Assembly (NCBI GenBank): GCA_964605975.1
Contig: CAZSER010000002.1
Coordinates: 1 to 43,059, forward strand
DNA length: 43,059 nucleotides
DNA from: an uncultured Gammaproteobacteria bacterium
GTDB taxonomy: Bacteria; Patescibacteriota; Patescibacteriia; UBA11705; JABHMO01
Direction of reading: 5' to 3'
Part shown: piece by piece, positions 1 through 43,059 of the stretch
Position numbering within the stretch: position 1 is the first letter of the stretch
Layout of the letters: every line of letters starts with the position of its first letter
Position numbers and translations under genes: made by a program
The notes under the pieces: model-generated
Database searches by the model: none
The model's input: only the letters and a program-made list of their open reading frames with translations
What the model was told of the DNA's origin: nothing

Positions 1-87
1 TCAAATTTGAGATCTTTTTTGCTTGTGGATGGAAATTTTTCCATAGTTTTTTTATAAATAAAAAACTAAATTACAACTAAAAATTTT

Positions 88-879
88 TTAATCGATATTG
101 ATCAAACGATTCTTTCCCACAATTAAAGATAATTGCTTTTTCTCTACGATAATATCTAACGGAGTTTTTAAAACACGAAAACCATCTACTAATACTGGTA
201 GATATTCAAAACTTTTGACTTTAAAATTTTCTGCCGAAATAAGACTGTCCAAAAATAAATCATTTTTTGCTTTGGACAAAAACCAACTTTTTTTCTTTTC
301 CTTTTGATAAATTAACATTTCCAAAACACCATCTTGCGGACTCAATCTCAATAACCTTTTGTCAATTTTTTCTTGTTCCGTTGGTAAATAAAAATTATTT
401 ATCTCCACCAATCCACATCCAGAACGAGGAATAATCTTTATTTTATCCTTTTCCACAGAGATTCTTTCTAAATTTTTATCTATGGAAACTTTATTAAAAA
501 AATACTGACCATTAACTTTTCCTAAATCAACTTTTACCACCTTTCGCGATGACAAAATTTCACAAGCATCCAGCTCGCTACCAATCCCCAAAAAAGAAGC
601 AATGTTATTATCACTTCCCACAGGAATAATCCCCAAGGTAATGTTGTTTTTGGCAACGGCATCAATAGCTTTCAAAAAGGTTTTGTCATTTCCTACCACC
701 ACGACCGTAGTAACACCTCTTTTCACTTCATCATTTATTAGCTCATCTATACTTTTTAACAAAGTAAGTTTTTCATTTTTCCCTTGAATTTCTAAATCTA
801 AAAGACGAGTTTTGATTAAATCTAAACTCTTTTCATATTTTTGCTCTTGTAAAAAGGTATCGTAAAGATAGTAATACAT
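88..879 (-). CDS. Diacylglycerol-kinase catalytic-domain family lipid kinase (YegS/BmrU-like)
   Basis: 263-aa ORF. VVVVGNDKTFLKAIDAV is a variant of the GGDGT loop. It is followed by LGIIPVGSDNNIASFLGI and VDLGKVNGQYFFN, in the order typical of DAGK_cat proteins. Confidence 0.7.
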   Translation of the reverse strand: MYYYLYDTFLQEQKYEKSLDLIKTRLLDLEIQGKNEKLTLLKSIDELINDEVKRGVTTVVVVGNDKTFLKAIDAVAKNNITLGIIPVGSDNNIASFLGIGSELDACEILSSRKVVKVDLGKVNGQYFFNKVSIDKNLERISVEKDKIKIIPRSGCGLVEINNFYLPTEQEKIDKRLLRLSPQDGVLEMLIYQKEKKKSWFLSKAKNDLFLDSLISAENFKVKSFEYLPVLVDGFRVLKTPLDIIVEKKQLSLIVGKNRLINID

Positions 880-899
880 AAAAAGCGGTTATCCGCAAA

Positions 900-1289
900 C
901 TATTCTTCCGCCTGAATAACAGAAGAAACAGTTGAACCATCCATTGAGCAATTCCCATTAAAAATAGCTCCCGAAGCAATAGTAATTGTTTTGGTTTTGA
1001 TATTCCCATTGACAACAGCCGAAGAACTAAGTTCTATTTTTTCCAAAACGGTAATATTACCATTAACTGTTCCAGAAATAAAAGCTTCTCGAGCATTTAC
1101 TTCTGCCGAAACTTTGGCTTTTTCACCAACTCTCAAAGAGTTATCAGTTTTAACCGTTCCGCTTACCTCTCCTTCAACAATAATACTTCCTTGACTAGCT
1201 AAATCTCCTTCAATTTTAATAGTACTACCAATAACCGTATCTTCGGCACCTTGGTTTTTATAATCTTCCGCATCGTTTGATCTGAACAT
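900..1289 (-). CDS. Bactofilin (polymer-forming cytoskeletal protein, CcmA-like)
   Basis: 129-aa ORF with a repetitive beta-helix pattern: IEGDLASQGSIIVEGEVSGTVKTDNSLRVGEKAKVSAEVNAREAFISGTVNGNI...VVNGNIKTKTITIASGAIFNGNCSM. Confidence 0.8.
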   Translation of the reverse strand: MFRSNDAEDYKNQGAEDTVIGSTIKIEGDLASQGSIIVEGEVSGTVKTDNSLRVGEKAKVSAEVNAREAFISGTVNGNITVLEKIELSSSAVVNGNIKTKTITIASGAIFNGNCSMDGSTVSSVIQAEE

Positions 1290-1358
1290 AAAATTTCTTT
1301 TATTATTCTTCCCCCTCCAAAAAATTATTAAATTTATAAAAAACTTTCAATTATCAAT

Positions 1359-3068
1359 TTACATCTCTTGCAAAGTCTCAATATTTAGGATTCCCAAGCC
1401 CTGTTGCAAAACCTCCTTTGTTTTCAAACAAAGCATCAATCTCATTTTCTGTAATTTATTTTCTGCCGAAAGAACTGGGCAATTATGATAAAAAGAGTTA
1501 AAAAGTTGCCCCAGCTCCAACAAATAAACACTCACACCAACCAAAGAATCAGTTTTGTCCGCCTTTTCAATAACTTCCGAAAACTGTCCAATTTTTTGTA
1601 ATAATAATCGCTCATTTTTATCTTGTAAGATTTTCCAATCCAGTAAGTATTTTGCTGGTTTTTTCTTTTTTAGAATTGAATTTATTCTAGAAATCACATA
1701 CAACAAATAAACACCAGAATCACCATCAAAAGATAACGCTTTTTTGACATCAAAAACAATAACACTGGAATTATCATATTTCAAAAGGAAAAACTTAATC
1801 CCTGCTAAGGCGATTTTCGAAGCAGTTTGTTCTATTTTTTCCTTTTCCCAATCACTATGTCGTTGCTCGGTCTGCTTCAAACTTTCATTTAAAACTTCCT
1901 GATAAAAATCATTAAAAATTACCACATTCCCCTTGCGAGAACTCATTGCACCATCTGGCAAAGTAACAAAATCATAATCAATATGAACTTTTTTCTTGTG
2001 TTCATATCCCAAAAGATCCAATAATTTAAAAACTTGTTTTAAATAAAGAGATTGTCTTTTGTCAACAATATAATAACTTTCTTCTACTTTGTATTGATTA
2101 AACTTTTTGATTCCAAGGGGTAAATCTTTGGCTCCATAGAGAAGATTTCCATCCGATTTAATCAAAACCAAAACATCCAATCCATGTTCTCGCAAATCGG
2201 CAATTACCGCACCATCACTATTTTTAATCTCCGCTATTTTTTTATTTTCTAATAAATTTTCTAACATTTTTTTGCCTGCGAATTCCTCTTCACTTTCAAA
2301 AAACCATAAGTCAAAAGAAATGTTTAACAGTTCATATACTTTTTGAAAATAATGTAAACTGGCATCTTTTGTTTGTTTCCAATCATTAAAAATTTTATTT
2401 TCTTCTTCACTTAACTTTTCTCGATTATTTTTTTTGTTTATTGCCTGATCAATAAGTCGATGAATCACTGAAACCTCTTCTGCTAACTTCTCGTTTTTTG
2501 ACAAATCTTCAACGGCTTCTGCGTAAATTTTGCCAAAAACATCACTCTTATCTACGGGCAAAACACCTTGATATTTCTTGTAAAAAAACCACAACCATTT
2601 CGCCACATGAGAACCACTATCACCAATATAATTAGCCGAAAAAACCTCTCTTCCACAAAATCTTTTTAAATTAACCAAAGAAGCTCCCAAAACGGCATTA
2701 CGCAAATGACCTATATGAAACTCTTTGTGCGTGTTCGGCTGAGAATACTCAATCATTATTTGTCCCGGCACCTTTTTATAGTTCGTCCTTCGACAAAGAA
2801 TTTTTTTGTTAAAATATCCCGCTAAAAAGTAAAAATTAACATAAGGACCAACGGCTTCAATTTTGGAAAGTTTTTTATCAACAACTTTACTAGAAATTTC
2901 CGTAGCTAATTCAATCGGATTTTTTTTCATTTTTCTAGCCAATTCAAAACAAGGGAGAGCCAAATCGCCCATTTCACCATTAGGAGGATAAGAAAAAACA
3001 GCAGGATCTATAACATATCCATAGTTTTGTAAAATTTTAACCAAATCTTTTTTTATTTGCGTAAACAT
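1359..3068 (-). CDS. argS: Arginine--tRNA ligase
   Basis: 569-aa ORF. Class I HIGH motif (NTHKEFHIGHLRNAVLG), MSSRKGNVV in the KMSKS position, and a C-terminal DALR-type anticodon-binding helical region. Confidence 0.9.
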   Translation of the reverse strand: MFTQIKKDLVKILQNYGYVIDPAVFSYPPNGEMGDLALPCFELARKMKKNPIELATEISSKVVDKKLSKIEAVGPYVNFYFLAGYFNKKILCRRTNYKKVPGQIMIEYSQPNTHKEFHIGHLRNAVLGASLVNLKRFCGREVFSANYIGDSGSHVAKWLWFFYKKYQGVLPVDKSDVFGKIYAEAVEDLSKNEKLAEEVSVIHRLIDQAINKKNNREKLSEEENKIFNDWKQTKDASLHYFQKVYELLNISFDLWFFESEEEFAGKKMLENLLENKKIAEIKNSDGAVIADLREHGLDVLVLIKSDGNLLYGAKDLPLGIKKFNQYKVEESYYIVDKRQSLYLKQVFKLLDLLGYEHKKKVHIDYDFVTLPDGAMSSRKGNVVIFNDFYQEVLNESLKQTEQRHSDWEKEKIEQTASKIALAGIKFFLLKYDNSSVIVFDVKKALSFDGDSGVYLLYVISRINSILKKKKPAKYLLDWKILQDKNERLLLQKIGQFSEVIEKADKTDSLVGVSVYLLELGQLFNSFYHNCPVLSAENKLQKMRLMLCLKTKEVLQQGLGILNIETLQEM

Positions 3069-3084
3069 TTATTTCTTCTAACTA

Positions 3085-3525
3085 TTAATAAGTAGAATCT
3101 TTGAGATCTTCTACCGGCGACTCCGAAGCAATAACCAGCAGTTCCTCTGGATCATCCGACAACAAAGTCAAATCAGCATCTTCCTCTAACAATAAAACTT
3201 TTGTTTTTTCTTTGATGATTTTTTCCTTTAATGGTTTTGCTTCATCAGAATTACCAATTTTTTCTATCAATAAATTTGGCTGAACTTCCTTGATAATCTC
3301 CATGAATTTTTCATCATCCTTTTTAGAGTGAATTTTGGGATTGGCAAAACCTAAATCCTTGATAGTTTCATTTAACTTTTTTAACTCCAAAAACTTATTT
3401 ATACCGGTTATAAATTCTATTTCCGCTCCTCGTAATAACCACTCATTTAATTTTTCTTTAACACCATTAAGCGGATTATTATTGCTGTCAATTATTAATT
3501 TTTCGATAAAAACAACTATTTTCAT
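3085..3525 (-). CDS. Hypothetical protein (146 aa, acidic C-terminus)
   Basis: Clean ORF packed between argS (16-nt gap) and tyrS (5-nt gap) on the same strand. No motif recognised. Confidence 0.5.
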   Translation of the reverse strand: MKIVVFIEKLIIDSNNNPLNGVKEKLNEWLLRGAEIEFITGINKFLELKKLNETIKDLGFANPKIHSKKDDEKFMEIIKEVQPNLLIEKIGNSDEAKPLKEKIIKEKTKVLLLEEDADLTLLSDDPEELLVIASESPVEDLKDSTY

Positions 3526-3530
3526 ATTTT

Positions 3531-4718
3531 TTATTTTATTTTTATAAAAAATCTTTTACCCTTTTGAATCACATCTCCAGTTCGCAAAACGACAGTGCCA
3601 TCAGAACAAATCTGGTCATTTATCTTAACGCCATTTTGCTCTATATTCCGCTTGGCATCAGATTTCGAGGAAACCAATCCACTCTCAACCAAAACTTCCA
3701 CTAAACTTTTTCCAACCAAATCAAACTCTTTAATTTCCTCCGGTTTTTCCTTTTGAGAAAAAGTTTTTACAAAGTTTTCTACTTGTTTTTTGGCTTCCTC
3801 TGCACCATGATAAATCGCCACTACCGCCTCCGCTAACTCTAGCTTAAGATTTCGTGGATTTTCTCCCTCAGAAATTCGCTTTTTTACCTCCGCTAAACGA
3901 TCTTCGTCTATTTGAGTACACAAATCAAAACCATTAATAATCATCCCATCACTCCATGACATTACCTTACCAAATTTATCACCAGCAGAATCATCTAAAC
4001 GCAACATATTCCCTTCGGACTTTCCCATTTTTTTTCCAGAATCATCAGTCAAAAGTTTTGTCGTAATAACAAATTTTTCTTTGTTTTTGAGAGACTTCAT
4101 CAAAGTTCTTCCTGCCAACATATTAAAAGTTTGATCATTCCCGCCAACTTCACCATCAACATCCATGGCAACAGAATCATAACCTTGCATCAACGGATAC
4201 AAAAATTCATGCAGACCGATTGGTTTGCCTTCTTTTATTCTCTTTTCAAACATATCTCGTTCCAACATTTGTTGAACCGTAAAATTAGAAGCTAACTCTA
4301 TAACTTCCTGAAAATTCATCTTGTCTAACCAATCAGCATTGAATTTTATTTCTGCTGGATTTTCTCCTGCAAAATCAATCCAAGCGGATGCTTGTTCTTT
4401 GTATTTCTCACAATTTGCCAAAACTTGTTGTCGCGTTAATGGTTGCCTAACGGAAGATTTATCAGTCGGATCACCAATCATGGCCGTAAAACTCCCAATT
4501 AGCAGAATAATTTTGTGTCCTAACTTTTGAAACTGCGCCAACTTCATCAAAGGGATAGCATGACCTAAATGCAAACTTGGCCCTGTGGGATCAACACCCA
4601 AATACAAAGTGATTTTATGTTTTGAATTTAAAAGCTCTTCTAAAAATTTAGCTGTGGGGTAAATTTTTTCTACCCCGCGAGTCAAAACTTGTTTAATTAT
4701 TTCTTGGTTTTTATTCAT
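3531..4718 (-). CDS. tyrS: Tyrosine--tRNA ligase
   Basis: 395-aa ORF. GVDPTGPSLHLGHAIPL (HIGH), KMGKSEGN (KMSKS), and a C-terminal S4-like domain (SKSDAKRNIEQNGVKIN). Confidence 0.92.
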   Translation of the reverse strand: MNKNQEIIKQVLTRGVEKIYPTAKFLEELLNSKHKITLYLGVDPTGPSLHLGHAIPLMKLAQFQKLGHKIILLIGSFTAMIGDPTDKSSVRQPLTRQQVLANCEKYKEQASAWIDFAGENPAEIKFNADWLDKMNFQEVIELASNFTVQQMLERDMFEKRIKEGKPIGLHEFLYPLMQGYDSVAMDVDGEVGGNDQTFNMLAGRTLMKSLKNKEKFVITTKLLTDDSGKKMGKSEGNMLRLDDSAGDKFGKVMSWSDGMIINGFDLCTQIDEDRLAEVKKRISEGENPRNLKLELAEAVVAIYHGAEEAKKQVENFVKTFSQKEKPEEIKEFDLVGKSLVEVLVESGLVSSKSDAKRNIEQNGVKINDQICSDGTVVLRTGDVIQKGKRFFIKIK

Positions 4719-4804
4719 AAAGATTATTCAAATTTACAGTATTATTTTATCTTTTTTTTTATCATAAAGCAAATAAATTCCCTGTTTTTATCCCCGACTT
4801 TTTA

Positions 4805-4841
4805 AAAATCAAAAACAAAACAAGAAGATTATTCTTGTTTT
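4805..4841 (-). terminator. Rho-independent terminator downstream of the AAA+ gene
   Basis: Perfect 10-bp stem aaaacaagaa/ttcttgtttt (4817-4826 / 4832-4841) with a 5-nt loop. On the minus strand it is followed by a U-rich tract (gtttttgatttt). Confidence 0.6.
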
Positions 4842-4927
4842 GTCTTAAATTAGCTTTTTATTTAGATACTCCCCCACCAATAAAACCACTTCGCCTTCAC
4901 TAATTTTAATTTTTTTAAACAAAAACC

Positions 4928-7621
4928 TTAACTATTTTTTAATTTGTCCATCATTTCGACAGTTTTATCAAGACGCTCTTTTAATGTCACCAAAAAGCCT
5001 TCATTCTTAAAACCGTCTACATCATTATCTTCAAAGAAAGTAACTCGACGCAACAACTCTTCCAACTGCTTCTTTTCGGATTCTAATTTCAAAAATAGTT
5101 GGACTCTTTCTTCTGGTGTCATTTTGTTTGGATCAGGCATTACTTCTACTTCATTTGTAACTTTTTCTGGAATTTTTCTTGCCTGACCAGCAGGTTTTCC
5201 AAATAATAAATCCGCAACTTCTAATAAGTCATAATTTTTTCTTTTTACAAATTGACTATCATTTTTCTTAACACGAGTAATCGCATCAACTCCATATAAA
5301 AACTTTTTGTGTCCAGAAAAATTAACCAGCTCCTTCATCTCATTAAAATCAGTCGCCTCCGGCCAGTCAATTTCATCTTTTTCTTGAAAAAAGTTCCCGA
5401 CAATACTCAAGATTTTATAAATATACGCTTTTTCTTCTGGTCGCGCATCAGATTGTGAAACATAATAACGATACAAATAAACATCCAATGGAGAAGAAAA
5501 CCCGTCCTTTTTCCACTCACTCAAAATAGTGGCTAGTTCACGAAAAGTTAAAACATTTTCTTTCAAAACATCTCGCGGATCTATATTTGCACCACTGGAA
5601 TCCTTTAAATAGTAGTTTGTTTCAATTTTATTTCCCGAAAAAATATCCTGCAACCCCCTGGCGACAACAGCCAATCGATACAAAGCTTCTTCTCCCATTT
5701 TTTTATCTTCGGGCAAGGTCAAATTCCCATCATCATCCATTAAGCGAACAACCATCATATGAAAAAGTTCATTATTTGCCAATAATTTTCTTCTTTTTTC
5801 CATTTGTTGTTCAAAATTAGGATCTGTTTCCGAAATATTAATTAACCCCTCGCTATCAATAGCATTTGGCAAATAATCATATTTAATTTTATCAAAACGA
5901 GATAAGAAAGCAGAATCCATTGCTTGTCTTCCAATATAAACCTTATCCGTAGCTGGACGCCAATTACCAGTACAGATAAAAACAAAACCATCTTTGACTT
6001 CAAACGGTGGTAGATCATCTACCAAAGGCTTAACCAAATCGCCAGGTCTTCGAGTTAAAATTTCATTTAAAACAATCAATACATTATGCGGGATAGCATT
6101 AATTTCATCAATGATAACTGGACGCCCCTCCATCATGGCGCGATAAACTAACCCCAAATATCCCTTGGCTTCAATTGGATTTTTAAAAAAATCCTTCAAA
6201 GCATCAACATAAACGGCAACCAACTCTTCTACTCTATCCTCCGCCACGCTCTCTTCTTTTTTGCTTAAACGAAACGCCTCTATCTTATCACTAATTATTT
6301 TTGTTTGTTCTTCGGGCGTTCTCTTTATCACCTTTTCCATTTTAATTCCGCCCAATAGATCGGTAGTATCCGTATTTTTATTTCCAGAAATCACAAAAAC
6401 TTCATTTTTTAGCTCTTCATATTTAGCCAACCATTGTCGATATTTTTTTCTCCACTCTTTTAATTCTGCCGTTTTTTTACTAGTAGGCTGACTTCGGTAT
6501 TGTTCAAATTCTTTTACTGCTTTTTCATAATTTAATAATGCCTGATCAAAACTTTCTTGATCATCATAATCATCACGATCTGGATTAGGAAGAACTTCTG
6601 GTGCCTCCGGTTTCACTGGAGGAGGATTATCCTTCTTCCACCGTAGCAAGAACTTCTTGTTTAGCTGCGTTATAGACAAATGCCGAGCGACCTCCGTTTT
6701 ACCTGCCCCCTTTTCTCCATAAAGAAAAACCGGTCTTCCTTCTTCCAAAGAGTCCATGATTTCCGACATTTTTTCTAACACATACGGAGTTTCAACGACT
6801 CTCCTTCCTTTTCCTTCCGAAAAAACGGTCCGCATATCCATAATATTTTCAATCGCCACAGCATAATGAGCATCAACATCATCACGCAATAAAACATCTA
6901 ACTTTGTTTTTAATATTTTATAATCATTCTTTGCTTTATCCATGGTTTTATAATCACCACGCAAAGAAGCTCTCTCTCTTAAAGCCAACAAACTTTCTAA
7001 TCTTTTTTTTGTACGCTTTACCTTAACACCCATCCTAAAAATTCGATCTTTTTTAAATTCAAAAGTAGCAACATCTTCGTCAGTAAAATAGTTTTCACCA
7101 TCCTCATTGCCGGAGAGCTTGAGATATAGAGCTTTAATTTCAGCTAACTTCCCTACAATAAGTTCTATTTCTTGATTAACATAACTTTCTACTTCCTCCT
7201 TGTTTAAACTGTCTAAATCCTTAGTTGACAAAAAAAGCTGTTCTCTAATTTTTTTCTTGTTTATAAACTCCACACAACTTTGAGGATCAGAAACGGAAAG
7301 TCTATTCATTGTTAAACGACGATAACTTTTTTGAGAACTCCTTTCACTTTTTTCGATTTTTCTAACCACCTTACCATCATTACCAGAAGATAACCTTTCT
7401 TTTGGCAGTTTAACGCTCTTAATATTTTTTATTTCATCTCCACCAGATAATGCCTTCAAAAAAGGTCTAATATCTCTCCATAACCGGTGGTACTCTCGAT
7501 AGGTCTCGAAATACTCTTTCGCTTTAAGGAGCCTTGTTTCATAATTCTCAATTTCTTCTGGCGAAGCTTTTTCTCTCTCCTTTGCTTTTGGAATAGCAAT
7601 AAAATTTTCACGTAATACCAT
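4928..7621 (-). CDS. Large AAA+ ATPase, AAA_5/MoxR-like module with insertions, flanked by long N- and C-terminal extensions
   Basis: 897-aa ORF. Walker A GEKGAGKT (nt 6695-6718), Walker B PVIIDEINAI (about nt 6104-6118), sensor-1-like FVFICTGN, and an Arg-finger region DSAFLSRFDKI. ISGNKNTDTTDLLGG resembles the AAA_5 signature. Confidence 0.75.
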   Translation of the reverse strand: MVLRENFIAIPKAKEREKASPEEIENYETRLLKAKEYFETYREYHRLWRDIRPFLKALSGGDEIKNIKSVKLPKERLSSGNDGKVVRKIEKSERSSQKSYRRLTMNRLSVSDPQSCVEFINKKKIREQLFLSTKDLDSLNKEEVESYVNQEIELIVGKLAEIKALYLKLSGNEDGENYFTDEDVATFEFKKDRIFRMGVKVKRTKKRLESLLALRERASLRGDYKTMDKAKNDYKILKTKLDVLLRDDVDAHYAVAIENIMDMRTVFSEGKGRRVVETPYVLEKMSEIMDSLEEGRPVFLYGEKGAGKTEVARHLSITQLNKKFLLRWKKDNPPPVKPEAPEVLPNPDRDDYDDQESFDQALLNYEKAVKEFEQYRSQPTSKKTAELKEWRKKYRQWLAKYEELKNEVFVISGNKNTDTTDLLGGIKMEKVIKRTPEEQTKIISDKIEAFRLSKKEESVAEDRVEELVAVYVDALKDFFKNPIEAKGYLGLVYRAMMEGRPVIIDEINAIPHNVLIVLNEILTRRPGDLVKPLVDDLPPFEVKDGFVFICTGNWRPATDKVYIGRQAMDSAFLSRFDKIKYDYLPNAIDSEGLINISETDPNFEQQMEKRRKLLANNELFHMMVVRLMDDDGNLTLPEDKKMGEEALYRLAVVARGLQDIFSGNKIETNYYLKDSSGANIDPRDVLKENVLTFRELATILSEWKKDGFSSPLDVYLYRYYVSQSDARPEEKAYIYKILSIVGNFFQEKDEIDWPEATDFNEMKELVNFSGHKKFLYGVDAITRVKKNDSQFVKRKNYDLLEVADLLFGKPAGQARKIPEKVTNEVEVMPDPNKMTPEERVQLFLKLESEKKQLEELLRRVTFFEDNDVDGFKNEGFLVTLKERLDKTVEMMDKLKNS

Positions 7622-7640
7622 ATTTTTTATATTAATTTTC

Positions 7641-9896
7641 TTAATTATCCGAACTAAGAACTTCTATTTGAGTTAATGCTTTATCTATTTGTTGTGATAA
7701 TAAAATCACACATTTTTCGACATAATCTGAAACTGTTTCAACGACAACACCATCCCCATTCAAATCATCCTCTGCATTCCCATGAATCCCAAAAAATACC
7801 GTTCTCGCCTGCTCACTATAAGGCCCCCTTATTTTCTCACCTTTTTCGTCAATTATTGGAAGATCAATCAAAAAAGCTTTGGTAATTATAGTTTCTTTGT
7901 CTTTTCCTTTTAAAGCATGAATAATATTTCTTGTTTTTTGGGAATCACGAATAAGACCATCTGTTGTTTCCAAAGTAATATCAACCAATTTTCTTTCTTT
8001 AATTCTCTTTCTATCCTCTGGCAAAAAAGTTGCATCCACCAACTCCCAAGCAGGAAAACTTACTGTATCCTCATGAGAAGCATCCATTTTGGCAAAAGCA
8101 GCGTATCTCATAATTCGATCCTCTATTCCATTTCTCGCTTGCCCATTGCGCAATAAAGGTTTTACTTCTTTCATTTTATCTTCTTCACCCCAAACAATTA
8201 CTTGAGTATTAACCAAAATTGGAGGTTTTGTTAGATTTAACTCCCGAAAACGATTTTCTAATCGTGACTGAAATTCATTTAAAGCCTCCGAAAAAAGCAC
8301 CATCATTTGACGAGCCGAATGCATTATATCTCCTTTCATAGATCCCGAATTATCAAACAAAAACCGCAAACGAAACTCGTCCGGTTGTAATTTTAATTTC
8401 TCAATAAACTCTTTTCGTTCATAAGCCTCTAGTCTATCAAAGGGAATAAAAAAATCTTCCTCTTCACTAGAAAAAAAATGGCTGTACCTCTTTAATAATC
8501 TTTTGACATCCAACCTACCAGAATAAAAATATTTTTCCCAAGCAAAAGAAATCTGTTTTTCTATCGTATTAATTGCTCTCTCAAATATAGTTGCCAAATC
8601 ATCCCGATAAGGCTCAACTGACTTTTTTAACGCCTCATAACTCATTATATGCTCCGCTGTTACTCCCTCCGCAGTTAAGCGCTCTTGGTGCGCTCTGTAA
8701 AAATCTAGCGACTCCTGTCTATCATAATAATCTTTTTTTTGTTCTGGAGTTAATCTTTCATATCTTTTCTTTTTGTTTTCTTGTCTTTTTTTACTTCTAT
8801 CAAACTTCTTTCTCTCTTCAATAAATTTTTTAACCTCTTCAATATCAAAAGGCATTTCGGTTATTGAATTTTTATCAGGCTTTTTATTTGAGATTTTACC
8901 TTTACTTCTTTCACCCTCACCCTCACCCTTGTTGCATGGATCATCTAGTGGTATTTCCATGTCAGAGAAATCTAATTCTAATAAACGCCAAAATTCTGGC
9001 TCCAGAAACTGCTCTATTTTTGAGTATCTCAAAGAAGCCAAATCTTTTCTGTGTTTCAAGTTAGGATCAGGAGTGGTTATCTGTTCTGTAAGATCAGTCA
9101 AGCTTGTTCCAAAAAAGTTTTTAGACAAAGTATTATAAACATCCGGATGACATAAAATCCTCTGATCAGGAACCATTCTTTGACGCAAAAGAACTCCGCC
9201 AAACTGATCTACTCTCATTCCCATGAAAAAACACAGATCCTCAGCACCACTTTCTTCTCCCCTAGCCTTGGCTGGAAAAAGAAAGTCTCGATATAATCTC
9301 TTGACCATTGGAGAAGTCCCCGCACCAAACTGACTTAATTTAACCCCAACAAACCTATTAACATAAATATCATCCAAATAGTTATAAAATTTATTCCTTT
9401 GTGATGTTAAAAACAGTTCCAGTCCGGTCATTTTTTCTCCCGTTTTTTCGTCAATAACTCTTTCTTTATCTATCCATGCTGGTAATTTAGAAAATCGCTT
9501 ATTCAATATTTCACGAAAAAATGACGCTTTTTCTCTAGCCAGTTCTTTACTTTTTTGAAAGTTACTTAATAAACCCTCCGGATCTGCCACCAAATCAGCA
9601 AAGTGCGCTAATTCATGACAACATGCCCAAAGTGGAGCATCTTTCTCTCCATTAAGTTCATGTTTCCATTTAAAAAGCTCCAACCCCAACTGAACTTTCC
9701 CTTCCAAAAACTGAATATGACTGCCCTCTCCTACTTGATATTGCAAACTACTATCACCAGAAATAATATCTAAAATATCCTTATTAAAAGAAATGAAATC
9801 TTCCGCTTCTTTTCGCAACTCCTCTGGATTAATAATTCTTTTTTTCTTCGGAGTGCTTATTCTTTCTTCTGCCAAAAAATTAAAGCTCTTTTCCAT
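7641..9896 (-). CDS. HExxH (zincin-like) N-terminal region + C-terminal von Willebrand factor A (MIDAS) domain protein
   Basis: 751-aa ORF. CCHELAHFADL holds the HExxH (nt 9603-9617). LRFLFDNSGSMKGD holds the DxSxS MIDAS motif (nt 8340-8354), with a downstream ETTDG motif. A Lys/Glu/Arg-rich linker covers aa ~320-400. The gene lies 19 nt upstream of the AAA+ gene on the same strand. Confidence 0.7.
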   Translation of the reverse strand: MEKSFNFLAEERISTPKKKRIINPEELRKEAEDFISFNKDILDIISGDSSLQYQVGEGSHIQFLEGKVQLGLELFKWKHELNGEKDAPLWACCHELAHFADLVADPEGLLSNFQKSKELAREKASFFREILNKRFSKLPAWIDKERVIDEKTGEKMTGLELFLTSQRNKFYNYLDDIYVNRFVGVKLSQFGAGTSPMVKRLYRDFLFPAKARGEESGAEDLCFFMGMRVDQFGGVLLRQRMVPDQRILCHPDVYNTLSKNFFGTSLTDLTEQITTPDPNLKHRKDLASLRYSKIEQFLEPEFWRLLELDFSDMEIPLDDPCNKGEGEGERSKGKISNKKPDKNSITEMPFDIEEVKKFIEERKKFDRSKKRQENKKKRYERLTPEQKKDYYDRQESLDFYRAHQERLTAEGVTAEHIMSYEALKKSVEPYRDDLATIFERAINTIEKQISFAWEKYFYSGRLDVKRLLKRYSHFFSSEEEDFFIPFDRLEAYERKEFIEKLKLQPDEFRLRFLFDNSGSMKGDIMHSARQMMVLFSEALNEFQSRLENRFRELNLTKPPILVNTQVIVWGEEDKMKEVKPLLRNGQARNGIEDRIMRYAAFAKMDASHEDTVSFPAWELVDATFLPEDRKRIKERKLVDITLETTDGLIRDSQKTRNIIHALKGKDKETIITKAFLIDLPIIDEKGEKIRGPYSEQARTVFFGIHGNAEDDLNGDGVVVETVSDYVEKCVILLSQQIDKALTQIEVLSSDN

Positions 9897-9939
9897 AAAT
9901 TACACTAAATTTTTATAACTCTATTTTATCATAATGATG

Positions 9940-9970
9940 AAAAAAAATAAAAGCACCTAATGGTGCTTTT
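9940..9970 (-). terminator. Rho-independent terminator downstream of valS
   Basis: Stem aaaagcacc/ggtgctttt (9949-9957 / 9962-9970) with a 4-nt loop. It is flanked by A- and T-runs, so it could act in both directions. It begins 6 nt after the valS stop. Confidence 0.65.
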
Positions 9971-9975
9971 ATTTT

Positions 9976-12900
9976 TTACTGTAAATTTTTAACTGTTTCA
10001 ATAATTTTTTGTTGACGATCTTTTGCTTCCGTTAATTTGTTTTTTTCGGACTCAACAATATTGAGTGGAGCATTTTTAACAAAATCTTCATTTTCTAATT
10101 TAGTTGATAAATTTTTAATATATTTTTCCAAATTAGCCAACTCTTCTTTCTGTCTCTTGACTTCTATTTGCAAATCCAATAACTTGGCCAAAGGCAAGTA
10201 AATCGTTGTTTTGCCAACAATGGCAGAAGCCGATTGTGGCGGTTTTTCGGTGACAACTTCAATCTCATTAAGTCGTGCCAAAACTTTTAAAATTTCTAGT
10301 GATGGATACCATTTCTCAACTTCACCAGATAAACACAACCGAACCTTTTTAACCGGATCAATTTTATAAGTTGCCCTGATATTTCTTACGGCACCAACTA
10401 ACTGACGAAACTCTTCATAAAACTCCTCCGCGTCAATATCCATCATACTCAAAGAACTTTCTGGCCATTTCTCAATTAACAAAAATTTTTCTGGCTGGAA
10501 TTTTTCATAAACAGCCTGACTAACAAAAGGAATATATGGTTGCCAATATTTCAAAAGTTCCAATAATAAATTATAAAAAATTTTTTCTTTCCCTTTTTCG
10601 ACTTTACTAATTTCCAAATACCAATCGGCCAAATCATCCCACATAAACTCTCGCAAAACTTCACCCGAAGCCGAAAAGTTGTATTCATCCAAAAGTTGCG
10701 TTGTTTTTTGTTTCACTTTTTGCCATTTCGAAACAATTGCTCGATCAAAAACTGTCCAATCTTTTTGCTCTCCCCAGTCACCTTCTTGCATTTGCGACCC
10801 CCCCCCCTTTTCTTCCAAAAGAGTAAATAGATATCTAGAGATATTCCATAACTTATTAACTAAATTACGAAAACCTTCGATTTTTTCATCATATAAACGA
10901 ATATCATTCCCTGCCGTATTCCCGACTAACAAACTCAAACGAACAGCATCCATACCGTATTTTTCTCCAGCAATTAACGGATCAATTGCCGTCTGTGGTT
11001 TTGATTTGCTCATCTTGTCACCATCTTTGTCGCGAATTAAACCATGTAAATAGACCGTCTCAAAAGGAATTTCTCCGATATTATAAGTTGTCATCAAAAT
11101 CATTCTAGCCACCCAAAAAAACAAAATATCATACCCCGTTTCCATAACAGAAACCGGATGAAATTTTTTAATATCCTCCGAAGAAAAACTTTTTCCATCC
11201 CAATCTTCTGGCAACATTGTAGAAAATGTCCATAATCCAGAACTAAACCAAGTGTCCAAAGTATCTTCATCTTGCAACCAACCATCTTCCACTATCTCTG
11301 TCTCCGAAACTTTTATTTCTGTTGGTGCTAAATCTAACTCAAAATAACAACCAGTATTTGGATATGGCAATTTGGTAAAATTTTCCGCTTCATAATTGTT
11401 CCCCAAAAAGCTAGCCATGCGAATAGAATCTCCATGCGCCACAACTAAAACAGTTCTCTTAGCAAATTTATCTTGTAAATCCTGACACGCCTCGTAAACT
11501 CTTTTTTGCAAAGAGTTAAAAGATTCAATGTTTCGTGGAGTTCCATCTTTCCATTGTGGCCAATTTTTTTCTCGAAAATCACTAAATTCCTCATCGGTCA
11601 TCCCCTCAAAATCACCAACACCCACTTCTCGCCAACGAGAATCGGCAATCAACTCCGAAACACCTAACTCTTGAGCCAAAATTTCTGCCGTTTGTTTTGT
11701 TCTAGTAAAATCTGAATAAATTATTAAATCTATCTTTTTGTTTTTTAATTCTTGGGCCGATTTTTTGACTTCTTCTACCCCTAAATCAGTTAAAACATTT
11801 TCTATTTTAGAAATATCCGAATTTAAAAAACCTTTTTGATTTCCCACAGCTTGACCATGCCGAAAAAATATAACCTTCTTTCCTTGTTTATACCAAACGG
11901 GAATTCTGTGACCAAACCAAATTTGTCTAGAAATACACCAATCATGCAAATTATCCATCCAATGTTCATAAGTTTTTGCAAAACGATCCGGAATAATTTT
12001 TATTTCTCCCGATTTAACAACCTGTAAAGCAACATCTTTCAGAGATGCCCCTCGTTCAAAATATTTATTTCCCTTTTTGGTAATTTTTTTATTAACATCA
12101 ACAAACCACTGATTAGAAGGAATAGGCTCTATCGCCGTACCACAACGATAACAAAGTGATAAATTATGTTTTAAATCTTCCTGTTGCGAAATTAAATTTT
12201 GACCTTCTAAACATTGAACTATTTTTTCTCGAGCTTCAAGAGCGGTAAACCCGAAATATCTTCCAGCCTCTCGAGTCATTTTACCTTCTTCATCAATAAC
12301 CCTGATTAAAGGTAACCTGTTTTTTTGAGACATTTCATAATCCACCGAACTATGCGCCGGTGTCACACCCAACGCGCCTGTTCCAAAAGTAGGATCAACA
12401 TTTTCATCAGCAATAATTTTTAGTTTTAACTTATTACCACAAAAATCAGCCAAAATAGTTTTGCCAATAAATTTTTGATACCGTTCATCTTGCGGATTAA
12501 CCGCTACGGCCGTATCTCCCAACTTTGTCTCCGGTCGAGTAGTAGAAATTTCAAAAGGGAAATTTTTATCATAGCGAAAAGTATAAAACTTAGTTGTTTT
12601 TTCCTTGTAATCTACTTCATCATCAGCCAAGGTAGATTGACAACGAGGACACCAATTAACAATTCTATAACCACGATAAATTAACCCATCATCAAACATG
12701 TTTTTAAAAACTTTGCGAACAACACGACTTCGTAACTCATCCAAGGTATAAGCCTCTCGAGACCAATCCAAAGCAGAACCAACTTTTTTGATCTGTTTTT
12801 TTATTGTTGATTTAGACTCTTCAACATGTTCTTCCACTTTTTGCAAAAAATCCTTTCGGCCAAAATCATGTCTGGATTTTCCTTCCGTTTTTAATAATTT

Positions 12901-13188
12901 TTTTTCAACAACATTTTGCGTCGCAATAGAAGCATGATCCGTTCCGGGGATCCAAACAGTGGTAAACCCCTGCATTTTTTTATAACGAATCATTAAATCT
13001 TCAATTGCCAACATCGAAGCGTGACCTAAATGCAATGTTCCAGTCACATTTGGAGGTGGTAAAACAATGGAAAAATGTTTCCCGTTTTTAACTGGTCCAC
13101 AATCAGGAGAGAAAAGCTTTTTATTTTCCCACTCTTGATAAATTCTTTCTTCATTTTCTTGCGGATTATAAACCTTACAAAAATCCAT
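9976..13188 (-). CDS. valS: Valine--tRNA ligase with an embedded histidine-phosphatase (PGAM-like) domain
   Basis: 1070-aa ORF. PPPNVTGTLHLGHA (HIGH), editing-domain motifs TTRPETKLGDTAVAVNP and GTGALGVTPAHSSVDYE, WCISRQIWFGHRIPVWY, DTLDTWFSSG, KMSKSK, and a C-terminal coiled coil. An extra segment of about 190 aa (aa ~437-625) carries FFRHGQAVGN and VVAHGDSIRM. Confidence 0.92.
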   Translation of the reverse strand: MDFCKVYNPQENEERIYQEWENKKLFSPDCGPVKNGKHFSIVLPPPNVTGTLHLGHASMLAIEDLMIRYKKMQGFTTVWIPGTDHASIATQNVVEKKLLKTEGKSRHDFGRKDFLQKVEEHVEESKSTIKKQIKKVGSALDWSREAYTLDELRSRVVRKVFKNMFDDGLIYRGYRIVNWCPRCQSTLADDEVDYKEKTTKFYTFRYDKNFPFEISTTRPETKLGDTAVAVNPQDERYQKFIGKTILADFCGNKLKLKIIADENVDPTFGTGALGVTPAHSSVDYEMSQKNRLPLIRVIDEEGKMTREAGRYFGFTALEAREKIVQCLEGQNLISQQEDLKHNLSLCYRCGTAIEPIPSNQWFVDVNKKITKKGNKYFERGASLKDVALQVVKSGEIKIIPDRFAKTYEHWMDNLHDWCISRQIWFGHRIPVWYKQGKKVIFFRHGQAVGNQKGFLNSDISKIENVLTDLGVEEVKKSAQELKNKKIDLIIYSDFTRTKQTAEILAQELGVSELIADSRWREVGVGDFEGMTDEEFSDFREKNWPQWKDGTPRNIESFNSLQKRVYEACQDLQDKFAKRTVLVVAHGDSIRMASFLGNNYEAENFTKLPYPNTGCYFELDLAPTEIKVSETEIVEDGWLQDEDTLDTWFSSGLWTFSTMLPEDWDGKSFSSEDIKKFHPVSVMETGYDILFFWVARMILMTTYNIGEIPFETVYLHGLIRDKDGDKMSKSKPQTAIDPLIAGEKYGMDAVRLSLLVGNTAGNDIRLYDEKIEGFRNLVNKLWNISRYLFTLLEEKGGGSQMQEGDWGEQKDWTVFDRAIVSKWQKVKQKTTQLLDEYNFSASGEVLREFMWDDLADWYLEISKVEKGKEKIFYNLLLELLKYWQPYIPFVSQAVYEKFQPEKFLLIEKWPESSLSMMDIDAEEFYEEFRQLVGAVRNIRATYKIDPVKKVRLCLSGEVEKWYPSLEILKVLARLNEIEVVTEKPPQSASAIVGKTTIYLPLAKLLDLQIEVKRQKEELANLEKYIKNLSTKLENEDFVKNAPLNIVESEKNKLTEAKDRQQKIIETVKNLQ

Positions 13189-13289
13189 ATATTTAGATTA
13201 ATTTTATTGTTTATATTTTAACAAAAAAGAACTATTTTCGCAACTGTTAATTTGACAAAAGAGGACTTTATTGTCTTAAACAAACTCCA

Positions 13290-13318
13290 TTGACAGCCCC
13301 TTAAAAAAAGATTATGAT
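13290..13318 (+). promoter_or_regulatory. Sigma70-type promoter for the DHH-like gene
   Basis: TTGACA (13290-13295), 17-nt spacer, TATGAT (13313-13318), 32 nt upstream of the ATG. Confidence 0.5.
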
Positions 13319-13350
13319 AACTAATTACTCTTAAGATAATAACCCTTATC

Positions 13351-14418
13351 ATGACTATTTTTCCTCCAACTCATATCCAAAAAATCAAATTGGCCAAAAG
13401 GCCACTAATTATTCTACCTGAAAATCCGGGGATTGACCATCTTGGCAGTGGTTTAGCTATTTATAATTTATTAAAAAATACTGGTTCACTACCAACCATC
13501 TTCTCCCCCCACTTTAAACCCTCTGAAAAATTTTCACTTTGGGAAGAAGTCAAAGAAATTTTGGGAGAAGTAAAAGAAGATTATGTTCTTTCTATTGATA
13601 TAGATGGCGACAAAATACCTGATATTCAATATGAAAAAAAAGCAGGAAAAATATCAATTAAAATCATTACCCCCAAAGGAAAAGCTCCTCAAATAAATAC
13701 GCTTTCTAATTCTTTTGATCTTTTTATTCTTTTAAACTTAAATGAAAATGAAGATTTTTTAAAAAAAATTACAAACTCTAAATATGAACATATTATTAAT
13801 ATAAAAACCGAGATAGAAAATTTTACTAAGACTCAAGTCTCTTTATCTGAAATTATTTTTGATTTAAGTAAAAATTTTGATAACAAATATTTTAATGAAA
13901 AAATAGCCTCATATCTATTAGCAGGAATGATCGAAAAAACAAAAGGCTTTCGCTCTCCAGAAATAAATTCCCGTAGTTTACAAATCGCTAGCGAACTTCT
14001 AGACAAAGGAGCAGAAAGAGAAAAAATAATGCAAAATCTTTTTGGCAAACAAACCATTGGATCAATTAAATTATGGGGCAAAATTCTATTAAAACTCCAA
14101 ACTCATTTTGACGAAAAAGTTGCCTTTGCTCAAATTTCCGAACAAGATTTTTTGGAAACAAAAGCCAGCCCCTCGGATCTTCCAGGTGTAATTGATGAAC
14201 TAATTCTTTCTATTCCGACAATTAACTTTAGTATTTTAATTTATCAACAAAAAGGTCAAAATTTTTGTTTAATAAAATCCACCGAAAATAGCAATTTTTC
14301 TGCCCTTTTTCCAGAATATAATTTAAAAGAAAATAATGGCTTTTTTACTTTTCCTTTTTCTGGTTCAATTGATTATTTATTAGAAAAAATAAAATTAGTT
14401 CTATCGCTCGACAAATAG
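13351..14418 (+). CDS. DHH/DHHA1 (NrnA-like) family homologue with degenerate catalytic motifs
   Basis: 355-aa ORF. Its architecture and ASYLLAGMIEKTKGFRSPEINSRSLQIASELLDKGAE resemble the NrnA central region. The expected DxD, DHH, DTG and GGGH motifs read NPGIDHLGSG, HIINIK, EKTKG and FPFSGS. Confidence 0.45.
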   Translation: MTIFPPTHIQKIKLAKRPLIILPENPGIDHLGSGLAIYNLLKNTGSLPTIFSPHFKPSEKFSLWEEVKEILGEVKEDYVLSIDIDGDKIPDIQYEKKAGKISIKIITPKGKAPQINTLSNSFDLFILLNLNENEDFLKKITNSKYEHIINIKTEIENFTKTQVSLSEIIFDLSKNFDNKYFNEKIASYLLAGMIEKTKGFRSPEINSRSLQIASELLDKGAEREKIMQNLFGKQTIGSIKLWGKILLKLQTHFDEKVAFAQISEQDFLETKASPSDLPGVIDELILSIPTINFSILIYQQKGQNFCLIKSTENSNFSALFPEYNLKENNGFFTFPFSGSIDYLLEKIKLVLSLDK

Positions 14419-14450
14419 CTTTATTTTCGCTATAATGATTTTGTTTTTGG

Positions 14451-14527
14451 GGGCCTGTAGCTCAGTCGGTAAGAGCACCACTCTTATAAAGTGGGGGTCC
14501 TGGGTTCAAATCCCAGCAGGCCCACCA
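14451..14527 (+). tRNA. tRNA-Ile, anticodon UAU
   Basis: Hand-folded cloverleaf. Acceptor gggcctg/caggccc, D stem gctc/gagc, anticodon stem ccact/agtgg with loop cTTATAa, T arm ctggg-ttcaaat-cccag, discriminator A, encoded CCA. A TcGACA-17-TATAAT promoter sits at 14408-14436. Confidence 0.8.
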
Positions 14528-14597
14528 TAATTTTTCAACATAAAAAAATAATAAATTGACAAAAACTACTATTTTGCTATTATAAATAAGCTTTTTT

Positions 14598-14674
14598 GGG
14601 CGCTTAGCTCAGTTGGTTAGAGCGTCTCGTTGACGTCGAGAAGGTCAGTGGTTCGAATCCACTAGCGCCCACCA
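14598..14674 (+). tRNA. tRNA-Val, anticodon GAC
   Basis: Acceptor gggcgct/agcgccc, anticodon stem tctcg/cgaga with loop ttGACgt, T arm agtgg-ttcgaat-ccact, encoded CCA. TTGACA at 14556-14561 with a TATTAT-like -10 element. Confidence 0.9.
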
Positions 14675-14703
14675 TTTTTTTAAAAAAATTTAGGATAACT
14701 TAT

Positions 14704-14781
14704 GGGCCCTTAGCTCAGTTTGGCTAGAGCGCTTCCATGGCATGGAAGAGGTCGCAGGTTCGAGCCCTGTAGGGTCCACCA
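14704..14781 (+). tRNA. tRNA-Ala, anticodon GGC
   Basis: Acceptor gggccct/agggtcc with the G3:U70 alanine identity pair. Anticodon stem cttcc/ggaag with loop atGGCat, T arm gcagg-ttcgagc-cctgt, encoded CCA. Confidence 0.9.
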
Positions 14782-14788
14782 ATTAATC

Positions 14789-14809
14789 TCACCTAACTGG
14801 TGATTTTTT
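14789..14809 (+). terminator. Short hairpin + T-run after the tRNA cluster
   Basis: tcacc-taact-ggtga followed by tttttt. The stem is only 5 bp. Confidence 0.4.
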
Positions 14810-14873
14810 ATTTATCTAAATTTAAAGTAAAAAAAGACAAAAATCAATTTTAAAAACTTTTCGCCCTTTCTCA

Positions 14874-14902
14874 TTGACTTATTTTTCTTTTTATGCTAAA
14901 AT
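14874..14902 (+). promoter_or_regulatory. Sigma70-type promoter for the GC-rich orphan ORF
   Basis: TTGACT (14874-14879), 17-nt spacer, TAAAAT (14897-14902). Downstream lie a ccctg/caggg hairpin (14927-14943) and a GAAGGAG Shine-Dalgarno (14944-14950). Confidence 0.5.
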
Positions 14903-14955
14903 TAAATGTTCCTTAAACAACAAAAACCCTGTTAAAATCAGGGGAAGGAGACGAC

Positions 14956-16026
14956 ATGAAAAAGGGTAATGAAGGATTTGTTTTTCGGTTTTTTGTCAAG
15001 AAAGCCAAGATGGCAGTTCAGATTGAATTGCCGTTCTGTGCTAATCTTGGAGATTTCTTTTCCTGCTTCCTGATTGCCCAGGAAGCCGGAAAGGGGTTCT
15101 TGGTTAAGAACGCCCCGAAGGGGAAAATCTCCATTGGGCGCAACTTCCGAGAACTGGAAGTTGATGGCGCCTGCTCAGAAGAACCTTGGCTGTTCTTTGC
15201 TAAGTATCTCGGAGTTAGCGAAAAGCCGGAATACCAACCGTTTTTTGCCTACCTCGAGAATAATGAGGGAAGAAAAGCCGAGAATGGATTTTGGCAGTTT
15301 ATTAATAACTGCTATCGATTATGGGGATGCGAAGAAAAAACCTTCCAGCAGGTTTTTCTTATCGCCATTTTGGCGATAAAAGTCCAACTTCTCTACCCTG
15401 GAGAGTTTTCTCTCTCCGAGATAAAAAGGAAGTTTGGACTTTTGAGCCCAGAGCTTCAAAGCTGGTTTGGAGCACTGGTTCAGTCCGTTGAGGACGGTTG
15501 TGCTGTTCTCCGACAAGAGGCGAGGCAAGAGATTGCCGATCGAAACGGGGACAAGTTTCTCATATTTCAGAGTGATAATCCCTTTGTCATTTCTGAACAA
15601 GTAAAGAAAAACCCCCAAACCGACCTGATTGTCCAGGAGTTTAGTGATGGACATTTTGTCCTAGCTAATCCTTCTGGTGGACTATTACCAGAACTTTTTC
15701 GGGGACTTAATGTTCTTGAAAATGAGTCCGGAAAAGTCCTCAATTGGGACGAACTCTCAAAACCGGGAGTTGGACCAGGAAAGTTTTGGTACCTCTCTCC
15801 TGGTAGAAACCTACTGAGCAACGGCGGCCCCGCCCTGCCCGCAATGTCCAGGGGAAAAAGTGACATAGTTAACTTCATTGAGCAATGGTATAACAACATT
15901 GCATTTGGAGAAGAATGTCCTCGAACCGGAGCAGAACATTGCACCAGTTCGAAAAAATTGCCCTGTCGAGAGTTCAAATTTGGCTGGACGATCTGTCGTC
16001 AAATACGCCAATCAGTCAAAGATTAG
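14956..16026 (+). CDS. Hypothetical protein, compositionally atypical (GC-rich), C-terminal 4-Cys cluster
   Basis: 356-aa uninterrupted ORF with a strong SD. No family recognised. The C-terminus reads EECPRTGAEHCTSSKKLPCREFKFGWTICRQ. Five overlapping long ORFs in other frames indicate stop-codon-poor, GC-rich DNA. Confidence 0.6.
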   Translation: MKKGNEGFVFRFFVKKAKMAVQIELPFCANLGDFFSCFLIAQEAGKGFLVKNAPKGKISIGRNFRELEVDGACSEEPWLFFAKYLGVSEKPEYQPFFAYLENNEGRKAENGFWQFINNCYRLWGCEEKTFQQVFLIAILAIKVQLLYPGEFSLSEIKRKFGLLSPELQSWFGALVQSVEDGCAVLRQEARQEIADRNGDKFLIFQSDNPFVISEQVKKNPQTDLIVQEFSDGHFVLANPSGGLLPELFRGLNVLENESGKVLNWDELSKPGVGPGKFWYLSPGRNLLSNGGPALPAMSRGKSDIVNFIEQWYNNIAFGEECPRTGAEHCTSSKKLPCREFKFGWTICRQIRQSVKD

Positions 16027-16039
16027 ATTTTGTCGTTCC

Positions 16040-16072
16040 GCCCGGATCATCAAAGATCCGGGCTTTTTTTTT
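16040..16072 (+). terminator. Rho-independent terminator of the GC-rich ORF
   Basis: 9-bp GC-rich stem gcccggatc/gatccgggc, 6-nt loop, then T9. Confidence 0.8.
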
Positions 16073-16073
16073 A

Positions 16074-16104
16074 TAAAAAAAGCTTCGTCTATTTTAGACG
16101 AAGC
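16074..16104 (-). terminator. Rho-independent terminator of the lipoprotein gene
   Basis: 9-bp stem gcttcgtct/agacgaagc (16082-16104). On the minus strand it is followed by U7 (plus-strand A-run 16075-16081). It lies 14 nt past the minus-strand stop. Confidence 0.7.
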
Positions 16105-16118
16105 GGAACGACAAAGAA

Positions 16119-16883
16119 CTACAATTTTTCAAAGACAAACGGCAACTGTTTATCTTGGACAGAGCTATCACTATACAAGCAAAAAGCAGTAACCTTTTCG
16201 GCTAAGGCATTAGTTGAAGAAAAAACAAACTTTTTTCCATAATTTAGACATTCCAAAGAAAAAACTTTTTTTTGCAAAGAACCATTACAATAATAAACTT
16301 CCCCTAATGGGATATTAGTCAAAGTTCCTTGCAAAACAGCCACCTTCTGACTCAAATTTGCCGACAAAACCAAAGAAGAAGCATCCTGTTGATATATAAC
16401 CACCTTCCAGAGCCCCTCATAATCACAACAAGGATAATCCATACAGGTTTGTGATTCTGGTTCAAAATATCTCTCGGCCGAACAAAAACTAACACAACTT
16501 TCTCCATCCCAATAATATCCCAAATCACAAACTATCATAGTATCAATTTCCATAATAATATCATTCTCTAAAAAATCTTCATTAACCTCAGAAATTAATT
16601 CTTCATCAACTTCAAAAATGTCAAAATCTTTTTCTTGCTTAATTTCTAAAATATCATTAAAGAGAACTTCTTTACTTTCAAAAAAATCATCTACCCCAAC
16701 ATGATTATCTAAACTATATTCATCCGGTAAAATTACCCCATCAAGGGAACCTTCAAAATCAATATTCTGAATATTATCATTATTTTTAGAAATTACAGAA
16801 TCTTCTTCTCCCCAAAGAACATGAAAAGAACACCCGACAAAAATAACCGAGCAAAAAAACAAAATAATATACCCATTTTTCAT
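16119..16883 (-). CDS. Putative secreted lipoprotein, acidic N-terminal half and Cys-rich C-terminal half
   Basis: 254-aa ORF. The N-terminus MKNGYIILFFCSVIFVGCSF looks like a signal peptide with a lipobox-like VGC. The middle is D/E-rich. A cysteine cluster follows: CDLGYYWDGESCVSFCSAERYFEPESQTCMDYPCCDY. Confidence 0.55.
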   Translation of the reverse strand: MKNGYIILFFCSVIFVGCSFHVLWGEEDSVISKNNDNIQNIDFEGSLDGVILPDEYSLDNHVGVDDFFESKEVLFNDILEIKQEKDFDIFEVDEELISEVNEDFLENDIIMEIDTMIVCDLGYYWDGESCVSFCSAERYFEPESQTCMDYPCCDYEGLWKVVIYQQDASSLVLSANLSQKVAVLQGTLTNIPLGEVYYCNGSLQKKVFSLECLNYGKKFVFSSTNALAEKVTAFCLYSDSSVQDKQLPFVFEKL

Positions 16884-16936
16884 TTAATCCTCCATTGTTA
16901 ACGAACAGTTGAATTTATAATAAAAATTTAAGAATG

Positions 16937-17611
16937 TCAAACCCAAAAATCCTTGTTCTCCGTTATAAATCGAAGTCCCTTAAACTCTTTATCAACATGA
17001 TATTCCAAAAACTTTCTTAACAATCTAATTAATTGTACAATTTTCGTTGACCCCAAGGAAACTGATCCCCCAGAAGACAAACTTTTCACCTGGCCAACAA
17101 AAGATCTAAGATCTTTTTCGCCAACAAGACCTCCCAACGAAATATCTTTTTCCCTTTCTTCAATATCATAACCTAAAATTGCTAATTTTTTAATAATAAA
17201 AACTGACAATAACAATAATTTCTTTTCTAATCTTTTTTCTAAAATTATCTGGATAAAAAACTTTTCACTCAAAGAAAAAATATCTTTATTTATTTCGCCT
17301 ACAGGAACGGTTTTTTCCAATAGTTCTACCATTAATTGCCAAAATAAAAAATCTTTTTCATCCTTTATTGGTAATAAATTATAACAATACACCTGAATTA
17401 ATTTATCATTTTTTTTACCCTTAATAAAATTAATCTTCAAAAAACCGGGCAAACTTAATTGCCCAGCCAATTTACTTTTTATTTTTTTTGCACCAACCGC
17501 CAAAAGATTTATTTTTCCAAAACTATTGGTAAATAAAGAAAATATCAAATCATTATCTTTCCAATCGACTTTCTTTAAAACAATCGCTTCTGTTTCAAAA
17601 ATTCTTTCCAT
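16937..17611 (-). CDS. recO: DNA repair protein RecO
   Basis: 224-aa ORF. The N-terminal OB-fold pattern MERIFETEAIVLKKVDWKDNDLIFSLFTNSFGKINLLAVGAKKIKSKLAG is typical of RecO. Confidence 0.65.
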   Translation of the reverse strand: MERIFETEAIVLKKVDWKDNDLIFSLFTNSFGKINLLAVGAKKIKSKLAGQLSLPGFLKINFIKGKKNDKLIQVYCYNLLPIKDEKDFLFWQLMVELLEKTVPVGEINKDIFSLSEKFFIQIILEKRLEKKLLLLSVFIIKKLAILGYDIEEREKDISLGGLVGEKDLRSFVGQVKSLSSGGSVSLGSTKIVQLIRLLRKFLEYHVDKEFKGLRFITENKDFWV

Positions 17612-17647
17612 ATTAAAATTATCACCCTCAAAAATTACAAAAGCTTT

Positions 17648-18043
17648 CTATTTATTCATTATTTTATCAAAATATGACTGCAAAATAATCATGGCCGAAA
17701 CGGCATCATCATCATTTTTGTTTTTTTTGTCTTCAAAAGAAATTTTTCTAGCCATTAACGAACTTAATCGTTCATCTTCCAAAAAAATTGGTAAACCAAT
17801 TTTTTTTAAATCTTCGTAAAAACTTTCCCACTCTTTACTAATCGGTAAAGAACTTACCAGTTTAAGTGGTTTTCCCAAAACAACAATATCTATTTGCTCT
17901 TCTTCGATAATTTTTTTTAACCACTCAAAAACTTCTTGCTTTTTTTTCTTCAAAACACCAAAAGGTGATGCTACTTTAACATCACTTGAACCAATGGCTA
18001 AACCAATTTTTTTTTCTCCCCAATCAATCCCTAAATAATTCAT
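17648..18043 (-). CDS. ruvX: Holliday-junction resolvase-like nuclease RuvX/YqgF
   Basis: MNYLGIDWGEKKIGLAIG N-terminal motif. The ORF track extends to a TTG at 18064 that would overlap map. The ATG at 18043 gives the canonical N-terminus. Confidence 0.8.
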   Translation of the reverse strand: MNYLGIDWGEKKIGLAIGSSDVKVASPFGVLKKKKQEVFEWLKKIIEEEQIDIVVLGKPLKLVSSLPISKEWESFYEDLKKIGLPIFLEDERLSSLMARKISFEDKKNKNDDDAVSAMIILQSYFDKIMNK

Positions 18044-18044
18044 A

Positions 18045-18809
18045 TTATTTTTTGGTAATAACAATAATTCCGGAATCGGTTATTGCTACCGTGTGTTCAA
18101 AATGGGCACAACGACTTCCATCGGCAATAACAATAGTCCAACCATCACTCAAAGTTTTTATTCTAAATCCACCCAAGCTGACCATGGGTTCAAAAGCCAA
18201 AACCATCCCTGATCTAACAATAAAATCATCCCCCGGAATATAGTAATTGGCAATAGGCGGATCCTCATGAACAGCATGTCCAACTCCATGCCCAACTAAT
18301 TCTCTAACGATAGAATAGCCATTTTCTTGAACATATTTCTGAACCTTTTGTGCAATTTTATTTAAATTTGCACCAGGATGTAAATTTTCGATCCAGATAT
18401 CCAAAGCTCTTTTGGTGACCTTTATTAATTTATCATCTTCTTTGCTAATTTTCCCCACACCAACAGTAATCGCTGTATCGGTAAATAAACCACCATTCGC
18501 CGGATATTGCATCCCAATGTCAAGTCCGACAATATCACCATTTTGCAAAACTCTGTCACCAGGGATACCATGGACCAACTCTTCATTTACAGAAACACAC
18601 AAACCAGAAGGAAAAGGAGGATCTTCTCCATAATCTTTAAAAGAAGGATTTCCTCCGGCCAAAATAATACTTTTTTCAGCAAAATCAGAAAGTTCTCTAG
18701 TTGTGACACCAGGTAAAACTTTATCTTTAATTGAATATAAAATTTCAGCCAAAATTTTTCCGCCCTCTTGTAAAAGTCCTATTTCTTTTTTCGTTTTAAT
18801 TAATGACAT
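18045..18809 (-). CDS. map: Type I methionine aminopeptidase
   Basis: 254-aa ORF. Metal-ligand context motifs VHGIPGDRVLQNGDIVGLDIG, GHGVGHAVHEDP, FEPMV and HFEHTV. Confidence 0.92.
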   Translation of the reverse strand: MSLIKTKKEIGLLQEGGKILAEILYSIKDKVLPGVTTRELSDFAEKSIILAGGNPSFKDYGEDPPFPSGLCVSVNEELVHGIPGDRVLQNGDIVGLDIGMQYPANGGLFTDTAITVGVGKISKEDDKLIKVTKRALDIWIENLHPGANLNKIAQKVQKYVQENGYSIVRELVGHGVGHAVHEDPPIANYYIPGDDFIVRSGMVLAFEPMVSLGGFRIKTLSDGWTIVIADGSRCAHFEHTVAITDSGIIVITKK

Positions 18810-18812
18810 TAT

Positions 18813-19460
18813 TTATTTAATAAATTTTCTTAGACTCTTATTAACTTCAGAGATATTGGCATTACCATCTACAAAATAATAACCAAACCTGTTGTGATTT
18901 TTGGCAAATCTTACTAACGGCATTGTTCTTTTGCGAAAAATCAAAATTCTATTTTTTAAAACATTTAAACCTTCATCTCTTCTTCTAAATAATTTTTTAT
19001 GACAAACATCACAAATACCTTCAATATTTGGAGGACGATAAACTGTATGAAAAATTTCTCCACAATGACAATGCCAACGACCACCAACCCGTTGTTGTAA
19101 TTTAGGTATAGAAATTTTAATTTCTAACAACTTAACCATGTATCCTTTATTTTCATTAATAAACTCTTCTAACTGTTTAAACTGGTTAAGAGTTCTGGGA
19201 AAGCCATCCAATAAAATATCCTTCGTTGAGTTTTTTATTTTTTTTAAAATTAGAGGGATAACATACATACTTGGAACCAAATCACCATCTTCCACAAACT
19301 TCTTGGCGATTTTTCCTATCCTAGTTCTATTTTTTATTTGTTGTCGCAAAATGGAACCGGAACCAATAACATTTAAATCAAACTCTTTTTGTAACAATGT
19401 TGCCTGTGTTCCCTTTCCCGATCCGGGAGGTCCAATCAAAATATAGATTTTTTTACTCAT
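18813..19460 (-). CDS. adk: Adenylate kinase (Zn-lid type)
   Basis: P-loop IGPPGSGKGTQA and DGFPRTLNQ. The lid has CHCGEIFH...CDVCHKKL. An in-frame ATG at 19478 would add 6 residues, so the start is ambiguous. Confidence 0.9.
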   Translation of the reverse strand: MSKKIYILIGPPGSGKGTQATLLQKEFDLNVIGSGSILRQQIKNRTRIGKIAKKFVEDGDLVPSMYVIPLILKKIKNSTKDILLDGFPRTLNQFKQLEEFINENKGYMVKLLEIKISIPKLQQRVGGRWHCHCGEIFHTVYRPPNIEGICDVCHKKLFRRRDEGLNVLKNRILIFRKRTMPLVRFAKNHNRFGYYFVDGNANISEVNKSLRKFIK

Positions 19461-19564
19461 AAAAAAGTTTACTACCATTATTATTTTCAGAGATAATCTT
19501 TAAACTACTACCTTAAAAATATCTTTTACTATTTTAATCCTTATTTAAACTTAATTTATTATAT

Positions 19565-19593
19565 CAAAAAAGCCGGAATAAATCCAGCTTTTT
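19565..19593 (-). terminator. Hairpin + U-run downstream of secY
   Basis: The minus-strand RNA reads AAAAAGCUGGA-UUUAU-UCCGGCUUUUU (one G.U pair) and begins about 20 nt after the secY stop. Confidence 0.5.
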
Positions 19594-19614
19594 AAATTTA
19601 TAAAAAAATTACCT

Positions 19615-20886
19615 CTATAAACTTTCGTAATCACGCATTGTCATTTGAGAATCAATCTGCTTGATCATATCAATAACAACACTAACCACAATCAAAATAC
19701 TTGTTCCACCGATAACCATTGAAGTCATCCCTGCCGTATTTTGCAATAATAAAGGCAAAACAGCAATCACAGCCAAAAATAAAGCTCCGGTTAATGTAAT
19801 CTTTGAAATCGTTCTCTTTAAATACTCTGCGGTATTTAAACCCGGACGAATTCCAGGAACAAATCCACCATTTTTTTGTAAATTTTCAGCAATTTGATGA
19901 GGATGAAAAATAACAGCCGTATAAAAATAAGTAAAAGCAAAAACTAAAATAAAGTAAAAAATACCATAAACCATTTGATTTTGAAAAAAATCAATTACAG
20001 CTTGAGCGCCATTTTTAACCCAAATAGTATTGGCTCGCAGAAAAAACTGGGCGACCATTGGTGGAAATAAAATTATCGAAATAGCAAAAATAATCGGAAT
20101 TACCCCTGCCGTATTTACTCTAATTGGAAGATGAGTACTCCCACCACCATACATTTTCATCCCTCTAACTCTTTTTGCATAAGTGATCGGAATATTTCTT
20201 TGCCCTTCGGTAATAATAACAACACCAACAATGGTTAACAGTGCAATTACCAAATAAATAACCAAAGTAATCAATTGATCCTTGGAAAAATTAATAGCCA
20301 TTTCTTGTAATGCCTTCGGAATCCCAGAAACAATTCCCGCAAAAATTAACATTGAAACACCATTGCCGATTTTTTTCTCAGTAATTAATTCTCCCAACCA
20401 AACTAAAAATATAGTTCCGGCAGTAATGGTAATCAACATTGCTGAAAGCTCAAAAAAAGATACTGACTCCAAAATATTAGCCGAAGATCTTCTTAACAAA
20501 GTAATCATGCCATAAGCTTGAAGCATCGCCAAAGGAACAGTTGCAATTCTCGTATAAAAATTTATTTTGGATCTTCCCGCTTGTTCTTTCATCATCTCCT
20601 CAATTTTAGGAACAATCATTCCCAAAAGTTGAAAGATAATTGAAGAAGTAATATATGGAGCAACCCCCATCATAACAATAGAAAAGTTTTGCATTCCTCC
20701 TCCGGAAAAAAGATTTAACAACCCCAAGATTTGATTACTTCCAAAAAATTCTTTTAAATTTTCAACATTAACTCCCGGTATAGGAATATGCGCCGCAACT
20801 CGAAAAATCAATAGCATGGCCAAAACAAAAAAAATCTTATTGCGTAATTCTTTCACCCTCCAGATTTGTAAAAATTTATCCCACAT
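19615..20886 (-). CDS. secY: Preprotein translocase subunit SecY
   Basis: 423-aa polytopic membrane ORF with the expected synteny after rplO. Motifs include GVAPYITSSIIFQLL and GGFVPGIRPG. Confidence 0.95.
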   Translation of the reverse strand: MWDKFLQIWRVKELRNKIFFVLAMLLIFRVAAHIPIPGVNVENLKEFFGSNQILGLLNLFSGGGMQNFSIVMMGVAPYITSSIIFQLLGMIVPKIEEMMKEQAGRSKINFYTRIATVPLAMLQAYGMITLLRRSSANILESVSFFELSAMLITITAGTIFLVWLGELITEKKIGNGVSMLIFAGIVSGIPKALQEMAINFSKDQLITLVIYLVIALLTIVGVVIITEGQRNIPITYAKRVRGMKMYGGGSTHLPIRVNTAGVIPIIFAISIILFPPMVAQFFLRANTIWVKNGAQAVIDFFQNQMVYGIFYFILVFAFTYFYTAVIFHPHQIAENLQKNGGFVPGIRPGLNTAEYLKRTISKITLTGALFLAVIAVLPLLLQNTAGMTSMVIGGTSILIVVSVVIDMIKQIDSQMTMRDYESL

Positions 20887-20936
20887 ATTTTTGACTTTAT
20901 TTTGTTTAAAAATAAAAAAAGCGAGGTCAACTTTTT

Positions 20937-21377
20937 TTAAGTGACCTTGCCTCCGGCTTTTTCAATAACCTCTTTAGCTTTTTGAGAAACAATTACTCCT
21001 GTTAATTCTAACTTTTTAGTCAAACTCTCCTGTTTTTTAGCCAATAAAACCTTTACCGGTAAAGACTTTTTATCAATTACCCTTTTATCAAATAGAGTTT
21101 GTGGAGAAACAACTTCCCCCACAGAGAAAAGCTTTTCGATAGTGCTCAAAAGAACTACCTGCTTTTTTGGATAACGAGGTTTCATACCCTTAAATTTAGG
21201 CATCGTTAAAAGTGTTCGTCTAAAACCTTTCAACTTCAAACCTCCTTTTCCACCAGACCTCGCCTTTTGTCCTTTTTTCCCTCGGCCACAATAAGTTCCA
21301 TGACCCGATCCATTACCACGACCAACTCTGGTTTTTTTCTTTTTGGCTGTGCCAATATTACTTAATGTTATCGCCAT
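20937..21377 (-). CDS. rplO: 50S ribosomal protein L15
   Basis: 146 aa; RVGRGNGSGHGTYCGRGKKGQKARSG; sits between rpsE and secY. Confidence 0.93.
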   Translation of the reverse strand: MAITLSNIGTAKKKKTRVGRGNGSGHGTYCGRGKKGQKARSGGKGGLKLKGFRRTLLTMPKFKGMKPRYPKKQVVLLSTIEKLFSVGEVVSPQTLFDKRVIDKKSLPVKVLLAKKQESLTKKLELTGVIVSQKAKEVIEKAGGKVT

Positions 21378-21395
21378 ATTGCATTATTTAATTTC

Positions 21396-22034
21396 TTATT
21401 TGGCCTTTTTTGTAATCACTTTTTTTGCAATTTTTGATGCTGTTTTGCGAACAGGCTTCTTTTCTTCCTTCTCTTTCTTTTCAATTTTCACTTCACTTTT
21501 AATACCCTCAATTTCTTTCTTTTCTACTTTTGAAACAATCTTTTTTTCTTTAACAAACTTACTTGAAATAAAATCTACTGCCGAGTAAAAAGCTTTAACA
21601 TTAGTAATTTTGTTGTTTGTCCCAAGCATTTTTCCAATCACATTAGGAACTCCAGCTAATTCCAACAAAACACGCATTGGACCACCAGCCTTAACTCCAG
21701 TACCTTGAGGAGCTGGTTTCATTAAAATTTGCGCTGCCTTATAATGAATATGCACCGGCATTGGAATAGTTTCATTGATTAACGGAATAGTTCTTAAATC
21801 TTTTTTAGCCTTATTAACCGCTTTATTAACAGCAAAAGTGACATCCGCACCTTTTGCCAAACCAACACCAAAACGACCCTTTTTGTCACCAATAGCAACA
21901 CAGGCGCGAAAGCGCATTCTCTTACCACCGGCCATAACTCTGGTAACCCGAGCTAGATCAATTATTTTTTGCTCAAACTCAGACTCCGGTTTATTAAAAC
22001 CTTTTTTGGATCTTCTATTATCATTTTGTGCCAT
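21396..22034 (-). CDS. rpsE: 30S ribosomal protein S5 (with Lys/Glu-rich C-terminal tail)
   Basis: 212 aa; VTRVMAGGKRMRFRACVAIGDKKGRFGVGLAKG. An extra tail of about 45 aa reads KKEIEGIKSEVKIEKKEKEEKKPVRKTASKIAKKVITKKAK. Confidence 0.93.
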   Translation of the reverse strand: MAQNDNRRSKKGFNKPESEFEQKIIDLARVTRVMAGGKRMRFRACVAIGDKKGRFGVGLAKGADVTFAVNKAVNKAKKDLRTIPLINETIPMPVHIHYKAAQILMKPAPQGTGVKAGGPMRVLLELAGVPNVIGKMLGTNNKITNVKAFYSAVDFISSKFVKEKKIVSKVEKKEIEGIKSEVKIEKKEKEEKKPVRKTASKIAKKVITKKAK

Positions 22035-22049
22035 ATATTCGTGTTCTTA

Positions 22050-22409
22050 TTAAAATTTTAGTCCGCCCTCTCTGGCGCCCTCAGCCGCAGATTTAACTCG
22101 ACCATGATATTTATAAGATCGTCGATCAAAAACAACTTCTTTAACTCCCTTTTCTAATCCTCTTTTAGCAATAAGCACTCCAACTAATTTGGCTTTCTCT
22201 ATCGGCTTAATATTTTTTTCTGAAATATCCTTATCTGAAGCAGAACATAATGTTACCCCCTTACTATCATCAATAATTTGAGCATAAAAATGCTTTAAAC
22301 TTCTAAAAATAGCCAATCGAATTAACCCACTGTTCGTTTTTATGGTTTTACGAACACGCGCTTTGCGACGAATAATACTATTTAATTTTTTCTTTTGTTC
22401 ATTTCTCAT
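22050..22409 (-). CDS. rplR: 50S ribosomal protein L18
   Basis: 119 aa; [18 protein letters not shown] ... [19 protein letters not shown]. Confidence 0.93.
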
Positions 22410-22418
22410 AAAGTTTCA

Positions 22419-22973
22419 TTAAGCACCTTTTTTGGTTCCACTCTTACCAGCCTTTCGGCGGAGAACTTCATCCAAATATTTAATCCCTTTGCCTAAATAT
22501 GGCTCAGGTTTTTTAACCTTTCTAATGTTGGCTGCGACCTCTCCAACCAACTGTTTATCAATCCCATTAACGGTAATAACATTACCTTCAACCTTACAAC
22601 TAATACCTACTGGCAAAAGAAATTCTACCGGATGAGAAAATCCAACATTAAGCGTCAATTTAGAACCTGAAACAGAAGCTTTATAACCAATACCATTAAT
22701 TTCTAATTTCTTTTCAAAACCAGCTGTCACACCACTAACCATATTGGCGATAAGACTTCTAAACAAACCCCAAAGAGCCTTATCCTTTTTATTCTCAGGA
22801 TCTTTAACAGAAACTTTAATCTCATTGTTAGATGAATCAATCTCAACATTAACATGAGAGTGAATCTCACAACTGTTTTCGCCCTTTGGTCCTTTGATTG
22901 ACAAAAGATTTTTTTCCATTTTAGCCTCAACTCCGGCGGAAAGCGTTATTGGCAATTTTCCTATTCTTGACAT
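22419..22973 (-). CDS. rplF: 50S ribosomal protein L6
   Basis: 184 aa; MSRIGKLPI N-terminus, PEPYLGKGIKY near the C-terminus. Confidence 0.93.
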   Translation of the reverse strand: MSRIGKLPITLSAGVEAKMEKNLLSIKGPKGENSCEIHSHVNVEIDSSNNEIKVSVKDPENKKDKALWGLFRSLIANMVSGVTAGFEKKLEINGIGYKASVSGSKLTLNVGFSHPVEFLLPVGISCKVEGNVITVNGIDKQLVGEVAANIRKVKKPEPYLGKGIKYLDEVLRRKAGKSGTKKGA

Positions 22974-23008
22974 ATGCTAATCAATAAATATAAGAATTTT
23001 TATTAAAT

Positions 23009-23404
23009 TTAGTAAATTTCACACATCAATTCTCCGCCGACACCAAGTTTTTTGGCTTCTTTTCCTGTCATTAAACCTTTGGATGTTGAAACAATAGAAA
23101 CGCCAAAATCATTCAAAACCTTAGGAATCTCAGCTTTACCAACATAAATTCTTTGACCCACTTTACTAACTTTTTTTATGGATTTAATAGCTGGCAATCT
23201 TTTTCCTAAATACTTTAAAATGATTTTAATATTTTTGGCATTTTCATCGACAACTTCAACAGAGGCGAAGTAGCCTTCTTTTTCCAAAATTTTAGCCAAA
23301 GCCAACTTAAGTTTAGAATAAGGTACCAAGACCTCTATTTTTCCGGCCATGGAAGCATTCCTAACTCGAGTAAGCATGTCAGCGATTGGATCTGTCATTG
23401 TCAT
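23009..23404 (-). CDS. rpsH: 30S ribosomal protein S8
   Basis: 131 aa; MTDPIADMLTRVRNA, GGELMCEIY C-terminus. Confidence 0.93.
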   Translation of the reverse strand: MTMTDPIADMLTRVRNASMAGKIEVLVPYSKLKLALAKILEKEGYFASVEVVDENAKNIKIILKYLGKRLPAIKSIKKVSKVGQRIYVGKAEIPKVLNDFGVSIVSTSKGLMTGKEAKKLGVGGELMCEIY

Positions 23405-23451
23405 AAGTTTATATAATATATTTTCATCAAAATAATTATGTGTTCACTGAT

Positions 23452-23637
23452 TTACCAACTGCTTCTGGTGACACCGGGGATTTCTCCTCTTTCGGCCATC
23501 TCGCGGAAACAGATACGACACAAACCAAACTTTCTCATATAGCCGTGAACACGACCGCACTTCCAGCATCGACGAACGACTCTGGTAGAAAATTTTGGTT
23601 TATCTTGTGATTTCATGTATTGAGCTTGTGTGGACAT
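23452..23637 (-). CDS. rpsN: 30S ribosomal protein S14, type Z (zinc-binding)
   Basis: 61 aa; [23 protein letters not shown] (CxxC...CxxC). Confidence 0.93.
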
Positions 23638-23663
23638 AATTCTATCGTGATAATTGATTTACA

Positions 23664-24215
23664 TTATTTATTTCCTTCTTTTATATATGGGAACCCTAAT
23701 TCTCTAAACAAAGCTTGACCTTCTTTGATACTCTTGGCGGTAGTTGCAAAACAGATTTCTAAACCATGAGTTCTTTCTAAATCTTCTGGGGTAATTTCCG
23801 GAAAAGGCGTAACTTCTTTTAATCCAATTGAATAGTTACCACTTTTGTCAAAACCTTTAAATGCTAAGCCTCGAAAATCTTTAATTCTAGGAAAAGTTAT
23901 TTTAATTAACTTCTCCAAAAAATCCCACATCCTGTGACCCCGCAAAGTCACTTTCAATCCAACCACCATTCCTTTTCTAATTTTAAAATTAGAAATTGAT
24001 TGTTTAGCAAGAGTTTCTACCGGTCTTTGTCCAGAAATTCTAGTTAAAGTACTTTTGACAACATTGATAACTTCTTTGTCTTTTACCGCATGACCAACTC
24101 CAACATTCAAAATAATTTTTTTCACTGCTGGAACGGCTAACTTATTGGTATAGCCAAACTCTTTTTTGAGAGATTGAACAACCTCATCGTTATAAAATTT
24201 TTGTAAACTATTCAT
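23664..24215 (-). CDS. rplE: 50S ribosomal protein L5
   Basis: MNSLQKFYNDEVV...VPAVKKIILNVGVG...FPEI. The ORF track starts at a TTG at 24224; the ATG at 24215 is preferred. Confidence 0.92.
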   Translation of the reverse strand: MNSLQKFYNDEVVQSLKKEFGYTNKLAVPAVKKIILNVGVGHAVKDKEVINVVKSTLTRISGQRPVETLAKQSISNFKIRKGMVVGLKVTLRGHRMWDFLEKLIKITFPRIKDFRGLAFKGFDKSGNYSIGLKEVTPFPEITPEDLERTHGLEICFATTAKSIKEGQALFRELGFPYIKEGNK

Positions 24216-24240
24216 ATAAATCAATTAGATTGTTTTCTTT

Positions 24241-24588
24241 TTATTCAATGGCTTCACCACATTTTTTACAAATTCTGACCTTTTTTGCTCCTTTGGTATC
24301 ACCAGAAAGTAATTTATAACCAACTCTTGTGGCAGTAGAACATTTGGGACAAACCAGCATGACATTTGAAATCTTAATTTGTCCTGGAACTTCGATTCTC
24401 TGTCCTTTTTCTCCCTCTTTGCGAGGTTTTACATGTTTAAAGCGTAAATTTAATCCTTCTACTAACAATACGCCTTTAACATTATTAACCGCCAAAACTT
24501 TACCTTGATTTCCTTTTCCTGTTTTGGAAGTACGGACACGATCTTTGCCTTTAATTATTTGTACTTTATCTCCTTTTTTTATCTTCAT
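24241..24588 (-). CDS. rplX: 50S ribosomal protein L24 (KOW domain + C-terminal CxxC...CxxC ribbon)
   Basis: 115 aa; MKIKKGDKVQIIKGKD KOW motif; CPKCSTATR...CKKCGE. Confidence 0.9.
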   Translation of the reverse strand: MKIKKGDKVQIIKGKDRVRTSKTGKGNQGKVLAVNNVKGVLLVEGLNLRFKHVKPRKEGEKGQRIEVPGQIKISNVMLVCPKCSTATRVGYKLLSGDTKGAKKVRICKKCGEAIE

Positions 24589-24608
24589 ATATTTAATGAG
24601 ATTTCTTC

Positions 24609-24980
24609 TTATAAAACTTCCGGCGCCAAAGAAATTACTTTATTAAATCCTTTTTTACGCAACTCTCTAGCAACAGGACCAAAAATACGTGTTCCTTTCG
24701 GTTCCAAAGACTTTTTGTCGACCAAAACGACGGCATTATCATCAAACCTAATGTAAGAGCCATCATTTCTTCTTGTTTCTTTGGCTGTTCTAACAATAAC
24801 ACCATAAGCTACCTCCCCTTTTTTTACCATGCTATGAGGTTTTGCTTCTTTGATGCTTACAACAATAACATCGCCCAAGCGAGCATAACGTTTCTTGTAA
24901 CCACCAATAACTTTGATGCATTGAATTCTTCGCGCACCCGTATTATCAGCAGACTTTAATATAGTTCTATGTTGTATCAT
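24609..24980 (-). CDS. rplN: 50S ribosomal protein L14
   Basis: 123 aa; [17 protein letters not shown]...[10 protein letters not shown]. Confidence 0.95.
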
Positions 24981-25010
24981 ATATACTAGATTTAGAAATT
25001 GATCTATAAA

Positions 25011-25271
25011 TTATTTTTCTATTTTGACCAATCGCCATTTTTTATCTTTGCTGATTGGGCGACATTCGACAAAAACAACTTTGTCACCGACCTTACATTC
25101 ATTTTTTTCATCATGAATTTTGAATCTTTTGGAAACAGTGAATTGCTTTTTATAAACAGGATGTCTAACGACACGAGAAACCAAAACCACCGCCGTTTTA
25201 TCCATTTTGATACTGGAAACGACACCACTGAATTGCTTTGTTTTGGTTGTAGTCAATTCATTCTTTGTCAT
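25011..25271 (-). CDS. rpsQ: 30S ribosomal protein S17
   Basis: 86 aa; GVVSSIKMDKTAVVLVSRVVRHPVYKK...HDEKNECKVGDKVVFVECRPISKDKKW. Confidence 0.93.
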   Translation of the reverse strand: MTKNELTTTKTKQFSGVVSSIKMDKTAVVLVSRVVRHPVYKKQFTVSKRFKIHDEKNECKVGDKVVFVECRPISKDKKWRLVKIEK

Positions 25272-25274
25272 ATA

Positions 25275-25463
25275 CTATTGTTTGTTGGCATTTAAAATTG
25301 TTAAAATCTTGGCAATGTCTTTTTTAACCGTCCTTATTTCTCTAACATTTTTTTGCTGTTTGCCTGCCAATTTAAATCCTAATTCATATCTTTTGACACA
25401 CAGCTCGTCATATAACTTTTGTAACTCTTCATTAGATTTATTGAGCAATTCCTTTATTTTCAT
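25275..25463 (-). CDS. rpmC: 50S ribosomal protein L29
   Basis: 62 aa helical protein between rplP and rpsQ; ELLNKSNEELQKLYDEL...NVREIRTVKKDIAKILT. Confidence 0.9.
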   Translation of the reverse strand: MKIKELLNKSNEELQKLYDELCVKRYELGFKLAGKQQKNVREIRTVKKDIAKILTILNANKQ

Positions 25464-25471
25464 ACGCGATA

Positions 25472-25888
25472 TTATTTCTTGACAATAAATTTATTTTTGA
25501 AAGGCATCTTATGCCCAGCTAAACGCATTGACTCCCGAGCTTGTTCTTCTGTGACTCCACTCATCTCAAAAACAACTGTTCCTGGTCTAACAACGGCGAC
25601 ATAATGATCTGGAGCTCCTTTTCCTGAACCCATAGTTGATTGAGAACCTTTAGCCGTTACGGGCTTATCAGGAAAAATTCTGATCCAAATTTTTCCACCG
25701 CGTTTAACATATCTAGCAATAGCTCTACGAGCTGCTTCAATTTGTTTAGAAGTCACCCAAGATTCAGTCATCGCTTTTAATCCAAATTGACCAAATGCTA
25801 AATCTGTCATTCTTGAGGCCAAAATGCCCTTGTTGCGACTTCTTCCCTTGTGCCACTTGCGATGTTTTACTTTTTTAGGAATAAGCAT
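25472..25888 (-). CDS. rplP: 50S ribosomal protein L16
   Basis: 138 aa; [16 protein letters not shown]...[12 protein letters not shown]. Confidence 0.95.
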
Positions 25889-25919
25889 ATATCCTTGCAG
25901 TCAAATTTATTTAAAATAT

Positions 25920-26597
25920 TTACTTTTTATCAGTCTTAGAAATGACCTTTTCATTTTTTTTCTTAAAAATATCACCTCTATAAATCCAAACCTTAATGCC
26001 AATGACACCATATAAAGTAAAAGCTTCCACAAAAGAATAATCAATATCTGCCCTAATAGTGTGCAAAGGAACTTTACCTAAAAGAAGTTTTTCGGTTCGA
26101 GCAATTTCGGCACCATTTAAACGACCGCTCACTTCAACCTTAACACCCTTGGCTCCAGCTCTTTCAACCTTCTGCATTGCTTGTTTCATTGATCGACGAA
26201 AAGGGATTCTTTTCTCTATATCAAATTTGATTAATCCGGAAACAATCCCCGCGTCCAAATTTGGATTTGCAACCTCTTTGATGTTAATAGAAACCTTAGC
26301 AGTTTTATCTTTAATTATTTTCTTTAACAAATCTTTTTTGAGTTCTTCAATTCCTGCTCCATTTTTACCGATAATAACACCGGGACGAGCAGTATGGATA
26401 ATTACCGTTAATTCCTTGGCTGTTCGTTCAATATTAACAGCAGAAACAAAAGAGTTTAATAACTTCTTTTTCAAAAAATCTTTAATCTCGATATCTTGTC
26501 TAAGAGTTTTGGCATAGTCCTTGTCTTTAAACCAACAAGAATCCCAAGTACGAGTTTGTTTTAGCCGAAAAATTTTTGGATTAATTTTCTTTCCCAT
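25920..26597 (-). CDS. rpsC: 30S ribosomal protein S3
   Basis: 225 aa; MGKKINPKIFRL, KH domain GVIIGKNGAGIEELKK, GRLNGAEIAR. Confidence 0.95.
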   Translation of the reverse strand: MGKKINPKIFRLKQTRTWDSCWFKDKDYAKTLRQDIEIKDFLKKKLLNSFVSAVNIERTAKELTVIIHTARPGVIIGKNGAGIEELKKDLLKKIIKDKTAKVSINIKEVANPNLDAGIVSGLIKFDIEKRIPFRRSMKQAMQKVERAGAKGVKVEVSGRLNGAEIARTEKLLLGKVPLHTIRADIDYSFVEAFTLYGVIGIKVWIYRGDIFKKKNEKVISKTDKK

Positions 26598-26609
26598 AAT
26601 TTTTATTTA

Positions 26610-27146
26610 TTACATTCCCGCCTTTCTTCTAAAAACTTTTTTGGAATTAGCTTTGGTTAATCCAGCTCGACCGCCGACTTTTTTGCCAGTCAAATGAGAA
26701 TTAACTTTTTTCTTTACTTCTTTTACCTTTGTCATTTTTTTGTCTTCACCCTTTTCTGTCTTAACTGCCTTTAATTTCTTTGAGTCTTTACTGATAGTAT
26801 TATTTTGTCCTTCGCCCTTTTCTTGTAAAACAACCGAAACCATCGAAGTTCTCTTACGAATCGGAGTGGCTCGTCCCTGTGCTTTTGGCATCCAACGATA
26901 AAGAATAGCGCCACCATCAACTCGAATTTCCTTAATGATAAGATTATTGGCATCTAAATTAAAATTATGCTCAGCGTTAGAAACTGCCGATTTTAAAAGT
27001 TTCAAAATCGGAGTAGTTGCTTTTTTATTAAGCAAACTCAAACGAGCATAAGCATCCGAAACCCGAAGTCCTCGGATAACATCTACCACCAATCGCGTTT
27101 TTCTTGGGGAAATGCGAATTCGATTTACTTTGGCTTTTACTTCCAT
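26610..27146 (-). CDS. rplV: 50S ribosomal protein L22 (extended basic C-terminus)
   Basis: 178 aa; RISPRKTRLVVDVIRG...GRATPIRKRTSMVSVVL, plus a Lys-rich tail of about 60 aa. Confidence 0.92.
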   Translation of the reverse strand: MEVKAKVNRIRISPRKTRLVVDVIRGLRVSDAYARLSLLNKKATTPILKLLKSAVSNAEHNFNLDANNLIIKEIRVDGGAILYRWMPKAQGRATPIRKRTSMVSVVLQEKGEGQNNTISKDSKKLKAVKTEKGEDKKMTKVKEVKKKVNSHLTGKKVGGRAGLTKANSKKVFRRKAGM

Positions 27147-27180
27147 AAAACAATATTGAAAATTTTCTTAAATAAATTAC

Positions 27181-27465
27181 TTACTTTTTCTTCGCTTGAT
27201 CTTTGGCCATCTTACCTCCATGAGAAACAAATTTCCTGGTAGGAGAAAACTCTCCCAATTTATGACCAACCATATTTTCAACAACAGAAACTTCAATAAA
27301 ATCTTTTCCATTGTGAACACCGAATTTAAATCCAACCATTTCTGGAGTAATAACGGCCTGACGAGACCAAGTTTTGATTACAGTTTTATCATTGGCTGAT
27401 AGTTTAGCAACCTTTGACAATAATTTCTCATCAATATGTGGTCCTTTTTTTAGACTTCTAGACAT
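27181..27465 (-). CDS. rpsS: 30S ribosomal protein S19
   Basis: 94 aa; [12 protein letters not shown]...[13 protein letters not shown]. Confidence 0.95.
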
Positions 27466-27476
27466 ACTCTTTTATA

Positions 27477-28316
27477 TTATTTTCGCTTCTTGCGTCGACT
27501 AATAATTAACTTATCTGAGGCTTTATTCGGTTTTCTAGTATAAACACCCAAAGCATGTTTTCCCCAAGGAGTCTTTGGATATTTATGTCCAATTGGATTA
27601 GCACCTTCACCTCCACCATGAGGATGATCTACTGGATTCATTACCTTTCCGCGAACAGTAGGCTTAACTCCCATGTGTCTCTTTCTTCCAGCCTTACCAA
27701 TTTTAATATGCATATGCTCCTGATTTCCGACTTGACCAATGGTTGCCATTGAGTCTTTTGGGACCATCCTTACTTCCGTTGACGGTAATCTCAAAGTAGC
27801 ATAAGCACCTTCAATCGCCATTAATTTACACCAAGATCCGGCAGAACGACAAATTTCAGCACCCTTTCCCGGAACAAGTTCCACATTATGGATAGTTGAA
27901 CCAGTAGGAATATTTTCTAGTCTTGTCGAATTACCAATTTTGATTTCAACCGGACCACGAGAAGAAATTAACATTTCATTAATCTTCAATTCGGCCGGAG
28001 CAATAATATATCTTTTCTCTCCATCACGATACTGCAACAAAGCAATCGCAGAAGTTCGGTTTGGATCGTATTCAATAGAAACAACTTTAGCCGGAACATC
28101 AAATTTATCTCTTTTAAAATCAACCAAACGATAAAATCTTTTTGCCCCTCCGCCCTTGTGACGAACAGTTATTTTACCTTGGGCATTACGACCACTATGT
28201 TTTTTTCTGATAACAAGCAGACTCTTTTCTGGAGCTTTTTTTGTATAGCCTGAAGAATCAATGATACTCATCTGTCTTCTAGCGTTGCTAATTGGTTTAT
28301 AAACCTTAATTGCCAT
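27477..28316 (-). CDS. rplB: 50S ribosomal protein L2
   Basis: 279 aa; MAIKVYKP...[12 protein letters not shown]. Confidence 0.96.
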
Positions 28317-28339
28317 ATGCTGATTTGCTAATTAATTTA

Positions 28340-28780
28340 TTATACACCCTCGTATAATTCAATCTTATCTTCTTTCTTTAATGTGATAATTGCTTTTTTA
28401 AAATCCTTTCTTTTTCCAAACTTTCTACCAAAACGAACCCTTTTACCAATAACTTTAATGAAATTTGCTTTTACCGGCTTAACTCCATAAACAGAACTAA
28501 CTCTTTTCATGACCTCACTTTTATTGGCAGTCACAGGAACAATAAAACAGTATTTATTACTCATCGCCAACTCAGTAGCTTTCTCAGTAATCAGTGGTTG
28601 TAATAAAAATTTATACGCGGAAGAATCACCTTGATTTTTTGGATTTTTTAAAACGCGTTCAGAAACGACCACCTTTTCATCTTCATCAACAACTTTTGAT
28701 TTTGTCGTAGCAGTTGTTTTCTTTGCCGATTTTTTGACAGCCTTTTCTTCTTCTTTGAAAATATTTCCTAAAATTCCCAT
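28340..28780 (-). CDS. rplW: 50S ribosomal protein L23 (N-terminally extended)
   Basis: 146 aa. The core is LLQPLITEKATELAMSNKYCFIVPVTANKSEVMKRV. A charged leader of about 55 aa precedes it. Confidence 0.88.
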   Translation of the reverse strand: MGILGNIFKEEEKAVKKSAKKTTATTKSKVVDEDEKVVVSERVLKNPKNQGDSSAYKFLLQPLITEKATELAMSNKYCFIVPVTANKSEVMKRVSSVYGVKPVKANFIKVIGKRVRFGRKFGKRKDFKKAIITLKKEDKIELYEGV

Positions 28781-28784
28781 ATGT

Positions 28785-29420
28785 TTAAGCTTTCTTTAAA
28801 TATACTTCTTCCGCTTTTTTAAGCGCAGATTCAGTAAACAGTAAATTTGTGTAGTTTAAGATATCATAAACATTTAAACTATTAGCTGAAATAACCTCAA
28901 CATTCTTCAAATTTCTAGCAGAATTAACAATCGACTTATTCATCCTTTCGATAATCAATAAGGTCTTTTTCCCTAATGCTAACTTCTTCATAAAGGCATC
29001 CATCTCTTTGGTCTTGCCAGTTGGGAGCTCCAACTTCTCAAGAATCGCAATTTTTTCTTGTTTTGCCTTATCAGACAAAACCATAAACAAAGCTTTTCTC
29101 TTCATTTTTTTGTTAATTTTCTTTTCAAAATTAACATCTTTTGTCGGACCAAAAATTACAGCACCACCCTTCCATTGTGGAGATCTGATAGAACCTTGTC
29201 TAGCTCGACCAGTTCCCTTTTGTTTCCAAGGTTTTCTACCTCCACCACGAACCTCATGTCTAGTTTTGGTATGAGCCAAAACTAATCTTTTATTCGCCAA
29301 TTGAGTAACCACTGCTTGGTGAATAAGTTCTTTGTTGGCTTTGACCTCAAAAATTTCAGGAATCAAGCTAACTTCCCCAACAACTTCTCCTATTTTATTG
29401 TATAACTTTGCTTTTGCCAT
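28785..29420 (-). CDS. rplD: 50S ribosomal protein L4
   Basis: 211 aa; TKTRHEVRGGGRKPWKQKGTGRARQGSIRSPQWKGGAVIFGP. Confidence 0.95.
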   Translation of the reverse strand: MAKAKLYNKIGEVVGEVSLIPEIFEVKANKELIHQAVVTQLANKRLVLAHTKTRHEVRGGGRKPWKQKGTGRARQGSIRSPQWKGGAVIFGPTKDVNFEKKINKKMKRKALFMVLSDKAKQEKIAILEKLELPTGKTKEMDAFMKKLALGKKTLLIIERMNKSIVNSARNLKNVEVISANSLNVYDILNYTNLLFTESALKKAEEVYLKKA

Positions 29421-29447
29421 ATGTTATTCAAAATTTCTTTATCCAAA

Positions 29448-30209
29448 TTATTCCTTAACATTAACATCTTCTTGTCCAGAACTATTCTCTACATTGCTAG
29501 AATCGCTATTTTCTAATACTGCAGAATCTGTTGTTTTAACAGCTTCTTGGACATCTTCTTTGATTGAAAAATCTCCTTTGGCTTTTATATAAACAATTCC
29601 TCCGCGATAACCAGGAACAGCTCCCTTAATATAGATAATATTATCTTCTGGTAAAACTTGCATTACCTCTAATTTTTTGACAGTCACTGTTTCCATTCCC
29701 ATATGTCCACCCATTTTTGTACCTTTAAACACATGTGCCACACCTTTTGCACCAATAGAACCAGACATTCTCAACTGATCTTTGTGTCCATGAGATTTTG
29801 GTGAACCACCAAATCCATGTCTTTTGACAACACCTTGAAAACCTTTTCCTTTGGAAATACTTTGTGCATCAACAACCTCACCAACAACAAAAATTGACGC
29901 GTCAATTTTGTTACCAACGGTCAACTTGTCATACATAGAATCAGTAGAATCAAAACGAAACTCTTTGAGATATTTATACCCCAAATCTTTATTAAAAACT
30001 TTCTTGAAAAATCCCTGTAAGGGTCTAGAAAGACGACTAAACTTCTGTTCTTCAAAAGCCATTTGAACTGTCTTAACAGTGGAGTTTTTATGCTCCTTTT
30101 TGGCAGTAATAAAACAAGGGCCAGCCTGAATCTTGGTGACCGGAATCACTGATCCATCAGCACCAAAAAGTTGTGTCATTCCTAAATTTTTTCCGATGAT
30201 GAATTTCAT
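29448..30209 (-). CDS. rplC: 50S ribosomal protein L3 (acidic C-terminal extension)
   Basis: 253 aa; GKGFQGVVKRHGFGG...HMGMETVTVKKLEV; acidic/Ser-rich tail of about 45 aa. Confidence 0.95.
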   Translation of the reverse strand: MKFIIGKNLGMTQLFGADGSVIPVTKIQAGPCFITAKKEHKNSTVKTVQMAFEEQKFSRLSRPLQGFFKKVFNKDLGYKYLKEFRFDSTDSMYDKLTVGNKIDASIFVVGEVVDAQSISKGKGFQGVVKRHGFGGSPKSHGHKDQLRMSGSIGAKGVAHVFKGTKMGGHMGMETVTVKKLEVMQVLPEDNIIYIKGAVPGYRGGIVYIKAKGDFSIKEDVQEAVKTTDSAVLENSDSSNVENSSGQEDVNVKE

Positions 30210-30415
30210 ACATTCTTTTGCTTTATATCAAAAGACCGGACTTAACGGCCCGGCCTTTTGACGTATCGGGATATTTTAAGTCTACTAAATTAAGAAGAAT
30301 TATTTTCAATAACAACTATATTCCTATAAGTTTATTCCGCCTTTTGACACTTCGTTAAAAACGGTTATCAAAACACGACAAGAAACTATTTTCCCTTTAA
30401 AAAGGGACTATCGGT
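30210..30415 (-). promoter_or_regulatory. Candidate structured 5' leader upstream of rplC
   Basis: A spacer of about 260 nt where rpsJ and rplC normally abut. On the minus strand there is an 11-bp hairpin CAAAAGGCCGG/CCGGUCUUUUG (plus 30229-30260) just before the rplC ATG, a second UCCCUUU/AAGGGA hairpin (30392-30407), and a duplicated GUCAAAAGGC decamer. Confidence 0.3.
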
Positions 30416-30444
30416 ATTCTAATTCTTTTTTATTATTTTGTCAA
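30416..30444 (-). promoter_or_regulatory. Internal sigma70-type promoter between rpsJ and rplC
   Basis: Minus strand TTGACA (30444-30439), 17-nt spacer, TAGAAT (30421-30416). Confidence 0.45.
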
Positions 30445-30468
30445 GTTCTGTTGAGAAAGATAAACCAA

Positions 30469-30798
30469 CTACATCTTTATTTCAATATCAACACCAGCAG
30501 GAAGATTAAGATTCATCAAAGAATCTATCGTCTTTGAGCTTGGATTTAAAATATCAATAAGTCTTTTGTGGATGCGCATCTCGTATTGAGCTCGTGCATC
30601 TTTATGAACAAAAGTCGAACTATTTACCGTATACTTTTTCTTTTCGACCGGCAAAGGAATGGGACCTTTAATAGTTGCTCCCGTTCTTTCACAAGCCTCA
30701 CTAATAGTTTTGGTAGTTTGATCGATTATTTTATGATCAAAAGCCTTAATTTTAATTCTGACGCGTTGAATTTCCTCAACTTTTTTATCTTCTGACAT
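30469..30798 (-). CDS. rpsJ: 30S ribosomal protein S10
   Basis: 109 aa; RIKIKAFDHKIIDQ...GPIPLP...HKRLIDIL. Confidence 0.95.
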   Translation of the reverse strand: MSEDKKVEEIQRVRIKIKAFDHKIIDQTTKTISEACERTGATIKGPIPLPVEKKKYTVNSSTFVHKDARAQYEMRIHKRLIDILNPSSKTIDSLMNLNLPAGVDIEIKM

Positions 30799-30809
30799 TT
30801 GAAAGGATT

Positions 30810-32000
30810 TTACTTGATAATTTTAGTAACGGCTCCGGCACCAATAGTTTTACCACCTTCACGAATAGCAAATCTTTGTGATTCTTCTAACGCAACAGGA
30901 GTAATCAACTTAACCTTTAAAGTGACAGTGTCACCAGGCATAACCATTTCTGAACCTTCTGGCAACTCAACTTCTCCTGTCACATCGGTAGTACGAATAT
31001 AAAACTGTGGTTTGTATCCCTTAAAGAAAGGCTTGTGTCTTCCTCCTTCTTCTTTTGATAAAATATAAATTTTGGCTTCAAACTCAACATGAGGAGTCAC
31101 AGAACCTGGCTTTACCAAAACTTGACCGCGTTCAACTTGTTCTTTGCGGATACCACGAAGCAATAATCCGGCGTTATCTCCAGCTTGGCCATCAGGCAAA
31201 GTTTTGTTAAACATTTCAATACCAGTGACAACAGTTTTTTGAGTATCTTTGATACCAACAATTTCAATTTCATCATTAACATGAATAGTTCCTCTTTCAA
31301 TTTTACCGGTAACAACAGTACCACGACCTTCGATTGAAAAAACATCTTCAATTGGCATCAAAAATGGCTTGTCAATTTCACGAACTGGTTCTGGAATATA
31401 AGTATCCAAAGCATTCATCAAATCATCAATGGCTTTACCGGCTTCATCATCGGTTGGATTTTCAAAAACCTTTAAAGCAGACCCTCTAATTACGGGGATT
31501 TCTTTACCAGGAAATTCATATTTTGAAAGCAAATCTCTAACTTCCTCTTCAACCAAGTCAACCATTTCCTTGTCATCAACTAAGTCAACCTTATTCAAGA
31601 AAACAACAATTGCTGGGACGCCCACCTGTCTAGCTAACAAAATATGTTCTCTAGTTTGAGGCATAGGACCATCAGTAGCAGCAACAACCAAAATAGCACC
31701 ATCCATCTGAGCAGCTCCAGTGATCATATTTTTAATATAATCAGCGTGTCCAGGACAATCAACGTGAGCATAGTGCCTATTAGCAGTTTCGTACTCAACA
31801 TGAGTAGTATTAATGGTAATACCACGATTTTTTTCTTCTGGCGCAGAATCGATTTGATCTACATTTTTATCTTGAGCGACACCACCTTTGGTGATTAATC
31901 TCTTCAAAATAGACGCAGTCAAAGTTGTCTTTCCATGATCAACGTGACCAATAGTTCCCACATTTACATGTGGTTTTGTTCTTGTAAATACTCCTGACAT
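30810..32000 (-). CDS. tuf: Elongation factor Tu
   Basis: 396 aa; [27 protein letters not shown] motifs. AAGGAG SD 8 nt upstream. Confidence 0.98.
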
Positions 32001-32091
32001 TTTATTTAATCTCCTTGAGGCGGCCTCCGAATTAACAAAACGGAGTTTTTGCCAGCCACCATACTTAATTCTTAGTTAAATTTATAGCAAT

Positions 32092-32119
32092 ATTATAACA
32101 AAATTTATCAGAAATGCAA
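32092..32119 (-). promoter_or_regulatory. Sigma70-type promoter (extended -10) upstream of tuf
   Basis: Minus strand TTGCAT (32119-32114), 16-nt spacer ending in TGT, TATAAT (32097-32092). Confidence 0.45.
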
Positions 32120-32124
32120 GAGGG

Positions 32125-32430
32125 CTATTCAACCGGTTCAATATAGAAACTTTCCTCTGTGATTTCTTGGCTAATTTTAGATTGATCATTCAAAATTTCT
32201 TCTGTGATTTGCCTTTCTTTTTCCACTTGTTGCCAAAGCGCAATATCACGATTTATTTTTTCAATCATTTCCTCCGGAGATATTTTAATTTTTTCATTAA
32301 GGTTATTACTTTTTTCTTCCTTCAAATTTTCAATCGAAGTAATAAAATACCCCCTTCCTTCATGAAAAAAAACCACCCTTTCTCCAGTTTCTTTGATAAA
32401 ATTAATTATTTTGAAAAAATCTTCTCGCAT
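32125..32430 (-). CDS. Hypothetical 101-aa protein inserted between fusA and tuf (weak Phd/YefM-antitoxin-like N-terminus)
   Basis: The ORF starts 9 nt after the fusA stop. FFKIINFIKETGERVVFFHEGRGYFITSIENL loosely resembles the Phd/YefM fold pattern. The C-terminal half is acidic and helical. Confidence 0.45.
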   Translation of the reverse strand: MREDFFKIINFIKETGERVVFFHEGRGYFITSIENLKEEKSNNLNEKIKISPEEMIEKINRDIALWQQVEKERQITEEILNDQSKISQEITEESFYIEPVE

Positions 32431-32439
32431 AATAAAATT

Positions 32440-34518
32440 TTATTTTTTCTTGGCGCTAACAATTTTTTCAACCATGTGATTCGGCATTTCCGCATAACGA
32501 TCAAATTCCATATTATAACTTCCTCGCCCTTGAGTCATTGACCTCAATTGAGTAGCATATCCAAACATTTCAGAAAGTGGAACTAATGCTTCAATAATTT
32601 TTGCACCAGAACGATCCTTCATCTCTGAAATTTGCGCTCGCTTAGCATTTAAATCGCCAACGACATCGCCCAAATATTTCTCTGGTATAACAACTTCAAC
32701 TTTCATAACTGGCTCAAGTAAGACAGGACTAGCCAACCTAACGGCCTCTTGAACAGCCAATGACCCGGCAATTTTAAACGCAGCTTCACTGGAATCAACT
32801 TCATGAAAAGAGCCATCAAAAAGAGTAACACTAACATCTATCAATGGATAGCCAGCTAAAACACCACGATCCAAAGCCTCTCTAATTCCTTTTTCAATCG
32901 GTTTGATATATTCTTTTGGAATAACACCTCCTTTAATATTATCAATAAACTCAAACCCTTGTCCTTTTTCCCTTGGAGATATTTTTATCCAACAATGTCC
33001 ATATTGTCCACGACCTCCAGATTGACGAACATATTTACCTTCAGCTTCAGCTTCTTTACGAATTGTTTCTTTGTAAGCAACTTGCGGTTGTCCGGTGTTA
33101 GCTTCAACATTAAATTCTCTGCGCATTCTATCCACAAGAATATCCAAATGAAGTTCTCCCATTCCACCGATAACCGTTTGCAAAGTTTCATCATCAGTCT
33201 TAATTTTAAAAGTAGGATCTTCTTCGGCTAACTTTTGCAAAGCTACGCCCATCTTTTCTTGATCCGCCTTTGTTTTTGGTTCAATTGCCATGTGAATAAC
33301 AGGCTCTGGAAAAGTAATACTTTCCAAAACAACTTCCCGTTTTTCATCACAAAGAGTATGTCCGGTAAATGTTTCTTTTAAACCAATAACCGCTACAATT
33401 TCCCCCGCATAAGCTTCATCAATTTCTTCTCGATGATTAGCATGCATTCTAACTAAACGGCCAATTCGTTCTCTACTACCAGTTGTGGTATTAACAACAT
33501 AAGATCCAGACTTCAAAACACCAGAATAAACACGAACGAAACATAACTTTCCAATAAACGGATCAGTCGCAACCTTGAAAGCCAATCCAACAAAAGGTTC
33601 ATTATCCGTATGATTAACCAATACTTTTTCTTCTAAATTATTCGCATTTGAGGCTTCAACTGCCGGAATATCTACCGGACTTGGCAAATAATCAATAACA
33701 GCATCAAGTAATTTTTGTACCCCTTTATTTTTCAAAGAAGATCCACACAAAACAGGAACTATTTCATTAGCGATAACCGCTTTGCGTAAAACCGGCTTAA
33801 TCTCTTCTACCGTAATTTCTTCCCCCGCTAAATATTTATCCATTAATTTTTCATCATGTTCCACTACGGCTTCAACCAACTTAGCACGATATTGTTCAAC
33901 TTTTTCTTTCATGTCTTCTGGAACCGTAGTCTCGTTGATTTTGATGCCTAAATCATCCTCATAAAAATAGGCGACTCGAGTCAGTAAATCAATTAACCCT
34001 TTAAAAGTTTCAGCGGAACCAATTGGCAATTGAATAGGATAAGCCTTTTTGGTTAAACGCTCATAAATAGAGTCTAAATCAGCATAAAAATCAGCACCCA
34101 TTCTATCCATTTTGTTGATAAAAGCTAATCTAGGAACACCATAATCATCGGCATAACGCCAATTCGTTTCCGATTGCGGTTCTACACCGGCAACACCGTC
34201 AAAAACACAAACACCACCATCCAAAACGCGCAAACTTCTCTTAACTTCCACCGTAAAATCAATATGCCCCGGAGTATCAATTAAATTCAACCGATGATCA
34301 TTCCAAAAACAGGTTGTGGCGGCAGAAGTAATGGTAATTCCCCGTTCCCGCTCTTGTTCCATCCAATCCATTGTCGCTTCACCCTCATGCACTTCTCCAA
34401 TTTTGTGTTTTTTACCGGTATAAAAAAGAATTCTTTCAGAAGTTGTAGTCTTACCGGCATCAATATGAGCAATAACACCGATATTTCTAGTTTTTTCTAA
34501 TGGATACTCTCTTGGCAT
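32440..34518 (-). CDS. fusA: Elongation factor G
   Basis: 692 aa; [28 protein letters not shown]. Confidence 0.98.
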
Positions 34519-34544
34519 AAATATTTTTCAAATTTTATTTTTTA

Positions 34545-35042
34545 TTAAAATCTAGCAAAGTGAGCAAACGCTCTATTCGCTTCCGCCATTCTATGAACAT
34601 CCAGTTTTTTCTTAATAGCTTCGCCTTCATTGTTAAGTGCGGAAACCAATTCATCTTTTAACTTAACGGCCATTGGTCTTCCTTTTTTGGCAGAAGCGGC
34701 ATTTATCAACCAATGCAAAGCTAAAAAATATTTTCTTTCCCCTCTAACAGGATAAGGGATCTGATAGTTGCCCCCACCAATACGACGACCACGAACTTCG
34801 ATTTGCGGAGAAACATTTTTAACAGCCTGATCAAAAACAGCTAAAGCATTTGGATAAATCTCTTTGTCTAATTTGCCAGATTTAATCATTTTTTCAATTT
34901 CAGAAAAACAGTCATAAAGAACCCTTTCGGCAACGGCCCTTTTGCCATCTTGCATCAAGTAGTTAATAAATTTAGCAACAACAAGACTACCATACTTGGC
35001 GTCTGGTCTTAATTTTCTCTTTGGTGCTGGCCTTCCTCTCAT
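34545..35042 (-). CDS. rpsG: 30S ribosomal protein S7
   Basis: MRGRPAPKRK... N-terminus from the ATG at 35042. The ORF track extends to a GTG at 35069. Also EVRGRRIGGGNYQIP and HRMAEANRAFAHF. Confidence 0.93.
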   Translation of the reverse strand: MRGRPAPKRKLRPDAKYGSLVVAKFINYLMQDGKRAVAERVLYDCFSEIEKMIKSGKLDKEIYPNALAVFDQAVKNVSPQIEVRGRRIGGGNYQIPYPVRGERKYFLALHWLINAASAKKGRPMAVKLKDELVSALNNEGEAIKKKLDVHRMAEANRAFAHFARF

Positions 35043-35179
35043 AAAACTATTTTTTCGGTTTAAGTTCACGCCTCGATTTTATAAATTGAAACATTACTCC
35101 CGAAAAATTTTAAAATTTTTATAAATTATAATTAAATAATCCCCCTTAACCACAACAGCGAAGGGGAATTAAACAAAAC

Positions 35180-35599
35180 TTACTTCTTTGGTCTTTTAGC
35201 TCCGTATAAAGATCGACTTTGCTTTCTTCCATCAACTCCCTGAGTGTCATAAACACCTCTGACAATATGATAGCGAACACCCGGTAAATCTTTAACTCTT
35301 CCACCTCTCATCATAACGATAGAGTGCTCCTGCAAATTATGACCCTCTCCTGGTATATAAGCTGTAACCTCTTGTCCGTTAGACAATCTTAAACGGGCAA
35401 TTTTACGCAAAGCGGAGTTTGGTTTTTTAGGAGTGGTTGTCGTAACTTTCAAACAAACACCTCTCTTAAAAGGAGCTCCTTTTGGTAATGATTTTTTCTT
35501 TCTTCTTAAGCTATTCAAAACGGATTGAAGAGCCGGAGTTTTGGACTTGGTCTTCACTTGTTTGCGACCTTGTCGTACAAGTTGATTAATAGTTGGCAT
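35180..35599 (-). CDS. rpsL: 30S ribosomal protein S12
   Basis: 139 aa; [12 protein letters not shown]...[10 protein letters not shown]...[14 protein letters not shown]. Confidence 0.97.
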
Positions 35600-35766
35600 A
35601 ATTTACCTAAAAAATTATATTTTTCTGAGACATTTACTATGTCGATAATTAGGATATCATACAAAACAAATGGAGTCAAGCATTTTTATGTTTTAACTTT
35701 TGTAATAAAAATTTTAAAACCTAAGAATTATACTCTTACGCTAATTATAAAAAATAAAACAAAAAA

Positions 35767-36438
35767 TTACCCCAAAAGATTATAAGCGAAAGAAATAAAA
35801 CCACCAAAAATCCGACCAAAAATATTAACCCCCATAACGGTATCCAAAAGCAACAACCCCAATAAAACGAAAGGACCATTCTTTTCAAACCCTTCCTTAA
35901 AAGAGGCAAATTTATGATCAGGCAAAAAAGCAAATAACAGTTTGGAACCATCAAGAGGAGGAATTGGCAATAAATTAAAAAGCATTAAAATTAGATTTAA
36001 AAAAATAACCGCTGACAAGAAAATTGCCAATAAGTTTAGACTTTCAGGCAAAAAACCACCATAAACAGCAAAAAGTGGATGCATTAGCGGAAAAATTAAT
36101 TTAAAAATTACGATAAAAAAGATCGCCAATAACAGATTAGACAATGGCCCAGCAATTGCGATTAAAGCCGGCCCAAAGCGTTGATTTCGCAAATTATAAG
36201 GATTAAAAGGAACTGGATTCCCCCATCCAAAACCAACCAAGACCAACATCAATAGACCAAAGCCACTAACATGTGATTTTGGATTTAAAGTTAACCTCCC
36301 CTCATCTTTGGCCGTGTTGTCTCCCAAAAGGGTCGCCGTTAGAGCATGAGCAAACTCATGAATGGTTATTACCAAAATAATTGCTAACAACCAAGCCAAA
36401 AAAACAACAGGATTAGAAAAAAGCTGAGAAATTGACAT
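35767..36438 (-). CDS. Site-2 protease (peptidase M50) family membrane metalloprotease
   Basis: 223-aa polytopic ORF with HEFAHAL (HExxH) in the first TM region and NLLPIPPLDG (the LDG-type third ligand motif). Confidence 0.75.
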   Translation of the reverse strand: MSISQLFSNPVVFLAWLLAIILVITIHEFAHALTATLLGDNTAKDEGRLTLNPKSHVSGFGLLMLVLVGFGWGNPVPFNPYNLRNQRFGPALIAIAGPLSNLLLAIFFIVIFKLIFPLMHPLFAVYGGFLPESLNLLAIFLSAVIFLNLILMLFNLLPIPPLDGSKLLFAFLPDHKFASFKEGFEKNGPFVLLGLLLLDTVMGVNIFGRIFGGFISFAYNLLG

Positions 36439-36565
36439 AAAATAAAATGATTATTTACTAATACGGGAAATAATATAACATATGTGTTAGTATTAAACAA
36501 TAATCTTTGTTTTCGATAATTATATTCTTATCGATGCTAGACAATAAAAATTTATCAAAATATTT

Positions 36566-36733
36566 ATGTCTTCAGTCTGTCAAAATTGTGGTCGTGGTCC
36601 AAAGATTGCTATTTCTAGAAGCCACTCTAATATTGCTACTAAGCGCTGGCAACTGCCAAACATTCAAACCAAAAGAATAGACGGCAAAAAAACTAATCTT
36701 TGTACTCGTTGTATTAAAACAATCAACAAATAA
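36566..36733 (+). CDS. rpmB: 50S ribosomal protein L28 (55 aa, below the ORF-track cutoff)
   Basis: Hand translation gives MSSVCQNCGRGPKIAISRSHSNIATKRWQLPNIQTKRIDGKKTNLCTRCIKTINK. The L28 pattern is C..CG...........SHSN..TKR...PN.Q........... .C..C.K. Confidence 0.8.
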   Translation: MSSVCQNCGRGPKIAISRSHSNIATKRWQLPNIQTKRIDGKKTNLCTRCIKTINK

Positions 36734-36739
36734 AAAATT

Positions 36740-36759
36740 CCGCTTCGGCGGTTTTTTTT
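36740..36759 (+). terminator. Rho-independent terminator after rpmB
   Basis: ccgc-ttcg-gcgg tetraloop hairpin followed by T8. Confidence 0.6.
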
Positions 36760-36760
36760 A

Positions 36761-36789
36761 TTGACTTTATTTCATCCTTGCAATATAAT
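36761..36789 (+). promoter_or_regulatory. Sigma70-type promoter of the MarR/export operon
   Basis: TTGACT (36761-36766), 17-nt spacer, TATAAT (36784-36789), 31 nt upstream of the MarR ATG. Confidence 0.6.
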
Positions 36790-36820
36790 TAGAATATCAA
36801 ACTATTAGAAAAAAGAACTA

Positions 36821-37240
36821 ATGAAGAAAAATATCTCTATTTTAATCTCCCAAGTTTTTCAATTAAAAAGGAAAATGATTGAAGCTATTAAAAAGGAACT
36901 AACAATTTCTACCGAAGAAATTATTGATTTGGAAATTTTAAAATTTGTTCATCAAAACAAACTCCCCCAAATGAGTGACCTAGCAAAACATTTATGCATT
37001 ACCCGACCATCCGCAACTTCTTTGATTAATCGATTGGTAAAAAAACAGTTTTTAATCCGACATACAAATGAAAATGACCGTCGTTATATCCACTTGCACC
37101 TAAGCAAAAAAGGAGAGGAATGTCTATTTGATTATGAAAAAAGAATTCAGAAATTCTTTTTCCACGCTTTATCCGAATTAGATGAAAAAGACATTCAAGA
37201 TTTAATTAGAATTCATCAAAAAATCAATTCAAAAATTTAA
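36821..37240 (+). CDS. MarR-family winged-helix transcriptional regulator
   Basis: 139 aa; MSDLAKHLCITRPSATSLINRLVKKQFLIRHTNENDRRYIHLHLSKKGEE (wHTH + wing). Confidence 0.85.
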   Translation: MKKNISILISQVFQLKRKMIEAIKKELTISTEEIIDLEILKFVHQNKLPQMSDLAKHLCITRPSATSLINRLVKKQFLIRHTNENDRRYIHLHLSKKGEECLFDYEKRIQKFFFHALSELDEKDIQDLIRIHQKINSKI

Positions 37241-37249
37241 AAAATATTT

Positions 37250-38995
37250 ATGACAATTACATTACTAAAAAACAAATGGTTCTATATATCTTTAACTGGG
37301 ATAACACTTATTATTTTTTTAATTCTTTGGGGACTTCGTCCAGAAAAACCAATTTATGAAACAGCGACTGTTTTGCGAGGATATATTATTCAAGAAGTAA
37401 GTCTTACCGGCTCAGTAAAACCGGCCAGTGATGTTTCTTTGGCTTTTGAAAAAGGAGGGAAAATAGTTCGTTTACCTCAAAAAGTTGGAGACCGAGTTGT
37501 TAGTGGACAATTGGTAGCAGAAATAAGTAATCTGGATCTAGTCGCCCAACTAAGACAGTCTCAAGCTACTTATCAAAATTCCCTTGCTCAATTAAGACAG
37601 TATGAGGCGTCAAGAGATAGCCAAAAAGCAAAACTGGATGAATATCTTGCCGGGTCACGACCGGAACAAATTACCATTGCCAAAAATAATGTTTTTAATG
37701 CCGAGAAAACATTAGCTGACACCGAATTAAATTTACAAAATATTACAAATAAAACTGAAAAAGATTTAAGTCAAATTTATAACAATACTCTCAACACAAT
37801 TGCCTATTCCGTCACTATTGCAGAAAACTCTTTGTATGCTCTTACTGATATTATGGATAATGTTAGCTTTACTTCCGATAAAACAATTATCGCTGAAAAA
37901 AAGGCCAATGCTGTTTTGTCACTACTTGGGGCAGTTAATGGTGGATATTTTAATAAGTCCACGCTCTCTTCTTTAAACGGTGGAGCGAAAGGAGATGTTT
38001 TAAAAGCACAACAAGAACCAACAAATGAAAACATCTCTACTGCGCTGAATTCCGTTAAAAATGCTTTATATGTTTTAAAAAATAGTTTTGGCGGTGTTCC
38101 CCTTTCCGTAGATATGAGTGCAACAGATATCGCCACTATTAATACTCAAAAAGGGTACATTGATACCGAGATAAGCTCCGTGATCGCCAAAGAACAATCA
38201 ATTTTTGTTCAACTTTCAACCAACCAAAACTCCATTGATACGGCTAAGGCTTCTCTAACAACAGCCGAAAACTCTTTGCAATCCGCAAAAGATCAACTTA
38301 ATTTAACTTTGGCCGGCTACACTCCACAACAGATTTCCAGTCAAGAATCATTATTAAAACAAGCCCAAGCCTCAGTTGATGCGCAAAAAGCAATGGTGCG
38401 AGGTGCTGAAGCGGGAATTTTAAATATTCAAGCCCAAATAGAAAAAACTATTTTAAAAACACCAATCGATGGAATTATTACCCTAGTTGATGCCAAAGTT
38501 GGAGAAATAATCAGTCCAAACAAAGCAGTCGTAAAAGTGATCTCCGAATCAAAATATCAAATAGAGGCAAATGTTCCGGAAGTTGACATTGCGAACATAA
38601 AATTAGATGATTTTGCCACCATAACACTGGATGCTTACTCCTCCGAAATAAAGTTCGAAGCGAAAGTAATCAAAATTGATCCTGCAGAAACTTTGATAGA
38701 CAATGTCCCTACTTATAAAATAACCTTAGAATTTAATGAAGAAGACGAACTTATAAAATCGGGAATGACTGCTGATATTGACATTTTAACCAATGAAATG
38801 AAAAATGTTTTATATATTCCACAACGAGCAATCTTAAAAAAAGATAACAAAAAAATAGTTCGAGTTCTAAAAAATAACGAAATGATAGAAGAAAAAACTG
38901 TTGAAACGGGACTAAAAAACAGTAGCGGACAAATTGAAATTAAAAATGGTTTAAGTGAAAATGAAATAATTATTGTTTCGACAAAAACAAAATAA
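37250..38995 (+). CDS. HlyD/MacA-type membrane-fusion (periplasmic adaptor) protein, unusually long helical region
   Basis: 581 aa. N-terminal TM, lipoyl-like halves (GGKIVRLPQKVGDRV...GQLVAEI and PIDGIITLVDAKVGEII), a long Q/A/L-rich coiled coil, and a C-terminal beta-barrel. Confidence 0.8.
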   Translation: MTITLLKNKWFYISLTGITLIIFLILWGLRPEKPIYETATVLRGYIIQEVSLTGSVKPASDVSLAFEKGGKIVRLPQKVGDRVVSGQLVAEISNLDLVAQLRQSQATYQNSLAQLRQYEASRDSQKAKLDEYLAGSRPEQITIAKNNVFNAEKTLADTELNLQNITNKTEKDLSQIYNNTLNTIAYSVTIAENSLYALTDIMDNVSFTSDKTIIAEKKANAVLSLLGAVNGGYFNKSTLSSLNGGAKGDVLKAQQEPTNENISTALNSVKNALYVLKNSFGGVPLSVDMSATDIATINTQKGYIDTEISSVIAKEQSIFVQLSTNQNSIDTAKASLTTAENSLQSAKDQLNLTLAGYTPQQISSQESLLKQAQASVDAQKAMVRGAEAGILNIQAQIEKTILKTPIDGIITLVDAKVGEIISPNKAVVKVISESKYQIEANVPEVDIANIKLDDFATITLDAYSSEIKFEAKVIKIDPAETLIDNVPTYKITLEFNEEDELIKSGMTADIDILTNEMKNVLYIPQRAILKKDNKKIVRVLKNNEMIEEKTVETGLKNSSGQIEIKNGLSENEIIIVSTKTK

Positions 38996-38999
38996 AAAT

Positions 39000-39728
39000 A
39001 TGTCAAAAATATTTATCAAAGCAGAACATCTGCAAAAAACTTACTTAACGGAAGAAGTTGAAACCACCGCCCTAAAAGAAGCCAGTTTCCAAATTAACCA
39101 AGGAGAATTTGTGGCTATTATGGGACCATCTGGTTCAGGAAAATCAACATTGATGCATATCATTGGCTTTCTCGACAAACCAACAACGGGTAAATATTTT
39201 TTTAAAGAATCAAACATCGAAAAACTTTCCGAAGATGAGATGTCCAAAGTCCGCAATGAAGAAATTGGCTTTGTTTTTCAGTCTTTTAATCTCTTACCCC
39301 GAACAACCGTTTTTGAAAACATTAGACTTCCTTTGGTTTATAGCAAAATATCTCCAAATAAACATCAGCCCAAAGTTCTCTCCGCCATTAAAGCAGTAGG
39401 TTTAGAACATCGGGTTAATCATTTTTCTAATCAACTTTCTGGTGGAGAAAAACAAAGAGTAGCAATTGCCAGAGCCTTGGTTAATGATCCTGATTTGATT
39501 TTGGCTGACGAACCAACAGGGAATTTAGATTCTAAATCAGGAGGACAAATAATGAAAATTTTACAAGAATTAAATGAACAAGGAAAAACAATTATTATGG
39601 TGACTCATGAAAAAGAAACGGCTGAACACGCTCGTCGAATTATTAATATCAAAGATGGTGAAATTATCCGTGATTATTCTGTTTCTGAAAGAAAAATTAT
39701 CAAAGCGGGTGATGAATTAAAAAAATAA
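39000..39728 (+). CDS. ABC transporter ATP-binding protein (MacB/LolD/YknY-type)
   Basis: GPSGSGKST (Walker A), [15 protein letters not shown] (signature), [12 protein letters not shown] (Walker B), VTHE (H-loop). ATG at 39000; the ORF track starts at a TTG at 38973 inside the upstream gene. Confidence 0.92.
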
Positions 39729-39935
39729 GGAGCAAAAGAACAAGAAAAAAAAGAACAAAGGAACAATTGAACAACCCAATTTGACATTCCGACTGTAATG
39801 GAGAAATCTCAAATTGGAAAATATAAACTGCAAACACGAGATCTCTCCATGCGCTTTGCTTAGTCGAGATGACAAAGCAGAAAAAGAAAAAAACAAAAAA
39901 AGATTTACTTTTTATTTTTTAACTTTAAATAGAAA

Positions 39936-41171
39936 ATGCTTTTAAGAACAACCATAAAAATGTCTTTACAAAATTTACGCAAACAAAAAATGCGTACTTT
40001 TTTGACCATGTTGGGAATAATTATCGGCATTTCTTCGGTAATTTTGATTTCCAGTGTTATTGCCGGGGCGGAAAGCTTAATTACCAACCAACTACAAGGA
40101 ATTGGTACCAATTTAATTGGTGTTTTGCCTGGCGGAACGGGCGAAGATGGTCCGCCGGCGGCCGTTTTTGGTATTGTTATTACTACTTTGAAAGATGATG
40201 ATACTGAAGCTCTAAAAGACAGAATACCCCAAATTGTGGCGACATCTTCTTATGTCAGTAAAACCGAAGTGATAAATTATGAAAATCAAAAAACAACCGC
40301 CAGTATTTATGGTGTTTCTGCCGACTATCCCAAACTTTCGGAAACAGATACTTTGTTAGGTAATTTTTTTACAGAAGACGATAAAAAATCCCAAAATAAT
40401 GTTATTGTCCTGGGGCACGAAATTTGGAAAGATCTCTTTGACGGAAATAATCCAATTGGACAAAAAATCCAAATTGGCCAAACTCGTTTTACAGTTATTG
40501 GTGTAATGAAAGAACAAGGATCTGTTGGTTTTCAGAATACGGATCGTATGGTCTTTATGCCTGTGACAACTGCCCAAAAAAGAGTTCTCGGAATCGATTA
40601 CTTAGGCTACATGCGCTTAAAGGTTGATAAAAAAGAAAATATTGCTATCGCGCTAGAACAAGTTAATCAAATTTTACGAGAAAGACATAATATTGATGAT
40701 CCCGCAAAAGATGATTTTACGGCCAGAGATTCCGGTGATGCGGCTGAAACTTTGGGAACGGTTACGAATGCCTTACAGTTTTTTTTAATTGCGGTCGTTT
40801 CAATCTCTCTTCTAGTTGGAGGTATTGGAATTATGAATATCATGTTAGCAGCCGTCATTGAAAGAATTCGAGAAATCGGTTTACGCAAAGCAGTTGGAGC
40901 AACCAAAAAACAGATTGTTTGGCAGTTTCTGATTGAAACTTTAATTATTGCTTTTTTGGGAGCAATTATCGGATTGTTGTTGGGAATATTCTTGTCATTT
41001 CTCGTTTCCATTATTATTAATAAACTGGGATATGATTGGAATTTCGTAATTACCAATATTTCTTTAATTATTTCTATATTTTTTACTTTGGCAATTGGTG
41101 TCATCTTTGGACTGTATCCAGCCCAAAAAGCTTCTAAATTAAATCCCATTGAATCTTTACGCTACGAATAA
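39936..41171 (+). CDS. ABC transporter permease, FtsX/MacB type (4 TM with large extracytoplasmic domain)
   Basis: 411 aa. N-terminal LRKQKMRTFLTMLGIIIGISSVI, an extracytoplasmic domain of about 230 aa, and C-terminal GGIGIMNIMLAAVIERIREIGLRKAVGATKKQI...NPIESLRYE. Confidence 0.9.
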   Translation: MLLRTTIKMSLQNLRKQKMRTFLTMLGIIIGISSVILISSVIAGAESLITNQLQGIGTNLIGVLPGGTGEDGPPAAVFGIVITTLKDDDTEALKDRIPQIVATSSYVSKTEVINYENQKTTASIYGVSADYPKLSETDTLLGNFFTEDDKKSQNNVIVLGHEIWKDLFDGNNPIGQKIQIGQTRFTVIGVMKEQGSVGFQNTDRMVFMPVTTAQKRVLGIDYLGYMRLKVDKKENIAIALEQVNQILRERHNIDDPAKDDFTARDSGDAAETLGTVTNALQFFLIAVVSISLLVGGIGIMNIMLAAVIERIREIGLRKAVGATKKQIVWQFLIETLIIAFLGAIIGLLLGIFLSFLVSIIINKLGYDWNFVITNISLIISIFFTLAIGVIFGLYPAQKASKLNPIESLRYE

Positions 41172-41200
41172 AAAAGAGTTCAACCTATAAATCCTTAATT

Positions 41201-42445
41201 ATGTTAAAAAATTCAATACAAATTGCCATTGATTCTCTCCGCCGAAACCTGGGTAGAACTTTTTTAACTATTATGGGCATAGTCATTGGAATTATGGCCG
41301 TTATTGTTGTTCTTTCCGCCGGACAAGCGATTAAAGGATTGATTTTGCAAGAAGTCGAATCTTTTGGTTCTAACTATATTCAAATTGAACCAAAAACTCC
41401 CCAAGTTTCACAAAGCTCCTCAGAAAATTCATTTAGTATGGTTGGTGGATCAATTATAACTACCTTAAAAGAAAGTGATGCTGAAGCAATAACAAAACTA
41501 AATAATATTAGTGATTTTTATGCTGGAGTATTAGGACAAAAAGTTATTAGTTATGAAAGTGAACTAAAAAAAAGTTTTTTATTTGGCGTTAATGCTTCTT
41601 TTATCGACATCGATAGCGCAGAAATTGAATTTGGACGATTCTTTGATGAGGAAGAAAATTATTCTTTATCGAAAGTTGTTGTTCTTGGATCAAAATTAAA
41701 AAATACTCTTTTTGGCGATAATGAACCGATTGGCGAAACAATTCAAATCGGAAATGATAGTTATCAAGTTATTGGTGTACTGAAAGAAAAAGGTGCCACC
41801 TTCATGTTAGACATGGATAATATGGTTTTCTTGCCACTGAGAACTTTACAAAAAAGAATTTTAGGAATAGATTATGTCAGTTTTATTTTTACTCAAGTAA
41901 AAGATAACTCCATATCAGTAAGTACGGCTGAAGATATTGTTGAAATTTTGCGCCAAAGACACAAAATCAATGATCCGAACAAAGATGATTTCGCCGTAAC
42001 TACCATGGAACAAGCTATGAGTTTAGTTGGAGTTATCGTTAGTGGAATTCAAATTTTATTAATTGCGCTAGGCTCAATTTCTTTAATTGTTGGCGGAGTG
42101 GGGATTATGAATATCATGTATGTCTCGGTGACAGAAAGAACTTTTGAAATCGGTTTACGAAAATCATTGGGGGCCACACCAAAAGAAATTTTAGTTCAAT
42201 TTCTTTTTGAATCCGTTATTTTAACTATAGCTGGAGGTATAATTGGTATCTTACTTGGTCTTTTATTTTCATTATTCATTTCTATCATTGCCACAAAACA
42301 AGGCTTTGATTGGCAGTTTACCATTTCCTCTACCGGTTTAATTTCATCCTTGCTTATGTCTTCAATTATTGGTTTAGTTTTTGGGCTTTATCCAGCGAGA
42401 AAAGCGGCAAAACTAAACCCCATCGAAGCACTTAGAAAAGAATAA
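41201..42445 (+). CDS. ABC transporter permease, FtsX/MacB type (paralogue of the preceding gene)
   Basis: 414 aa with the same architecture; GGVGIMNIMYVSVTERTFEIGLRKSLGATPKEI...NPIEALRKE. Confidence 0.9.
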   Translation: MLKNSIQIAIDSLRRNLGRTFLTIMGIVIGIMAVIVVLSAGQAIKGLILQEVESFGSNYIQIEPKTPQVSQSSSENSFSMVGGSIITTLKESDAEAITKLNNISDFYAGVLGQKVISYESELKKSFLFGVNASFIDIDSAEIEFGRFFDEEENYSLSKVVVLGSKLKNTLFGDNEPIGETIQIGNDSYQVIGVLKEKGATFMLDMDNMVFLPLRTLQKRILGIDYVSFIFTQVKDNSISVSTAEDIVEILRQRHKINDPNKDDFAVTTMEQAMSLVGVIVSGIQILLIALGSISLIVGGVGIMNIMYVSVTERTFEIGLRKSLGATPKEILVQFLFESVILTIAGGIIGILLGLLFSLFISIIATKQGFDWQFTISSTGLISSLLMSSIIGLVFGLYPARKAAKLNPIEALRKE

Positions 42446-42489
42446 CAAACAAAAATAAAACCTTAAAATCTTTTTTATATTATAATACC

Positions 42490-42518
42490 TTGAAATTATT
42501 TTCTTTTTTTGTTATTCT
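42490..42518 (+). promoter_or_regulatory. Possible promoter for the tRNA-Leu/Pro pair
   Basis: TTGAAA (42490-42495), 17-nt spacer, TATTCT (42513-42518), about 20 nt before the tRNA-Leu 5' end. Confidence 0.35.
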
Positions 42519-42538
42519 AAACTTATTCTTTATGCTAG

Positions 42539-42623
42539 GGGATCGTGGTGAAATTGGTAGACACGTATGCTTCAGGAGCATATGGGGAAACCCATGGGAG
42601 TTCGAGTCTCCCCGCTCCCACCA
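42539..42623 (+). tRNA. tRNA-Leu, anticodon CAG (type II, long variable arm)
   Basis: Acceptor gggatcg/cgctccc (one U.C mismatch at 5:68), 3-bp D stem gtg/cac, anticodon stem tatgc/gcata with loop ttCAGga, variable arm tggggaaacccat, T arm gggag-ttcgagt-ctccc, encoded CCA. Confidence 0.85.
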
Positions 42624-42633
42624 ATTTTATTTC

Positions 42634-42711
42634 CGGGGTATAGCTCAGTTGGTCTAGAGTGCTGGGCTGGGGGTCCAGAGATCGTGAGTTCAAATCTCAC
42701 TACCCCGACCA
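42634..42711 (+). tRNA. tRNA-Pro, anticodon GGG
   Basis: Acceptor cggggta/taccccg, anticodon stem ctggg/tccag with loop ctGGGgg (G37), T arm gtgag-ttcaaat-ctcac, encoded CCA. Confidence 0.88.
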
Positions 42712-42741
42712 AAAAAATCCGAATTTATTTCGGATTTTTTT
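42712..42741 (+). terminator. Rho-independent terminator after tRNA-Pro
   Basis: tccgaa-tttat-ttcgga hairpin (42718-42734) flanked by an A-run and T7. Confidence 0.6.
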
Positions 42742-42824
42742 ATTTTTTTTAAAAAAATTTTTATTACTTCTTTAAACAAACTATCTATAAAATCAAGCTT
42801 TCTTTTACTCCCAAAAAATTTATT

Positions 42825-43059
42825 TCATAACAAACCCAAAAAATCCAAACCTAAATACGCAACTTCCAAATCAGTTAATCTTCCAGTCCTTAAATGATCT
42901 CTAAATTTATTCATCGGCATGAGCACAACCTCGGTAAATTCTTCTTTATCATTCTGTGGCTCTGAAATTTTTTTACAGTTTGTAGCCACAAAACAATAAC
43001 GATCCATCGTATTATAAGCACAATCTAAACATCTGCCAACAAACTGAAAATCCCCCGAA
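42825..43059 (-). CDS. Partial ORF (C-terminal part; N-terminus beyond the window), possibly Nudix-hydrolase-like
   Basis: The reading frame stays open from the listed Met to the window edge (...SGDFQFVGRCLDCAYNTMDRYCFVATNC...). The C-terminal pattern EEFTEVVLMPMNKFRDHLRTGRLTDLEVAYLGLDFL resembles ADP-ribose pyrophosphatase tails. No Nudix box is visible in the window. Confidence 0.35.
   Translation of the reverse strand, partial: SGDFQFVGRCLDCAYNTMDRYCFVATNCKKISEPQNDKEEFTEVVLMPMNKFRDHLRTGRLTDLEVAYLGLDFLGLL

Follow-up and report, generated by a model that had tools for sequence, protein, structure and literature searches.

The question raised by this locus was what an HExxH-bearing vWA protein and an unusually large AAA+ ATPase, encoded side by side between two aminoacyl-tRNA synthetase genes, do together. 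The window, that is, the whole stretch of 43,059 nucleotides that was analysed, is a contig of a patescibacterial genome. The initial annotation had named a remodelling or proteolytic machine and a defence/conflict module as possible functions of the pair, and the comparative evidence favoured the defence/conflict option. Because relatives hold the pair beside arrays of hypervariable binding proteins, it looks more like the core of an uncharacterised recognition/defence machine than a housekeeping chaperone.

Organisation of the locus

Both genes were found intact and co-oriented between valS (9976-13188), which lies upstream, and tyrS (3531-4718), which lies downstream, confirming the two reading frames and the short gap described in the initial annotation (Table 1). 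With these two genes as the neighbours of the pair, it was also correct that no client gene is adjacent. The narrow spacer between the vWA gene and the ATPase gene implies co-transcription, and the two genes probably form one operon. It had further been claimed that hairpins bracket the operon. The hairpin after the ATPase gene was found by the consensus scan; the one behind valS was readable in the sequence but absent from the scan list, and it probably isolates the pair from valS transcription. The proposed extended –10 element was present as a sequence, but promoter-like sites were as frequent in shuffled sequence as in the real one (17.1 and 17, respectively, i.e. no enrichment), and for this reason its reading as a –10 element is only plausible.

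Table 1. Coordinates of the two genes, their protein domains and motifs, and the flanking signals in the window
Feature	Position	Strand	Basis
HExxH-domain / charged linker / helical stalk / vWA-MIDAS protein gene, 751 aa	7641..9896	(-)	ORF and translation
N-terminal alpha/beta domain, aa 20-312	8961..9839	(-)	conservation; domain model pLDDT 86.2, pTM 0.84
HExxH motif HELAH, aa 94-98	9603..9617	(-)	H94, E95, H98 invariant 31/31
Charged low-complexity linker, aa 313-350	8847..8960	(-)	pLDDT below 50 for aa 323-349
Helical stalk, aa 351-500, linker to vWA domain	8397..8846	(-)	model secondary structure
vWA/MIDAS domain, aa 501-746	7659..8396	(-)	Foldseek; homologs match PF00092
MIDAS DxSxS motif, D515-N-S517-G-S519	8340..8354	(-)	invariant 31/31
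Intergenic spacer, 19 nt	7622..7640	(.)	ORF coordinates
Single-module AAA_5 ATPase gene, 897 aa	4928..7621	(-)	ORF and translation; Pfam AAA_5; phrog_249
N-terminal region of ATPase, aa 1-275, K/E-rich, poorly conserved	6797..7621	(-)	alignment A2
AAA+ core, aa 276-600, variable insertion at ~aa 330-410 after the Walker A helix	5822..6796	(-)	Pfam AAA_5; alignment A2
Walker A GEKGAGKT, aa 302-309	6695..6718	(-)	G302, G305, G307, K308 invariant 27/27
Walker B IIDE, aa 503-506	6104..6115	(-)	D505, E506 invariant 27/27
C-terminal extension of ATPase, aa 601-897, conserved	4931..5821	(-)	alignment A2; no Pfam match
Hairpin AAAAGCACC-ATTA-GGTGCTTTT and T-run directly after the valS stop codon	9949..9970	(-)	read from sequence; not in consensus scan
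Possible extended –10 element TGATAAAAT, 27 nt upstream of ATG	9923..9931	(-)	read from sequence
AT-rich terminator-like hairpin, 15 pairs, and T-run after the ATPase gene	4812..4846	(-)	consensus scan

The AAA_5 ATPase

The ATPase matched Pfam AAA_5 (PF07728) with E=5e-11 and 43.2 bits (cutoff 22), the match falling into two stretches on either side of the insertion after Walker A, and the same profile matched five of its homologs. The best library match was the phage CobS-like phrog_249 (E=5e-20). The insertion itself was missing or longer in homologs (alignment A2). Besides the Walker residues, the TGN at 551-553, which carries the sensor-1 Asn, and R575, the conserved Arg before strand 5, were invariant in 27/27 family members. 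The ATPase is a single-module AAA_5 protein in which every catalytic AAA+ residue is kept. In alignment A2, ∼65 aa separate strand 2 from Walker B; a helix-2 insert would be consistent with this spacing, which does not prove one.

Family ATPases measured ∼650-970 aa and carried large N- and C-terminal extensions. The C-terminal extension of the window's ATPase returned no match in the Pfam search; its invariant residues in the six-sequence alignment A2 included W703, G707, P728, E730, F744, F745, W753 and P754. The NCBIfam scan of the ATPase gave no equivalog match, the best model being GvpN (E=2e-3, 17.5 bits, cutoff 266.8), and the PADLOC scan gave only weak matches to DolB (7e-6) and mad8 (3e-3).

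The HExxH-vWA partner protein

The AlphaFold model of the partner had a pLDDT of 79.5, and its Foldseek search returned 47 vWA-type matches in the PDB at E<=1e-3. The top matches of the vWA domain were to the MIDAS domain of Rea1/MDN1 (E=3.7e-6 to 2e-5, with modest TM-scores of 0.51-0.57 and rmsd of 7.6-15.8 Å), followed by TRAP, TEM8, NorD (9qh8_G) and integrin I. A Pfam scan of the window's own partner protein showed no VWA match; among the homologs, PF00092 was matched by 5/14 at E<=0.1, and two of them, P0014 and P0008, exceeded the cutoff when scanned individually. The MIDAS site was completed by T611 and D646, all five residues being invariant in 31/31. As modelled, the C-terminal domain is a vWA domain with a complete MIDAS motif. 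The AAA_5/MoxR-type ATPase plus vWA couple that had been proposed was borne out, by PF07728 above its cutoff in one protein and the vWA fold and MIDAS in the other.

The invariant residues of the N-terminal domain, a polar cluster around the HExxH among them, were H94, E95, H98, N172, D175, D176, N180, Y202, Q231 and R290. The HELAH motif sits in helix 86-104 of the domain model, with a three-strand sheet preceding it. D101, just after the motif, was conserved in 30/31 and both D175 and D176 in 31/31, so that D101 or D175/D176 are candidate third metal ligands. Metagenome relatives kept the HExxH in 26/30 cases; it was lost in a few (L079, L080 and L101). The confident domain model had no match below E=0.8 in the PDB. 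Searches against BFVD showed weak, non-significant matches to phage CobT-like/VWFA proteins (E 0.18-4, TMq 0.24-0.36), and phage 'lethal factor' models reached E of about 4 at best. The sole peptidase Pfam match of the partner, M78 (E=0.025), was below threshold and fell at aa 394-436, away from the HExxH. The zincin-type HExxH of the initial annotation thus held for the invariant motif but not for the fold, and no zincin fold was recognisable in this domain, whose model matched no solved structure. Since the three-strand sheet precedes the HExxH helix, a very divergent zincin is possible. On the model, the ∼300-aa HExxH domain appears to be new, with no structural relative among solved structures. 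At the position of the charged, disordered linker that follows, homologs had a longer D/E/K-rich linker.

Distribution, adjacency and inheritance of the pair

A word search found 14 homologs of the partner, and a search of 1.84e9 representatives gave 424 clusters (50% identity) at E<=1e-30. The family was almost entirely restricted to Patescibacteria, many Saccharibacteria included, and its distribution among them was patchy, with 31 species representatives by the strict pattern. Homologs of the partner in phages or viral contigs were not found in the searches. None of the 14 members matched the Pfam models DUF2201_N (PF13203), DUF2201 (PF09967), CobT or CobT_C at E<=0.1, and the NCBIfam and PADLOC models likewise gave nothing significant. 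As far as these profiles can tell, the pair represents a new family outside any characterised MoxR-vWA subfamily, as the initial annotation had supposed.

That annotation had also named conserved adjacency in related genomes as its refutation test. The ATPase gene was found on the same strand as, and within ∼4 kb of, the vWA gene in 27/27 informative genome loci, i.e. those with enough flanking sequence; the 8 apparent exceptions were all contig-edge cases. Most metagenome loci seeded with the ATPase also carried the vWA gene, but two with at least 7 kb of flank (L066 and L074) had DGR-target genes and no vWA gene. Neighbour-joining trees of the vWA protein and the ATPase showed the same three clades. 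The vWA protein and the ATPase are thus neighbours almost without exception, and they have diverged together. Locus comparison and trees indicated vertical inheritance: the order valS, vWA gene, ATPase gene, tyrS and a 146-aa gene was kept at L015, at 38% identity. At L010 the pair directly followed rpsH. The vWA gene comes first in the window, as had been remarked, but this is a trait of one clade only and the order varies across the family. The earlier argument that keeping the pair in a minimal genome implies an important function carries little weight, given how patchily the family occurs in Patescibacteria.

The vWA protein, the ATPase and the LRR-like proteins described below all lacked signal peptides and transmembrane segments. 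A Kyte-Doolittle 19-residue mean above 1.6 was reached in only 2/29 propeller ORFs, and the maximum for DGR targets was 1.56. The pair is predicted to be a cytoplasmic machine.

Variable third components in relatives

The description of the pair as a self-contained two-gene module holds at the window locus only; relatives add propeller arrays, LRR-like arrays or DGR cassettes. Beta-propeller paralogs stood in tandem beside the pair at 12 loci or more, in 1-6 copies each, with N-termini 43-93% identical and the remainder 27-67%. The N-terminus was the more conserved part by at least 20 points of identity in 7/9 beta-propeller loci and in the LRR-like set of L014. By sequence, the N-termini of the propeller proteins are helical, with no obvious UBL. 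At least 10 LRR-like paralogs surrounded the pair at L001, and 3 were present at L014, where the C-terminus of the ATPase bore the same repeats.

DGR cassettes were found at L016, L017, L020, L022, L025, L036, L056 and others, with the reverse transcriptase gene directly upstream of the vWA gene and the target gene, bearing the variable repeat, between the vWA and ATPase genes. The TR-to-VR mismatches fell at TR adenines in 43/43 cases in L020 and 48/63 in L017. DGR targets and beta-propeller proteins had an N-terminal 'C-Q/E-x-L' helix in common (hhalign probability 45%, E=2e-4). The 43-kb contig contained no homolog of the beta-propeller, LRR-like, RT or DGR-target proteins; the window, L015 and several other loci are bare, with no third component nearby.

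Comparison with known systems

Ternary conflict systems with a MoxR-clade AAA+ ATPase and a vWA protein as the constant core have been described in VMAP, iSTAND, FtsH and beta-propeller types (Kaur, Burroughs, Iyer and Aravind 2020, PMC7159879), and DGR-linked MoxR systems have also been reported (Doré et al. 2024, PMC10907252), so that vWA-MoxR couples with variable sensors and DGRs are on record in conflict systems. The pair shares this constant core, its family joins the core to a variable third component, and the components are predicted to be cytoplasmic in both. Beta-propeller and DGR association is common to both as well, here in relatives and not in the window. There were several differences. 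The vWA domain is C-terminal behind an HExxH domain, whereas in the ternary systems it lies at the N-terminus and effector domains at the C-terminus; the ATPase, with its size and large extensions, is unlike theirs; and the variable binders, instead of being fused, are small proteins of their own encoded in tandem arrays. Pfam and PADLOC detected neither an iSTAND nor an FtsH component. The canonical effectors of ternary systems were not seen with the pair, and none of the effectors typical of defence (nuclease, TIR, caspase and the like) stood beside it. The host range is Patescibacteria for the pair and multicellular bacteria for the ternary systems.

NorQ/NorD, CbbQ/CbbO, RavA/ViaA and CoxD/CoxE likewise combine an AAA_5/MoxR-type ring ATPase with a vWA/MIDAS partner encoded beside it, and mechanistic precedents (PMC13036017, PMC9976466) suggest that in them and in the pair the linker of the partner is probably remodelled by the motor. 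Unlike in these couples, there is no NOR, Rubisco or CO dehydrogenase gene near the pair, the ATPase is roughly three times the size, the partner has an HExxH domain, and their NCBIfam equivalog models are not matched. In proteins with DUF2201_N and DUF2201, an HExxH domain is fused to a vWA-like domain, and a MoxR-type ATPase is encoded beside them. The pair follows this concept, yet neither model matched the 14 members, and the partner, whose domains are separated by a linker and stalk, has nearly double the length.

Proposed function and alternatives

We give a probability of roughly 0.55 to the reading that the pair forms the conserved core of a cytoplasmic AAA_5/vWA remodelling switch that is specific to Patescibacteria and works with exchangeable hypervariable binders. 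The best reading of this switch is that it is analogous to, and distinct from, the vWA-MoxR ternary conflict systems. By analogy with those systems, NorQ/NorD, CbbQ/CbbO and Rea1, the ATPase would form a hexameric ring, the vWA domain would dock on or in the ring, and its MIDAS metal would capture an acidic residue of the bound protein. ATP hydrolysis could then pull the helical stalk and charged linker, which would remodel or release cargo and expose or activate the N-terminal HExxH domain. This domain would be the output, most likely a metal-dependent hydrolase or peptidase; with no zincin fold to be recognised in it, calling the output a peptidase is guesswork. Target specificity may come from the variable binders, docked via their conserved N-terminal helices; their targets would be invader or other intracellular proteins. 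A broader version is more tentative and somewhat less probable: the pair might be the constant engine of an undescribed Patescibacteria-wide intracellular recognition system, into which hypervariable binders, namely beta-propeller arrays, LRR-like arrays and DGR-mutagenised lectin-like proteins, plug via N-terminal helices differing by class. The window carries only the bare core, and its specificity components are either elsewhere in the genome or absent. The conserved place of the pair among translation genes and its vertical inheritance would suit a housekeeping role no less than an immune module that is stably kept.

The housekeeping role, that of an assembly or remodelling chaperone with a fixed, unlinked client, is rather unlikely. 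In its most interesting form the pair would be a split counterpart of eukaryotic Rea1/midasin with a single AAA module, removing beta-propeller assembly factors from ribosomes in the making or from other large particles. Rea1 has an AAA_5-type motor and a charged linker before its MIDAS domain, as in the pair and its partner, and the Rea1/MDN1 MIDAS structures that the vWA domain matched best have the UBL domain of a substrate, Ytm1 or NLE1, bound to them. Ytm1 and NLE1 are UBL plus WD40 proteins. Beta-propeller partners at many related loci are reminiscent of these substrates (Ytm1, Rsa4/NLE1), and the pair is inherited vertically and lies between valS and tyrS in the window and at L015, or directly after rpsH at L010. 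However, in ∼1-Mb genomes nearly any gene adjoins translation genes, the distribution is patchy (31 species representatives), and the similarity to the Rea1 MIDAS is modest by TM-score and rmsd. Rea1 holds six AAA modules and the MIDAS in one ∼5000-aa chain, whereas the pair has a single Walker A/B set and the MIDAS on a separate protein. Unlike Rea1 substrates, the propeller partners are multi-copy and variable, with helical N-termini lacking an obvious UBL; fast-diverging tandem paralog arrays, LRR-like arrays and DGR-mutagenised proteins are the opposite of a fixed client. A device of episymbiotic CPR cells for host interaction or attachment, in which the binders recognise host-cell surface molecules and the pair assembles or presents them, is considerably less probable. 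The near restriction to Patescibacteria, with many Saccharibacteria, agrees with it, as does the enrichment of CPR genomes in DGRs (PMC8144416). The vWA domain, moreover, is a common adhesion module, as some of the Foldseek matches illustrate. CPR DGRs have been proposed to serve host attachment. Against this, AAA+ motors work in the cytoplasm, the vWA protein, ATPase and LRR-like proteins have no signal peptide or transmembrane segment, few propeller ORFs and no DGR target exceed a Kyte-Doolittle mean of 1.6, and secretion or pilus genes were not consistently linked to the loci.

That the pair is chelatase-like, of the CobS/CobT or BchI/BchD type, and inserts a metal into an unlinked enzyme is very improbable. 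CobT and BchD consist of an N-domain, an acidic linker and a C-terminal vWA domain, a layout that the partner resembles; phrog_249 is CobS-like, and the isolated N-domain model, without the vWA domain, weakly resembled phage 'CobT-like' and VWFA proteins. But the BFVD matches were not significant, no CobT or CobT_C match was obtained, a CobN/BchH-like large subunit occurred in no locus, and the variable binder arrays and DGRs would be left unexplained. The least probable reading is that in the window's genome the pair is a stranded, non-functional remnant of a three-part system whose specificity component was lost. The lack of any third-component homolog in the contig is what it would predict, but this view is limited to one contig of the genome. 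Both ORFs are intact in a genome of 34% GC, and all family-invariant residues are kept. L015 shares the bare arrangement at only 38% identity, which implies long purifying selection.

Significance

In this family a defined core of two proteins, driven by ATP, is linked to a subset of DGR targets as well as to arrays of beta-propeller and LRR-like proteins, and this link yields a testable hypothesis and concrete proteins for co-expression. The vWA-MoxR sensor logic was described in multicellular bacteria, and experiments have recently shown threat sensing by MoxR-vWA with a beta-propeller in Actinobacteria that sense Saccharibacteria (PMC13622651); the present family would extend this logic to the epibionts themselves. 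If the broader, Patescibacteria-wide reading is true, part of the long-unexplained DGR repertoire of CPR bacteria would supply a sensing machine that is immune-like and anticipatory, in the smallest cells known.

Organization and inheritance of the core pair

The vWA gene and the ATPase gene were found to lie between valS and tyrS with the layout listed below. The two flanking hairpins reported in the initial annotation were both present, and its description of the locus was largely right. A promoter ahead of the pair is plausible from its sequence, and was graded no higher because promoter-like sites in the window showed no enrichment compared with shuffled sequence.

Features of the core pair and its flanks in the window
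Feature	Position	Strand	Remarks
valS	9976-13188	minus	upstream of the pair
GC-rich hairpin with T-run	9949-9970		past the valS stop codon
TGATAAAAT	9923-9931		candidate promoter element upstream of the vWA gene
vWA gene	7641-9896	minus	ORF, 751 aa
ATPase gene	4928-7621	minus	ORF, 897 aa; co-oriented with the vWA gene, 19-nt gap
AT-rich hairpin (15 pairs) with T-run	4812-4846		3′ of the ATPase gene
tyrS	3531-4718		downstream of the pair, as are a 146-aa ORF and argS

An exhaustive profile search of 1.84 billion proteins gave 424 representatives of the partner (vWA) family at E≤1e-30, mostly 650–850 aa long. Scanning one genome per species yielded 31 loci, nearly all of them labelled Patescibacteria (Falkowbacteria, Saccharibacteria, Moranbacteria, Uhrbacteria and Nanosyncoccus), with a few MAGs labelled otherwise. 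By our own ORF calls and HMM searches, the family ATPase was located on the same strand and within 0–4 kb of the vWA gene in 27/27 distinct loci with enough flank, and the two genes are thus conserved neighbours in related genomes. Every one of the 8 apparent exceptions ended at a contig edge. The order of the two genes differed across the family, and neighbour-joining trees of the vWA protein and of the ATPase showed the same three clades.

Metagenome loci seeded from the ATPase gave the same picture of adjacency, with two clear exceptions. In L066 (6517-9323) and L074 (7248-11956), the family ATPase was found beside one or two DGR-target-like genes, and its two flanks, each covered for at least 6.5 kb, contained no vWA gene. 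These two loci look like a variant that pairs the motor directly with variable proteins.

The relative L015, at 38% identity, retained the order valS, vWA gene, ATPase gene, tyrS and 146-aa gene seen in the window, which implies that the pair was inherited vertically at the valS-tyrS site. In another relative, L010 (624-7948), the ATPase-vWA pair was observed directly 3′ of rpsH (S8), where rplF would normally continue the operon of ribosomal proteins; this contig stops directly past the vWA gene.

Two further observations were made in the surroundings of the pair. The ValRS of the window (1070 aa) contained a Pfam His_Phos_1 domain (aa 439-615, E=1.3e-32) splitting the class-I catalytic core, and the ValRS of the syntenic L015 (6721-9903) carried the same histidine-phosphatase insertion (E=4.6e-35), which is an unusual, conserved feature for an aminoacyl-tRNA synthetase. 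Directly after three tRNA genes (14451-14778), a stretch at 14956-16192 showed a GC content of ~40%, compared with ~33% in its surroundings. It held a 356-aa Cys-rich ORF, for which no Pfam match was obtained, along with several ORFs that overlap and are distributed over both strands. An Rfam search of the stretch (14.9–16.2 kb) matched no family. It may represent a foreign or unusual gene.

The ATPase

The ATPase matched Pfam AAA_5 above threshold (E=5e-11), the match being interrupted by an insertion beyond the Walker A helix. Walker A (GxxGxGK[TS]), Walker B (DE), TGN and R575 were invariant across 27 ATPase family members. The N-terminal 275 aa showed low conservation, and the last ~300 aa formed a conserved extension without a Pfam match. 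None of the NCBIfam models for characterised MoxR subfamilies matched the ATPase, in agreement with the initial annotation, which had set the pair apart from the classical couples. No significant match emerged when PDB sequences were queried with the ATPase family profile, and the matches returned by PADLOC were confined to weak, generic ATPase ones. Because the word-indexed protein search, with the single sequence as well as with the profile, found one real homolog only, the other ATPase homologs were collected from the loci. It was concluded that the pair belongs to the broad AAA_5/MoxR plus vWA kind, yet to no characterised subfamily.

The top library match of the ATPase was the phage CobS-like phrog_249 (E=5e-20). 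A phage origin of the pair was rejected, because no relatives of the partner protein were found in the viral_contigs scan or by tblastn against 50,697 phage records, and because the similarity of the ATPase to Staphylococcus phage ATPases was weak and limited to the AAA core.

The partner protein

Pfam detected neither a vWA nor a peptidase domain in the window partner protein, and its domain assignment therefore rests on other evidence. An AlphaFold model built from a 14-sequence alignment had a pLDDT of 79.5, and its C-terminal 250 aa matched vWA domains in a Foldseek structure search. The best matches were the MIDAS domains of Rea1/MDN1 (E=3.7e-6), and TRAP, TEM8, NorD and integrin I domains ranked next. 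The five MIDAS residues were invariant in 31/31 sequences. The vWA domain is preceded by a helical stalk and by a charged linker that is disordered.

Within the N-terminal 300 aa, HExxH was conserved in 31/31 and D101 in 30/31 sequences, and N172, D175, D176, N180, Y202, Q231 and R290 were further invariant polar residues. Modelled alone, this N-domain was confident (pLDDT 86.2, pTM 0.84), and its best match in the PDB had an E value of 0.8. The HExxH motif named in the initial annotation is therefore real and under selection, but its designation as zincin-type is unproven. Foldseek matches to isoprenoid synthases (E>3) were dismissed as noise. Against viral models, the top matches, which were non-significant, were phage 'CobT-like' and VWFA proteins, and these headed the list even though the query held no vWA domain. 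This likeness between models counts as a lead, not as evidence.

Among metagenome relatives, HExxH was kept in 26/30 and lost in a small subclade. Two distant vWA-family members of ~625 aa, in L079 (10200-12080) and L080 (10218-12092), were without HExxH and NxxDD and retained both the MIDAS site and an adjoining ATPase. The N-domain of this subclade is probably catalytically inactive.

Variable third components in relatives

The pair had been described as a self-contained module. Across the family it is not, since relatives add propeller, LRR-like or DGR components. Tandem beta-propeller paralogs, 1–6 in number, were found beside or between the two genes in at least 12 loci. The first 75–100 residues of these proteins form a conserved helical segment, and identity among the paralogs was 43–93% in this segment compared with 27–67% in the remainder. 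The pair of L001, a member of the clade that includes the window, was surrounded by at least 10 small paralogs with a common N-terminus and variable LRR-like repeats, and in L014 three such LRR-like paralogous genes flanked the pair. The C-terminus of the L014 ATPase (12453-15224; aa ~780-918) was observed to bear the 22–23-aa LRR-like repeats of the flanking paralogs, showing that binder repeats can be fused to the motor. A glycosyl-hydrolase-like gene (c14) and a DUF5667 gene (c15), which L001 and L014 carry close to the pair, were attributed to local synteny and rejected as partners.

In another clade, the pair was embedded in a diversity-generating retroelement (DGR). Its reverse transcriptase gene (RVT_1) immediately precedes the vWA gene, and the layout also comprises a template repeat and target genes; the target proteins are ~350 aa long, and no Pfam domain was found in them. 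One target gene sits between the vWA and ATPase genes. Complete cassettes interleaved with the pair were found in L017 (7065-15188) and L020 (1-7000), and also in L016, L022, L025, L036 and L056, in the order target with variable repeat, template repeat, reverse transcriptase, vWA gene, second target with variable repeat and ATPase gene. Mismatches between the 3′ variable repeats and the template fell at adenines in 43/43 cases in L020 and 48/63 in L017, where variable repeats of the intercalated targets lie at 7984-8104 and 12965-13085. Propeller proteins and DGR targets had an N-terminal 'C-Q/E-x-L' helix in common (probability 45% and E=2e-4 by hhalign); this modest match was the sole exception, as hhalign found nothing among the other N-terminal adaptors or against the ATPase and vWA proteins.

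In L007 (4300-5772, 9186-10445), genes lying between the two core genes and beyond them matched Pfam GXGXG weakly to moderately (E=7e-7 and 6.5e-10) and were followed by a WD40-like gene. This set may represent another type of third component. Neither the two core proteins nor the LRR-like ones showed a signal peptide or clear membrane segment; a few propeller ORFs were borderline by hydropathy. A search of the 43-kb window for propeller, reverse transcriptase, DGR-target and LRR-like adaptor homologs found none, and the window carries the bare core.

Possible mechanism

In NorQ/NorD, the MoxR hexamer contains a vWA 'finger' in its pore, and the linker of the partner is remodelled in an ATP-driven manner (PMC13036017, PMC9976466). 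Couples of vWA and MoxR proteins with variable sensors and DGRs have been described as conflict systems by comparative genomics (PMC7159879, PMC10907252), and a MoxR-vWA plus beta-propeller pathway in Actinobacteria was experimentally shown to sense Saccharibacteria (PMC13622651). By analogy with these systems, the ATPase would form a ring and act on the MIDAS/linker protein, specificity would come from the variable binders through their conserved N-terminal helices, and the HExxH domain would provide the catalytic output. Compared with the published ternary systems, the pair has its vWA domain at the C-terminus, a novel HExxH domain and an ATPase of different size; the binders of its relatives are stand-alone arrays, and the host range of the family is different.

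Other explanations were weighed against this scheme. The pair might instead be a housekeeping remodeller of the midasin kind or a chelatase-like metal inserter, and it might also serve as a device for host attachment or be a stranded remnant. Of the two functions originally suggested for the pair, a remodelling or proteolytic machine and a defence/conflict module, conflict or sensing is the better supported one.

Follow-up and report, generated by a model that had tools for sequence, protein, structure and literature searches.

A histidine phosphatase domain inserted in the Rossmann fold of a Patescibacteria valyl-tRNA synthetase and its counterparts inside and beside isoleucyl-tRNA synthetases

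A histidine phosphatase domain lies in frame within the Rossmann-fold catalytic domain of the valyl-tRNA synthetase (ValRS) encoded in the window, that is, the whole 43,059-nucleotide stretch of DNA analyzed here. The phosphatase clade to which it belongs occurs in 3 interchangeable arrangements, namely embedded in ValRS, embedded in isoleucyl-tRNA synthetase (IleRS), and encoded by a stand-alone gene, and the fused and stand-alone forms are complementary. The presence of this family inside or beside the Ile/Val synthetases across the CPR (Patescibacteria) suggests a phosphatase, so far undescribed, with a link to tRNA charging.

The host gene, valS, belongs to a valS-tyrS-argS cluster. The synthetase features and neighboring genes are as follows:

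9976..13188, minus strand: valS, a single uninterrupted ORF of 1070 residues encoding ValRS, with the phosphatase inside
13021..13032, minus strand: HIGH signature HLGH (residues 53–56)
12334..12363, minus strand: CP1 editing-site motif TPAHSSVDYE (H279 and D283)
11236..11265, minus strand: DTLDTWFSSG, which opens the second half of the Rossmann fold and lies between insertion sites S1 and S2
11002..11016, minus strand: KMSKS signature (residues 725–729)
9982..10746, minus strand: anticodon-binding domain (residues 815–950) and C-terminal coiled-coil tRNA-binding arm (residues 1005–1069)
3531..4718, minus strand: tyrS (PF00579, E = 1e-70)
1359..3068, minus strand: argS (matches to PF00750, PF05746, and PF03485)
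14598-14674: tRNA-Val(GAC) gene

In the NCBIfam search, the valS product scored 936.7 bits against the valine--tRNA ligase equivalog NF004349 (cutoff 704) and 850.6 bits against TIGR00422 (cutoff 612.1). Thermus thermophilus ValRS (1GAX) aligns with it in 2 blocks (E = 2e-178), in which 1GAX residues 1–419 correspond to query residues 1–436 and residues 448–858 to query residues 639–1066; the Pfam tRNA-synt_1 match is also broken into 2 stretches. Pfam further identified the anticodon-binding domain (PF08264, E = 3.9e-25), the C-terminal arm (PF10458, E = 1.8e-11), and, as a weak match, the editing domain (PF13603). Residues H53 and G55 of HLGH, H279 and D283 of the editing site, L644, D645, T646, W647, F648, and S649 of the DTLDTWFSSG region, and K725 and K728 of KMSKS are all invariant in a 59-sequence alignment (A3). 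The catalytic, editing, and KMSKS motifs are therefore intact on either side of the insert, as the preliminary description of this DNA had held, and the host of the insert is, by its sequence, a functional ValRS of the bacterial type. A protein identical to the valS product is present in NCBI (P0121). NCBI labels these proteins only "class I tRNA ligase family protein".

The insert lies between WCISRQIWFGHRIPVWY and DTLDTWFSSG, in the CP3 subdomain of the Rossmann fold. CP3 is the small hairpin between the CP2–CP3 linker (WCISRQ..PVWY) and the DTLDTWFSSG strand, and the insert has opened it. The insert and its surroundings have the following features:

11890..11940, minus strand: WCISRQIWFGHRIPVWY, the CP2–CP3 linker and the strand directly before the insertion point (site S1)
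11320..11886, minus strand: inserted histidine phosphatase domain of approximately 189 residues (residues 435–623)
11344-11874, minus strand: Pfam envelope of the inserted phosphatase (residues 439–615)
11839..11874, minus strand: RHG motif VIFFRHGQAVGN (residues 439–450, with R443, the nucleophile H444, and N450)
11671..11709, minus strand: FTRTKQTAEILAQ (residues 494–506, with the second phosphate-binding Arg, R496)
11584..11634, minus strand: WREVGVGDFEGMTDEEF (residues 519–535, with the presumed proton donor E521)
11416..11451, minus strand: VLVVAHGDSIRM (residues 580–591, with the second catalytic His, H585)
11266..11319, minus strand: EIKVSETEIVEDGWLQDE, the retained native CP3 hairpin downstream of the insert, which matches the hairpin of insert-free CPR ValRS
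11143..11235, minus strand: site S2 loop (residues 652–682), vacant here but filled with this phosphatase in further ValRS and IleRS

The valS product has 202 residues in this gap versus 28 in 1GAX, and 208 residues versus 21 in insert-free CPR ValRS, which bears out the roughly 190 extra in-frame residues before DTLDTWFSSG reported earlier. The coordinates first given for the insert (11314-11880, residues 437–625) were essentially right and are refined in the list above. The linker upstream of the domain is only about 4 residues long, and the native hairpin stays on the downstream side. The 4 histidine phosphatase motifs that had been recognized by eye were all located in the insert, where they supply the complete catalytic set (R443, H444, N450, R496, E521, and H585). 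PF00300 (His_Phos_1) matches the valS product with 113.5 bits (E = 1.3e-32; gathering cutoff 21.7) over profile positions 1–177 of 194, and the insert scored by itself reaches E = 4.4e-34. In its HMM score, RHG motif, second Arg, acid, and His, and alpha/beta PGM-like fold, the insert conforms to branch 1 of PF00300. It falls below the cutoff of every NCBIfam equivalog, including the CobC model TIGR03162 (85.2 bits; cutoff 162.9).

Structure prediction gave the phosphatase fold. The AF2 model of the insert core has a pLDDT of 97.5; in the full-length model (pTM 0.77), the insert region has pLDDT values of 84–95 and the junctions 84–89. Foldseek matched the insert model to 9MMH, 4IJ5, 1H2E, 6E4B, and 4QIH with a probability of 1.00 and TMq values of 0.74–0.84. 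Among these small branch-1 phosphatases, 9MMH (Aquifex HFP, a riboflavin ARAPDP phosphatase; PMC12051542), 4IJ5 (PspA), 1H2E (PhoE/YhfR), and 6E4B (CobC alpha-ribazole phosphatase) share with the insert a length of approximately 190 residues, a TM score of about 0.8, and the same RHG...R...E...H set, but their sequence identity to it is only 19–27%, and none of them resides in a synthetase or is tied to one. The best matches in both sequence and fold, 9MMH and CobC, act on nucleotide-like 5'-phosphates. The HMM scores, the catalytic residues, the predicted fold, and recurrence in independent assemblies (described below) agree with the earlier view of a genuine internal insertion instead of a terminal fusion; judged from sequence and model, the insert is almost certainly a real insertion of an active phosphatase domain.

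The catalytic residues are conserved across the family. We compared 312 domains, of which 84 are embedded in ValRS, 121 are embedded in IleRS, and 107 stand alone. The ValRS-embedded domains retain R, H, and N of the RHG motif in 78/84, 82/84, and 81/84 cases, and each of these residues is kept in at least 84% of the other 2 classes; the RHG motif is conserved in 67–71 of 73 inserts and in about 93–99% of the 312 domains. The second Arg is present in 83/84 ValRS-embedded, 121/121 IleRS-embedded, and 107/107 stand-alone domains, and the second catalytic His in 83/84, 121/121, and 106/107, respectively. The proton-donor position is occupied by Glu or Asp in at least 99% of the 312 domains. Taken together, the 6 catalytic residues (R/H/N/R/E/H) are retained in about 95% or more of them in all 3 architectures, at an overall identity of just 30–45%.

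The survey of related genomes that had been suggested recovered the same insertion in 66 of the 120 closest ValRS clusters (44–69% identity, independent assemblies). Hosts among the best 150 representatives were about 63 of IleRS type and 7 of ValRS type, and the species-representative genomes contained 7 ValRS and about 50 IleRS loci with an embedded phosphatase. In other ValRS, a phosphatase of the same clade occupies the second site, S2, approximately 20 residues downstream of S1; proteins among ValRS and IleRS with the domain right after ...STLGWP include 9 examples (P0210, P0230, P0247, P0001, L009, L015, L028, L035, and L037). In IleRS hosts, which score 830–869 bits against TIGR00392 (cutoff 621), the phosphatase lies between the 2 CxxC halves of CP3 or just after DxWFDSG, and some of them carry it in tandem. 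Proteins of approximately 650–750 residues that resembled N-terminal phosphatase–IleRS fusions or split IleRS were rejected as such, being 5'-truncated fragments that start inside CP3 or the domain.

The stand-alone form is a gene of approximately 190 codons between argS and ileS. It directly follows argS in 19 of 22 cases and directly precedes ileS in at least 13 of the 22, with gaps of −4 to 44 bp, and the insert is absent from all 19 of the 19 IleRS genes that adjoin a stand-alone copy. Where the genome carries a fusion, ileS comes right beside argS, often at a distance of 4–7 bp. The valS-tyrS-argS order of the window recurs in 3 loci with ValRS fusions (L006, L013, and L037). By record title, almost all loci belong to Patescibacteria/CPR. 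The genome scan used a 7-sequence alignment keyed on RTKQTAEI, a stretch at the FTRTKQTAEILAQ motif, and its 80 loci, which are biased toward that exact motif, come from 80 different assemblies; together with the single case of L022, where a fused IleRS coexists with an insert-free ValRS, this weakly suggests one phosphatase copy per genome. A neighbor-joining tree of 231 domains showed clustering by host (33 changes versus about 109 after shuffling), at distances above 1 substitution per site at which its topology is not trusted. On the host tree, the patchy presence and absence of the insert needs 19–23 changes. An intein or homing element was considered owing to this patchy insertion beside conserved motifs of essential genes and was rejected: the junctions (VWYKQGK/KVIFF and LAPT/EIKVSE) lack intein residues, and the domain has the His_Phos instead of the Hint fold.

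A close evolutionary parallel is that of the cyanobacterial CAAD synthetases (Olmedo-Verd et al. 2011, as cited in PMC4893482). As here, (i) a lineage-restricted domain was recurrently acquired by class I synthetases, with ValRS and IleRS as the main hosts; (ii) ValRS has 2 alternative insertion points, read as independent events; and (iii) stand-alone homologs (curt1) adjoin a synthetase gene in related species (PMC4893482). The likeness is confined to this pattern: CAAD is a non-catalytic transmembrane anchor, whereas the cargo here is an enzyme with an intact predicted active site, located inside the Rossmann-fold catalytic domain (in CP3 or after DTWFSSG) beside the tRNA 3'-end pocket. Membership in the CAAD type, defined by CURT1 homology and 2 transmembrane helices, was therefore rejected for this soluble alpha/beta phosphatase. 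The actinobacterial RNase H/acid phosphatase (NF005567, Rv2228c type), the third-best NCBIfam match of the insert (72.7 bits; cutoff 326), also joins a CobC-like phosphatase to a nucleic-acid enzyme, but end to end and with another partner. The CP1 editing domain and the GNAT domain embedded in IleRS (NF040702) are likewise catalytic or accessory modules that interrupt the Rossmann fold of Ile/Val/LeuRS; however, CP1 is universal and hydrolyzes aminoacyl esters, whereas the present domain is a phosphoryl-transfer enzyme in CP3, a subdomain whose topology and Zn content vary between species (PMC7191050). The preliminary description knew of no synthetase with an embedded PGAM-like phosphatase. 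Our literature search found no paper on a phosphoryl-transfer enzyme in CP3, on ValRS or IleRS with a histidine phosphatase or phosphoglycerate mutase, or on domain insertions in CPR synthetases; the architecture itself is nevertheless not unique, being widespread in CPR ValRS and also present in IleRS or beside ileS.

The best overall explanation, to which we give nearly an even chance, is an accessory phosphomonoesterase that lies by the aminoacylation and tRNA 3'-end pocket and works with the synthetase. As an accessory enzyme of the Ile/Val synthetases, the phosphatase would be fixed rigidly next to the synthetic site and the pocket for the tRNA 3' end and may hydrolyze a phosphomonoester presented at this pocket, letting charging proceed. 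The likeliest substrates would be ligands of the adenosine-phosphate type, either tRNA whose A76 bears a 3'(2')-phosphate or a pyrophosphate, or else a nucleotide-like phosphate in free form. Functional coupling of the phosphatase to the synthetase is, on balance, slightly favored, and a substrate that is specifically a nucleotide or a tRNA end is rather doubtful. Phosphorylated nucleotides and tRNA 3'-end phosphates had also been named in the preliminary description and are candidates. In yeast IleRS, the counterpart of WCISRQIWFGHRIPVWY (453-ARDWNVSRNRYWG-465) forms the CP2–CP3 linker and borders the pocket in which reveromycin A takes up the tRNA binding site (PMC7955072); the insertion site is therefore probably near the tRNA pocket. 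ToxSAS toxins block aminoacylation through pyrophosphorylation of tRNA CCA ends (10.1101/2021.04.30.441581; PMC11559606). Weighing against a role at the tRNA end, the domains embedded in ValRS have a median pI of 5.3 and net charge of −7, an acidity that is unexpected for a module approaching tRNA. We know of no member of the histidine phosphatase superfamily that acts on RNA ends.

A weaker candidate, though the strongest of the rivals, is that a housekeeping metabolic phosphatase (PspA-, CobC-, HFP-, or PhoE-like) was repeatedly captured by the CP3 loops of its neighbors and acts independently of aminoacylation, the fusion only securing co-expression in a streamlined genome. The closest characterized relatives are indeed small-molecule phosphatases, and the patchy presence suggests easy gain and loss; the acidity of the ValRS-embedded domain also fits a passenger. 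In other CPR ValRS, CP3 carries unrelated cargo (a serine hydrolase, a PhzF-like domain, unassigned modules, and low-complexity expansions), and this permissiveness counts against the coupled role. The stand-alone phosphatase gene has the host genes as genomic neighbors, and its closeness in these lineages to valS, tyrS, argS, and ileS could by itself bias which genes take up the domain. Removal of the cyanobacterial CAAD insertion hardly affected ValRS catalysis (PMC4893482). However, the position of the insertion looks selected, because no terminal ArgRS or IleRS fusion was found in 49 complete hosts, all 49 having the domain internally, although gaps of 3–6 bp would make read-through fusion easiest, and because the linkers are short and confidently modeled at the junctions, unlike flexible tethers. 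Both sites also flank one active-site strand in 2 paralogous enzymes, and ArgRS and TyrRS, neighbors just as close, were never hosts in the loci examined.

The histidine phosphatase superfamily includes several protein phosphatases, and phosphorylation near the active site by HipA-family kinases shuts down class I synthetases (GltX and TrpS). A cis-acting regulatory or protein phosphatase (PGAM5-, Sts-, or SixA-like) could accordingly remove an inhibitory phosphate placed on the synthetase or a partner, for example by a HipA/HipT-type kinase, or could sense a phosphometabolite to tune charging. The intact catalytic set and the modeled rigid joining of the domain to the catalytic domain are compatible with this reading, which we consider unlikely: an unsystematic look at the window and 87 loci revealed no kinase partner, and the closest matches by HMM and by fold are small-molecule phosphatases instead of SixA, PGAM5, or Sts. 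No model of the PADLOC defence library matched the insert or the stand-alone P0090, which also argues against such a phosphatase and against the coupled role at the tRNA end; a link to a defence system was rejected on the same result.

Loss of enzymatic activity is more improbable still. Many histidine phosphatase family members are dimeric, and an inert module might dimerize the synthetase or replace the CP3/Zn-knuckle scaffold, as the absence of the Zn-knuckle cysteines from the valS product and the tandem double copies common among hosts (P0195, P0250, P0274, and P0242) would allow. The near-complete retention of the catalytic residues among the 312 otherwise divergent domains contradicts this, and with the native CP3 hairpin kept, nothing needed replacing.

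At least as improbable is the earlier suggestion of a moonlighting metabolic enzyme, in the form of the cofactor-dependent phosphoglycerate mutase (dPGM) of the organism. CPR genomes are gene-poor, and the archaeal dPGM model NF038349 heads the NCBIfam matches when ranked by E-value; yet all dPGM models score far below cutoff (NF038349, 92 bits versus 225; TIGR01258, 33 versus 81.7; NF010713, 29.3 versus 305), the insert of approximately 185 residues groups by fold with the small phosphatases, and the related ValRS-fusion genome L006 has 2 iPGM genes beside enolase and PGK. Finally, although the window is a metagenome-type contig, an assembly chimera or frameshift artefact fusing a phosphatase gene with valS is rejected as next to impossible, given the continuous ORF, the base composition without a step (GC of 0.349, 0.351, and 0.355 across the insert region), and the recurrence of the architecture in the nearest ValRS clusters and in ValRS and IleRS loci of different species representatives.

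Aminoacyl-tRNA synthetases are among the best-studied enzymes, and the accessory modules known from bacteria serve in editing, RNA binding, or anchoring. We found no earlier description of a phosphoryl-transfer enzyme with an intact site in a synthetase Rossmann fold. The 2 sites, the 2 paralogous synthetases, the alternation with the gene between argS and ileS, and the spread in Patescibacteria make it more than a one-off curiosity; at the least, it is a clear natural example of enzymes grafted into permissive loops of essential proteins. We tentatively propose that a dedicated CPR phosphatase subunit or domain for IleRS and ValRS may add an unrecognized catalytic step to charging, either by freeing the tRNA acceptor end of a 3'(2')-phosphate or pyrophosphate that blocks it or by breaking down a phosphorylated, nucleotide-like inhibitor at the synthetic site. 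If true, a dedicated phosphatase would be a third class Ia synthetase activity besides synthesis and editing. Knowing the substrate could uncover a novel step in tRNA-end repair or in counteracting toxins, or a new regulatory input to translation. The recurrence, the operon alternation, and the spread over a large part of the Patescibacteria suggest that these episymbionts, with their minimal genomes, depend on a phosphatase activity with a physical link to Ile/Val charging.

The valyl-tRNA synthetase (ValRS) of the window is an intact enzyme that carries a histidine phosphatase, itself with an intact active site, in the middle of its catalytic domain. The ORF listing of the window and our own domain boundaries give the following features:

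9976..13188, minus strand: uninterrupted ValRS ORF of 1070 aa
11320-11886, minus strand: inserted phosphatase (residues 435–623)

The Pfam profile His_Phos_1 (PF00300), the scoring of which had been proposed in the preliminary description, matched residues 439–615 with 113.5 bits (E = 1.3e-32; profile positions 1–177 of 194) and lies between the two Pfam stretches of the class I synthetase catalytic domain. The NCBIfam valine--tRNA ligase equivalog scored 936.7 versus a cutoff of 704 for the whole protein. Alignment with a reference ValRS, also proposed there, delimits the insert: query residues 1–436 and 639–1066 correspond to residues 1–419 and 448–858 of Thermus thermophilus ValRS (1GAX), leaving 202 residues where the reference has 28. 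The protein keeps the HIGH and KMSKS motifs and the His and Asp of the editing site, as well as the C-terminal coiled coil and the domain that binds the anticodon. The base composition of the window shows no GC step across the insert region, and a full-length search retrieved an identical protein from NCBI. The preliminary description, which had reported an in-frame histidine phosphatase flanked by intact ValRS motifs, is thus borne out, and the four phosphatase motifs quoted in it were all found in place.

In insert-free ValRS of the candidate phyla radiation (CPR), a 21-residue hairpin separates the two conserved blocks. PVWYKQGK immediately precedes the phosphatase of the window protein, and the native hairpin (EIKVSETEIVEDGWLQDE) is retained downstream of the domain; other family members have a Zn knuckle as host loop, with the phosphatase between its two CxxC halves. 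The WNVSRNRYWG motif of yeast IleRS is the CP2-CP3 linker, which lines the pocket where reveromycin A occupies the tRNA binding site, and CP3 extends from this linker to the second half of the Rossmann fold (PMC7955072). Because the homologous region of yeast IleRS is this linker followed by CP3, the insertion lies in CP3, the topology and Zn content of which vary among species (PMC7191050). We designate the insertion point, upstream of DTLDTWFSSG, site S1. The AF2 model of the phosphatase core had a pLDDT of 97.5, and that of the full-length protein had a pLDDT of 87.7 and a pTM of 0.77, with pLDDT values of 84–95 over the insert and both junctions; therefore, no disordered tether is predicted. 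The phosphatase is thus placed rigidly and internally, beside the strand with which the second Rossmann half begins.

The insert is neither an artefact nor rare. The survey of related genomes suggested in the preliminary description found the same insertion in 66 of the 120 best clusters of a full-length search, that is to say, ValRS of ~1050–1115 aa with PF00300, 44–69% identity, and origins in many independent assemblies. Those that a source names go by "class I tRNA ligase family protein" and come from Falkow-, Kuenen-, Buchanan-, Moran-, Komeili-, and Peregrinibacteria or the Parcubacteria/Patescibacteria group; insert-free CPR ValRS of 865–910 aa are interleaved among them. On a neighbor-joining tree built from ValRS cores after removal of both loops, insert presence required 22 changes (19–23 in bootstrap replicates and ~43 when shuffled), which implies gain or loss on many occasions. 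The window protein falls within the largest pure clade (15 members). A second position, S2, lies ~20 residues further downstream, between an immediately preceding ...STLGWP and FHPT..ETGYDILFFW; it is empty in the window protein, but the same phosphatase occupies it in four homologous ValRS (P0210, P0230, P0247, and P0001) and in five species-representative genomes, with an ordinary CP3. Many "partial" ValRS ORFs of 144–412 aa (P0036, P0112, P0056, and P0045) were also found. They are not contig-edge truncations, since their contigs are very long (77–644 kb), and may represent split, frameshifted or recoded valS in some CPR lineages. The CP3 loops of further homologs contain a serine hydrolase (PF06821; CPR ValRS P0164), a PhzF-like domain (PF02567; CPR ValRS P0227), a ~130-aa module without family (P0174) that follows the phosphatase in P0126, and ~100-aa modules without known family (P0151 and P0232). 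Lys-rich low-complexity expansions also occur in the CPR ValRS CP3 loop.

The best 150 matches of an exhaustive search of 1.84 billion representative proteins, with the insert as query, included about 63 IleRS-type and 7 ValRS-type hosts. The IleRS identity of the former is given by NCBIfam TIGR00392 (830–869 bits versus a cutoff of 621), with the profile broken at the homologous place. The phosphatase again lies between the CxxC halves of CP3, and a few IleRS (P0272 and P0289) have it at an S2-type position. P0195, P0250, and P0274 have two copies, double inserts occurring in ValRS P0195 and several IleRS, and ValRS P0241 has 3–4; stand-alone tandem doublets of ~410 aa also occur. These multi-copy proteins (additionally P0289, P0242, and locus L084) hint at a domain that may function as a dimer. 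Of the free-standing relatives, the nearest are P0090 and P0005, whose genes directly precede ileS.

Scanning one genome per GTDB species for the clade motif RTKQTAEI yielded 300 confirmed matches. The best 80 loci, from 80 different assemblies and almost all titled Patescibacteria, had these architectures:

ValRS fusion: 7 loci, 2 at S1 and 5 at S2; tyrS then argS downstream, as in the window
IleRS fusion: about 50 loci, with 42 complete S1 hosts; argS directly adjoins ileS, often with gaps of 4–7 bp
Stand-alone gene: 22–23 loci, 19 of 22 directly after argS and at least 13 directly before ileS

The phosphatase is thus linked to IleRS and ValRS across the lineage, by fusion and by operon. All 19 IleRS genes that accompany a stand-alone copy are free of the insert, as is the ValRS near one IleRS fusion (locus L022). 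None of the 49 complete hosts had a terminal fusion to ArgRS or IleRS, although gaps of 3–6 bp would make this the simplest route. Apparent N-terminal fusions proved to be truncated fragments and were rejected. The titles of several fusion MAGs read "uncultured Gammaproteobacteria" or "Elusimicrobia" (L008, L009, L013, L028, L035, L037, L065, and L012). Because their ValRS are 88–100% identical or nearest to other fusion-family members (Patescibacteria where named), the labels on these binchicken MAGs are probably placeholders.

Other features lie around valS in the window:

4928-9896, minus strand: two large genes between valS and tyrS (897 aa with an AAA_5 ATPase domain; 751 aa)
13351-14418, plus strand: divergent DHH/NrnA-like gene upstream of valS
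14451-14527, plus strand: tRNA-Ile with anticodon TAT (UAU), clustered with tRNA-Val(GAC) and tRNA-Ala(GGC) just upstream of valS
14956-16026, plus strand: 356-aa ORF in a stretch of GC 0.46 versus about 0.34 in the rest of the window

The 4928-9896 pair may be an inserted island: tyrS follows valS by 4–34 bp in L013, L015, L028, and L035, and L006, an S2-type ValRS fusion genome, has the same order. PADLOC matches in the pair were weak (DolB, E = 7e-6; mad8), and the 751-aa protein matched no family. The DHH/NrnA-like gene matched the NrnA NCBIfam model far below cutoff (E = 1e-6) and is conserved in L006 (5914-7059, minus strand; 26% identity, E = 1e-27); NrnA-type enzymes are nanoRNases or pAp phosphatases. 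In most bacteria, AUA is decoded by a CAU tRNA that carries lysidine; the UAU tRNA-Ile is therefore unusual and could be relevant to IleRS recognition in this lineage. The 356-aa ORF had no Pfam, NCBIfam or PADLOC match and no credible Rfam match, and may be of foreign origin or specific to the lineage.

In its evolutionary pattern, the insert has its closest precedent in the cyanobacterial CAAD domain, which was also acquired recurrently by class I synthetases, at two alternative sites in ValRS, and has stand-alone homologs adjoining gltX; however, CAAD is a membrane anchor outside the catalytic domain (PMC4893482). In actinobacterial RNase H/acid phosphatase, a histidine phosphatase is likewise fused to an enzyme acting on nucleic acids, in this case end to end. 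Class I synthetases with inserted domains are already known; as far as we found, the phosphatase is new as cargo, since the literature searched held no description of one in or beside ValRS or IleRS, and public databases give such proteins generic names only.

A serious rival to a role coupled to the synthetase is that the phosphatase is a passenger, its capture explained by gene proximity and a permissive CP3 loop. All genes involved are genomic neighbours, and CP3 of other CPR ValRS hosts unrelated cargo (Ser_hydrolase, a PhzF-like domain, and unassigned modules). Residues R443, H444, N450, R496, E521, and H585 are conserved in 67–72 of 73 inserts, and the same six catalytic residues occur in ~95% or more of 312 domains of all architectures at only 30–45% overall identity; from these residues, the phosphatase looks active. 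Fold search with the model matched small ~200-aa phosphatases (HFP, the Aquifex riboflavin ARAPDP phosphatase 9MMH; PspA; PhoE; CobC; and GpgP) with TM of about 0.8, and such small metabolic phosphatases are the nearest relatives of the inserted domain itself. The dPGM and CobC equivalog models all scored far below their cutoffs for the window domain (NCBIfam). The low dPGM scores, together with the two iPGM genes adjoining enolase and PGK in L006, disfavour a glycolytic mutase role.

We infer that the phosphatase would work in physical association with the synthetase, because stand-alone and embedded forms are complementary and the domain is always internal, in two loops flanking one active-site element. 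CobC and HFP, its best relatives, dephosphorylate nucleotide-like 5'-phosphates. Toxins pyrophosphorylate tRNA CCA ends and thereby block charging (10.1101/2021.04.30.441581; PMC11559606). More speculatively, by analogy with these relatives and this precedent, which a nucleotide-like substrate would fit, the domain would act on a phosphomonoester presented at the synthetic or acceptor-end pocket. The ValRS-embedded domains are acidic (pI about 5.3), which counts against this proposal. That CPR bacteria have a third catalytic activity coupled to charging with Ile and Val is a tentative proposal, which we consider possible but less likely than not.
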